From: Hyphochytrium catenoides
Lineage: Eukaryota > Protista > Hyphochytriomycota
DNA length: 64,000 nucleotides
NCBI GenBank assembly: GCA_900088475.1
Contig: FLMG01000154.1
Location: 62,001-126,000 of the forward strand
Reading direction: 5' to 3'
Shown here: one piece after another, positions 1 to 64,000 of the stretch
Layout of the letters: every line of letters begins with the position of its first letter
How positions within the stretch are numbered: position 1 is the first letter of the stretch
Program-made: the position numbers and the translations under genes
The notes under the pieces: generated by a model
The model's database searches: none
What the model was told of the DNA's origin: nothing
What the model saw: only the letters and a program-made list of their open reading frames with translations

Positions 1-3000
1 CCGTACGTCTTGACAGGCTATCTTGTCTCTGCTCCAACTCTTCACTTCTAATTTAAAACAAAAAGGTCGGCCGGCTGTCTCCGCTGGCACGGCCTCTACG
101 TTTGCGCCAGCCAGGTTTAGTATGGTACACTTTCCAAGCGTCTGCGACTGGTCTGCAAATAGAAGTGATCAGACATCCTTAGAAAATCAGACAAAGACCC
201 ACCTAACCTAAGCTTACTTTCGTTCTCATCGTGCTGGAAGATCAGTCTAGAGTTCTGCAGTACAGCCCAACGTTTCTTCCATAGCGGAGCCTTGCTGATG
301 GCAGAGAAAACAGAAGCTTGCTTCCGTACGGCCACCAAGCCCCCTTTCAGCCGCAACATTGGGGAGACTTTACTCTGATTAACGCCTTCAGTCTTCATGG
401 CCATGCTCATTCGGGTCTTAATGAAGAACTGCTGCCTCAGCTCTCTGTCTTGCCGCTCTCTACCAGTATGCAAAGAGTGGGTAAGGCCAACAGAAAAGAA
501 AGTTCGCAGGACTATAACTTACCGATACTCATCTATCCTCTTATTGAGTTTCTCTTGCTGAATAGACAGCATCTGGCAACGCAGAACGTCGTGCAAGAAG
601 CCGTGCGTGATCTCATACTTCACACGCCCTCCAAGCTGGTGTATAGATGCCGTGCTTCCGGCACACAACTCCACCTGTAAATTGAGGTGTGTCAGAAAGG
701 GAAGCATGACAAACGTCGCATTGCATGTCGTACCCTTTTGATGAAGTTTAACTTCAAAAGACCCTGAAACTCCTCATCTAATTTGGCGCCATGTGCACTG
801 ATGGGATACACTGTCTTCAAGAGTTCCAGTTCGAAGCTGGGGCCCAGAAGTGTGGCGGTCTAAATGGACCAGTCGGTGAGATGATGAACAGCTCTGGTTG
901 AGGTTCATAGGTGCTCACCTTCAGCAGCATACGCTGACAGACCGACAGCTCATCGACCCAAGCGGTAATTACCCCATTCACCACCACCGGCGGTTTTAGT
1001 CCGATGTTCTTAGTGGCTGATTTGCTCTTGTCTGTACTTGTCAGGCCTAGGAGCAGCAGCCTATCAGGCGTGTGGGCAAGTGTCACTTAGCTGTCAAGCT
1101 TGCACTCACCGCCGAGCAAAAGGGCTCCAAGGTGCTGCTGATGTTGGCCTTTCTCTCCACTAACTCTTCTTGGCCTTGTGTTGTTAAAGCAGTCCACACA
1201 GTGACGAACATACTCATTTTCTCCACTGACAAACAACAAAGAAGGGGAATTCAGGACATCCGTCGGAGGGAAAGAGTTTATACAGAAATGAAGAAACTAA
1301 CGGTAGCATCTTCTTGCAGGCATCAGGCGTACAACTTTCACAGAAGGTATAGCCACAGGCCCTGCACTTGTGCTTCTCATACGATCCTTGGAAAGAGAGA
1401 TGGCACTTGTAACAGCAAGCCGCTTCCGACTTGTCGCCCCAGGCTCTTTGCACCTTAAATGTACATTTCATGGTGCCTGCGGGAGAGGATGTTACAGAAC
1501 TGAATCTGAAATCTCTGGCAAACCCCATTATTTCATGTCGATAACGCCCCGAGCACCTACCGTTCTCCTTTTCCAAAACAATTAGGCCATCGTCCTTCAT
1601 CGAGCGCACCAGATATATCAGGAAAAGCGGATTGCCCTGAGACCTGACAAGACAATGCTTGAGAGATGGATAACCAAACACCAGAAAGCAAGTCCACGAT
1701 CAGTACCTCTGAATCAAGACAGAGGTAAGCTCCGCCGGCAACTCTTGCACTCCAAGCTCCTGACGAGCCAGGGCCTCCGCCCTCAATGGTGCTAACGGTT
1801 CAAGTACGGCCGTCTCAGACCGCGAGAAAGACCGGAACAAACTGAAAGAAATATCGATCAGAAATTCTACATTGGGCGGAACGTCGCATCATCAAACCTT
1901 AAAATTTCCCTTAGCTGTCCGGAGGCTCTGTCCGACACCTTTCGTGGCGGCCTCGTAGCTACGATGACCAAAATATTCTTCTCATCCTGGGCTGTACGAA
2001 GAGCCAGCTGCCATGACTTCTTGTCAATGAAAGAGGCATCATCGATGACGAGGATCAAGGGCCCTTCTTTGGCAAAACCTTGAAGAATGGTAAGGATAAG
2101 AAGGCCCGTAAGGTCGATCTTGATAGGTTCCATAGAGACCGGAGGAATGTCCTGCAAAGTGTACGAGGCCGCGCAGTAAAGAGTCATGAGGTGTGACCAT
2201 CAATCTAGTTCACCATTCCTTGGGCCTTCTAAAATAGCTCTCTAGTTCTTCCTCTGTTTCTCTCTTGTGTCCAGCGTTTCCCTGTCATTGATTAGCTATG
2301 TCGTGCTCTCTCTGTTGCCGCGTTATCACTCTTCCTCCTTCCGAGAGAAGCCATCAGGAAATACCTCTTCCGCCTGATTATTCTCTTCCTGGTGGTCTTC
2401 TTCATGTTGCCCTGGTTTCTCTTTTTCTCTGTGGACAAATGGAGTTCCAAGCTCCTCTTTCCGTTCGCTTGCATCAGCTTTCGCGAGTTCAGGCTTTTCA
2501 GGTTCTTCTTCACGTTTTTCACTTTGTGGCAAGTTTTCTGCTGCTACGGTTAGCTCGGGTTGTTCATTTTCCGCTTCTGGACAGGAGGCTAGAGTTTCAT
2601 CTCCTGATTCCATGCTCCTCAGTGCGTTGAGATTAGACGATGGTGTTGCTAAGCTATCTTCAGGGTCAGTTCCCTCAAAGACAAACTCTATTTCCTTCGT
2701 GCCTGCATTGCACAAAAATGATAAATAGGACGGGTAAGTAATGTTGTCACAGATGCCTGGAAGGCTCTGATGTCTTGGAAGCTCTAGATACGTGTGATGG
2801 CAAGGAGGAAGGCACGCACCAAGGACTCCTTTGATCTCATCCGGCACATCGGATCCAGCGGCCTCTGAACGCTTGAAATTCGTGCCCAGCAAATTGTTTA
2901 GACGGCTAGCATAAGGGAGAAGAAGGCTGCCAATCGAGGTTGACTGTGGAGAATGCAGAATGCGTCAGCGAGATAAACTCGGGTAGTTGCCGGAAATGCT

Positions 3001-6000
3001 GTTGGCCGAGACAGAAAAGTTGATGCAGCGAACAGGACCAAGGATGAAAGACGATGGGACTTCCTCAACTGACACCTACCTCTAGAATCTTCTGTATTTT
3101 GGACGTCTTCTCTTCCACTCCAGGACCTAATGATTGCATCTTCTCTGCCAACAGCTGCAACCAAACTCCGTATCTCCTGACGCCTGTCCCCTGCTCATAG
3201 GGATTGCCGCAACCCACCATGAAAGTGGCAAAGGCCAAGTCAGTGTTACAGAGGGCCGTGCAGAGGAGCCGGGTCTTCCCCAGCCCAATATCCCCTTCTA
3301 GTAGGAAGCCCCCGCCAATCCCTGCAGTTAGTCGTTGCAGAAGGGTGGATAATACAAGTCAGACGTGTGGCTAGATGCAGATAAGCGATCACCCTTGCAA
3401 CCTTTCTCTATGACAAGCCTGCACTTGTCTATTAGGCTCTGTCGGATTCGAGTAAGAGTGCGACCTTCCGTGGACACTGTGGCTGTGATGACTGGGAGCA
3501 GCCCCTCTTTCCTCAATAAAGCTTGTCGCTCTATCTCCTGGTTTACGGCTGCAGGAGAGGAAGACGAATCGGGAGTAGAAATGAGTATGTTCCCCCCATG
3601 CTTTAAATAGGTAAGCCGAGAAGAAGGGAAAGGACAAGCGGAGTAGACATAGTAGAATCCAATAGAGACTCATAAGGTTCAGGGAGGTCCAAGGATTTCT
3701 AGCAGGGATAAAAAGGGTAGCGGAGGTGTCACCAAGGTCTCTGACCATTTAGTTCGTCGACAGTCGCCACCGAGGTATTAGAAAGCGAGTGCTGAAGACA
3801 TATACGATGCTCAGCCGCTGCCTTGCACGCTTTTGCTATGGGTTCGGTTCTTCTCTCTTCTGCTGTGATAAGTTGGATCTCTAGAATATCGGCCATCGTG
3901 TTGACCACCTGCGACTGCACTGTTTGCTCCGAAGAGTCGGATAGAACAGAGGACGAAGAATCTTGTCTCCCGATAGATACAGAAGAGCTTTCTCTGAATA
4001 TCATAATGGTCCCGCCCAAAGATCTAACAGGAACACAGACATTTGCATAATGTTACGGTAGATCGCCAATATGCAGAAAGGCAGAAAAAGGAACCCCATA
4101 AACGGTGAGACGGATGGAGAGTAATCGAGCTGGAACAGATGAAGAAGGTACCTCTGAGTCTTTATTCCTCTTCCCAAGCCCTGTGATAGTAGTTGGGGAG
4201 AAGTTCTCTTTCTGTGCAAGTAGGTCTTTCCTCCAAGGTTAGCCGCCTCAAGACGATACTGCATAAGCGCAGACATCTTGGGATACGGACGATATATTAG
4301 AACTCTCTCCGTCTTGCCCTTGACTGTGATGTCGCTCATCTCCTCAAACTGCAGGGTATCAGCGACGGCAGTTCGTGTTGACAAGTCCGTCAAGATGCCG
4401 CCCTTCTGTTGTTTGGCGCGCTGTAGAAAAGGAGCAAGCATTATCGTCAATACCGAAGCCATCGCCCAAAGAGAGTCAAGGCGAGCACCGCCATTTTCAA
4501 GAGTAAAGGGGGTATCATGAGTACCGAAAGGGACGTAGCTTGCCGGCGAGGCGAGCTACATCTTAGGGGCTCACCTGCATTAGCCTGGCGGAGAGATTGA
4601 CAATATCTCCAAGAACTGTGTACTCTCTGCGGTTGCCATGGTGGCCCACCACACCGCAAAATGCAACTCCCGACGTAATGCCTGCCAACCGGTGACGCAA
4701 GTGAGCAAGGAATCATATGGACCGTAAAGGCAGCTAAAGAGGCAGCATTGATCGGAGAATCCCTTGCATTAAATGGTAAGGGGCGCGAGATATAGGGTAG
4801 GAGTCAGGTAACAGGTAGAGAGAAGAAAGGTTCGGCTGAGATAGCGTGCGCCCCGTACCTACTGACGCCGCGAGGCCTATCTGAAAGAGTTTTGAGCAGA
4901 GGCTCAGCGCTGCTAGTACTCCCCGAGTGGCGTCATTCTCGTGTGCAACCGGTGGAAGACCAAACACAGCGATAACAGTGCTAGGAGAGAAGAAATGGCA
5001 TAAAACTGTGATTAGACAAGGGGCTGACAGGCGCGCAGAAGAGAGAGACATTGAAAGTCCCTCTAAGACGGCCTAGTGCAGAAAAGGTCACGAAGACGTG
5101 GTTTCGTCAGTAAAATACCTGCCCTTATCATCCACTAGGAACTTATTGATTGTCCCTTCATAGTCGTAGACGGCGCGTTGGACAAGGGCAAACGCATTCT
5201 GCAGCTTCTGGAGACCTTTGTTGTCCAACATTCCTACAAGATCTTGCTCACTGCATGACAGCGACGGTGAACATAGGTGAGATTATGGAGGCGAAGAGCG
5301 AAGTGGATCGCAGGGCACTAGAAGCAAGGGAGACAAAACCGTGTTATATGACTCTCCCGCCCGGAGTCCCCAGCATCAGGGAAGAGAGCAGGATATGACT
5401 AACTAGAATGCTTGGGACTAGTGCTCTCTTCAAGTCAAGTGCAAGATATGAACAAAAACGAAACGGAAACGAGATTTTTCGTGAGGAAAAGCAGACGCAA
5501 AGAGGAGAAAGAGCACAGCCAAAGACAAAGACTAGAGGATGGGGCTAAATGACAGGGATGCACGTACGTGAAGCCCAGGTTGATGAACAGGCAAGTGATC
5601 TGCCTGAGCTCTGAGCCCCAACTCTCTTCATCGGCATCAAGGAAGGGAACCACAGCTCTGGGGACGTATTGCCACATCCGCGCTTGCAGCTTAAAGTCAT
5701 CCCGAACGTCTGAGGTCCGACGGGAGCAGCGCTTGAGCTGCTTGTCAACTCTCTTGACCTGACGCCGCAGAATCAGGGGAGAATGTGACACAAAATCAGA
5801 ACTTCCACTGGAGGACACAAGAGATTGAAGTGTGAAGCATAGATCCTCTCTTCTGTTCACTAAAGGACTGAGAGACGCATTGGAGCCAACAAAGGACAAG
5901 ACATATAGGTGTTGAGTCCTTCGAGTCCGACCTTACCCTGATGAAGTCTCCTGCACTCTGTATCTTCTCTCCTGTGAAGTACTCGGAGACCAACTCCCAA

Positions 6001-7404
6001 GCTTCAGGAGCACAGACGACTTCTCCAGACTTCGCATATCCTTCACCTTCAAATGCCTGCAGGACGGCAGGGCCCGTCGCAATGTATTCAACCCGCGGAA
6101 CATCCCCGTCTGAGACACCTCCCAGATCAGCAATAGTCGCACGGCCCACGCCAACACCCATTTTGACGCTGAGCCTGAGGGTGCAGCCAACACAACGGGA
6201 ACAAGATGTGAGGAAGTATGATAGGCAAATAGAGAGACCGACAACGGAAGGTTGGTCGGTGATGGGCCACAGGGCACAGCGAAGCTTATCAATTCACCAA
6301 GGCCCTGCAATGCCACTCTACAATGCCGCCCTGTAGGCCAATCCCTCATTGCCTCTATTCCAATGTCCTTGCAGATGCCTTTGTCTATGTCTCTTCCCCT
6401 GCTCTCGCACCATACATTCACGTCTCTTGCAGTACTTACACAACGCCTGGTGCCAGCTCGGCTTTATGAAGATGGTCCTGAATAGATAGCGCACATTGGA
6501 CAGCCCTACGGATGAGACTCTCATAGGTATCGTCTTGGTTCTCCGGCCAGAAGATGATCATAGCGTCGCCTGCAAACTTGAAGACATCGCCGCCTGCGGA
6601 GGAGATATGCCGCACCATCTGGGAGAAGTAGGAATTCAAATATTTGCCTAAATGGAGAGAAGATTGTCAAAGTCAAAGTCACAAAAGTTGGGAGTTAGTA
6701 TGGCGAACTATACGCCGGGTTAAGGCTCCCAGACCAATGTGTCGCAGTTTGAAGAGGATAATCCTGCAGTCAAGCCCAGAGGTAAGAGAAAACAGCTGAT
6801 ACTGAGAAGTCATGCGCAAGAGTAAGCGACAGATAAAACAGAGACAGGCATAGCCAAGGGTTAAAGCTATCGGTTCCGAGCCTCGGGCCTTGATAGATAC
6901 CTAAAAACTCAGCTCCAGTAGGGCCTCGAGCAGCTAAGGACTCCGACATGGCGGTGAAGCCGGAAACATCGGCGAAGACACAGACCTACATCGGAAGGAC
7001 GAGATTTAGCAGAGTGCTAGAGCCTGCTGAAAGCATAAGGCTCTAACTAAACTTATGAGACCGAACGAAAGACAGACCAAAAGAGGAGGAGGCCAAGAAG
7101 CAACTGAGGGAAGAGTATGAAAAGAGTCTCCAGAGATGAGACATCTTTTTCTCTTCAGCTCCTGCCTCTCTCGCTCTTCCATTTCGTCTTTCCAATAGAT
7201 CTGTGTGTCCCCTACAACCTTCCTGTCCCTGCATGTCCTCCAAAGGCACTGTCCAGGCCGACCTACCGTTTGAATCTCATGAGTGTCCGGAAGAGGAAGA
7301 GCTGGTCCTCCCTCTTCCTGTCTCCTTAGCGCCTTCTCTAAATGCCGCCGGACCAGGGAAGGCAGGTAGTCACTGATGCGGACGGAAGCGGTGAGTCCTC
7401 TCAT
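1..7404 (-). CDS. ADCY10: Soluble adenylyl cyclase (ADCY10/sAC-like): two class III cyclase domains, STAND NTPase, inserted FYVE zinc finger, C-terminal PH domain; multi-exon, 3' end runs off the window
   Basis: Spliced exons give the expected motifs. C1: VFADVSGFTAMSE (~6900-6985) and GGDVFKFAGDA (~6570-6600). C2: ELRQITCLFINL, YEGTINKFLVDDKG (~5120-5165), VFGLPPVAHEND, GITSGVAFCGVVG..REYTVLGDIVNLSARLM (~4575-4685). STAND: Walker A GDIGLGKT (~3270-3300), Walker B LVIDDA (~2040), GNPLF (~1630). FYVE cysteine pairs lie at ~1185-1445. PH: LWKKRWAVL..RPFCFKL (~1-350). GT-AG phases are consistent where checked; the start codon is uncertain (a short upstream exon from ATG 7518 is possible). Confidence 0.92.
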
Positions 7405-8096
7405 CTCTAGTGACGGGACAAAGAATAGAATCTACGGCCAAGAGACAGCGAAGAGAGAGGCCGACGGACGGAGAGTTCTACTTCTTTCGATCCGATCCTT
7501 AGTGGATGTAGACTCCATAAAAATAGCACAAGGAGGCCACAACGGTCCTGCTTGTCTTATCAGAAGCTATGTATTAGGTCTTCAAAAGACTAATCAACTG
7601 TGCGCGAGAGACTCTCCAGTTTCCCTATGAAGTTAAAGATAAGACCGACGGGAGAGGGACAGAAGTCGGAATGGAAGACTGAAGAAGCTGAATGCCGCAG
7701 TCTCTGCATCAGGCAAGCTCGCGACGTCCATCTTCTTCTGTGTCCCTCTCTTTTCTGTGTAACCCGTCCCGCTCTGGCTGTCTCAACCCTGCTGGAGCTT
7801 CACCGTCGAACTTGAAGCCTCGTCTAAGACCCTCTTCTTGTCTCTCAGTTGTTGCGGGCTTAGGACGCTTTTCTCCCCGTCGCTTTTCCTTCTCTTCTTT
7901 TGTCCTTCCAACTCTATGCTCTTTTAAGTGTGTGGATTCATCCAAAAACCTCTCCATCTCCCCTTGAAAACCTTCTCTCTTTCCTCCTTGATCTTTCCCA
8001 ATTCGCTGGTACTTCACTGGCTATTTTTCCCTCACACCTGCAGCTTGAGGCTGGACTGCCCTCAACTCTCCTGAAGGCTACTGCTGCGATTTCGCT

Positions 8097-8285
8097 CGTC
8101 TCTCTCACTCTCACTCTCTCTTTCTTTCTCTCTCTCTCTCCCTCTCTCTGCCTCTCTCTCTCTTTCCCCCTTACACACAGTGTCTCTCTCTCTCTTTCTT
8201 TCTCTCTCTCTCTCCCTCTCTCTCTCTCTTTCCCCTTACACACAGTGTCTCTCTCCCTCTCTGTCTCTCTTCACAGTCTCTTCCC
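8097..8285. repeat. Imperfect (CT)n microsatellite with a duplicated ttccccttacacacagtgtctctctc-like unit
   Basis: CT-rich run visible directly; the ccttacacacagtgtctctctc core occurs twice (~8169 and ~8234). Confidence 0.9.
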
Positions 8286-9160
8286 TTCTTGCTTCACCCT
8301 TTCCCACTGATTCCATGACTGATGCCTTCTATAGTATTACCATTTCCGTAACCCCAATAACCACAGCTTGCTACTGGGCGTATTACTACGGTTCATGATG
8401 GCCACTGTCCTGCTTACCGTATTACTACTTTCAGTGCCCCGTCTTTACCTACGGGAATAGGTTATCCTGGGCAGCTACTACTATCAAATGAAACCACCTT
8501 TTCAGATCTACCCCAGGGGTAGCCATAGCCTCCTCATATCCTTGACTGCTAACTTTTCCGTAATGCGGAGGCGCCAGAGAGGAGAGACAGAGGCCAACGA
8601 GGAGGAGAGACGGGCAGCGGGCTAGCCGCCAGAGTCTTTTGATGTCGACATTTGTGTAGGAAGTGCTAGTGAGGTACCTGCCCGTGCGGGAAAAAAGAGA
8701 AACACTTTCCTCCAGCACAACGTCAAGCGGGCCAAGCTTGCAAGAAGCGGCATTGATTGCAAGGCAGAAAAGTGCCACGCTTCTTACCTTGCGGACTTAT
8801 TGGAGGGAGCTTGGCTGGAATTTGCCTGAAATACGAGGGAAAGACGTCAAGAAGGACAGACCCCATGATGTTTGCTATCCCAGCGCTGTGGAGAAAGAAC
8901 CAGCAGAAAATAAACATCTTGTTCCCTTATTATGTTACACGTTTTAATCGGCATTTCCCAGCAACCTATACAATGAGGGTCGCACCTGTTGAGATAGAAC
9001 AGAATGATGAGGACGTCGCTAAGAAAGGGGACTAGAATTAGATGTTCAACGGCCAAACAGGACTTCGTTTTGGGTCTTCCCAAGTCTAGAGTATGAGGTG
9101 TGAGGCTAGGGACGCCCAATCATGCAAAGAGACACGCATCAGAGCGACAGAGCAAAACTA

Positions 9161-10310
9161 CTAATGTTGGCGACTTTCCGCGCCGCGGACAATACATTTT
9201 GGGAGACACGAGCAAAGAAAGGTGATAAGCCTCGCTAGACTCTTACCGCAATCCAAGCACACTGTCTCCGTCATTAACAGACAGCAGATGATGCCGAAGG
9301 GGAAGAAAAGAATGGCCAACAGCATGCCACAAAGAGTGAATGTACTCGTGGTGTGCAAGTGCGGGCAAGCGCGCGTCACAATGACAGTCTATAGCAGTAG
9401 AGGGGAAGAAGAGAGAACGGTCATATGATCCTCAGAATAAATTCTCCAAAACCCCCCCTAACAAGCGAGTTTGGCTTCTAAAAGACAACTATGAAGACGA
9501 ACAAGAATGGATAAGAAAAGAATCCCACGTCCCGAGAACAATGCCTTCCTTCCTTCGTTCATAATGTCCTCTGCTTTAGCTCTTTTGTGTACCTGCTGGG
9601 GCTGACCATAGACAACCTGAGGCTGATAGACTGGCTGCGCATACTGAGCTTGGCCTGGGTAAGGTGACGAACCATTTTGCGCTGGATAACCAACTGGTTG
9701 GGCCTGGTAGGGTGACTGCTGATTGTAAGCTTGGGGTGCAGGATATCCGCTAGCAGTAGGGACTGCGGAAGCCGCGTGGTATTGGGGAGGCGCTTGATAG
9801 GATGGACTGTGGCCCTTATCTCCCTCTGCTGGTCCGGCTCCAGGCTGCAGGTTGGTGCCGCAGTTTGCTGCCAGGAACATTGAAGCATAATTACACCAGG
9901 AGATAATAAGAAAATGGCATCAAAGACAAAGACAACGCGATTGCTATGAACTAGCCACGCACAAAGAGAGTGGCAGGTACTTTAGCAGACGACGAGGAGT
10001 CAGGCGAGATTTATTTGAATGGGGCGTTCGTAAGGTCAAGGTTAAAACTTACTGCAAAAGGAAACTCCTTCCACCTGGGTGGAACCGCAAGAATCTGTGC
10101 CAAAGACGCAATAGGCAGTTAGCACAGCATCAGGCAACCATGAGTCCGACAGCAGGTACAAGGTCTAGGACTTAAATTACGAAGACCCAGAGACGGATGG
10201 GAAGCATGAGAGAACGCGCAATCTAACAAGACGGCGGGCAGGAGCAGGAATGGAACTTGGAAGGAGATTAAGGAAGACAAAGGCGGGTATAACGTACGGC
10301 AGATTGGCAT
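9161..10310 (-). CDS. BRI3/DUF2367-like (LITAF-related) small membrane protein with N-terminal zinc ribbon and Pro/Gln/Tyr-rich linker; 4 exons
   Basis: Spliced N-terminus reads MPIC|HSCGSTQVEGVSFC|TNCGTNL (CxxC..CxxC ribbon). A PPQY/GYP/QPVY-rich exon follows (~9593-9866). The last exon is CPHLHTTSTFTLCGMLLAILFFPFGIICCLLMTETVCLDCG, matching the BRI3 pattern FTxxGxxLAIxFFPxGIxCC..CxxCG. The exact 3' end is uncertain (possible extra donor near 9247). Confidence 0.8.
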
Positions 10311-11021
10311 GATAAGTGCTTTCTGTGTCAATGAAGACCGTCAAACCTTCTTCTTCGTACTCTGTGTATGCTGACGTTCGACAACTGAGGCAATGAGCGA
10401 GCTCAAGAATGTATAAGTGAATTTTCCAATCTGCAGACCGCAGCACAGCTGCTTTCTGGAGCGTGATGAGAGAATAACAGACTGACAGAGACTCATCAAA
10501 CAGAAGACACGAAGACACTTTCAGAGTCTAACGCGGAGGCCAGAACTAGGGCGAAAATAGCATATCCATAGTGCAATAGTGTCAGCTCTATGCGTAAAAT
10601 ACCGAGACTAAGGAATGAGGCCGAGCGATGGCTGGTTTGTGAGGGGTTGGAAACCTGATAGTTTGTTTGGGGCTCAGAAACGCTCTATTTTCGTGACCTG
10701 AGGTTGTGGAATCCGAGCGGGATGGAAAGGACAGCTGGACACACAGGGCCAACAGAGTCTAAAGAAAGAGTGAACATAGATATCGTAAACCTGATAGCCA
10801 GAGCTCGATATGTTAAGTCTTTTAGAGGTACTAGAATTTAGACTAGGTAGGGGTGCCTTCTAGACAGAGTGCGGGCTAGACGTCATCCTTGACGATGCAC
10901 AAGGACAGACGATGCTGCGAAATCGTATGTCTCACCCCACTGATCGGCCCATCCATCCTAGAGAACAACCTTCAGAGTGAAAATGGGTGGGGACACAAGG
11001 GAGCGGCCAAAAACAAGGGAG

Positions 11022-11140
11022 AGTAGAGAGGGGGAGGGGAAAGAGAGAGAGAGAGAGAGAAAAAAAAAAGAGAGAGACAGAGAGACAGAGAGAGAAGAGA
11101 CAGAGGGACAGAGACAGAGACAGAGAGGGAGAGGGAGAGA

Positions 11141-11171
<31 letters not shown>

Positions 11172-11172
11172 A
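11022..11172. repeat. Imperfect (GA)n microsatellite
   Basis: Purine-rich GA/GACA run visible directly. Confidence 0.9.
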
Positions 11173-12503
11173 AGCAGAAGGACAGTGATTTGAGCTGCAG
11201 AACAGACCCTCATTGAGGTGGAGTGAGAGTGAACAACTGAAAGATGAGAAAGATGGAACCGAAGGAGGAAGATGATGACAATCGCCCCAATCATCTCTAA
11301 TTTTTTAAAAGTCACAAAGCTTCCAGTGGTCTTCATTGTGTTCCTGATCTTTGTTCGCCCTATTGATGCTGCTGCTTTGATGGGACCTCAGCGTACAGTT
11401 ATCGCGCGCTGCTGTCTAGGTCGGCTTGCAATCTGCTGCTTGGAGGAGGCTACTCATTATTGAGCATTACTCTATGTCTTTTGCGCTTCCCTTGCACTGC
11501 CAGATAACAAACCAATGAACCGCTGGAACACTCATCTCGATCTCCGGCTGCTACCTTCATTGCTCAGCCCTAGCAGCAGCTGTTTCCAAGAATTATCCTT
11601 AGGCTTCTCCCCCCTTTCCATCGTGGGGTAGTACAGATGATGGACCTCCTCTTTCTCCTACTTCTAGCCGATCTGTGACGCTAGCCGTCGTTATTTTAAA
11701 ATGACTTATATTAACGTCACATATACAAAGCAAGGAGGCCGATCTCTTATCAATCAACTCTTCTATAAAGAATCCGTCATCCGTTATCCCAAGCAAGCTA
11801 CGAAGGCGTTAAGGGATAGAATAACGCAGACGACGGTAAAAAAGGGAGCTCAAAGAGAGCAACCGCGAAGCTTGGCTCGTCGTGTTATCCTTTCTTACTA
11901 CTGATTAGCGCTATTTGCCATGATAAGAAAGGCCTACGACGTGGTGGGTGTCTACTACTAGCTATCACGCTACTACTTATTGCTTCCATCGTCGCCTACT
12001 GTTATCATAATAATAGCGGTTCTTGTTGCGGCTGTCTCAACTAGTGGTGAACGAGGCGGAACAGAGGAAGAGAAACAGTTGCAGACAGAGAGCGAAGGAG
12101 GAGGAGAGAGGAGAGGAGAAGAGAGAGAGTGAAGAAGAAGCTGTAAGATGGACAGCAGAAAGCAGGCGACCCCCGCACCTTCATCCACTCATCAAGAGCC
12201 CAACAGCGGGAGAGGTCATCAGATCAGCAGCCAAGCGTACTCACTATGTAACGCCTTGTCAATTATGGTATATTTGACACCAAATGATCCAATATAGCTG
12301 TGTCTGAGATGTAAATTACGGGAATTCACATAAGAAGGCCTTATGTCCCATATTAGTTTCGCCAAATCGTACAGTAATTTCGTTTTCTTGACATCAATCT
12401 TGGATGGGCTTGACAGTGGTGAACCGTTATTTTCACATCTGCTGGAACTTTTGGGAGGAGGACTCTTGAGGACCTTCCGCTCCCTTTCCTCTCTGCCCTG
12501 TAC

Positions 12504-12572
<69 letters not shown>

Positions 12573-12600
12573 GTCTCTCTCTCTCTCTCCCTCTTTCTCT
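12504..12600. repeat. (CT)n microsatellite
   Basis: Near-perfect CT run visible directly. Confidence 0.95.
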
Positions 12601-13164
12601 TGTTTTGTCTCTCTTCTCTCCCCTACCTTCTTCTTGCCTTTACTAATCTCTCTCTTTCTCCAGTTTGCTTTTAGCTTCTAACGGTCTTCATCTTCTCTTG
12701 GCTCTGATCATGTCTCTTCTGCCCTGTCTCCTCTCTCTTCCTACGCTCTCAATATGTACTTCCCAATCCTTTACAGCTTCTCTCGCCGTGTCATCTCCTT
12801 TTCTCTCTGTCTCTCGCCCATCATTGGCTTGTGGGGCCAGGATTCCATCTTCTCCTCATCCTTCCGGGCAACTTCTTATGAACGGGTTCGGGAACTGCTG
12901 TCAGCTTATGGCTGAGGAAAGCTCCACCTGGCCCTCGAGTGACCAAGAGACACGGTCGGGGAAGAGAGAAAGAGAGAATCCGAGCAGACGTACACTCAAA
13001 GAGAAGCTTATCAAGGAGACATCGTGAAAGAGAGTGAGAGAGAAAGAAGCAATACGAGCAGGAGGGAACGGGGAGAAAAAGATGGAAAGTCGTCGACGAC
13101 TAAACGCCTTCGCGGTTCAACTATCCGCTTGAGTGCACTTTCTCTTTCCTGTTGATTCCCCACG

Positions 13165-16100
13165 ATGGCATTAGACTCTGAAAAGACTGAAGAAGGAAGG
13201 GAAGGAGAGGCGGCGGATATAATGAAAACGGCCGTATCTACTTCCAAGACTGCTTCTCCCAGACAACCAGGGAAAGGGAAGACAGGGAGAACAGAGATGA
13301 ACTTCCTCTCTCCACGAACCTTCGATCTTCCAACGGAGAATAAGGAGAAGAAGAGCCGGAAGCTACGGCATCAGCTGATCCTGCAAGGTACCAGCATTCA
13401 TCGAACTCATAGGTCACCGCACCTCGCCGCCCTCTTCATGCCTTGGACCTCTCCCTCTTTCGCGACTTTCAAGAGCTCCTCCCTTTGCATCTTGGGCCTT
13501 GTCCTCCTGCCCTAGTCTCTCTCTATATCTTTCTTTCTCTCTCTCTCGTCGCGTTGCACCCTGCCAATCTACCTGTTTGATCCCAACATTACAGCCTCTC
13601 TGACTGACACGTTCATAGGCTTTGGGCTCTTCAGTCTGGTGGTCTGCTTTGTTCTGGAACTTTTCGTCTTTTCTTCTCTCTCGCTTCCTGGACTGGGCTC
13701 GGTCCTTCTATCCATCGTCTTCACTTTGTCCATCCTCCACGCGCATTGCGCCCTACAGCGCCCTGAGAAGAGCTCCAGCAGGCTCCTAGCTCTCCGAACG
13801 GTCTATGAAGCAGGTAGGGCTATGTCTAGACCGGAGAGGATAGCTATGAAGAACAGGGAAAAAGAGCGAATGATGGGATCAAGAGAGACAGTAGAGTGAC
13901 AGTGACAGAGGCAAACCAGCCGCACCGGGATCAATTGAAAAGCCTCTTTTTGAGAGAAGGAGAGGGAGCGAGGGACACTCACAGACAGACGGCAAAAGAC
14001 ACAGGAAAGAAAGAAAAAGAGAGACTAAAGACGATTTGCTTGTATATCTGTGCTAACACTTGCTCCTTTCTCTTTCCCTCTTTCCTTTCGTCTTCCTTAG
14101 TGTTCGCGCTCTCAGCCTTCCTTGGTGCTGTGCTAGGTGGACACGCCCCTTCTCCAACTCCCTCCTGCGTCTTTCTCTCTCTTCTCTCCTACTTTCTCTT
14201 GACCAGTGCCGAGACGGTCAGTCTCTTGCATGGCTATCGCTTTTTGGGGATTATCATCAATCCTTTCTCTCACACCTTCTTCGCCGGTGTGAAGTCGGTG
14301 GGCTTGCTTCTCTGTCTGCCTCTGGGCGCCACTTTTCTCAACGTTGTGATCATGGCAGCAACCCACGGTCTGTCGCCTCCTTCTTTGCTCTTTCTCACCT
14401 CGATCTCGCTCCCTGTCTCGCTTTCTCTCTCATCCTTCTTTTATCTCTCTCTCTCTCTCTCTCTTCTCTCTCATTCCTCTATGATGCTCTCCTTCTCGTG
14501 TCTTCTCCCTTTTCATGTCCTTCTCTTGCCCTAGCTAGCCAAGGCCCAATATGAGCAAATCCTGCAACCTGAGCACCCTGTTCCTGATAGACCTGATAAC
14601 CATCAAAGAGAGAGGAAGCTCTGGTGTCGCTCTTTTCTAACCTCCCTCTGTCCCCTTGGTCTACCGTCGTGCAGGGCAACAGATGACGGAACAGATGTGC
14701 CGCGTTATCTCTCGTAGCGCCACTGAGAGTGTAGACGCAGAGAGCTGGGAGTTGAAGATTATTCTTCTCTATTGGCTTCCCCTTCTACTGTTGATAGGCT
14801 GTGAGCTCGTTATACTGAGCGGCGTATGCTTTGTCTTCGTAGAGGAGAGAAAGAGTAGACTCCCCCGGACTTTTTCCCTGATCAGGCAACGATTGATAGA
14901 GAATCTTGTCATGACAGGCGCCAGTTGCTTTCTATGGCTTGGCATTATGGTCACAGCCACCGTTGATTTGTCACCAGTGGCGAAGGAGAAGGCGGTGGTG
15001 AGGAACGGAGAGAAAGAGAGACTCTTCTGGTTCCTCTTGACGAGTGGGAGGAGCTACGTAACGTTCTTTAGTTTTTTCTTAGCGAATGGGAGTCCAGACT
15101 TTAGACTGAAGGGGAAACCACGGCCAGAGAACGTGGAAGAGCCTGAGCAGGAAGATCAACCAGAGGTGCGCCGCAAGACTGTCTTTCCACCTCTCTATCT
15201 TATCTATGTGTACACTGTCTCGATTTCTACCCCCTGCTGTGCCCCTAAAGACCTTTTACCTCCATCATTTTGGGCCCTGCGCCAGAGTCAAGACACGTAC
15301 TGTTCAGAGCGAGTGCGCTTGGCGCGAACTCTCTCCCTGTCCCTCCTCTTCCACCCATTTCCCCCATCTCCTTCCTTCTGCGTCTCTCTCTCTCTCCCTC
15401 TCTCTCTCTCGCGGTCTCTCTCTCTCTCTCTCTCNNNNNNNNNNNNNNNNNNNNNNNNNNNNNNNGTCTCTCTCTCTCTCTCTCTCTCTCTCTCCCACCC
15501 ACACAAATACAAGCCTTCTTCCTTCACTTTGTCAATCTATATCTTTTTCGTTTTCCGCTCCATGCTTCAATAATCTTCTTCTGATTTCCTTCGTCTTGTG
15601 TGCCTTGCCTTCTAAACAGACCAAGAAGCTCCTGCGTTACGAGATTCTGTTCTACACCCTCCAAGGAGTGAGAAAGTCTGTTAGGGAGTCAGCCAAGTTA
15701 GACTCTTCCGTACGAGTCCACAGGTTCTCTCTCCATCCACCTTCTCTCTCAGAGAGAGAAGAGGAACTTACACCTCCTGCCAAACGAACGGACGGAAGAG
15801 GGAGGAAGAGCGCTGAGGGTCTACCAAAAACTTCCCATCTACATTCCTCCGAATGGGAAGAGAGGCGGGCGAGCTCAATTAAGAGCTTCGCAGAGATCTC
15901 TGGGAATGTCATCCTGTCCAGGTCACAACTGGAAAAGCCTTCTCGAACCTCCAAACACGCCAGAGGGACCAAGGAAGGCGGTGCGGAGGGAGAGGAGACA
16001 AGCGAGGAATACGACCATTCCTTCCATACCTTTCTTGACTTCTCTCCTTACTATTTTCGCCAAATCCGTCTCTCCTCTTTGCTATCGGACGAAGATTACT

Positions 16101-17882
16101 TAACATCACTTTCTTGGATAGGGAGAGATAGCACCAGCGAGGGAGGAAGCGGTGCTTTCCTCTTCTACACCGCGGATGGCCGGTACATTGTAAAGAGCTG
16201 TCGATGGGAGGAATGCCGCCGTCTTCTCTCTATGATATCAAGCTATGTAGAGTACATACAGTACCATCCTCGGTCCTTTATTAGTCGATTTCTAGGCTGT
16301 CATGCCCTGAAAACGGCGACTGAGAAGTTTAGTTTCTTTGTGATGCAAAATATCTTTGACGTGCCGAAGGTAAGGCGTTGGGGCAGGTTTTGAGCTCTGT
16401 GACTCTCGGCTGGCGCTGGTCCTGGTTCTGCTGATGTTTGTCTAGTTTCTTCCTCTTCCTTGCTTATACTTCTCTCAGACCATCTCCCATTTCTTCCTTA
16501 TACGGTCCTTTTCTTGTCCCTTTCTCCCTAGTCATTATGTCTTCCATCCTCTTCTCATCCCGTTTATCCCTTCTTCTCTGTTTATTTTCCTTATTTCTGA
16601 CTCTATGTCACCCTGCTGCTCGCATTCCTCTCACTCTATTAATCTCGTGATTTAACATATTCCATCGCTCCACTTGCCTCCCTCTTCCTCACTTTCGTTG
16701 CTCACTACTCTGTAGCCAGTACACTACCGCTATGACCTGAAGGGTTCCTGGATCAGCCGAAAGTCCAAACCTCCGCCAAGGGGCGCTGTCGTCACATGCA
16801 GGTTCTGTGCAGCCCGGTACCGCGTGACAAGGAGTTCTCGTCAACCCCATCCTGAAGAGAAGAGACGAGGACAGGGAGAGAAAGCAGTCTTTGGGCTAGG
16901 AAAGCACTCCTCCTGGCTCCTTCGAGGCGGAGGAGGAGGGAGAACGGAGTCAGGTCAACAAGATCACAGTGATGACTCACTGGTGTCCACCCCTTGCTGT
17001 CAGTCGGAGGGCCATGAGGCTGATATTGTGCTGAAAGACTCAGATTTTTTAGCGAGGGAGGAGCCTCTGAAGATTGCAGAAGAGGAGAAAGTCAATATTC
17101 TCACTCGCCTCTGCAAAGATGCGGATTTCCTCTGCAGTCAAGGGCTGATGGACTACTCTCTCCTTTTAGGAATACACGACCAGCGAGTTCGGAGTTTATC
17201 ATCTCCTTCTCTCTGCCCTTCCCCATCCTCCTCCCTTTCTCCAAGAAAGAAGACGAATACGCAAGACGACGAAGAAGAAGGAGGGATGAGCGCTCACATG
17301 GCAGGACATGGTGGAGAAGCAGGAGAAAGGAGCTCCGGCATAGAGAAGTATTCCTCTCTGTATGGAGAAGGTCCTGAGCTGTACTGCTTTGGGCTGATAG
17401 ATGTTCTTCAGGCCTGGACAATAAGGAAGAGGATGGAGCGGTTCTCTAAGGTTTATCTCACGATGCAGGATGGCGAAGGACTTTCTGCCATAGAACCTCA
17501 GAAGTATTGCGAGAGGTTCAAGCTGGCACTTGCCAAGATAATTGGTCTTCCTCCTTCTCTCTCTTCATCGTCATCTTTTCGTCACTCTTACTCTTCGTCG
17601 GTGACCATTCATGCACGCCCCTCACCCCGCTCCAGTTTGACGGCAACTCCACCTGGGAGCAGGGAGTCACGGTGTCGAAAAGACACAATGAAGAGTACCG
17701 ATTCAGGAGATGATAGAGAGGGAGAGCCTGTAGAGGAAATGGAAGCGAGTACAGCTGCTTGGACTGAGATGGAGACCGAAGACCGAGAGAGAGTCCAAGA
17801 AGAAGAAGCTGCTTCCCCTTCGCTACCGTCCGGTTCCCTCTCTCCACTAACTAGTGGACAGCTATCTGACGATCCTACCTAA
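13165..17882 (+). CDS. GPCR-PIPK: N-terminal 7TM receptor-like domain fused to a phosphatidylinositol-phosphate kinase (PIP5K family) domain; about 6 exons
   Basis: Hydrophobic exons lie at ~13595-13813, ~14116-14367 and ~14674-15165, with a TM3-like SCVFLSLLSYFLLTSAE..IINPF. The linker LRYEILFYTLQGV fits the LR(x)9GI motif of GPCR-PIPKs. Kinase motifs: SEGGSGAFLFYTADGRYIVKS, VMQNIF, YDLKGS (~16733), LKDSDF, MDYSLLLGIH, GLIDVLQ, SAIEPQKYCERF. Confidence 0.9.
15383..15495. repeat. (CT)n microsatellite containing an assembly gap (31 N, 15435-15465), inside a GPCR-PIPK intron
   Basis: Seen directly; it lies between the donor at ~15166 and the acceptor at ~15619. Confidence 0.95.
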
Positions 17883-20315
17883 GCTCACTCACGCGTCTCG
17901 GAAAAAAGGAGGAAGAGAAGAGCTGTGACTGAACAAGGATTTTACTCGTAGGAGATCAGAGAGATATTGCACGGCGAAGACACAGATTGTAGCTTCAGGC
18001 TTGACAGCCAGCATGCTGAAAAGTGAGCACAGCAGGAGCACCAAAGGGAGAAAGACAAGGTGTGAGGATAAGGGGGAATTGATACCCAGACCCTATTTAT
18101 TAGCTACAGGCCAAGCTACTCATCGGCCACAACCCAACCATGACTATGTAGTCGTATTGTTATTCTTGACCGAGTTAGCACTCCACCATAGATGCCCTTA
18201 TATAGGCTTCTCCTGGGATATCTGATGTGAGTGGTCGACTGTTGAAGGCAAGGAGAGCTAACTATTTGTCTTCTGATGGCCAGAGTCCGGGACATAGATC
18301 GACCCCAGTGTTGTGCTGAGGAGAAACTCCTCTTCGGGAACTAAGAACAGTCAGACTACTATCCGCTTATGTCACGAACTGACATATTGACCTTAAGCGA
18401 CAGATATTACTATACTTCCCTTTATAACGAGGTCCCATCTCAAACGTTGAGGTAAGGCGTCCAAAGCCCTGTCAGGCGACGAGTTTCCCCTCCATCAACT
18501 GAACATGACTATGACTGTATTGATAGTAGAATCCATGGCTAAGCCACGCTTCTGGTGCCGTGATGAAGCATTGGAGCCACCCTGAGGATGCGCTTACTTC
18601 ATTTGATAGGATAAACGGTTTCGCCTGGTGATCTCTTCGACAGCTGAGCGTGACGCTTTCTTTTTCTCAGTGCGAGCCATTTCTGCTTTGTCTGGGCTGT
18701 TACGAAGAGAGAAACAGTTTCAATGCCGGCGCTGCTTCCACTCCTGTCCTTCGGGTCGATAGCCACGATGGATGTTATTGATGATCCCGGGCGCACAGCA
18801 GGGATATTGTGAGGACGGACTGTCACCTTCCAGTTCCACCTATCTATCCCGCCTTCATCCGCAGCGTCGTCTATTGCCGCTGTCGACCACGAGTTACCAG
18901 CTCGTTATCCTCTATGGCGTGCTTGTGAAGAGCGGCAAGGACACATTTCACCTTCACATTACGGACCGCGACCTCTCGCGCCTGTTCTCCTGTCCGCCGA
19001 GGCTGGTGCCCCGATCCTTGGCCAACAACCTTTAGAAAAGCAGGCAGAAGGCAGTCAGTTTAGGGCCAAGTAGTACAGTCATTATGTATTGGACAGATAA
19101 TAAGATGGCAACGCGGCTGAGGTTATTAGGATGGCAGTAGGACTATATAGTATAGGCTACTGATGTTATTTGTTATTCTGGGGAGAGGACGGTATTCTAA
19201 GGTAAAACAGTACTGGAGTAGCAAGAACTACCGCCATAGACGAATATATACTAGAGGGGGACCTGAAAATAGCGGCCGTAGGCTTTTTTTCGGCGTTCTG
19301 TAAAAGGGTAGTTGCCCACTTCTCACGGGTGCCCGATATTTGCTGCTTATCTGCGAAAAGTAGAGGAGAGCATCTGATCTAAGAAGGGAAACCCTGAGCA
19401 CCTCGTCGCCTCGCTTTCTTAGTCACTCTCCTCTTGGTTCTGATCGCCGTGTATCCAGTCATTTATTACTGTCCTCTCTTCGACGTCCACCTCGCCTTGC
19501 CTCGCCCTGTGGGAGCGCCAGAGCCCTGGCTCTCGTTTGCAAGGATGAATAAGGCTTAGAGGCGTGTCCAGAGAGACGAAGGATGAGGGATGGCTTCGTA
19601 GGAGGTTTATTCCTCTTCTTTGACACGCGGTTGAGAGTAATAAGAGTAGAACTAGATTGACAGCAATGCCCGCATGGCCGTCGGTCATCATCATTATCAT
19701 AGTCGTTCTCTCGCCGCTTCATGTCCCTCTCTTCGTCCTATATATGGGCGGATGATGCTCCTGTTGTCATGGGCGAGCTATCGGAGTAACTGCCACTAGT
19801 GCCACGGTCTATTGAATAACGATGGGGAGGCAAGAGACGCTGTTGGAGAAGAAGTAGACCTAAGATAAAGAGAGTTTCTCTTCGATTTTAGCAGGCAAGC
19901 AAGGAAGAGCCATTGGAGAGGGAGCTGAGGAAGTGAACTCTTTCCCGTACCCAGAGCGATGCTATCGCCCTATTCTCTGCTTCTGTCTCACGATCGATTA
20001 CATCGTTCCTCTATCTTTTCGCTAAAGTGTTCGTCTGCCGTCGATCTCTGTTGATTGTCTTCTTTTCTCTCTATGACGAAGGGCTCTGCCATATCTGACA
20101 ACCAGTGACAACGTCACAGCTGCAGCTCACCGCCTTTGACGAAGGTGAGGGTGAATGACAACCCTCCTCAAAGGAGGCTAGTTCTCTTATATCTGTCACC
20201 AGGAAAGTTCCGTCACAAGTAGAGGTTACCTCACTCCCCAATCGCAGAGCCCGAGCCACTATCTTCTAAAACGCTAGGACTGCAACCCTTGGCTCGGGCC
20301 CTTTCTCAGGTCAAT

Positions 20316-22828
20316 ATGGACCTACATCTGACCGCGCTCTTCCCTTCGGTGAAGCACGTGGCTCTTTCTATTCTTCTATCAACTGTCTTTGCTAGCTCAG
20401 GTCTTGCCACTGTGATTGATGAGAACACGGAGATCGTCGCGTTCTCTGCCCCTTCCTACTGGCAGCCACCAGCACAATTCTGGACAAATATTGGAAAAGT
20501 TGGAAATGGCAGCACACAGGCAGAGTGTGCCATGAAATATGCAGAGCAGAGGCTGCAAGAAGAGGCACACCGGCATCATAATAGCACCATCTCTTCTACT
20601 CCTTTATCTCCTTCACGAGTTACTCTCCTCCCTCCACTTCAGGCCGTCAGGAGCTTCCGGGACGAACATAATGGGCTTTACCATCAACACCTTGTACAGA
20701 CATTCAATGGCGTGCCTCTAGAGAATGGTCTGATTAAGGTCTCAATAGACTCAGGCAACAAAATCATCGCTTACGCTAGCACTCTGGCGCCAGAAACTCT
20801 CTCAGCTATGCTGTCTGTCTCTTCGTCTAGGACACCCCGATTCCGCAACGCCTGGCGTCCAGAGCTCTCAGCATCAGAAGCTGTCTCGCAATTTGCCGAA
20901 ATGGTTGGCCTCCCCAGTGTTGATCTCAACCTCTTAGAAGAGGAGTCAGAACCGACCGACAAGAGGACCGACCGAGCCTTGAAGGTGAGAGTGAAGCATG
21001 TTCCTTTCAGTCTTGGCGGAGAGGTATGTGCGGGCTTGAAGTTCTTCCAAACGCCAGAAGGGGGTCTGGAGCTGGTGTGGAGCCTACAGATTGAGACCGT
21101 AGATCGATGGTAAGACCATCCCCTTGGAACTAGGCTGTCTCTGAAGCATTGTCGCTTGCCCTTGGCCGCATACGTTATCAGCACCTTGTCAGCTCCTCCG
21201 CCAGAGATATTAAGCCAGCCGTAGAACCCCTTCCCTCGCCCTTGCGACCTCCTCTTTGCTACCCAGCTTGCTGCAAACTCCTTTCCCGCTGTCGTTGCCA
21301 TCTTACCACCTTTGCTTGACGCACGGTAACGCTTACACTTACAGAGAATATATCTGCCGCTTTCCCTACCAACTCTTACAGGCTAAACGCTTTCGTCAGT
21401 GCTACTGACGGCCACATGGTGGCTGTCTCAGACTGGGGCGCTGACGCTAACCCTTCCGCCACCTTTCGTCGAGATGGAGCCGTAGGAAGGCGGTTTTCTT
21501 CTTTCAGTATAGAGGTTCCGAAGGCGAAAACGGCACATCTCTATCCTTCATCGATGCAGCTTATGCAGGCCATGCTCTCACAGGGGGAAGAAGCTTCGAC
21601 ATCTCGTCAGGAGGGACTTCGCACAGCTCCAGAGACAGGAATATCTGGTGTTACCTACCGGGTCTTCCCCTTGTGGCAGAATAATCCCCTGGAAGGAGAT
21701 CCGGTGACCCTCACTGACCCTCAGGACCTTCGCTACTCAAAACTGGGATGGCACGACGCCGGGAATGGCTCTACACCTTATACCAAAGGGAACAACGTCT
21801 TCGCCTTCACTGATCCCTATCAAAATGCTAGCCTTGAAGGTAGTGACGGCTTTGCCTTTGCTCCTGAGTATCTATTTGAATTTTCCTATGGAGGCCTCGG
21901 CGCGGAGCCTTCTGAGTATAGAGACTTCTCCATAACGAACGCTTTCTATGTGATCAACGCCTACCATGACTTGCTCTATGCGTACGGCTTCACTCCCGCC
22001 GCCGGAAACTTCCAGTTTGTCGTGGACGAAGCTGAGGGTGGTGGGATAGGACAGGATCCCGTGCTAGTTCGCTGCAGGGATCCAGTAAAAAAGAACAACG
22101 CAAACTTTTATACTCTCCCTGACGGCATTCCTGGACGTATGAACCTCCTCCTGTGGGATGCCTCCACACCTGAGCGAGACACAGCGCTAGACAACGGAGT
22201 CATCATTCACGAGCTTACCCACGGCCTGAGTGGGCGGCTGGTAGGTGGCGCAGATAACCCTAACTGCGTCAGGGGAGATGTGCAATCACGCGGTTTAAAT
22301 GAAGGTTGGGCAGATGCTGTCTCAGCCTTTCTGCGTACAAAGGAGACAGACACGAGAGAGACAGACTTCGTCGTTGCTGCTTACCTAAGAAACATTAGCA
22401 GCTTTGGAGGGCTTCGTATCTACCCCGTGTCCACCGATTTATCGCTGAATAGCCATACGTATAGCGACATGCCGAGCTTCATTGAGGGTGGGCAGTACTA
22501 CCCCATCGGTGAATTATGGACAGCAGCTTTGTATGAAGTCTTCTGGAACCTGATTGAGAAGCTGGGCTTCACAGTGAACTATAAGGACGATGCTAGGAGT
22601 GGCAAGGGCAACACTGTGATGCTGCAGCTGCTGGTAGATGGAATGAAGCTCGTGCCGTGCAACCCCACGATGCTACAAGCCAGAGATGCCCTGCTGCTGG
22701 CTGACAACGTGAATAATGGTGGCGCAAATCATTGTGAGATATGGCGGGGCTTTGCCAAGCGAGGAATAGGCTTCTTGGCAACGGACAAGTTTGAACAGTC
22801 CTTTGATCTACCTGATAATTGCCCATAG
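20316..22828 (+). CDS. Secreted M36 metallopeptidase (fungalysin) with signal peptide and FTP propeptide; 2 exons
   Basis: Hydrophobic N-terminus VALSILLSTVFASSGLA. FTP-like GLYHQHLVQTFNGVPLENG. One intron at ~21110-21381. Catalytic domain motifs: GWH, TKGNNV, YGFTPAAGNFQ, NNANF.T.PDG..GRM, IHELTHGLS (HExxH), GLNEGWAD (third ligand), PCNPTMLQARDA, CEIWRGFAKRG. Confidence 0.95.
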
Positions 22829-24425
22829 AGGACAGGTGAAACGATAAAAGGATGATTCAGCGAGAAGGAAGAAGGGTAATCGTATCGGAACGCCCCTACT
22901 GGCTGGTCTAAAGGCAGGTGACTAAGCGACAAGGAGACAAAAGCCATGATAGTCCAGCGTACGCTAGAGGCTCCCGAAGAAGGCGCACTGGCTGTTCTTA
23001 GAAAACAGAATCGCATAGGAGCACCCTTTTCAAGACTTAGTTCCTGGCTCTGCCTGCTGAATTTGCCCACTTGCAGTGAGTGAAGAGAGCGAACCGATAG
23101 TAAAGAGCGAGAGGAGTGACACTGGGACGAACGTAATAGCATCTTCACAGCAGAAGCAACTCCTGATGAGCTTGCAGAAAGAAGATTGTTCACAGGACTA
23201 AAAAGTTACAAGGATGTCGTGTGTCAACTTTAGATAGGCCGCTTGGTGACGGTCTGGCTAAGCTAAATGTAAGTCTCCGCGTGCCGTTGCTGGGCAGCAT
23301 GTCCTGGGCACTGCGGCCCTTCATCCTGGTTCCTGCATCCACTGCTTGTCCTCTCTCACAGATCCCAAGAATAGAGAAGCTCGACAACTTCATCGTTTCC
23401 TAGCCCATCAACAGACATTCTCCTCACATTCTGATGGTTGGGAACGCCTCTTTGGGGAAAGATTATGATGGCGCTATGTTAGCGTTAAAACCTGCTGCCT
23501 AGACTTAGTTCCGAAGCGACTTCTTCCTGCCGGATCACATCTATAAAAAAGCTTCAGTGTGGTCGTCGTGCCGCTCTTGAGGCTTCCCGTCCTCTTGGTC
23601 ATTGGTCTCGGTTGGCAATGGCTCTGCTGACTCTCCATACCAGAACCTCCTTCGCCATTCATGAAGAGAAGGCGCAATAGATTCTAAAGCTGTACTCCTG
23701 TTCAGCAGTTGGACGCCGCTCTAGCTTGCATGATGGAGCGCGATGACGATGATGGTCTCGGCGCCACGGCCCCTTTCTGCTTCTCCTCCTCCGTCTCCTA
23801 TCATTATTGCTGAAGAGCTCCACCTATCACTCTTCTTGGAGGAGCGCTAAGTCCTCCTCCTCCTCCTCCTCCTTGTTGTGCACTAAATTCTGAGTTCCTA
23901 GTCATAAAGTAGTAGTCGTAAAGCCTTAGCTAAAGACCGAAAACAAGTGGTACTCCTATACCCCAGGCAGACGGACATCCCCAATGCCTTTCGGATTCTG
24001 GACATTTATATTCGTTTTTTGCCGCTTGTTTACGATATTCTCCGGCGCACAAAAGTAGATCTATGTATTTCGAGCTGGATGACGAGCTTCTAAAGGATCT
24101 GAAGAAGAGATCATCGGATGAGTAAAGATCCAGAGAACGTTGTCAGAGGTCGGTCCTGGGGCATGCAGAGCCACGGTCTTTTGATGCAGCACTGGAGTCT
24201 GAGGAGATAGCTCAAGGAGTAGTATAGATACTAGTGCAGATTGTATGGGAAGGACATTCTCTCCGTACTTCAACGTCATCGTTTCCTGATCCAGTGTCAT
24301 GGGCGCGGCGCCAGTGAAGAAGATCGCCTGATCTCTACGACCCGGAGGTCACGGTTCCGATGACCTCCTCCATGATCGTCAGCTGCGCGAGAGTTCGTCA
24401 ATAAAACGAGTGATAACATAGAAGA

Positions 24426-25765
24426 ATGGAGCAGGCTTTACTGTCAGGCAATCTTCAGCCCTTGCTTGAGCTGGTGGCGAAACGTGAAGAAGAAGGGGAG
24501 CGAGACGTAGTAAATGAGCAAGTGAACCGACAGGACAGAACAGGAAGAACTCCTCTGCATCTAGCGGCTCTCCAGGGTTCATCAGAAGCGGTAGGTACCA
24601 TCGCTTATTTTACTCTTCGTCGTTCAGTCTCCCCGTGCCCCTAGCAGTCTTCATGCCGTCGTCATTTTCTTGTTGTTGCTCTCAGCTAATCTGCAGGCTG
24701 TGCACTGCACTTCAGATTGAACTCCTTGCTCAGGCCGGGGCTTTGCCAAACGTCCAGGTAGGCCACTGGCGGAATGCGCCTTCGCGTCATATTGATTTAT
24801 ACGCAAGCTTGTCGCCTTAGCTATCATCTGCCTCAAGTCCCATACCGTCGTACGCTCTTCTCCGTGGCTTGAGCAGCCGCAGTGTATTCTCGTCACAGCT
24901 ATCTCTTTGCTGCTGGCCCTCCCTTGGCGGTTGGGATACACTGAGCGTGTCAGGATGACAAAGGAATGGCTTCCTCTCCTACTCATATTCCCGTTTCGTT
25001 TATGCGGCTCTTTTGATGTCTCTCCTCTTTCCCTTGGCGGCTAATCTAACAAAAGCGTCCGTCGACCATAAGGACGCCCACTCGCAAACGCCTTTGATCT
25101 TAGCAGCAGAGAAAGGCCATGCAAGTGCCGTGTGCGCACTATGTAAAGTATATAAAGGTGACATCCAGCCGAACATTAAGGTGGGTCTATGCACTCTCCA
25201 TCCTCTACTAGCCGCACAGAGTCTCTTCGTTGTCAGCATATTCGTTTTCCTCATTCCTCCTCATCCCGGGCTAGCTTTACAGAGCCCTATCAGTTCCTCA
25301 TTGAACTTAAAGGCGTAATCTCCTTCATTTCTTCTTCTTCTTCAGGACTCTTTTGGCCGTACTCCGCTGCATTGGGCAGCCCAAGTACAAAGCAAGGACA
25401 TGATTGAAGCACTCCTTGGCCTACCTTCACTGAACATCAATGCTGCGACTACCGGCGGAGAAACCCCTCTTCATTGGTTCGCCTCCCTGGAGGCCCCTGA
25501 CACCTCTATTCTCTCTCTTCTTCTCTCAGCAGGGGCTGACCCAACGCTAAGAAATGCTGGGGATAAAAGGCCACTAGAAGTAGCTAAAGATGACAAAGTA
25601 AGGTCCCTTCTCCTGTCTAGAGAGCAAGAGAAAGAGCGAGAGGAAGAAAGAAAGAGGAAGGAGGCTGTTGCAGCTTCAGCCGTAGCTGTTGAGAGCAGGC
25701 CTGTGCACCTAGGTCCAGGCCCTCAAAAGAAGAAGAAGCTCACCATCACGTTGAAGAAGAAATAA
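24426..25765 (+). CDS. Ankyrin-repeat protein with Lys-rich C-terminal tail; multi-exon
   Basis: Repeats read GRTPLHLAA, SQTPLILAAEKG, GRTPLHWAA, GETPLHWFA and GADPTLRNAGDKRPLEVA; the tail is KKKKLTITLKKK. The junction around 24954-25055 is unresolved. Confidence 0.82.
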
Positions 25766-25942
25766 CGAACTGCAGCTCTTTATAAATCAATAGAGAAACG
25801 CCTTCCTAGATCGCCTAGGGTTATAGAAAGCCGTTCTCTATAATAGGCCACTGCTCTTTCCTAGGTAATCGCTGTGACCCCAGGTGAAGACTCCTTGATA
25901 ATCAAGAACAACAGAAAAGGTATCCAGGAAACAGAGAGGCAT

Positions 25943-28829
25943 TTAGATCCTACTCAGAGGAGCAGACGAGTCTGCTGCCCAGATCTTGGCCTTCCTCGCC
26001 AACTCAGGGTAACCTTCGAGAATTCTCTGAAAGTCTGAGCGGAGGAGCATGAAGACATGGCAGACTGTCTCTGCCACCACATCATAACGCCTGGGCTCGT
26101 CTAGCAGGACTTCTACCTCTCCAAAGAAATCGCCAGTCTTTAGGGTCTTCTTCTCAAAACCACGGATTTGTACGGTTCCCATGCTGGACAGCATGAGAAA
26201 GAAGAGCGGGAGACCTATTAGTCTCTAGCGTCTGAAGCTCCAAGGAGTATCAAAAGTTTTCTCTGGCCGTGACTCCACAAAGCCTTGGATCAGCTCGATA
26301 CCGGTCCCTTAACTCTAAGCGCTTACCTGATAAAAAAGATGGCCGTGCTGAGACTTCCTCTCTCTATTATTTTCTTCTTTGGGGAGTAAGTCCTTGCGTA
26401 CAGAGGGACGTTGAATGACTCGATCATCTCCCTAGGTAGAGCTGAGTAACAACGAGAGGGTTAACCTGACGGTGGTGGATGACAGCTTGTAATGGGGCAA
26501 GGCCGAACCAACACTATAGATGGATGGCGCCCTTTGGACGTATTCAAGACGCGTGTGCAGGAATCAGTGGAGAGATGCGCTCTATAGTGATAGGAGAAAA
26601 CTGTACGTCAGGAAGATTACCTTTAAAAATTGGTGAGTTGACCCTGTACAGCATCGACACAGCAATCTTTGGCGCAGAGACCGTAGAGTACTTTCTAAAG
26701 GTAGTCGCTGTGACGTCCAAGTGTTCCAAGTCATACTTATAGTTGACCATGATGCCTAAGCTTTGCGCTTGCCCTGACCGAGAGGAGTCAGCAGCAAAGT
26801 TCAGACGTTCCACATGGGCACCATTGGAGATGTGGAAATTGGCTACGGGATCGAAGATCTTCTTCCCTCTTCGCTCAAACAGTAGGTATCGAGAACAGAG
26901 TTGCAGGAGGAGCTCCTTTAGTGCGGCAGGACAGGTCGATCTAATCTCTTCCCAGCGCCTGAGCTCTAGTATTGTCAGCATAGTGTCATACACGTCAGCA
27001 TTCGGTGAGGTCCCGTCAAAGTGGACTCCTCCAATGACCACACTGCCCCTTCCTTCTTCTCCCATACCCCCTCCGATTTGCTTTAGCGACAGTATCCAGT
27101 CCTTCTGTGCCTGAGTGAAGAGTGCCTCACTTTTCTCTGTCAAAGCCTTCATTAGCCAGCTTCTGAACCCCGGGACTGGAGATAGCGTAGCGTACGTTTG
27201 ACAGGAGGGAAACTGTTCCGCAATTTTAGCAACAGAGAGAAAGATGAGGTGACTCGCGAGGTTGAGACCCTGAAGGCCCCTATGAGGGTTACTGATGGCG
27301 TAGAAAACTGCGTGCGTGCTCTCTTGCGTATCGTCTATCCGTCCTTCCACGATGTCTTGAATGTTGGCACAGAGGTTTGGAGCCATTGCGATCGTCACAA
27401 AGCAGAGTGGAGCCTGAATGTTTGCGTGGAAGAGTCCAAACATGAGCCTGTTCTTCCCGCATATCCTTCGCTTTACATCGGCCCAGGAGGAAAAGGGATG
27501 CACTCTCTCGTTTCCGATTATAAACTCCACCACAGAGGCGCTTGACAGGGAGATTGGAGAAATGAGAACCCCTTGCTGGGTGCTGAAGAGCTCTTGCAAT
27601 GTGTCGTTGAGCTCTTGCAGGCTCTGTCTCTGCTCGGAAGTGAGAGAGAGACCCTCGTCCGACAAAGAGGCTACAAGCTGTCCTCTGAGGTCTAGAAGAA
27701 AGCGAGCACCCTGAGGGACTGAGGCGACAAGCTTGACAAATTTGGCATTAGGCGGTATCAAGACCTCCTGCATGCAAAAACGAAGAGCAAGGTGAGGCAT
27801 GATTGTTCCTTCGCAAGAAGGGGTCATGGAGGCAGTTCTGTCCCGTTAACTGTCATCAAGCGGGAGAGTGCAGGACCTTTCAAGCACTGGTAGCTTTTCA
27901 GGCTAGGAGAGACAGGAGAAGATTGTCGAGTTTTGCGCGGGAATAGCACGAAGCCTGCAAGGCAGGAACCAAGAGCTGCATTGAAGGCGCGGCTCCTCTA
28001 AGTGGCAGTATCGGTTGTTCATACAGAATAAAGGAGCATCGTTCTCACCTTCAGATCATGGAAAATAGAATGACCCAAGCCTCTTATAAAAGCTATCGAA
28101 GGGGCAATTATCCCAAGCACCAACTGGGCTCGTAGTTTTAGGGGTAGCTGCTCCAGGACTTGAGGCAGCTCCTGGCGTCCCAACTCTTGGCCCAGAGCTA
28201 ACAGCAGCTCCAATCGCTGCGAGGAAGATAGTTGGGGATAACGAAGACAGAAGTCGGAGGCAAAGTCTCTCTTTCGCTTAAGCGATATGACAAAGCCTTC
28301 AGGATCATTGGTCGCGATATTGCGCTACATCGGCAGCGAACTAGCCGTTAGACGAAGAGCAGGAAGCCGCAATGAGCAGGCAAAGCTTTAACTCAAAGAG
28401 GAGACAGGGCGAAAGACCATTGCTAGGCACAGCCAAATACGCAGGGCCACTAGGCAAAGAAAATATAGGGAATTACCAAGGATGCTATGAAGCAGAGAGG
28501 CTAGACAACCAGCTACGAGGAACACAGGGTCACATCAGAGCGAACGGGTATTTCCAGATGTTAAGGGGAAGTATAGCACAAGAGACTGCATTTAACGAAC
28601 GCCAAGCGAGCACATTGCGGTTGCAAGTCTGTGAGAGAGCGCCGCTGTAGGTGACTGGTCCCACCTTCACTTCCTCCACAAACTTCTCTCTGGCGAAAGA
28701 GACTTGACTGACATCCTTCATCTCCTTTCTCTGTCTCTTGTCCTGGTGAATCTTCAACAGAGTGCGCTCAAACCATTCTTGGCCTTGTGCCTCGTTGAGC
28801 TGGGATAGCTGCACCCTCTTTTCAGCCAT
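25943..28829 (-). CDS. MLYCD: Malonyl-CoA decarboxylase fused to a C-terminal cyclic-nucleotide-binding domain, ending in PTS1-like SRI
   Basis: MCD motifs: ERVHPFSSWADVKRR, AVFYAISN, GLNLASHLI, TLSPVPGFRSWL (catalytic Ser), DPVANFHISNGA (catalytic His), SLGIMVNYKYDL. In-phase splicing continues to SPIFK|ALPREMIE..YSPKKKIIERG..IFFIS|MGTVQ..LKTGDFFGEVEVLLDEPRRYDVVAETVC (cNMP-binding fold). The 5' exons (28829-28050) are less certain. Confidence 0.9.
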
Positions 28830-30084
28830 GGCTAGCGCAAGAGTCTGGCAGGAGGCTCAAAACTGTGACAAAATTGTTTGCCGAAGACGTCAGTGCGCGG
28901 AGTTACATCCGCTATGCCAAGATCCGCGCCCCCTGGTTTGACCAGGAGGAAGCACTAGCGAGCCGTGAGCCGTGTCAGCCAAATCAGCGATCAAAGGCTC
29001 TCCCTAGCGCACAGGTGCTGGGTGTGACTGTCTATGCTGATGACTCCACAGACTCGCGCAGATTATTGCGTTATTTGCTAGTCATGAGTCTCGAGTCTCG
29101 AAGATCTTTCCGACAACACTTGAAGTTCCTCACACCGGATAAAGCGAACATCTAAGGGAGTGTCTGTACCTTAAGCCCACTAATCTATAGAAATAACAAT
29201 AGTATAATATGAAACCGTTTCCTATACCTCTTCCTACAGACAAACTAATACGACATCGGCTGGACAGATCTTCCCCATCACTGTTGCTTGTTGATTCATC
29301 CTTGGCTCCCTCTCTCATCGGCACTACAGGTAATAAGGTTGCCTGTCACGCACCAGGAAGCTTCAAGCCCAGCGTAAACTCCCAGCAGTGCACCGAGCTT
29401 GTACCCTCCCAGAGCTGCCTCGGCTGCCGCTGATCTGGCTTGCTTCGTAGACTGTAGCCAGGGCGAGAGCGATATTGAGACGAAAGTCAGTGACTTTTAA
29501 CGCTGTAGGGACGCGCCGGCCCTAAGCAAGGCAAGCAACCGGAACTCACATAAGAATAGTCTGGCTCTTGTCAGCCACTCAGCGGTCAGGTAAAGGCCCA
29601 GGACTAAGAGAACGATGGAAAGCAGTCAAAGGCGCGGATCCACTTTCATTGGTGGTTCCAAAGAACAAGAACTCCAAGGCAATCAAGTTTTGCCGAAGTC
29701 AGATGGTAACTTATTTAGGGCTAATGAGAAGCGGAATCACTGGCATTAGATAGAACTGACTTGCATTGTGAATCACATTCTAGATGCCGCCTGGGAAGTG
29801 GTCCCAGATGATTCGAAGGCGGAGATTAATGATAACCTTTCGCTAGGTAAGTGTAAGCTAGCGGGGAAGGTCCTTCTATCACTGTGACCACTATACCTAC
29901 CTAAGACTGTTCCCTTTGAATCTCGCTACCACCAGCCCCGGAGCACGTCTGGATTCGAGCTCCAAGGCCTTCCAAGCGATGAGGAATAAATTTGAACATT
30001 TGACTATACACAGTGCGCCTCCAGCGCCTTATTGACGGAAGGAGGTGTGAAAATAAGGAGATGCGCAGCAGAGCGGCAAGAGCT

Positions 30085-33000
30085 CTATTTTCTGGCAGCC
30101 CAGTCCGGTCTGGACGATTTAGAGCCTCCTTTCCTTCGTACCGCCTTCATCACTTTGCTTTTGTCCTCCTCTCTTTTCACACCGTACGCAGCTGCCACGT
30201 GAGAGCTAAGGCTCTCTCCTCCACTGTCCTGACCCTGTTTCCGCTGGCCCTTCAAGGCAGATGGAAGGAGAGAAAATCCAGTAGTAGCGGAAGCCGCTGC
30301 GGAGTAATCGAAGGGTTTAAACTTGGCCCTCTCTCTCTCTTTCTCCTTTGGTGCTGCTGGATCAGTGGCCGCTCCACTAACCTTCTTGGCCTCTTCCTGG
30401 CTCACCCAGCCAAGCTTATTCATGAAGGAACCCTGCACATCGGCATCACGAGCAGAAGATTGGCTAAGGAGCCGAAAGGAAACCAGAAGCTAATTCATCG
30501 TTTACTTACCGCGTCTTCTAGATCATTCTTCTGCTTTTTACTGGCAATTGCATACTCATCATCCTGCGTGTCATCTTGATCCTGGACCGTCAAAAGAAGG
30601 ATCACGGATGATTAGAATCAAGGAGAGAGAGTGACAGCCAAGTGAGAACCCTGTAGAAATGGAGATGGAATACGCATCTTCCCACCTGTGCTGTGGGCTC
30701 CGCTGCCGATTCTTTAAGTTTCTTCTTCTCCTTTTTCCTCTTCCTATTGATGTTGGACATCTGATAGATCTCCGCAATAGATTGAGGAATTGAAGACTCT
30801 TCTTCCGGGGTATCAGTCTTACTGTTATCTTGTCCTTGTGCTGCGGTAGGCGCCATCTGCTTCTCATTTGCTCCCTCAGGCCTCTCCTGCCAAGATATAT
30901 CCTTCGAAGAAGCCAGATGTACTGGAAGGGCAGCGATATGTCCTCTTATTTCCTCCGCTTTTTTCTGCGACTTCTCCGTGGTCGAGTCATTGTCAAGCCC
31001 ATTTCCACTAAAGTCTACACCGGAAAGAGGCTGAGAGGCGTTATAGTTGTCATTGACAGGAGAAAGGAGTGCCGCCTGTCTCCTAATAGTGTTGGGAGTC
31101 CAGCCAGAGACAGTATAGAGATTCGCATAAGAAGTAATAGGCGACGGCGTCGCATCCATCGAGGAGAACTGGAGGTCTGAATCCTGCTGTCTGTGCTTTG
31201 GGGTCACAAGTTCCGTAGCAGTAGAGGAGGAGCGAGAGGGCGAGGCCGTCTGGCCAGAAGATCTCTCCTCCTTCCCTGCCTCGGCGACCGCACGCGCAAT
31301 AAGCTCAATGATGTCAGATGCTCGTTCCCTCAAAAGGGGGGGAAGTGGGTTGATGCAGCGGTTGAGAGCACTCAGCGTCGAAGGCATCTCGGTACTCAGC
31401 TAGGAAAAACAGACAAAGAAGTTCAGTATGAGGCCGACATACGGCAGAAGACTCTCGGAAGTGATGGGAGGAGGAGATGAAGAATGAACGTCCGGTGGAG
31501 ACAGAATCGCTGCAAACTGAAAAGGTTAACGTTTACCTTAATGAGAACATGCTTGGGCAGAACGTAGCCCACGGACTCGTCTAACTCCCTTCCTACTCTG
31601 TCCCTCCAGTCAAAAAGAGCTGCAAAGACAGTCCTCTGCTGAGGGGAGAGAGAGAGGTTCATTGTCTCTATGGCACCGAGATACGCTTCCGGGGTAACCA
31701 CGGGCTTTTCATATCTTTGCAAGCAAATCTCTTTGCTCCGTCTTAGCACCTCGAGTAGAAAATTGTGCGCCTTACTTCTCTCAAGAAGCTCTTTCTTCAT
31801 CACGTCGAAGATGTACAGAAGATAATGAGTATCCTCCTGTGCATACTTCTTCATCTCCGCTGTTAGCGGTCGTATTCTCCAGTCAGCTAATTGGTACTTT
31901 TTGTCAGCTACGTGCTTGCAGTGCATCCGTAGGAGATAGGCAAGAGAGAAACCTGGATAATCCAGGACTCTTGCAGCCTGTCCAGTATCAAACATGTTCA
32001 CTATATACAAACCAAAGTCCCTCTGGAGCCATAATATATCGTGGTCAGCTCCATGCAGAACCTTCAATATCTTAGGGTCCGTAAAGACGATGTTGAGCTT
32101 CCCTAGCTTGCCTCTGAGTGCCAAGGTGTCTACCAAATAGTCTGCAGATCGCGTAGAGATCTGCATCAGACAGACAAACCCCAAGAAGGAGCGATAAGAG
32201 TGGTTTTCCAAATCAATAGCGATGATCTTCTCCTTCTTTAAAGTCTCAATGAGGGATTTGAGGCCTTCCTCTGTGTCTATCCATGTGCAGGGCGTGAGCT
32301 TCGTAACAGGCGGGGGTAGTGTAGGAGTGCCTTCCGCTGGCCGAACGAGCCATTCGGGATAATCGAGACGGGAGAGCTCTGCCTCGTAAGGATGGGGATA
32401 GTATCCTGACAAGATCAGATTCCGTCAGCCGATGGAGCATTACACCAGACAGAGCAAAGGGTACTAAGGACATACAGCAAGAGCACCCAGTACGGAGAGA
32501 AAGACAAGAGTAGAGAAGCTCATCAATAGAAACATCATTCCGGGGTAGAGATCGAGGTGCATCTGAGAACATTGGGACGAGCACATTCTATCTTGATGGA
32601 ACTCTAAGAGGAAATGTAATAGACAGAGCATGCTCTAGGAATACCGGTAAGTGTCCGCCCTTCATCCCCCTCTCTTTCTTCTTCTACCGGCTCGAGCTTC
32701 AATGGCGTGATAGCGTTCGGTTTGCTGGAAAGGTGGGGCACAAAGGGGCTCCGACTATTGTCCACCTTCTTCGAAAAGTTCAGCTGAGGCTTGGGAATGT
32801 CATTGGCAGTAGCCGCGATGCTCGTTCTTTCAGTTCTGGCCGTCCAAGGGGCTGGCTGAAGTTGACCCTTCATCAGCATTACCTGCTTGTGACTGTCATT
32901 ACCTGTGGCTATATCTATAAAGGTATCGGCTTGTTCTAATAAACCATCCAGCAGATCCGTCACCGCCTCAAAGGAGTCTGGCTCTGTCAGGTTGTCTACT

Positions 33001-33302
33001 CTAGCCAGGTTGAGGCTTTTCCCTAGCTTCCGCACAACTTTGTCTATGAGCGTGACCGAACGCTTTGCGCAGGCATCTGCCCTGGTCTTGAAAAGGGGGT
33101 TGGAGCTTACATGATAATCGTAGTCGTTGTCAATAGAAGGGATAGCATTAGAAGCTTTGGTAGCCAACACCAAGCTCTTCAGAAGACTCTGTACATATTG
33201 GGAGGGAGGTGGCACTTTTTTCTTTTCGTCCTTCTTCTCTCCTACTTCTCCGGCAGCACTGTCCGCTGCCCTAGGAAGCAGTAGATCATCTATCGTAGAC
33301 AT
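30085..33302 (-). CDS. RRP6: Exosome-associated 3'-5' exonuclease RRP6/EXOSC10 (PMC2NT, DEDDy exonuclease, HRDC); about 5 exons
   Basis: PMC2NT-like DYDYH..F. Conserved IPKPQLNF..VDNSRSPFVP and HPYEAEL. Exonuclease motifs IAIDLENHSYRSFLG, HGADHDILWLQRDFG, YQLADWRIRPL, YAQEDTHYLLY. HRDC: LFDWRDRVGRELDESVGYVLP. Confidence 0.95.
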
Positions 33303-34584
33303 CCTGCTATCGGTCTGTCCACATGGAGACCCGCCTTCACCTCTCTGCACAGACGCCACCTAATCCCTGAGGCAGCTACGAGTCACAAGGAGCTTCATAT
33401 GCCCGCCAAGAGACTAAGTAGAAGAGTGTGTGAGCGGGAGGAGAGGCAGTGAAGCATGAGAAGCCGATGTCAATCAGTGCTGATGAGACGATCCCGACCT
33501 CCAAAGCCAAGAACAGGCGCAGCAACAACTTGATCACACTGCTTCTCCTGCCCAGTCGACCATCCAAAATAAGGCCATCCTTATACTGAGTGTGACCCTA
33601 TTTATTCCGGATATGCGCCAAGAGTCTAGGCGTTAACAGCTAGCTAGTCATACTTCAGACCGAGCGATGCCCAGATGACAGGACAAACGGATTAGAAAGA
33701 TTTCTATAATAAGGACATCGATCCTGGGCTGATCTGTTACCAACTCTCAAAAATGGCAGGATCTCATTGTTCGCTGTCCAAACGTGGATGGCGAGGCTTC
33801 CTTAGAGGCACTGGGCGGCTTCCGCGGTAAAGAGAAGGGGCGGAGCTATTGATTCTTACAGCTATGTAGTACCTGATTCCGGACCATCATTGAAAGGAGC
33901 TTTTGGATCTTTATATTAGACGCCTTAAAAGTATTAGCACTGCCAGTTGATCCTGCGCTGTAGCTTCTGCCCTACCTGCTTGTTGACGTCAAGCCCGAAA
34001 GTAAAGCGCGTTTATCCGGTTTTAAATGTCTGATTATTAACAGTAGGGCTAAGCTGAACTTGGCAAGCTTCGGTTCACCTCCGGCAAACATCTTAGCCTT
34101 TTTTACATCGCGACACTTCTATCCGAAGTGTCCAGCATCATGCTAACGTTTCCCCTGCGTGAAAATCAGTTCTTCTGAAAAAAGGTGTTCAGCCTAGGGT
34201 TAACGAAACAGAGGAAGCCAGAGACACATCGAGAGCATCAACCAGGGAGAATAGCAATTAGTAAGGTTGGGAGAATGTCCGTAAGGAGGAGGTAAGAGAC
34301 TTTACGGATGAGCTTTGATCTTTAGTGATGGAAGACAGCAGCGCTAGATCTGATCGTGTGTTGAAGCTTCTGTCTTCCTCAGTCCCCTCTGTGATGAGTG
34401 TAACTCCCATATATATCCAGAATTCGTACATTCTTCTTGGGAATTATCTGCATTTTAGCCCGTCCGATAAAGAATACACCACAGAGGATGGAATTCTGAT
34501 GCTGGCTCTCTGGTCAATCGTTCCTTCGCATCCCCCTGCTCCTCCCGATGGCCTCATCTCAGCACTCTCTAGCCTCCACCAACC

Positions 34585-34586
<2 letters not shown>

Positions 34587-34641
<55 letters not shown>
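34587..34641. repeat. (CT)n microsatellite
   Basis: Near-perfect CT run visible directly. Confidence 0.95.
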
Positions 34642-34922
34642 TTACTTTTAAGCTGTAGAGAGCCAACTCTGCTCTATGGGTACGGGTGGACTTGTCTCTT
34701 CCCTCTGTTTCCTGACAGATGAACCTGCCTCTTTGCTTGTCGCGAGAGCTCGTTGCACTTCAAGTACCTACCGCCTGCTCGTCGTAGATGTATAACTCTG
34801 GCTCTGTCGTCTCCGCCTTTGCCGCCGCCAAATAAGCCCTTGCCTCTAGGCCCTAGGTCTTCTACCTGTATGAGTCCTTGATGAGAATCTACGACGGAGG
34901 GGCTTGCAGTCCTTGAGCAGTA

Positions 34923-36036
34923 ATGGGAAACACATCTGGGGCGCAGTCGCAGGAGAATCACCTCCTGGCTGTGAAGGTAGATCGGACGCCTCTGTCTGAG
35001 GCGGAGGTGCTATCAGCAGCAAAGAAAGCTGCAGCTCTCCCACCTGCGGCACCCATCCTTGACCTGAGCGAAGGAAGCATTATCAAGAGCCCTAACTCAC
35101 AAGGTACTAGTCCACGGGCTGGCCCTTCTACTACCGCCGTCTCGCAGCTTAGAGCGCAGAGCTAACTCCTTTCAAGTAGCTAAGTACCTTACACGCTCAT
35201 TCTAGCTCTCGCTGGTCATCCTCGTCTCTCTTCTCCTTCTTTCTCGCTCTCACGTTGCCCTCGGCGCTTGCTCTAGGTGAGAGGTATGTCTTCCGACCGA
35301 AGCTTGAGGAGGAGCGGCCGTTCTATGTCACAGGCGCGGCACAAGCTGCAGCAAAGACCAGAATCACCACGGTAAGTCTACTTCCAGCTCTCAGTCAAGG
35401 GCCTCATCCTCGTCCGATAGTAATGTATCTTCCCTATCTATATCTTATCGGCTCTGACCAATGGAAAGACGGTTCTTCCTTGCCACTTTGGGAGTCGTCC
35501 TTTCTCTTCACCTTATTGTCTGTTTCTTTGGTTGACTAAAGCTGGAACTATTAACGCTATGACTTCTTCCTGGGTCAGCCCTTGTCCTATAGAGCGGCCC
35601 AAATGCTTCTCCGATCATCATCTTTGTCTCTCTGAGTCTCTGCCTTTCAGTCCTCACTTTCACTCTTTCTTTGCGTCTGTATCTTTACTGCTTCCACATT
35701 CTGGAGTCTCCGCTCTGCTTTACGTACCTCTTTCCGGCTCCTTCAAGCGTTCCTCTTCCCGGAGAGTTCTCGTTCTCGATGGCACCTCCCTTTCGCTAGT
35801 TTTCAAGGGACGTGTGGAGCTGTCCTGCCTTGGCTTCACTAACCTCCGCCGTCTGTACCTAAGACTCAACTTACCTTCATATCTGTGCCCTCTAACCTCT
35901 CTGTCCCACGTCACAGGGAGCAAAGTCAGATGTGATCCTCATAGTTCGAAACTCCCCGAAGAATGCAGAGCAAGCCAACAAAGTTCATTTTGTCCGCAAG
36001 CCCGCTTCAACTTCGCCCCAACAGGGGGCCAGATGA
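34923..36036 (+). CDS. Small (~130 aa) hypothetical protein, possibly N-myristoylated; 3 exons
   Basis: Exon 1 is MGNTSG..SPNSQ with a gtacta donor (~35104). Exon 2 (~35278-35371) is GERYVFRPKL..KTRITT with a gtaagt donor. Exon 3 starts at 35917 after tcacag and reads GAKSDVILIV..QGAR-TGA. Phases are consistent. I recognise no domain. Confidence 0.55.
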
Positions 36037-36319
36037 TGACAAGAGAGAAGAAAGAAGTCCCTTTTCAGGAGGAGAGGGGCGGGACCTGAAGAAGGCAGCG
36101 TCTAAATTAACTATTGACTCCGTTATTCAATGTTTATGGCTTGAGTCCTCACCTCACTTAGCGCAATCCTTCGCCCAAAGAACTGGCCAAGCGGTCTGAG
36201 GACTCCGCCGTTTTGAAAAAGTAACCTAGGACTACCTCTCTCTCCTTAGTCTTGCTATCCTTTCCGCTAGGTCTCTACAATCTGCTACAACCTGCCCTAG
36301 ACAACTCGCTCTTCACCCT

Positions 36320-39300
36320 CTACAGCGCAGACGCCTGCGCAATAGCAAACTCGTCCGAGTGGCTGATAGAGATCTTGATCTCTCTCACTCCAAGGCGGTT
36401 GACAATCTCCCTTGCCGCACCAGAGAGAACTACCACGGGAGCTCCAGAAGTGCTACGGATGATCTCAATCTCTTTCAGAGGTGCACTGGCTCCCTTCCAA
36501 AGTGGAGCAGAGTCTGGGAAAGCGTTGCTAATCGCCTTGAGCACAGCCTCCTTTGCTGCCCACCGACCCGCAAAGGATGCAGCAGGGTGAGGGGCAGAAG
36601 TACAATAAGCAACCTCTGCAGATGTGAAGTTTCTCTGTATGAAGTCCGCCTTAGACTGGTAGGATGAGAAGGTGGCAACGGGCTCGATGTCTACTCCGAT
36701 GCCCTTGTCCTCTGCCCTTCGGAGTAGCTGAGCAGCGTTCTCCATCTTCTTCAGCAGGAAGTTCTCCTCTCTCTGCTCTCCTGAGCCGGAGGCTTCTCGT
36801 TTAGCTTTAGCTTCAGAGCCATCCACTCCGCTGCCTGCACGCCTTGCATTATCGCTTGCTCCCTTGCCATCCCGTTCCCTCTTCTTGGCGACCGCTTGCT
36901 GCTTGCCTGCGTTGAAAAGCCAAGTGCCTCGTTCCTTATCGTAGGAAGCACGTGCATTGGGGTTGAGATAGACAGCCGACTCGTCTTCTGGAGAGTATGG
37001 GGCAGAAGCCTTCACTTGTACGAATGTGTGCAGTCCGGCAAAGGCCTTTTGCATGTACTTGTGCACTCCCACCTCCCTTTCCCCTCGCTTTCTCCTATAC
37101 TCCTCAAACTGCCCGTCTTTTAAGGTTGCAAAGAGAAAGTCTGGATGGACCAAGAGAATCTCAGCCCCAGCCTGACCGAAGCCAAAGCTCTTCAACAGTG
37201 CAGCTTTAATACCGCTGGTCTGTATGGATCTATTGGGGTAGGCCAACAGATTGAACTGCCTCAGCTCAGGAGAAACGTTGTCCAGATTGCCATTGCCTGG
37301 GATGCGCCCACTCCGCAGCGTCTGGAGCAGTCCGTTCATCATCCAAGCTGCAGCTGCGCCCTTTGGATGTCCCGTAAGATTCTTCTGACAGATAACCCAG
37401 AGAGGGTTTCCAGCACTTCTTCCAAGGTGTGCAAGTTGCTTCTGAGTGACATCGCTCTCATTCTTGTCATTCAGCTTTGTTCCAGTGCCGTGGAAGGAGG
37501 CCACAGCGATGTCGTCCACAGTCAGGCCCCAGACCGCCAACGCTCCGCGGAGCGGTGCAATGTTGGGGTTGCGCTTATAGAACTCGTTGGACCAGACAGA
37601 ATAAGCCATTGAGCGTTTCCGCTCCGCAGTTCTCTTTACCATGGCCTCCTGGGCTTTCAGCTCAGAAGATGAGAGACCTGCAGAGGAGGAAGAGAGCAAA
37701 TAGTCCAGCTCCTCCGCCTCCCACTCGTCAACGTGCCTCAGCTCTCTCTGGAGGTTTCGCTTCCTGTAAGAGAGATCAAGAAGAAGAGAAGCTGCCCCGC
37801 TCTGCTCCTCTCTCGCTGTAGTAAGGATGCCTTGGCCTGGTGCCGGAACGGATCTCCCATTCTTATCTGTCGCAGTGTTCGTGAGTGCTACAACGCCATA
37901 GATTGGGACTCCCATCTCTAGGGCAAGCTTTGCGTCCATTAGCACTTGAATACCTGAGGTTAGGAGCAGGAGTGGTTGGGCATTAGATTGAGCTCTAGAT
38001 ACAAAGATAAGTGCTAGTAGGCGACGAGACTCTCAACAAAGGAATAGGATATCAGGATGAATAGCAAGGATAGCAAGGAAGGAGGCTTAGATAGCCAAAC
38101 AGGAAGGGAATATCAAGCCAATAGACGGGAAGGGAACATCAAGTGGCAATCAGCGAATAATAGACAGGTTTACAGACGAATAAAAATGCACTTTGTCCTC
38201 ACCTGCTCCCTGCGACTCCATGAAACCTCCTCTGGTCTCCGAAGTGGGCCTGCACATCTCTTTCGGCTCTCTCCCCATTGCCTCTTCGTCCACAGAGTTA
38301 CTGGTCGCCTTCATCTGTGCAAACTCGTAGCTGCCTTCCTCTCCAAAGTCGTCGTACCCTCCGACAATGACCACTCTCGCCTTTGAGGATAGAATCGTCT
38401 CGACTCCTACCTCCACGCTCTCGGCCGCGGTTGCACAAGCTCCCACAGGCGTCTTGATTGGTCCGGAGGAAGAGAGAAGAAGCATGTTCACCCATGCCGG
38501 CATGGTGTTGATGAAGCACTCCTGCAGGCTGTCAGCTGCTATGGGTTTCTCCAATAATCTCTCCCTGTAGATCCGTCGCAGACTTCTCATCCCTCCCATG
38601 CCACCTCCCGATGTGTTGCCGACCTCGGAAACGTGGACGTATTGGTAGAACTCATACGGATCTGTGACTCCCGCGCTTACTAGAGCCTCCACCGTGGAGA
38701 CCAAAGTGTAAAGGGTCACAGGGTCCACCGCTTCCGCGATGTCAGCAGGAACTCCCAACCTCTTGGCGTTCCAGCCCGTTGGGATCTGGCCCGCTACAAA
38801 TCGGTCAAACTTCAAAGCTCTAGAAACCGAGATGACTGCTCCTTTCTTCATCTTCATCAGCCAAACACCGTCTTCTTCACGCTGAAAGATATCCACCAGC
38901 TCTGCGCCTAACTCTGCCCTGTATTCCTCCGCCTCCGTTCTGTCTGAGCACTCGATCGGGCCCATATCTTTATCCAGAGCAACCTGGTGCAGGAAGAGTT
39001 TCTTTTTCGGGTCATAGCCTTCGAAGAGAGCTGGCTCAACGATTCTAATCCCGGAATGCGCAAGAAGTCTCTCCTCATAGCGCTTCTTGATGTCTAAAGA
39101 TTCAGCAAAGAGTAAGTTCTTGTCATGGGCGAGCCGGGCCCAGATCGCAGGAGTAAAGTGCATAGATAGATCGTTTCTGTAAGCCACACAATGAAGTTGT
39201 AACAGGTGGAGGCTATCGAAAAGATATGCAGATTGATCAGACGGAGGAGCCCAAGAGAGGACAGAAGGTCGAACAATAGCTTCAATAAACACAACGGTGC

Positions 39301-42300
39301 ATATTAGAAAGGACCGAGGTCATTTCTCCTACCTGACTCAGCAACCGGTTCTCCACTTTCAGCGTCAACCCATCCGATATACGGCTTGCCTGATGGGAGC
39401 TTTCCGTTTACATAGCGGATCAACCCACAGAGCCATGCTAACTCTAGGGCTCCTTCCAAAGAAAACTCGCCATAGCTCTCCATCTCCCACCGAGTGCGGC
39501 TATTTCCCCATGGACCGACTTCACCAAAGCCTGTGAAGACTACAACGCGCTCAAGGTCCACCATGCCTGGGAGAACACGGATAAAAGAAAAATTCAACAA
39601 AGTTTTAGCTTTCGTCAGTGTCAAGGGGATGACGGGTCTTTCCACATATCAAGAGCACTTGCTTTCGAAAGAAGTGACTGCATTCGAAAAAGCACAACCT
39701 AAGGGACCAGGAAGTTCGCAACTGACTTTAGCAACTGACTGAAGAGCGCAGCTCAAAGGCCTGGCAAGAGCTCGGCGGGACTGACGAAGATAAAGAGACT
39801 CAAGAGTGTGCAGGCAGGGCTCACCTTTAAGATGAGACAGCTGCTCACGCTTCCCCTTCGTGGGAAGATCAGGGAACTGAGCGCCGAGCCGCTTGGGGTT
39901 AGCACGCTTGGCCGCCGGTCCTGGAGTAGGCCTCTTGCTCGCTTTAGCCGCCAGCTGGCTTTGATGCACAGCTCTAGTGACAGCGGACTGCATAATTTGC
40001 AGGGGTTAGATGAAGTTTAACAAGAAGAGATCGCGAACATGGCTCTTGGAGCCTCTCACTAGGACCATAACGAACAGAAAGCACTCAACTGGATGGATAA
40101 AGGTCGAACTCAATATCCGTGTCTCTGCTCCCTCTGTCCTCTCATCCAATTCTCTCTTACCTTCGCCATCAGCTCTGCCCTGAGGTTGGTAGTCACCTCA
40201 TTTAAGTTGTGAACAGCGCCAAATCCACCGGTAAGGTCTGCCCAAAGTGGCTCTTCCTCTGCGAGAGCGACCATCCGTGGGTGTAGGAGAGATAGAAGGT
40301 TGAAAGCCATCTCTCCTTTGGAGAAGGTTCTCAAGCCCAGCTTCTCAACTCCTGGAGCTACAATGTTATTTCCCGCCATCAGCCCTGTACCCCGGGTCCA
40401 GCCTATAATAGCACCAGAGATAGACAAGAAGTCCGCCCAATCCTCGGAGTGCCAGCGGTTAAGAAGCGTCTCCAGCCCTAGTTTACTTTCAGGGTAGAGC
40501 CCATCGTTGCCGAAGATTCCGTGGTTAGGAGATAGAGGAAGAAGGCAAAGGGCAGGACGCGTGTAACTCTGCCTCTTTTGCTTCTCCTTCTTAACAGCAC
40601 CAAGAAGTCGCAAGAGGTTGGTCAGCATGACCCGATGGGAAGCCTCGCTTCTGCTATCAATGTCACCGATAGTCCTGCCAATCTCACTGATGGCTGCGAA
40701 CGGCACAACGAAATCTGCAGAAAGAGGAGAGAAAGGAGAAAGCATTAGAGACGAACGCGTTCTGACAGGAAAACCTATGGACAACAACAAATAAGGGTAG
40801 AGCAGTAGAGCAGTTGGGAAGGCTCCCCGCAGAGGCACCAAACACTTCAAAAGGTCCTACCAAGGTCTAGGCCCAGCTTCTCGTAGATGTGAGCCACCAG
40901 GCCCTCGACGTCCTGCACGCTAGCCTGGTTGAAGGGGAAGAGTGAAAGGCGGCTGCCTCTGCTGCCATGTGTCTCATAGATTGAGCGGAAGAAGTCAGAA
41001 GTTTTCTTGCTGAAACTGCTAGTAGTCGCAATGACGTGAGCTCCACCTGTGCAGATGGTTAGGTCCCCCGCAGCTCAAGATGAAATGAGGAGATAAAGTT
41101 GGATGGGGAAGTTGGCAGGCTGTCTTCCATTGAGTCAAACCGTAAAGAAACAGGAAAGAAGACACTCTGTACGAAGGAAGAAAGTGACAGTTGTGTGGGA
41201 GTGACATGGAGAGCACAACAAAGGAACTCACCTTCCAGCAGCGCTTTCACAATCTCGGCACCTATGGAATCACGCCCGCAGCCTGTCACCAGCGCCACCT
41301 TACCCTCAAAGGTCACCCCAGCACTCGCAACGTCCCGCATACATAGCAGGAGCTGCCGGGTCAATGCCTCATCATAGAGCCGCAACGTAGGATCAGCGGT
41401 AGATGGCTTTCTGATGTGAACGAAGGGCACCTGGAGAGCGGACAGCGCGGCGTTTACAGAAGAAGAGGTGCCAGGAAGGGGAGTCTTCTTCCTCCGCAGA
41501 GTCTCTCTCAGGGCCTCAAGCTTGGGGCCTGATCGAGGGAACTCCCCTTCCTTTTCCTTGACTGGCCTTGGAGGCGAAACAGTCTTTTTCTCTCCGTCTG
41601 CCTCTTCCTCGCTTTCATCAGGCGACGCAGTATCTTCATCAAGATTGAAGGACGAAGTTTCTAGGCCTCTAACGTTGGCAGAACCCACTGCATCTTCGGG
41701 CAGTGGATGAATGCCTCCATCCTGGTCTACAGAATAAAAGGAAAAAGTGAGGGAGGGTAAGGCAATAGGTGCAGAAAGAGAAAAGCTATGGCGTCTGAGA
41801 ATAAAGGGAAGCGGTGAGCTGGAAAAGATTACACCTGTGACTAGCGCGGAAAGCGAGATGTTAGGCTTCTAACCTGAGATATCCAGTCCCCTTCCCATCT
41901 CACTAACATAGTCAAAAGCGTCAGCAACGCCCGCCCTTGGTCTCTCCTCAAAGTGCAACGTGCCGTCATCCTTCACCTCCACATGCGGCTCTGCAGGTGT
42001 TAACATCTGGATGTGGACTGGAGGCTTGGCTAGCCATTGCGATACCTCCTCAGTGAGCAGATCGATCGCTGCAAAGAAAGAAAGAGTGGCGTGGAAGTGA
42101 AGTTAGTCATTCTGACAGGTATGAGCGGAAGCAATGAGAGAAAAACTGAGAGCAAAGACTTCATGAATTGTCTAAGCACTCTTTCCCTGCTCACCTTGAG
42201 CTAACTCGTCTGCGCCCAAATCCCTTGCCTTCTTTGCATAGTACTGCGAAGCTTGGAGGAGTTCAGGTGTGGATCTGTTGCAGAGGAAAGGCTTGAACCA

Positions 42301-45300
42301 GGCCTGAGGCGTGGCCTCTTTGCCACTCTTCAAAGTCTCAATGGAGGCATTGATCCACGAGGCCATAGCGGATTTGTGGCTGTCTCTATCAAAGCCTTCG
42401 CCCTGTGTCTTCAAGGCCTCTCTTCCAGCATAGTCTCCGCCTTCCATTCCGCCTGCAGCAGCAATCGACACTGCTTGGTGGAGCTCTAGGGCGTCCTGCA
42501 TGACCCAATTCCAGTAGCTGTCATAGGATCGCACCTTGCGAGGGTTGAACATTGGTTGGATGCAACTCTCGTAGAACTCACCGTGCTCAGCCACCCAAAT
42601 GGCGACGCGACGGTCAAGCTCTTGACGTAGAGACTCCTGCAGATGAAGAGCGAAGCAGAAAAACTCCTTCAGAGAGCTTGACAAAGGCCGCCTGTTTTGC
42701 CTATTGCTTACCTCGCTTTCTAGTTTCTTGTCACTAGCTCTTGGGTCCGCCTTCAGAAAATGCTGGATAGCCTCCAGCTGTCCAGCGAAAAGGCTCTTGA
42801 GACTCTTTTCCAACGCAGGATTTGAAGCTGCGCTCGTGAACAACAGAATAGAACAGAGAGAAACGCGTGGTGAGGAGCAATGGACGCTAGTACTCAGGGC
42901 TATGGCAGACGACTTATAACGAGGAGGAGTGAAGCAAGAACTTTAGGTGCGCTCACCTTCTCCCATCATCATAGGCATAAAACTGGCTTGAGGTCCAGAC
43001 GCTGCCGCCGATCCCCCCTTGCCAATGGCAAGGCCGACAAACGATCCATAGCTAGCTACAACGTCGTCGAGCCACTTCTTAGCCTCCCCTTCGGTCTTAA
43101 GTCTGCTCTCGGGTTCAGAAAGGAGAGAGTGTAGAAGTATGCCTTCCGTCCTCTGCGGACCGAGGGAGAAGGAAGCAGACAGATAGTTCTTCACTTGAGA
43201 AAGTCCGAAGCCTCCGGGCATCTTGGCTGCTATCGCCTTGTTAACTAGGGCAGTAGTGATCTTTCCAAGCCCTTTATAAGAAGAGAAACCCGCCGCCAAC
43301 GCAGAGAGAGGAAGCTCCTCGCCCCCAGCTGGTGGGGCGACAGCAAACTCCTTTTCTAGGTCGCCCACCACCTCGTTTTGCACAGCACTCTTTCCTGCTG
43401 CCAGACCCTTTATGGTAGCGGTATCAGGGATGTCATTTAAAGGCTTCTTGAGCTTGACTGCCAACATGACTCGAAGTGCATGAAGCGGCTGGACTGGTGC
43501 TTCGGCAACAGGAGCCGGTGGTGCCGATGAATGCGACCCTCCTGCAACCACAACGATATCAAAACGGCGATTAGTCCATTGAGCACGAGAGGGACAAGCA
43601 CCACTGAAGCTGTGGATAGGCCAACAGACATTGAAGGTCTCCTCTTTCCTAAATTGACAAGCTCTATATCTACTCTCCCTCTTTGGTCTTCCTCCATCCT
43701 TTTGTCTGGAAGAGATTGTGGCTTCCCTACCGCTTCCTTCATGCCATCAAACATTACGCCATAGCATACCTTGGTTCATCATCATCATCATATTCATGCC
43801 AAGCGCTTGGTTCATGTCTCCTCCTTTAGGAATTGTGAGGCCCAGGTCCGCAGCATAAGAATCAACCACCTTGTCCAACCAAGACGTTGCCTCGGTCTGT
43901 GACGAAAGGCGAGCGTCTGGTGCGTAGAGAAGAGAGTGGAGCAGGACTCCTTCTGTTCTGCCCGCTGTGGAGCAGGTAAGGAAGACGGCAAGCGCCGTAA
44001 GAGAGCAGCATGAAGTCAGCAGAGCACGGGATCAAGAATAGATAGAGACGAGCTCTCCCTAAATAGCACAGAGAGAACAAGCAGGTGTATATGCATCTGC
44101 ATTTACCTCCTAACCTCCTTTCTTCTCTTAGGTATTTTCTCACGCTAGAGGCAGAGAATCCACCTGGCATCTTGCTTGCCAAGAGCTTGGAAATGAGGGA
44201 TGAGGAGGTCTTCCCTAAAGTCTTGTAGGCCGGGAACTTTTCCGCTAACTGGGAGAGAGAGAGCTCTGCTGCACCGTCGGGAAGTGAGCCAAACTCTTTC
44301 TCAAAGTCTCCCACCACCTCATTCTGCAGAGCTGACTTGCCTACAGAGCCAGAAAGGTTTACTAGTCAGTTAATCGAATAGAGTACACTGTTAAAGGATA
44401 TGAAGGGAGTAGGTAAGCAGATTAGAGGCCAAGATACAGAAGACTGATGCCCCCGTTGGACGAAGCAGCAGCTCTGACCTACCTGCTGCAAGAGTTTTGA
44501 TGTTAGTCTCATCCTTCATCTCACTCAATGGCTTCTTGAACTTGCTGGCCAAGAGCACTCTGATCACTTCCTTGGCGGTTACCGGTGCGTCAGACACTAC
44601 GCCAGCAGAAGGTGGAGAGGAGGCCACGGGAAGAGAAATCTGAGGCAAGACAGCGGGTGTGGGCACATCCTGGGGAGAGGATGCATTCTTTTCTTTCTCA
44701 GCATCCTTTTCCTGGCCTGCAGCCTGCTCTCCGAAAAGAGATGACGCGTAAACGCCAGCGTCTGGGCCATTGTCCTCAAGCTGATAGAATAGAGTATCTC
44801 TGTCTCTCTGAAGCCATTCCACATCCACATGGCGGCGACCGAACTCCCCGCTCTGAAGAGTGCGCTGGGCCATATTCGTTAAGGTTGGCGCAGGACCCAC
44901 CTCCACGAACCTAAAACCACAGGGGGTCAGCGGAAAGAAAAGCTGATGAGTGGCTCAAGAGAATTAAGGGGGAACCGCACTATGCACCCTACCTGCTGAC
45001 TCCATTGTCAAAAAAGAGAGCTTGTGTCTTTATCCACTGGACGGGACTTGCAAACTGGTAAGCCAACAGTTCTACAAGGAGCGTCTGAGCGAGCTCAGGT
45101 CGGCCAATTGAGGTCCATCGTTGCAGCAAAGAGTTAAGGATAGGACTCTTCGTGTAGTCAGCCACATGCTGGATGTAACTCTTCTCCAGGGAGAAGGGGC
45201 GGGCGACGAGGTTGGGGATGTAACGGTTCAGAAGCACTGGAAGCTTCTTTTCAATGCTTTCAGCATCCAGCTATAGTAGAAAGATGAGAGACGAGAAGTA

Positions 45301-48300
45301 AGTGGCGCGAATTATGTCTCAAGCAGAAGGACAAGGGGCACGTCTTTCTTACCTTTGGAGCTAGAAGCTTTCTAAAGGCCGGGACTCCGGCGAGAAGCTG
45401 CCGAGAGTGGAAAGGAACGTCTATTCCTGGAAGGGGGATGGTAGCAGATCCTCGAGTGAGCGAGACCTTCTCCTTCTTCGCGTCTGCTGCCTTTTTCTTC
45501 TCTCCCGCAGCCTCCAGCGCTTCTTTAACCAACTCAGCGAGAGGAGGAGGGTTCTTCCCCTTCAGCCGTGTACAGCACAGTGAAAGAGCCTCCAAGTTGC
45601 CCAGTTCTCCGGCAACGACGTATTGTTTGTCCTTGACGTTGTAATTGACCACCTGTAACAGCTCTCCGGATGCCTGGGCGAGCGCGTCCACCAGCTCATG
45701 TAACGAAGAGTCCGTAAACGCTGGGCCCACCCGAGACGGGTTGACAGCTACCATGGCAAAGTCCGACCGACCTTCAGAGTCTCTTTGAACAGCATTTTGC
45801 ATGATGAGGCCGCGCAGAAAGACGGTCTCCACAAGGTCGGGGATGGACAAAGCATCAGCCACCGCTGTAAGGGCCGCGTACTCGCCGAGTGAGTGGCCAG
45901 CGAAGAGATAGTCCGAGGGTATTAATCCTGGAACAAGGGCTTTGTTAGATTGATGACAGACCGACAGGAAAGGAATAGGAGGAAGGGCTCAAGCAGAAGA
46001 ATAGGGAGGTACCTTCTGCCTTTAGCTCCGCAAAGGCTGCTTTCTCTACAAGGACCAGCGCAGGCTGGCTGAACTGTGTGGCAAACAACAGACCCGTCGG
46101 CGAGTTAAAAGTGAAACTCCTTGTCCTCTCCGTAATATCGGGAAAGAGAGGTACACTTTGTCCTTCAGCATTCTCGGTCTGCAGTCGCATATAGTTCTCC
46201 CGGATCTTCTTTCCCTTTTTTCCTCCAAAGTGAATGGTGAGACTTTTAGGGTTGCGTCTGACAATGTCAAGAATAGAGAAGCCAAAGGAAGTGAGAAGGT
46301 GGGCATTTCCCTCATCCCAGATTGCCTTGGCAACTTTCGACCGGCTATACGTGTCCATTCCCATTCCCACTTCGGCACTCCCCTGACCGGTGAAAACGAA
46401 TGCAGTCTTGGGTTGCTCCACCTACAGGTCATGGGTGTAACAGGCGAAGTTAGGCATTAAAGGATAGCACAAGACTCAGGGGAGGCAATAGATCATCCAA
46501 GTTACCTCAGCCTTTGCACTTAGGACTCGTGATCCTGTGTCCCCGTTGACAACCTCCACCTTGATGACCTTCCTGCCCTTGTTCATTCCTGAATGCCTTA
46601 GCTGTACGAAAAGCTGGGAGGAAAGAGGGACCATTCCTTCAAAAAGAACGGAGTAGCTGCAGAGCTGATCCTCTTGTCCCTCACAGACGTTATCCACAAG
46701 TACCTGCAGCAGAAGGGCGGGGTCAGATGACTGGGAGGGACTATAGTGGCACTTTATTTTCTCCATCTTTTAAGTTCTCACACACCTTTCTCGCTGCTGC
46801 GGCCGTCCACATGCCATGCATGATGGGCTCGTTATCAGGCAAGCCAGCAGCCGCGGCCACATAGCTGTTTCTGTGTATGGGGTTTGTGTCTCGAGAGGCA
46901 AGAGAGTAAGCAACAGAAGAGGAAGGCACCCGGATCAGGAGAGGGGTCTTCAAGATATTATAGCCTCCTCCTTCTAGCAGCTGCTCTTGGGCTGAAACTC
47001 CATAGGCAGTGAGAAAGTCGACAACAGGGTTAGAAGGCAAGGAGCCCTCAGCCTTTAGGGAGACACAGCCAACCTATAAGTACAAGCGCAATGTGAGACT
47101 TAAGCGCTTAAGCAAATGAGCACTTTCCAAGAGACAAATGAACATAAGATAAGCAGCGTTCTATGTAGAGGCATCGAAGACACAAGACAACAACTAGATA
47201 GATAGTGTACAGGAAACACTGCGTAAATCCACAATTGCACCTCGCCCGAAGCACTAGCAATCCTGACCGACCTGCTCCCACACTGAAGAGCCACTTTCAC
47301 CGCTGATGACGAAGACATCCCCAGACACCTGAAGCTGGCTAATGACAGTGGAAGACTGGAAGCGAGAAAAGCTAGTAACTTCAAAGCGCAGAGTGTCGCC
47401 GACGTGGACGGACGCCAGGCCTTGTCCTTCCCCTTCCTTCAGCCAATCTTTGCTCCTCAAGATCTCAAGAATTGTCTCATCCTTCACGGCAAGGGTGAAA
47501 ACAGAGGAGGACGAAGAAAAAGTATTCTGATAGTCCTTGTAGTCTCCTCGGATGAGAAACTTGGCAGTGACCTCGACAAAGGGCGTAGGCTGAGATTGCT
47601 TATTCTGGCCCTCGACGACAACGACCTGTTGGAGAAGTAGGACATGCAGAATCAGTATTTGTCTTTGCACGTCAAGATGCTGTCAAAGAGGCTTTCCCAC
47701 TTAGGATTTCCTGCATCTCTCTTGCCTGTCGAGGTTTCTAGAAGAGCTGATGATGGTACTTACGTCTTCCTCGTCTGAACAGGCTTGCGTTGCTGCGACC
47801 CGCGAGAGAGTGGCCACAGCTGTCACCTCCTTGCCTCCGGGCAGATTGAGCAGAGATTGAACCCGGCATTCCGTTTTCAACATGTCACCAGGACGCAACG
47901 GCTTGCGTTCTTTCTTGGACTCCCCGAGGAGCTTGTAGCTCTGTGGATTGAAGACATTGATAAATTAGACATTAATGGCCAAAGTTTCTCATAAAAACTC
48001 CTCCAGTTACCTGTGATAGATGAACCAGGTTGAGCAGATTTCCCTGAATTTCCTGGGCGAAGAGAGCCTTCATAAGGGGCTGCCAGGCCGCAATAGTAGT
48101 GAAGTCCAGCGGCGCATGTTTCAAGGAAAGTGGGTTGCCAATGGCTGCGTTGTATTCCTGAACCTCTTTCAAACAGACCGAAAACTGGGAACTGAAGGTC
48201 TCGTGAACGCTAATATGAGGCAAGCGCGACGAAAGGGACGCCGCAGGAGCAGACCGCTCAAGAAGCCAGTAGCGGCTATAGAAGGCCTTCACTTCGGATA

Positions 48301-51300
48301 TGAGGTCTACGGAGAAAGAAACAGACCCCGAAGGAGGGAGGGAAGAATAAAAGAAGGGATTAGTTGACTTTCCGAGGAGCATAATGCTAGCTTATGTGCC
48401 TTACCGTCCTCCTGCGCAAAGACCAATCCAGTGCATAGAGGGTTGTACAGGTAAGTGTAGGTCAGAGAATTCTCTTGTTCCTGACCCTTCTCCTGAGGAA
48501 CGTAGTCGTAAACCTGGATGCGCACTCTGTTCTGGTCTGGCCCTAGGATCCGCACCCAAGTCTTAGCGCTATCTCCATCTTTCTCCTTGACAACGAGTGC
48601 TAAAGGTACTCCACTTTGATCAAAAGAGATAGAGACTTCCTGTCCTGGGCGAGGATGCAGAAGCTTGGGAACCACACTCTCTACCCACTGCTTGGTGGTT
48701 GTGTCAACGACTTCCCGAGCTAGAAGAAGACATTGGAGCCATGAAGAGGACTCGGCAGCAAGAAGAGAAATCCATTCAGAGGCTGTCGGCTGGCGTGTGG
48801 CCTCTTCTCCAACTGCTCCCCTCTTGATGGTCTTTAGGGTTACACTACCATCAGCACTAGTGTGAACCTTCACCTCAGCTGCAGAGGTGTCTGTTGCTCC
48901 TTCCACCGGAATGGAGTAGACTTTCAAAGACTTCACTTTGGGAACCGCTTTCTCTTGTTGACTGCCTCCCTGTTGCATGAGGTGCTGGACAAAACCTTTG
49001 TTTATGTTCCCCAGTATCTCACACACAGGCTCATCAACCTTTTGACTATAATGAACAGCCACCGGCCCTTGAAGGATACATACACGATCAGGATCTGCCT
49101 CTGGAGCGCCGTCCAAGTCCTCTGAGAACCAGAGAGAGTCTCTCTTAAACCAGTACTCGAGCTCTCCGTCGACGACAGGAATGAAGTTGACAGGCTTTCC
49201 TCCAATCCTGCAGACGAGAAGGAAATGATCCACATCTTCCTGACAGAGCAGAACTCGAGATGCGTCAGGATACTTTTCCTTGAAAACCGCAAGGAAGTCC
49301 AAAGGCTGGCGATGGATAAGGTTGAGAATCTCTCCATCTGAGGATGGGGAGACTGAGAAGCGCTCAATATATCGCGTGGCGAAGGTCAGGACACGGGACT
49401 TGAAGGTAGGGTCCAGCCATCGGGCGGGTTTAAGTTCTCCCGTGGATGTCCGCTTCTCTTTAACAAAGAATATCTCAACGAGACGCGCAAGAACTTCGTA
49501 GTAGGACATTTCCATGAGATCTGCCACTCGACCGTCCTCTTTTTTCCCGAAAAAGGGCTTCTGGAAGTCGGCGTTTAGCCGTCTGATGATTTCTTCCTTC
49601 TCTCTTTGGACCACTTTCCCTCGTTCGACTAGAGGAATGCTGAAGTAGTTCTTGTCGAAGTCTCTCCAGCAGTGCATACCCCGATTAGCAACCTAGACAT
49701 TGATGGTGGAGGAGAAAAGTCAATGTAGCGAACAAATCAATGTGTGTCACTATCTAGACGGACAAAGCAAGTCAGGCACTTGCAGCAGCTAAAAAACAGA
49801 GCCAGCACAGCGTGGAGGACCACTAACGACAACATAATAGCAAGAGTGGAGTCTTGCGGGAAATTGAGCATAAGCAACGAAAGGGCAAAGGCTAGAAGAA
49901 CCGCAAGCTACCTTATGAATTGGCTCTCCAAGCTCAGATCGGATGGTTATCACGCCACCAGCATGCTCTTCATAACTCTTCTCCCACTCTTTCTCGTCTG
50001 CTACTCCCGGTGTCCGCACCAGCATTTCTTTCACCTCCCTGGCAGTTGATGCTTCTTTAGCTACCATCACTCTGCTTCCTACAAGAATAGCATCACATGG
50101 CATCTTAGGGAAGCCAAGCTCGACAGACCAGTCTCCGGTGAGGTACGGGACGCTGTGTTCTGCGTCTCCAAAACCAGAGCCAACGACAAGAACGACGTTT
50201 CTCTCTCTTCTTATGGCGCCGTATGTAGAGAGCAGAGGTTGATGGAAATCTTCGAAGGAATGATGGCCTCCTCCTCTCCCGCCTGTCCACTGCAGGAAAA
50301 TCGTCATAGCAGGATTCTCTCTTGCGATCTCAAGAACAGAAAGGATTGCGGAGGAAGAGCCTGGTTTGAATGCAACTTTGAATATCCCTACGCTCTGCAA
50401 CTCTGCGAGCATTTCAGCAGCCTTTTCGGGCGTTGGAATCCCAGCAGCAATTGTCACGCTCTCAATAGGGGTACCTGCATAATCAAAGACGTATTACATT
50501 GTCAAAATAGTCACAAGTCTTCATGGAAAAGGTGGATATAGCAACCAGTCGGTCCTGGAAAGATGCCTTATGATCAGAGCTAGTTATCGGGGCAGGATTC
50601 TCTCTCACCTTCACTCTTCATTTTTAGCAGCAGAGGCCACTGGAACCCCATTAGGTAAGGATTAATGTAGATCATATTGAGATTGATGCCAAGTCCAGCA
50701 GCTTGCTTGTCTTGCAGCTCCTTCAGCTTCTGAGTGAAAAAGTCAGGAACTGCCAGCCCTCCACAGGCTAGTTCCCCATGGAAGCCTCCGTTACCGGCGG
50801 CAGCGATAAGATCGACTCCATTATAACTTGTGGTTGGAGTCATGCCCGCAATCATGATTGGGGCCTTGCCAAAGCTCTGACTGAACTTGGTTGAGACCTG
50901 CAAGTGACCATTGACGGAGACAAGCTGGGGGGAAAACTCTTTCTCCCAGTTGAGCTCAAAAAGGTCCTCTGGATGACTCTCTTTGGACAACAGAAGAGAG
51001 AGAGGAAAGACTCTAGATTTACGATTCGCTCTGCCATTCAGGGTGCTGAGGATGATGCGGACCCCTGTTCCTTCGGTAAGACGTGCACTGCAGATTAAGG
51101 ATCAGCAAACCACGTCAGACTTCTCACCATGCGAAGGGCTAAAGAACTAGGCATTCTAAACCTAAAAGAGCTTCAAAGAGACGGAAGTACCAAAAATAAC
51201 GATGAAGGGTGGTTATGAGGGGTTGTCACCTTAGAGTTGCAGCCCCATTTGCGGGACCAAAATCGAGGATGTGACTAGGTAGAGCCTTCTCCCGCACAGC

Positions 51301-52496
51301 CTGCAGAGTTGCCAACCAATTGACCGGCTTAGCATTTTGGATGGCCACGAGATGGCCGACGGCTTCTGTTGGAGTCAGAACTGCACCATCTGAGCAAGAA
51401 AAGACGGGAAAGTGGAAGTCCCTGATGGTGAACCCAACAGCTTGCGCATCCTTTACGATAGCGGGGACGGCGGCTTCTGCTAAACGGGAGTGGAATGGAA
51501 CCGACGAGCGAATGAACACAGTGGTTATGTCAGGTTTGCGCAAAGTAAATGGGATTCTGGTTTGGTCCTTCCCGGGCTCTGCTCTGATTGAGTTCAGGTA
51601 TGACTTGAGAGACAGCAGGTGCTCAGGGTGACCACAAACCACCATAGACGTCCTCCCATTGACAAGTCCAATTTCAAGCTGACTCTCAGCCGTTAGTCCT
51701 AACTTCTTGTTCGTCACGCGAAGAATCTCTGTCACCTTGGCTTGTTGTAAGCCCAAAATCGCCATCATGGGGGTCGCTACCTCCCCATTCAGCTCCTGGA
51801 TGGAGGGAACGGCAGCTAGTTGCTGCATACGGAGGCCGTTCCAAAAGAGATAGCGGATGAGGAGAGGGCTTCTCTGGATAAGTTCTGCAGTTGAACTGCA
51901 GGACGATAGAAAAGCGGCGGTAGCGATTCCTTGACTGTGCCCAGTAGCACCCTTCACGTAATTCAGCATGTCCTCATGGGCCATACCGAAAGAGGAAAGC
52001 ACGTACAGGTAATTGGCAAGTTGCGTGAGTCCGATAAGAGGATAGCTTACGTGGGCTTGAATTAGATAGTCCTCACTTGGGCTTATCTCTGGGTTAGAGA
52101 GCCAGCTCAGAAGGTCAAATCCATTGTCCAAGTGCAAGCCCGACGCCTGCGCCTCGTCAGAGTCCACCTCCTCCAGCAGAGCCCGGCTACAGGCCCTGAT
52201 GACCTCCCCAAGAACTTCCTCCTGCTCCGTAAACAGCTTGCGGAGCTCTTCTAAACACTCAGCGCCTTGCCCGCCGAACTGAAGGAAGAAAGATGCCTTG
52301 TCATCCCGAGCCAGGCGGACAAGAATGGGTTGCGTTACTGGTTCCGCGGGCATCTCGGCAATCTCATTAAGCTCAGGCACTTCTATGGAGAGCGAGAAAG
52401 TAAGAATCTATAGTAGAACTTTCACGAGCTCGTAAGAAAATCCTCGTTACCTTTCACAAGTTCCATTGCCTGTGATTCGCGAACTGCAGGAGCCAT
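36320..52496 (-). CDS. FAS: Single-chain fungal-type (FAS1+FAS2 fused) type I fatty acid synthase: AT-ER-DH-MPT-ACP-ACP-KR-KS-PPT; more than 20 exons
   Basis: AT: FGGQG, GHSQG, VPFHS. ER: [23 protein letters not shown]: DTNPIH..IMHGMW. MPT: [31 protein letters not shown]. Two ACPs: GKSALQNE and [10 protein letters not shown]: [26 protein letters not shown]: [27 protein letters not shown]: [19 protein letters not shown] 52496 splices in phase to the 52382 exon. Confidence 0.97.
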
Positions 52497-53591
52497 GAGG
52501 AGCAGATCAATAAGCTTTCAAGAGCTTACTCTGCGGTCGAAGCTCTAGAGCAGGGTTTGCGAAGTGAAGACACAGGAGATACAGAGGTTATCACCGAGGG
52601 ACTTCGTGTCTTCTTGCTTGAATAGTCAGGAGCTTATGTAAGAAAGTGCTCGAGTCGTCGTTTTGGGCGATAAACGACGGCACTCAGTCACTTTCTGCGC
52701 TTCTGCTTCGGGGAAGACAAATGAATGAAGGTATTCTCTGCACCAGACTCCAGCAGCGTCAAGGGACCGCTGATGGGCACTTGAGAGCAAGGTAGAAGGT
52801 GAGCTCAGCTCAGTCTGACGCTTCTCTTCTTGAGCTCGGTCCGCACACTCTCAGGAGATCCTGCCGTAGATGTGGAGGTTGAAGAGCCAGGCGATTGCGA
52901 GGTCCGGGCTCTCAGGCACAAGAGAAGGAAGAAGAGGGGAAAGGCTGTGGAGAGAGGGAGAGGATGAGGGGAAAGGCCGAAGAAGAGATGGTCCTCCTTT
53001 CCCTTTCTGATCGTCTTCAGAGCAACAGGAGCTTCACGACATCATCACAACCGACTCCATGTCATTGCCTGCCCTGCTATCTCTCCACTCTCTTTCTCCT
53101 GTCTCTTGTGTCTTCCGACCCGGTATTTGGTCTCTTCCTTTCCTTCACTCTGTCTCTACACTCTTCCTCCTCTGTCTCCCATAGGATGATGGTCATCAAG
53201 TTGAATGATTTTGATGCTTGAAACCTCAACCAGGAGTGGCTTAGGATTGGGTTGCTCTGGGCACGACGTACGTAGCGCTTGCTGTGTGGGCGGCGCATCT
53301 TCGAGTTGGATAAGGTCTCCTCTGTCTTGGTAGGGCTGAGATCCTGTTTTGCCACTGCAACTGGACCGGCCAATATTACCACTCTCCATGCACGGTGTAT
53401 TTGTGTGGTGAAGAGGGAGGAGGTCTTCCTACTACTAAGGGCGGAGTTGTTTTAGCGGCGTTCTGACATGTCATAACACCAAGCAAGATCCTCCCCGATT
53501 ACTACTCTGGTTATAGGGGTCACAGGCATGAGTTTGGCAGAGATCTCACATGACCGCCCCCTAGAAGGGTCAGTGTCATCAGTACCTAGCT

Positions 53592-53805
53592 CCAATTGAC
53601 TATTGTAATTCTTAGTCACCAATAGGATCGCGAGGCTCACTCATCTGGCCAATCACATTGGCTCACTGATGACATCATCCTTATCCACGAGTCAAAATCA
53701 CTTTAACTCGCCTTTCTGACCCTTGAAGGCTCAGCTCAGCCAATAATCATGCAGCAATGACCGCCCATTAGCCAATAAGAACTCTTTACTCTCCTAATGA
53801 CCAAT
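53592..53805. promoter_or_regulatory. Cluster of 7 CCAAT/ATTGG boxes with a TGACATCA (CRE/ATF-like) site and nearby GC boxes, 1.1-1.3 kb upstream of the FAS ATG
   Basis: CCAAT at 53592, 53619, 53649, 53740, 53772 and 53801; ATTGG at 53657; TGACATCA at 53670; GGGCGG/CCGCCC near 53440, 53554 and 53761. The regulatory role is inferred. Confidence 0.5.
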
Positions 53806-54326
53806 CACATTACCCTAAGATTGACACCTAAGAAAGATAGAGGATGAAGATCTCAAGTGCAATTCCTTTCTCAACGGCACAGACAAAAGAAGCCGCAGCC
53901 TCACTTAGATTCTATCATCAGGCCCTTGCCACGTTTTCTGAGCAGTGAGAGCTGCTTTCCTACAGACCGCAGAACGACACAATGGGCAAAGCGATGTACG
54001 ACCGCTGCTTCAGCAGTCGTAACCTCATAGTAACGTCGTAACACCCAGCAAGGGCGCTCTGCGATGGCAGCATGGAGACTCACGCTGGGATGGTCAGAAT
54101 GTAGATAAAGGAGATGGAGAACGAAGGTTTCAGCTGATCACTTCTTCCCCAGGTTTTGACAGTTGTATTTGGTGCTGCAGGCTGTCTGAACTGCGCAAGG
54201 ATGTCTGTTCTTGCGGTCACTTTTCTTGGGGACGGTTGAGAGGAAGGGTTCTCGTACTCAGCCGAGACTCTATTGCAAAGATTTTTAGTTATTTCTGATA
54301 CAGATGTTCAAGAAGATGATAGTCTC

Positions 54327-57300
54327 TCAGTCCGTCCCAAACATTGTGTCCAGGAAGACTTGATAGGAGACTTTGGAGTTCGGTTCTCTAAAGAAATAGT
54401 CGGTTAGCAGGTACATCTCGTCATCAGTCAGGTCACTGTTCGTCGACAGCAGAGCTCTCACAAAGGCATCTTCACCTATAAGAGAGGATTGGGGTGCACC
54501 CATCGTCAAATACCTTATACCTCAGCGCGTCACAAAATACGCTCCTTACCTATGAAACCTGACGCATCTTCGTCTTCCTGCCGTAAGCGGCTTCTCAGCA
54601 AATATTTCCGTCCCTGAAACTTGTGAGCCAGCACCTTCACAACCTTAAGAGCTTTATCCATTGAGCCGTGTGTCGGTCCTAACCAGATAGCATCCGCATC
54701 CGTCTCCAAAGGCGGTCTAATTTCAGGATCGTACCTCCCGCCTTTGTCTCGGTTAAGATAAGACGCTGGGCTACGCTTGGAGGATCGCAACGGATCTATT
54801 TGAGGGCCATTTCTCGACCTATTTGCCAAAAGTGTCTGTTCGAAAGCCTTCTCATAACCTTCCCTTTTAGAGATCGGTGCGCCTGTAGTAGAAGGGCCCA
54901 GCTTAAGAGATCCTAGCCCATGTTGCGGCTCCTGGAGGCCCTTGTCCTGATTAGAATATTGATGCGGAGTCCTCTTTAAGGGTAGGTCACCGTTTGTTTG
55001 AGCTCTCCCTGGCTGGGGTACGCCAAGAGAGACCCTAGTAGGACTGGCTTTTAATTCTTCAACAGTATCAACCTAATCCAAGAGTAAGACAAATCACGTT
55101 AGAGCCATGGCTACTATGATCTGGTGAAAGTGACTATACGCAGTAAATGCATCCTACCTTAGCTGATTGGTGGCCAGGGAGTTGCTCGACAGTTTGAGTC
55201 TCAGTACTTTGGCGTAGAGGGACTGCCAACCCACCCTTTGTCGGTTTAGCAACAGCCTGCTTTCTCAACAGGTCTGAAGGATTATGAAGGTTCTGGTCGA
55301 AGTCGCAAGGGTATAACATGTCACAAAGCTCATTGTAATCAATTTTCTCCGCCTGATGCGGATCGACTTCCACCCAGAGTTCGCAGATGTCTTCCTGGCT
55401 AACCGGAGCTTTCAGTACTTGTAGAACTGCCATCAGCTCCTCGATCCCTATAAGCGTGGATGAAGAGTCGAGATATGTCCTTAAATAGGTTCGTAGAGAA
55501 CCAGGAAATCGTCTAAGGCGGGACAAGATATTGTTCAGAGCATCAGGTGTTGCCTGCTGCTGCGACGCCTCTTCCTCCAAAAAGTAGTTCTGGCTCACTC
55601 CGTCGCACAGGTCTCCGTACCAAAGCTCCGCATTGGCTTTATACCTCCTCCGCAAAGTGATGACCTGTTGCGCATTCAGGGCCCCCTCCAGAGGGCCACT
55701 TTTAAAGAGTAACTCGAAAGAATCGGTGTTGATCTTTCCCGTACAGAGAGCGTCGTTTGCTGCCAAAAGTCGCCTGAGAGGAAGCATCTGATGGTAGGCA
55801 AAGTCCTTCAGGGATGAAAGGACGGCGTTGACGTCAGAGAAAGGAAACTCTTGAGGATGAGCCTCGCACCACTTAAGAGTCTCCTCGTCCGCTTCAAGCA
55901 AGACGAAGGTCTGACGCGGCGAAAACTCAAAGGTCACGGTCGCCCCAACATAGAAATCCGACGGCAGGAAATATCGAGGATGATCATCCTTTGCTTCGGG
56001 ATTTCTTCTGTGTCTGCCTCGATCTAGGAATTTGCCTCCTAGCCCCCCTGCCTTTTTGTCCCTTAGCTCGAATATGCTGACCGTATGATCCGCGAGAAAG
56101 TAACTGATCACGAATCGACGCAAGAAGTCAAAGGGTCCTGGCGTCTCTTTGAGACTTGCTTTAAACTTCAGAGCCTGATTTCATGACATAGTCAGACAAA
56201 GATTAATTGGCTATTTCAATAAAGTCCTTGCCTTTCCAGCAAACTCTTCGAATGCGTGGAGATCGTGTTTAGGTGGCTTTGGATGCAGGGAGAATACCGA
56301 CCCTAGACTGTCCTCGTCAGAGCCGAAGCTAATAGGGGGTGGAATCTGCAACGATAGTGTCAGATCGGACGGCATTCCTCCTTTTTGCTGCTCTTCCTTG
56401 CCCGAACCTTCTCAAACCTCATCCCGTCTCTCTTACTACTTCAGGCCCCGAAACGCCAGCTCACCTCTAGAACTGGCTTGGAAGCGGGTGGGTTGGGGTT
56501 GTAAGGCTTCTGCTTGATGTTGAATACCTTTTCATAGTACTGTCGCGTGAACTCATCACAGCCGAAGACCTCAAAATCCCTAAGAGTGGAGAATAAGTAT
56601 TAATTATTAGCTGCGTGCGCCCTCGGCAGCTCGCATCCGTAACTTTCTTTATTCTGAGAGAAATCCTCACATGCCTCCTACCTTCCATAAACATTTAGTT
56701 TCCTTCCACAGACAAGATCCTGAGCCGTATAGAACTTGTTCGCGTGGAGTGAAATAGGGAGCTTTTGTCGCCGGAGAAGCGTCTGAAAGGGCTCAGAGGT
56801 GGGCCTGTCCGGGAGCTCTCTTATCTCTACTGTATCATTGGTCAGGAAAAAGGAAAGCTGATAGGTTCCTTCGTTCCATTTGGCAAGGAACCTTAAGACT
56901 TTGCCTTCATTTTCCCAATACTTCCTGAAATCAGGCGGCTTCCTTTCCCCTACGTGCAGCTCTTCATCCTGAGATGCTCAGGTGGTCAAGAAACTCGTAA
57001 GGTCCTCCGCAAAGGACTAAATCAAAGTACCTTATGCAGCCTTGTTGACCGACGTGGCGCTTCTTTAGAGGGCGCATCATATACTAAGATCTTATCAGGT
57101 TGAGGTCGCTCCAAGACTTCTTGGTAAAAATCTCTAGTCTACGGAGGCAGTTCACATATCACGACGCAGCAGCATTTCGTTCAGCAACATGGTAGAGAGA
57201 GGGACAGATTCGGAAGTGCTAGAGTAACATGTAAGCGCTCAGAATCTCAAATGACTCTTGACACCAACCTGTTTGTCACAGTCCGTAAGGAAAATAGAAA

Positions 57301-59299
57301 ATGCGTAGATGTTGACTGTTGAACCCACAACGAAATCCAAAGGGCTATAAAGGGAACCGTCTGGCTTCGTAACTTGTGTTCGCCTAAGTAACATACCCTA
57401 TGGGATGCATCAGATGCTAGTAAAGAGCGCCGTAGCGCTATTCTAACGATAAGCGGAGCCAACATCGATTGTAGGCGATAAATTTGATTCCGAAAAGACA
57501 CTGAAGCATCACATTACCTGAGGCAATCCACTATTCTCGATACGGGGCTCTAAGATCTGTATAGTGCTATCTAAAAGGAAGAAGCAAACTGCAACCCTGG
57601 CGAAGTGATCAGCCTTCCTTTATACCGTACATGTCCCCTAGAAGACCTACCTGCGTCTGCGTGGACCACCCTCATAATCCGCACTTCCCTTCTCTTCAAA
57701 GAACCCGAAGAACCGTAGCACCTAATATCCGTCGTAAAGTTATTCTTTGTTCGTCAACAGTCGATGCCCAATCCTATCAGAAGGTCGCCATAGCGAGTGC
57801 GAGGACAACGGATAATCGAAAAGAGCGAGATAAAGAATCGAAGCCACAGGATGCCTTGCCATGAAGATTCTCACCACTCTGTCTTTTCCAAGGTACGCTG
57901 CTAACTTTGGAGAATTCAGTGGTAGAAAGTTGCGCCTGGGGTCCTTCTTCTCAGTCGGAGGCTGGGTTATCGTCGTCACCGTCTGCCCAGTAATGGGATC
58001 CCGGGCAACATTGTTGGCTGCTGTTTGGTGCAATAGCTCTGCCCTAGGATTGCCCAAGATCTGCGGCCTATGGTACGACGTTCTTGGCTATGACGCATGC
58101 GTGAAATGGAAAAAGAGGATGGAGGTAAAGGCTAGAGTTAATGATAGCTTGAAGGTTACAGAGAAGATCGATATGGAAAGGTTGATAAGGTTGATAGACA
58201 TCTGTTTAGTACATACAAAAACCGAAGAGCGGTCCGGAAGGATGAGCAGATAGAGTGGGAGATATTAGAGGAAATGGGAGGTGGGAGTCCGACAGCGAAG
58301 CGAAGAGGAACAAGAGCGAAGAGGTGGTGGGGCAGGAATGGAAACATTGCTTCAACATGAGGATTGAGGTTGAGTGAGGTCCTTCACGAGTACCTGCTGA
58401 TAACTTTTGACGCCAGGAATTAAAGGTGGTGCAAATGAGGGGTCTACTCTATTGGCTGGTGAGTCAGCAGCGGCGGACAGCCCGGCTATGGGTCCTTGCG
58501 GGGCCAACCTTACTTTCGAGTCTCTCGCATTCAGTGGCTGACCAATAGGAGAGTAAGCAGGTCTCTGAGACGAAGTAGTCCCACTTTCAGAAGGATAAGG
58601 TGGGCTAGGCTCTAAGGAGGTACCATAAAGACCTGACTCTTCGTTCGGATGACGTCGAATCTCTAGCGGAACTCTTTCGGAGCCTCGCGAGGAGGACATA
58701 CTTGGGTTGAGAGCGTACGGCGAACGATCTGTTACAGCTCCAGAATAAGCTGGTGATTCTGTCCAAGGACCCGGATTGTTTGGGAAAGTCTCCGAGAAGT
58801 GGTTGGACATGACCTTTGAGCCCTCGTCTATTTGATACCTCCCACCAATTGAGCCGAATGGCTGCGTATAAGGCCTGGTAGGCCCGTGTAGCGCCAGATC
58901 GTCCAGATCTGCTGGCCTCGCTGGTCGTGTGTCGGAAATTGATCGCGGTGCGTGTGCCACGGACTCATCGTTGGCGTGTCGGAGAATAGCTTTGGGAGTC
59001 GCTCTGGTCTGTCTTATAGGACTCGTGTGCTCGGCAATCTTGAGTTGGGACCGATCTTCAAGTGAGCCGTAATATACGGCTGGTTTCGTCCATGACTCAT
59101 CAACCTTCTGCTGACTGTCATCAACAAGAGGCTCGGTATAGCTAGACTCTGAGACCAGCGTTTGCGCTCGGACCTCGTCTTTCAGAGGTTGCCTCGCTGT
59201 CGAGAGCTCCCAGGCTGCATTAGGTGAAGCTCCTCCGGAAGATGAGGGCTGCTTGACTGGGTTCTGCAGCCCTTGCCGGAGCATCCTTCGCCCCATCAT
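54327..59299 (-). CDS. EFHC1/EFHC2 (RIB72)-like protein: three DM10 domains plus EF-hand-like repeats, with long low-complexity extensions; about 12 exons
   Basis: DM10-1: DRV|VLRFFGFF..DSTIQILEPRIENSGLPQ|GMLLRR. DM10-2: GKVLRFLA..FFLTNDTVEIRE..VYGR. Linker: FGSDEDSLGS..PKPP. DM10-3: ALKFKA..RRFVISYFLADHTVSIFE..GGKFL..DFYVG..EADE. C-terminal EF-like motifs: DPHQAEKIDYNEL and DEDASGFI. Confidence 0.88.
56175..56231 (-). other. 57-nt GC-AG intron in the EFHC-like gene
   Basis: AAG|GCAAGG...aatcag|GCT joins FAGK to ALKFKA, the start of a DM10 domain. Read-through hits an in-frame TAG before any GT. Confidence 0.8.
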
Positions 59300-60790
59300 A
59301 ATGCACTTTAGCGCCCCGATTTAGCGCTGTAAGTACGGCGTTCCGTTCAGGTCTGCTCATACACTGTCCACCAGCCACGAGCGAGTCAGCAGGTTCAGGA
59401 TGACGGAGCGCCTCGGGGTCAAACAGCGGCACAGTGCATCGTAGACCTACTTTATTGGGAAGCGGCAGGCTGTTATGAAGGGTTATTGAGTTGTTGAGCT
59501 TGCCATGATGGCTTTCAAACCTCGCGCCTTCAACAACGAAGAGAAAAACTTGAAACCCTTTGCTCCCAATTCTAGAGCAACTGTTCCATATTTGACGATA
59601 CGTTAATAATCAGCCTCCAGAAATAACTTTAGTATGTGAAAATTCCTATCATTTCCTTTCCCGTCTCTTCACTCGATCGATTATAATAGGTGTTAATTAT
59701 TCCACGAGACTGGTGAATATGGGTAGCTGACACTGTTTGAACTGCCCTTACAGAGAGTTGTGAGTTGTTTCATCACTTCAAGGCTCAAGGCGGAGGTCGA
59801 AGCTCTGAAGACGAAGAGGCAAAGTGATTTCAGGATGACCGCCCGAGGGTTGCCGGCACAGGTTGATCAGATGCTTCACAAGGTTGTGGGTCACGCTATG
59901 GGCGGGTCGTCCTGAGTGGAAGAGTAGGACTAGGCCCTCGCTGTGTTGCACTGGCCTCCTTCACGACAAGATAGGTCAGAGCGACTCCTAGCGGAGGATC
60001 AGGGCCATATCTGCAAATGGAGCTCACGTTAAGGTGGCTTGGGCCACAAAGGGTAGATGGTGATACTCTTTCTCTCTCTACTAGACAGTGTTGAAGGCTA
60101 TTGAGATAAGACATTAGGTGTGATGATGGAGGCTGAGTACGACAGCATTACATATCAGTTGTTTGTTGAAACATAAGCTAGAGTGGTCGGACCTATGACA
60201 GCTACTCCTCCGTTCTATCAAACAAAGCTTGTCATTGCGTTTGATCCAGTATCAAGGAGAGGAACTAAGTTTGGCCAGAGAACGCTTTGTGCCCGCCTAT
60301 ACGTGCACCAGTTCTGTCCCAAAGCCACATCAGCAGCTATAGACAAGCGTGCCTTGAGTGAGTGAAGATTAGTAGAGTTCTCCTCGTTATGCAACATACA
60401 GGCGCTGTCTGTGCGGTGTGGGGACATGGAAGGACAGGCGTAATAATGTATCTTTCCCCGGCCCATCTTTCTCCTGCATCTGTAGGGGATTGTTGCACGC
60501 CATCCCCTCAATTATATCGTCCTCCACTCATTTGCTCAATCCCAACCTCAACCCATGGGATCTGTACATGCCATCCCCAGGAGGTTATATGAACCCTCAT
60601 ATGAGACAGCGGAGCAGATGCTAAACAGCCATCTATTCCTGGTGGTGATCAGACCCTCCACTGCAGTTATTTTCTCTGTTTCTCTTGGCTATCGACCTCC
60701 CCTTTCTACGTACCACCTTAGCAGCAATGATTGGAAGAGGTTCCTCCGAGCGAGAATGCGGCACCCTATCCTCCAGAAAGTGATGCGTTG

Positions 60791-61231
60791 TCAGCTTCTT
60801 CCTAGGAGCTTGTCGTGCGTTAGGGGAACGTAGGTCTCCACAACTGTGTTAGTGCCAATTGGCCGTTGCTGCACCTTCCAAAGCGCATTGGTCCAAAAGA
60901 GATAAGACGTCCACCAGAACCTCTTGAGAGAGCTGTGAAGCTCGATGCCATTGAACGGCTTAGGGATCTCTTCTTCTTCGGAGTCAACCGACATCTCGAC
61001 CACGGCAAAACACATACCTAAGGACTCCACTGAGTACACGTGGTTAACCCTCCGTCGAGGCTTCTTCATTCCCATCCAACTTCCGGTACAGGGTCCGAAG
61101 TGAAGCCGAGTTACCACTCTGCAGAGGAACAGCGTTGTAACTTAAGACTGTTACTCCGGTAGATGGAGTATCTTCGTCCTCCAACGTCAAAGGAGACATC
61201 TCTTCAGCTCCTCCATCTTCTCCATTGTCTC
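60791..61231 (-). pseudogene. Degenerate coding relic, possibly Mutator/MULE-like transposase fragment (left arm)
   Basis: Frameshifted frame reading DNGEDGG..STEG, then ELHSSLKRFWWTSYLFWTNALWKVQQRPIGTNTVVETYVPL. This resembles the W..W..R..TNNxxES region of MULE transposases (weak match). Confidence 0.4.
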
Positions 61232-61329
61232 TTTCGTGCGGAATAAGAAGGTCGTTCAAAGGGTTTGATTGTCAAGACTAAAGGCAAAGGTCCTTAGTGG
61301 CGCGCTTGGCTGCGATGTAGCTGAATGCC

Positions 61330-61840
61330 GAGACAATGGAGAAGATGGAGGAGCTGGAGAAATGTCTCCTTTGACTTCGGAGGACGATGATACTCCACTT
61401 GCCAGAATCACAGTCTTAAGGTACAGCGCTGTTCCTCTGCAGAGTGGCGACACGGCTTCACTTCAAACTTTGTACCGGAAGTTGGAGGGGAATGAAGAAG
61501 TCTCAACAGAGGGCAATCATGTGTACTCAATCAAGGTCTTAGGTATGGTTGCTCTGGTCAAGGTGTTTGTTGTCTCTGGAGAAGATGAGATCTCTAACCC
61601 TTTCCACTCGCCTCGAGCTTCACAGCTATCTCAATAACTTCTGGTGGCCGTCTTATCTCTTCTAGGCCAACGTGCTTTGGAGGGTGCGACAACGGGCAAC
61701 TGGCACCAACACGGTAGTGGAAAGCTACTTTTCCTTGCTGCACAGCAAGCTCCCATGGAAGGAACTGACCACGCTTCGCCATCTGGAGGAGTGGGAGCGG
61801 CATATGAGAAGAGAAATTCCTTCAATAGATTGCTGCTAAG
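61330..61840 (+). pseudogene. Degenerate coding relic, possibly Mutator/MULE-like transposase fragment (right arm)
   Basis: Paralogous frame with an indel and an internal stop: ELHSYLNNFWWPSYLF*ANVLWRVRQRATGTNTVVESYFSLLHSKL. Many differences from the left arm are synonymous in this frame. Confidence 0.4.
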
Positions 61841-62415
61841 GCGGCACTTTAGGAGAGCTCGACGGCCAAGAGGAAGAGAGATAATAGCAGTGGAACCCTC
61901 TGCCCACCACCAAGAAGTAAATGGATGGCTAGTGTGTGGCTATCCTCTTCCCTGTTTCTGCTAAGGATTGATGATGCGGCGTTAAGGGATGGTGTGTACA
62001 GGTCTCACCATTGAGAGGTTTGGAATGAAGGCGGCCCAATATAATCGAGGGGATGGCCTCTGTGTGTGAAAATCCCCTACAATATGGACCAGGAGTGGAG
62101 AGGCTGAGGAGAGATAGCCACTTAGGGAATATGTGCATTACATGGCAGAGACAGTGATTGCTAGTCAAGTTAACCTACAGTCTACTGCTTAGCAGAAAGA
62201 ATAGGACAGCAATAAAGAGACAACCGCAGGAAGTGGAAGCTTGAAGTGGACCCCAGACGGTGAAGGAATGGGAATATATGTACATGCTCTCAAGAGGAAT
62301 GGGCTGAGCCGTCGAGGACGATGAACAAAGAGCAGGATTACAAAGATAACGATGCGGGTGCAGGCTCGCTCCTTCAGCTAGTTCCTAGTCCGCTATGCGC
62401 CCTCGCACCCACTCT

Positions 62416-63804
62416 CTACATATCTTTCAAAGTAGGAGGAATGATACTTGATTTCCTTTGTCTTGATCCACTGCGTTGCATAGCCTCTTGCCAAGCAGTG
62501 ATTCCGCTGTTAGCTCTTTGACTTCCGAAAGCCTGTCCTGTCTCCCGGCCAGTCTCCCTTCCTGTCTCACTTGTGTCACTGTCTTTTCGGGCTGTGGTCG
62601 ACGCTCGAACAGTAGCAACTACCTTAGTGCTGACCACTTCCGATACTCCATGCCACTTTCGTCCTCCCCCACTAGCTCCCGTGAATCGACTGCCTGTTCT
62701 CGTCAGCGTCTGCATAGAGTCAGCGGATGGGCTCTCTGGCCTGGCTCTCGCAGAAGAGTTGGCCTGTCCGGTAGTAGAGGAGTCCTTCGCTCCCTTTTCC
62801 AGCACGTTATCAAAGCTGCCGGAGTCCTTGCTTTTCCTTGAAAGAGACAATGCAGTCGCAACATGAAGATTTGGGTCTTGAACTCCTCTACCAATCCTTG
62901 CATCTAGCCTCTCCTTAGCCCTCCAATCTTCTTCTTTGGCTGAATTTTGGGACATCTCTTGAGATTCTTTCCGAGCCGTTGCAACGAAAGGACTCCGCTG
63001 TGGACGTTTGCTCATTTCGCGTTGGGCATGGTGTGCAGCGGCAGCGTCGGTTCCGTCAATCACGTTCTCCAGTTCAAAAGGCTCGTCAGTTGTGCTCGGG
63101 CGACCCACCTCCTTTCCTTGGGCCTTCGCAGCCAGTGCAGGACGTTTAGAAGTGAGGTCGGGAGAAGGATCCACTACATGAGTAAGACCTTCCCTGCTGC
63201 TGTCAGAGTCTAACAAGGGGCTAGGTGCCCTGCCGCTGCTTCGTGGACTTGCAGGGCTCGTTTGGCTGAGGAGGCTAGCCCCTACGTCTAAGTATAGTGG
63301 TGCATGAGGCCCGAGATGGACCTGAAGAAACTCTTCACACTTCTCCTCCTGCTGTCGCTGAAGCTTGCTGGCTGGCGTCGAGACCCATGACTTCTTCCAG
63401 CCCGATTCTTGAGTCTCTGGCTTTACCAGCATGCTCTGCTTCATACTTCCGCCTTCCTTCTCAGTGCTACTTAGATCTATTGTGGCTGTTTGCTGGATTG
63501 GCTTTTGATAGGCGCTTGACAGATAAGACGTCTCTCCCTGGAAAGATATCTCTTTCCTATCTCTGACAACATGCGGTGCGCTCTCTCTCAGTCCGTCGAG
63601 CGCCAGCTCATCAAAGAGCCCCTCATACATTCCTAGGCCACCCGAGCAGATGCTGTCGATCACCTTGGCATCTATGAACCAGGAGGCGAGGTACGGGAGG
63701 ATGCCAGATGAAAAGAAGAGAACAGTAGGCACGCCTATAAACGTGTCAATGAAGAAACCAGCGGAAAAGGACCACAACCAGGTCCAACCTTCTCCTTGAC
63801 GAGT
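62416..63804 (-). CDS. 3' exon of a hypothetical membrane protein (TM segment then long Ser/Thr/charged disordered tail); 5' part lies beyond the window
   Basis: A ~460-codon open frame begins at the ttgtag acceptor (63805-63810). Hydrophobic WLWSFSAGFFIDTFIGVPTVLFFSSGILPYLASWF is followed by a low-complexity tail. No family recognised. Confidence 0.75.
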   Translation of the reverse strand, partial: TRQGEGWTWLWSFSAGFFIDTFIGVPTVLFFSSGILPYLASWFIDAKVIDSICSGGLGMYEGLFDELALDGLRESAPHVVRDRKEISFQGETSYLSSAYQKPIQQTATIDLSSTEKEGGSMKQSMLVKPETQESGWKKSWVSTPASKLQRQQEEKCEEFLQVHLGPHAPLYLDVGASLLSQTSPASPRSSGRAPSPLLDSDSSREGLTHVVDPSPDLTSKRPALAAKAQGKEVGRPSTTDEPFELENVIDGTDAAAAHHAQREMSKRPQRSPFVATARKESQEMSQNSAKEEDWRAKERLDARIGRGVQDPNLHVATALSLSRKSKDSGSFDNVLEKGAKDSSTTGQANSSARARPESPSADSMQTLTRTGSRFTGASGGGRKWHGVSEVVSTKVVATVRASTTARKDSDTSETGRETGRETGQAFGSQRANSGITAWQEAMQRSGSRQRKSSIIPPTLKDM

Positions 63805-64000
63805 CTACAAGGCAAAGAGTAAGCTCTAGTGGGATGACATTTGGCGGTAGACAGATAGGGGAAGGACCAAGACCATGGAGCCAAGTAGCGGGGAAAGGTC
63901 ACTTGGAAGCACAGCAGTGGTTAGTTGATGGTAGGACAGATCAATGGGAAGACGAAGACGTGGCGTGAGGACCTAGAGGTAGGGCATGAGGGCATTCACC

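What the first reader, a model, noticed from the sequence alone, without database searches (positions are those of the whole stretch)
1185..1445. FYVE zinc finger inserted inside the STAND module of a soluble adenylyl cyclase
Spliced exons read GNPLF..KENG|TMKCTFKVQRAWGDKSEAACCYKCHLSF..EKHKCRACGYTFCESC..LP|GENEYVRHCVDCF and then resume the STAND helical region (VNGVITAWVDELSVCQRMLLK|TATLLGPSF). All four CxxC pairs are present and the splice phases agree. Mammalian ADCY10 has no FYVE domain. The PI3P signatures are altered (WGDK for WxxD, EKHKCR for R[RK]HHCR, RHC for RVC), so the ligand may differ from PI3P.
Basis: partly seen in the sequence, partly recalled or inferred. Interest (0 to 1): 0.78.

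Follow-up and report, generated by a model that had tools for sequence, protein, structure and literature searches.

The report
FYVE finger inside soluble-type adenylyl cyclase
A protist gene for a soluble-type cAMP-making enzyme really does carry a lipid-binding-type (FYVE) zinc finger in its regulatory part, but water moulds (oomycetes) have the same layout and databases already list it, so this is a new member of an unstudied family, not a one-off.

Summary
On the minus strand I built a 24-exon, all GT-AG model that reads stop-free for 1394 aa. It encodes an ADCY10-like tandem cyclase and a P-loop STAND NTPase. A FYVE-type zinc finger follows, on exons 1476-1302 and 1225-1110. Then come a winged-helix domain and a C-terminal PH domain that runs off the window start.

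FYVE exon A alone passes Pfam's FYVE threshold (35 bits against 27.8). All four CxxC pairs are present.

Relatives without a finger align continuously across the site. A predicted ortholog structure matches CED-4 on both sides of the finger. So the finger is a true insertion at the helical-domain/winged-helix junction.

It is not unique. The cyclase + AAA_16 + FYVE + PH layout occurs in all major oomycete groups sampled, among them Achlya, Saprolegnia, Aphanomyces, Pythium, Phytophthora, Plasmopara and Albugo. It has the same insertion site and the same non-canonical signature. One database entry is even named for these domains. The window protein branches as sister to all of them.

I found no paper describing the layout. 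No RNA run was listed, so the splice junctions rest on homology. Function is inferred: phosphoinositide-linked placement or gating of cAMP synthesis.

The parts
1..7404 (-). Visible part of the gene: 24 exons, 1394 aa from the start codon at 7404. The C-terminus runs off the window start.
   Evidence: Hand-built GT-AG model, stop-free over 4182 nt. Every junction aligns gap-free with oomycete orthologs.
5937..6985 (-). Cyclase catalytic domain C1 (exons 2-4), with the metal-binding Asp in FADVSGFT (6976-6953) and in KFAGDAM (6579-6559).
   Evidence: Exon 3 hits only ADCY10 in the PDB, E 3e-5. Ortholog alignment to ADCY10.
4152..5758 (-). Cyclase catalytic domain C2 (exons 5-9), with VDDKGST, EYTVLGD and VNLSARLM.
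   Evidence: Alignment with the Achlya ortholog and human ADCY10.
3272..3295 (-). Walker A / P-loop, GDIGLGKT.
   Evidence: Sequence. Weak AAA_16 hit on this exon.
2365..2700 (-). Acidic low-complexity insert (about aa 762-873) between Walker A and Walker B.
   Evidence: Translation of exon 14. No family hit.
2035..2058 (-). Walker B, LILVIDDA.
   Evidence: Sequence. AAA_16 / nSTAND weak hits on exon 15. 56 STAND-cyclase relatives found with this exon.
1622..1636 (-). GNPLF motif at the end of the STAND helical domain, just upstream of the finger.
   Evidence: Invariant in 24 orthologs. Aligns with GNPFF/GHPFF of finger-less relatives.
1302..1476 (-). FYVE exon A: WGDK, the first three CxxC pairs, and EKHKCR.
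   Evidence: Pfam FYVE 35 bits, E 1.5e-8, cut-off 27.8. PDB FYVE hits.
1226..1301 (-). Intron 18 (76 nt, GTTAGT...CAG, phase 2), which splits the finger.
   Evidence: Reading through gives a stop. The spliced join matches orthologs (KLPG..VRHC) without a gap.
1110..1225 (-). FYVE exon B: VRHCVDC (fourth CxxC, 1209-1189), then a basic/Gln-rich linker.
   Evidence: The equivalent linker is disordered in the ortholog model.
523..1046 (-). Winged-helix domain of the STAND module (exons 20-22), resuming after the finger.
   Evidence: Aligns with finger-less relatives. The ortholog model has pLDDT about 90 here and matches CED-4, Apaf-1 and MalT winged-helix domains.
1..459 (-). Linker and PH domain (exons 23-24), truncated by the window start.
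   Evidence: Weak PH hit on the window exon, 18 bits. Orthologs pass Pfam PH at 33 and 27.5 bits. BLAST q1298-1394 matches the Peronospora PH region.

Best explanation
This is the ortholog, in an oomycete-related stramenopile, of a conserved oomycete protein. That protein has an ADCY10-like tandem class III cyclase, a P-loop STAND NTPase, a FYVE-type zinc finger at the helical-domain/winged-helix junction, and a C-terminal PH domain where sAC and bacterial relatives carry TPR repeats.

Shown here: the gene structure, the finger, its insertion site, its conservation, and intact catalytic and Walker motifs.

Inferred: the enzyme makes cAMP. Its two lipid-binding-type modules (finger plus PH) place or switch the cyclase on phosphoinositide-bearing membranes. 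The finger sits at the hinge that moves when STAND proteins switch. Headgroup binding there could therefore couple membrane contact to the NTPase switch and so to cyclase output.

The pocket stays basic (K, H, K/R, R/K, RH). It lacks the canonical WxxD, R(R/K)HHCR and hydrophobic turret loop. Classic PI3P-with-membrane-insertion binding is therefore doubtful, and the ligand may be another anionic lipid.
For: Gene model: 24 exons, GT-AG, stop-free. Junctions are gap-free against orthologs.

FYVE: Pfam 35 bits on exon A alone. PDB FYVE hits. Orthologs score 27.3 bits (Peronospora, just under the 27.8 cut-off) and 30.3 bits (Achlya, above it).

Insertion: finger-less relatives align on both sides. 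CED-4 Z 12.9 spans model residues 3..308.

Conservation: 41 hits with the same layout across oomycete orders. All 8 zinc Cys are invariant in 24 sequences. In Achlya the first half of the finger lies in the same exon as GNPLF.

Placement: the window protein is sister to all oomycete orthologs, SH-aLRT 100.

Cyclase: ADCY10 is the best solved relative. The metal Asp, the Lys and Thr at the sites I recall as adenine-specifying in ADCY10, and the Asn/Arg are kept. The PH domain passes Pfam in orthologs.
Against: There are no expression data; no RNA run was listed. No lipid-binding or enzyme assay exists for any member in the papers searched.

The canonical PI3P motifs are not met. The turret loop is polar (QGSYE) and carries a 20-35 residue K/D/E-rich insert in Peronosporales. 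That argues against classic membrane insertion.

Fold-level support for the finger is weak. The finger-only model has pLDDT 62, and its top Foldseek hits are FYVE domains but only at E 0.03-0.2.

The human bicarbonate Arg176 aligns with Phe, so sAC-style bicarbonate control may not apply.
Confidence: 0.6

Rival explanations
1. The finger is a FYVE-fold zinc module that no longer binds lipid. It serves as a protein-interaction or intramolecular latch element, as in the FYVE-related domains of Rab effectors or CARP2. Membrane targeting, if any, is left to the PH domain.
For: WxxD, R(R/K)HHCR and RVC are all altered in every ortholog. The turret loop is polar and tolerates long charged inserts. 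Two extra Cys and one His are invariant (C69, C118, H133 numbering), which hints at a family-specific feature. Rabphilin (1zbd) and CARP2 (1y02) appear among the weak fold matches.
Against: A cluster of basic residues at the canonical pocket positions is conserved (K, R/K, K/R, RH). The closest sequence matches are true PI3P-binding FYVE domains. Pairing with a PH domain suggests a lipid theme.
Confidence: 0.3
2. The finger is a facultative cassette. Exons 18 and 19 together are 291 nt and lie between two phase-1 introns. Skipping them keeps the frame and would give a finger-less isoform.
For: Exon lengths and phases from the model.
Against: No RNA data either way. In Achlya the N-terminal half of the finger shares an exon with the STAND helical domain and cannot be skipped alone. 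The finger is present in all full-length orthologs. The apparent finger-less entries are partly deleted gene models.
Confidence: 0.08
3. Gene-model artefact: the finger exons belong to a separate small gene or are chance ORFs inside a long intron of the cyclase gene.
For: Nothing beyond the lack of RNA evidence.
Against: The alignment is collinear with oomycete orthologs at 38.6% identity over residues 8-1282 in a single HSP. The finger sits in the same ORF as its STAND flanks in Achlya. Skipping only one of the two exons breaks the frame.
Confidence: 0.02

Closest known systems
Oomycete 'adenylate cyclase' orthogroup. Examples: Achlya hypogyna OQR95212.1; Peronospora effusa RMX70051.1; a Plasmopara entry named 'putative FYVE zinc finger, adenylyl cyclase class-3/4/guanylyl cyclase, pleckstrin'; Phytophthora citrophthora 'Adenylate cyclase type 10'.
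   Same: Same domain order (cyclase x2, AAA_16, FYVE, PH). Same insertion site after the GNPLF helix and hairpin. Same non-canonical finger signature (W[GA][DE]K, KxxC[KR]xCG, CTPxAC, VRHC). Identity is 58-61% in the cyclase part and about 35% around the finger.
   Different: The window protein branches outside all of them. Its gene has 23 introns against about 7 in Achlya. Its post-finger linker is much shorter. It keeps Arg at the last position of the basic motif, where oomycetes have Lys.
Human soluble adenylyl cyclase ADCY10 (PDB 4clf, 4oya)
   Same: Tandem C1-C2 in one chain. It is the best and nearly only solved relative. The metal Asp, Lys95 equivalent, Lys334 and Thr405 equivalents, and Asn/Arg are kept. 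A P-loop NTPase-like region follows the catalytic core (my knowledge for ADCY10).
   Different: No FYVE or PH in ADCY10 (my knowledge, not tested here). The bicarbonate-binding Arg176 aligns with Phe in this family. ADCY10's C-terminal TPR-like region is replaced by a PH domain.
Cyclase-AAA_16-TPR proteins of about 1360 aa (P0051, P0011, P0045, P0031; sources unnamed, likely bacterial)
   Same: Cyclase, then AAA_16 STAND with the GNPFF motif and a winged-helix domain. They align on both sides of the finger site.
   Different: No finger. Only a few residues link the hairpin to the winged-helix domain, and TPR repeats follow instead of PH.
Canonical PI3P-binding FYVE domains (EEA1 1joc, Hrs 1dvp, Vps27 1vfy, RUFY1 2yw8, endofin 3t7l)
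   Same: Eight Cys in four CxxC pairs with canonical spacing. The CG after the basic motif and the R-x-C before the last pair are kept. Sequence hits run from E 7e-6 to 4e-3, and these domains are the top fold hits.
   Different: WxxD becomes WGDK, R(R/K)HHCR becomes EKHKCR, and RVC becomes RHC. The turret loop is polar. Two extra Cys are invariant.

Membership tests
FYVE zinc finger (Pfam PF01363) | Score above Pfam's gathering threshold | tested here: met
   Exon A alone scores 35 bits against a 27.8 cut-off, E 1.5e-8. The Achlya ortholog scores 30.3 bits and Peronospora 27.3 bits.
FYVE zinc finger (Pfam PF01363) | Eight zinc-binding Cys in four CxxC pairs | tested here: met
   C1052/1055, C1068/1071, C1076/1079 and C1098/1101. 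All are invariant in 24 orthologs.
Canonical PI3P-binding FYVE | WxxD motif | tested here: not met
   WGDK in the window and W[GAD][DE]K in orthologs. The acidic residue is shifted by one and Lys sits at the D position.
Canonical PI3P-binding FYVE | R(R/K)HHCR motif | tested here: not met
   EKHKCR in the window. Orthologs have xK[H/Q/C/F/N/T][R/K]C[K/R].
Canonical PI3P-binding FYVE | RVC motif | tested here: inconclusive
   RHC: the Arg and Cys are kept, and His replaces Val in all 24 orthologs aligned in A1.
Canonical PI3P-binding FYVE | Hydrophobic membrane-insertion (turret) loop before the basic motif | tested here: not met
   QGSYE in the window. A long K/D/E-rich insert sits there in Peronosporales. 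The role of this loop is from my knowledge of FYVE structures.
Canonical PI3P-binding FYVE | Binds PI3P | not testable with these tools
   Needs lipid-binding assays.
sAC-type (ADCY10-like) class III cyclase | Tandem C1-C2 in one polypeptide, closest to ADCY10 | tested here: met
   Window exon 3 hits only ADCY10. The ortholog's residues 1-470 hit ADCY10 at E 6e-45 in two stretches. The window is 58-61% identical to those orthologs.
sAC-type (ADCY10-like) class III cyclase | Catalytic residues (two metal Asp; Lys and Thr for adenine; Asn and Arg) | tested here: met
   FADVSGFT, KFAGDAM, VDDKGST, EYTVLGD and VNLSARLM align with the human residues. Residue roles are from my knowledge of ADCY10 structures.
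sAC-type (ADCY10-like) class III cyclase | Bicarbonate site (Lys95 and Arg176 of human sAC) | tested here: not met
   The Lys95 equivalent is kept. Arg176 aligns with Phe (LQAFEGE) via the Achlya-ADCY10 alignment. Window exon 4 alone gave no PDB hit, so this rests on a two-step alignment.
STAND NTPase (AAA_16 type) | Walker A and Walker B | tested here: met
   GDIGLGKT and LILVIDDA. AAA_16 hits on the window exons are only weak, at 17.6-18.1 bits. The Achlya ortholog scores 31.6 bits, just under the cut-off.
STAND NTPase (AAA_16 type) | Helical domain plus winged-helix domain after the NTPase | tested here: met
   For the ortholog model: CED-4 Z 12.9 (rmsd 2.9, 173 aligned, residues 3..308), RPP1 Z 12.2, STAND-TPR 6mfv Z 10.8, MalT Z 10.3. 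This was tested on the Achlya ortholog, not on the window protein itself.
STAND NTPase (AAA_16 type) | C-terminal repeat sensor (TPR/WD40/LRR) | tested here: not met
   A PH domain follows instead. The gene probably ends soon after, because the next gene lies 366 nt beyond the window start.
Oomycete cyclase-AAA_16-FYVE-PH orthogroup | Collinear domain order and identical insertion site | tested here: met
   A single HSP covers residues 8-1282 against Peronospora. In the tree the window protein is sister to the group.

The most novel reading that the evidence does not exclude
The finger and PH domain together replace the TPR sensor of sAC-like STAND proteins. That would make this a phosphoinositide-gated STAND switch. 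Lipid headgroup binding at the helical-domain/winged-helix hinge would open the NTPase and turn on cAMP synthesis at a specific organelle membrane. This would be a direct lipid-to-cAMP coupling not described for any cyclase, and one that predates the oomycete radiation.
Probability: 0.2. Interest if true: 0.7.

Novelty: new member of a known kind. Interest (0 to 1): 0.4.

Why it matters
Oomycetes include major crop and fish pathogens. Their PI3P biology and their huge FYVE family (272 proteins in P. sojae, PMC8233823) are actively studied, while their cAMP sources are poorly known. A conserved soluble-type cyclase with two lipid-binding-type modules built into its regulatory switch is a concrete candidate link between phosphoinositide and cAMP signalling. 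The window gene shows that the layout is older than the sampled oomycetes. It also gives an outgroup that sharpens which finger residues are truly constrained. For sAC research, this family is a natural experiment: the TPR sensor is swapped for a PH domain and a zinc finger sits at the STAND hinge.

Tried and rejected

2. The spliced 1394-aa protein has no reference. I did not type it into Pfam, PDB, structure or database tools. Exons were searched singly by reference, and orthologs from the databases stood in for folding. The window protein itself was therefore not folded.

3. The exhaustive representative search with exon 15 found no near-identical protein, so this genome's own protein is not in that library.

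4. Window exon 4 alone gave no PDB hit. The Arg176-to-Phe call rests on a two-step alignment.

5. Foldseek gave no match at E <= 0.001, either on the 316-residue ortholog model or on the finger-only model. The finger-only model is low confidence (pLDDT 62). I count these fold results only as consistent.

6. Apparent finger-less oomycete entries (P0100, P0102, P0097) are gene models with part of the finger deleted, not true paralogs.

7. Six literature searches found no paper describing a cyclase-FYVE protein. A third cyclase in a Phytophthora zoospore membrane proteome (PPTG_08439, PMC12223298) could not be mapped to this family.

8. The careful tree search did not finish, so the quick IQ-TREE result is reported. 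The window row has a long branch (1.42).

Full report
**Observation.** The finding lies on the minus strand.

From GT-AG sites and reading frames I built a 24-exon model that starts at the ATG at 7404 and runs off the window at position 1. It is 4182 nt and 1394 aa with no stop. All 23 introns are GT...AG and measure 56-317 nt.

The finger is encoded by exon 18 (1476-1302) and exon 19 (1225-1110), split by a 76-nt phase-2 intron. Reading through that intron hits a stop. The four CxxC pairs are at aa 1052/1055, 1068/1071, 1076/1079 and 1098/1101.

Exon 18 alone scores 35 bits (E 1.5e-8) on Pfam FYVE, against a cut-off of 27.8. It also matches solved FYVE domains of RUFY1, endofin, EEA1, Hrs and Vps27.

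**What the gene is.**
- The N-terminal 460 residues are a tandem class III cyclase. Exon 3 alone hits only human ADCY10 among all solved structures.
- The Achlya ortholog, 58.6% identical to the window protein in this part, hits ADCY10 at E 6e-45 in two stretches, C1 and C2.
- Through that alignment and a MAFFT alignment, several residues are kept: both metal Asp (FADVSGFT, KFAGDAM), the Lys and Thr that I know as adenine-specifying in ADCY10 (VDDKGST, EYTVLGD), and the Asn/Arg of VNLSARLM.
- Human Arg176, the bicarbonate arginine by my knowledge, aligns with Phe.
- Downstream come a Walker A (GDIGLGKT), a 110-residue acidic insert, a Walker B (LILVIDDA) and the GNPLF motif. AAA_16 hits on the window exons are weak.
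- After the finger, the sequence resumes with a winged-helix region and ends in a PH domain. The PH hit on the window exon is weak, but orthologs pass Pfam at 33 and 27.5 bits.

**Is it an insertion in the STAND module?** An exhaustive HMMER search with exon 15 returned 56 cyclase-STAND relatives. BLAST of my model against them shows that the common 1360-aa cyclase-AAA_16-TPR proteins match aa ~883-1030 and then aa ~1147-1265. They have only about 15-20 residues where the window protein has about 116.

The MAFFT alignment puts the finger plus linker exactly between the hairpin that follows the GNPLF helix and the first helix of the winged-helix domain.

An AlphaFold model of the Achlya region (pLDDT 74.5; flanks about 90, finger 75-80, linker disordered) aligns with several STAND proteins:
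- CED-4: Z 12.9, rmsd 2.9, 173 residues, model range 3..308, which lies on both sides of the finger.
- Plant NLR RPP1: Z 12.2.
- A STAND-TPR protein (6mfv): Z 10.8.
- MalT: Z 10.3.

More precisely, the finger sits at the helical-domain/winged-helix junction.

**It is not unique.** Two of the hits, Peronospora effusa (1560 aa) and Achlya hypogyna (1224 aa), carry the same finger at the same place. They scan as Guanylate_cyc + AAA_16 + FYVE + PH.

A word-index search with the Achlya finger region found 41 proteins. All the named ones are oomycetes: Saprolegnia, Thraustotheca, Aphanomyces, Pythium, Phytophthora, Nothophytophthora, Plasmopara, Hyaloperonospora, Peronosclerospora and Albugo. Most have these four Pfam families precomputed. 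One is named 'putative FYVE zinc finger, adenylyl cyclase class-3/4/guanylyl cyclase, pleckstrin'. Another is named 'Adenylate cyclase type 10'. Entries that seem to lack the finger are gene models with part of it deleted.

In Achlya the first half of the finger lies in the same exon as the GNPLF region. The fusion therefore does not depend on any splice prediction.

A quick maximum-likelihood tree places the window protein as sister to all oomycete orthologs, with SH-aLRT 100 on both relevant branches. The window branch is long and the careful search did not finish. This fits earlier notes that the genome is an oomycete-related protist. It implies that the layout predates the sampled oomycete radiation.

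**The finger's character.** Across 24 orthologs all eight zinc Cys are invariant. So are W, K (of WG[DE]K), CG, F, TP, two further Cys and the His of VRHC.

The canonical PI3P signatures are absent throughout:
- WxxD is W[GAD][DE]K.
- R(R/K)HHCR is xK[H/Q/C..][R/K]C[K/R].
- RVC is RHC.

The position of the canonical membrane-insertion loop is polar (QGSYE here). In Peronosporales it holds a 20-35 residue K/D/E-rich insert.

The pocket thus stays basic and constrained but is not the classic one. A finger-only model is of low confidence (pLDDT 62). Its top fold hits are EEA1, RUFY1, Hrs and endofin, but at non-significant E-values. The FYVE assignment therefore rests mainly on sequence.

**Mechanism.** My best reading is inference beyond the anatomy. 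I take this to be an adenylyl cyclase whose STAND switch has traded its TPR sensor for two lipid-binding-type modules. Phosphoinositide-bearing membranes would then position, and possibly gate, cAMP synthesis.

The main rival is that the finger has become a protein-binding or latch module, and only the PH domain binds lipid.

A minor possibility is that exons 18+19 are sometimes skipped. They total 291 nt and both flanking introns are phase 1, so skipping would keep the frame. There is no evidence for skipping. A gene-model artefact is effectively excluded.

**Literature and novelty.** Six full-text searches found no paper describing a cyclase-FYVE protein. Papers on oomycete FYVE proteins report a very large family with many lineage-specific partner domains. 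Their main text does not mention cyclases (PMC8233823; bioRxiv 10.1101/2021.12.02.470886).

The family is therefore visible in databases but apparently unstudied. The window gene is a new, deep-branching member. I did not test that note.

**Limits.**
- No RNA run was listed, so expression and junction use are untested.
- The spliced window protein could not be submitted to the search and folding tools because it has no reference. Orthologs stood in for it.

Noticed in passing
window 9164-9388 (-), with a Pro/Gln/Tyr-rich ORF at 9461-9919 (-): The upstream neighbour on the same strand looks like a BRI3 (brain protein I3) family gene: Pfam PF10164, 44 bits on the C-terminal exon. A P/Q/Y-rich segment precedes it.
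   Followed up: partly
window 2365-2700 (-): A 110-residue acidic, low-complexity insert lies between the Walker A and Walker B motifs of the STAND NTPase. No family hit. Its effect on the NTPase fold is unknown.
   Followed up: no
finger region, aa 1035, 1084 and 1097 of the model (window about 1465-1463, 1318-1316, 1203-1201): Two Cys outside the eight zinc ligands, and the His of VRHC, are invariant in all 24 orthologs aligned in A1; the window has the same residues. They may form a third metal site or another family-specific feature.
   Followed up: no
window 1110-1476 (-): Exons 18+19 total 291 nt and are flanked by phase-1 introns, so the finger module is symmetric and could be skipped in frame. 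Achlya has a 42-nt intron 2-3 codons from the window's finger-splitting intron.
   Followed up: partly
window about 15300-15540: A run of N (an assembly gap) sits inside GA/GAGA-type simple repeats. Similar (GA)n-rich, ER/RE-coding low-complexity stretches recur at about 7900-8270, 10950-11390 and 12220-12680.
   Followed up: no
L001 (Achlya hypogyna JNBR01000332.1) 9389-9966: In Achlya the gene downstream of the ortholog encodes a GAF-domain protein. This may be another cyclic-nucleotide-related neighbour. Not examined.
   Followed up: no
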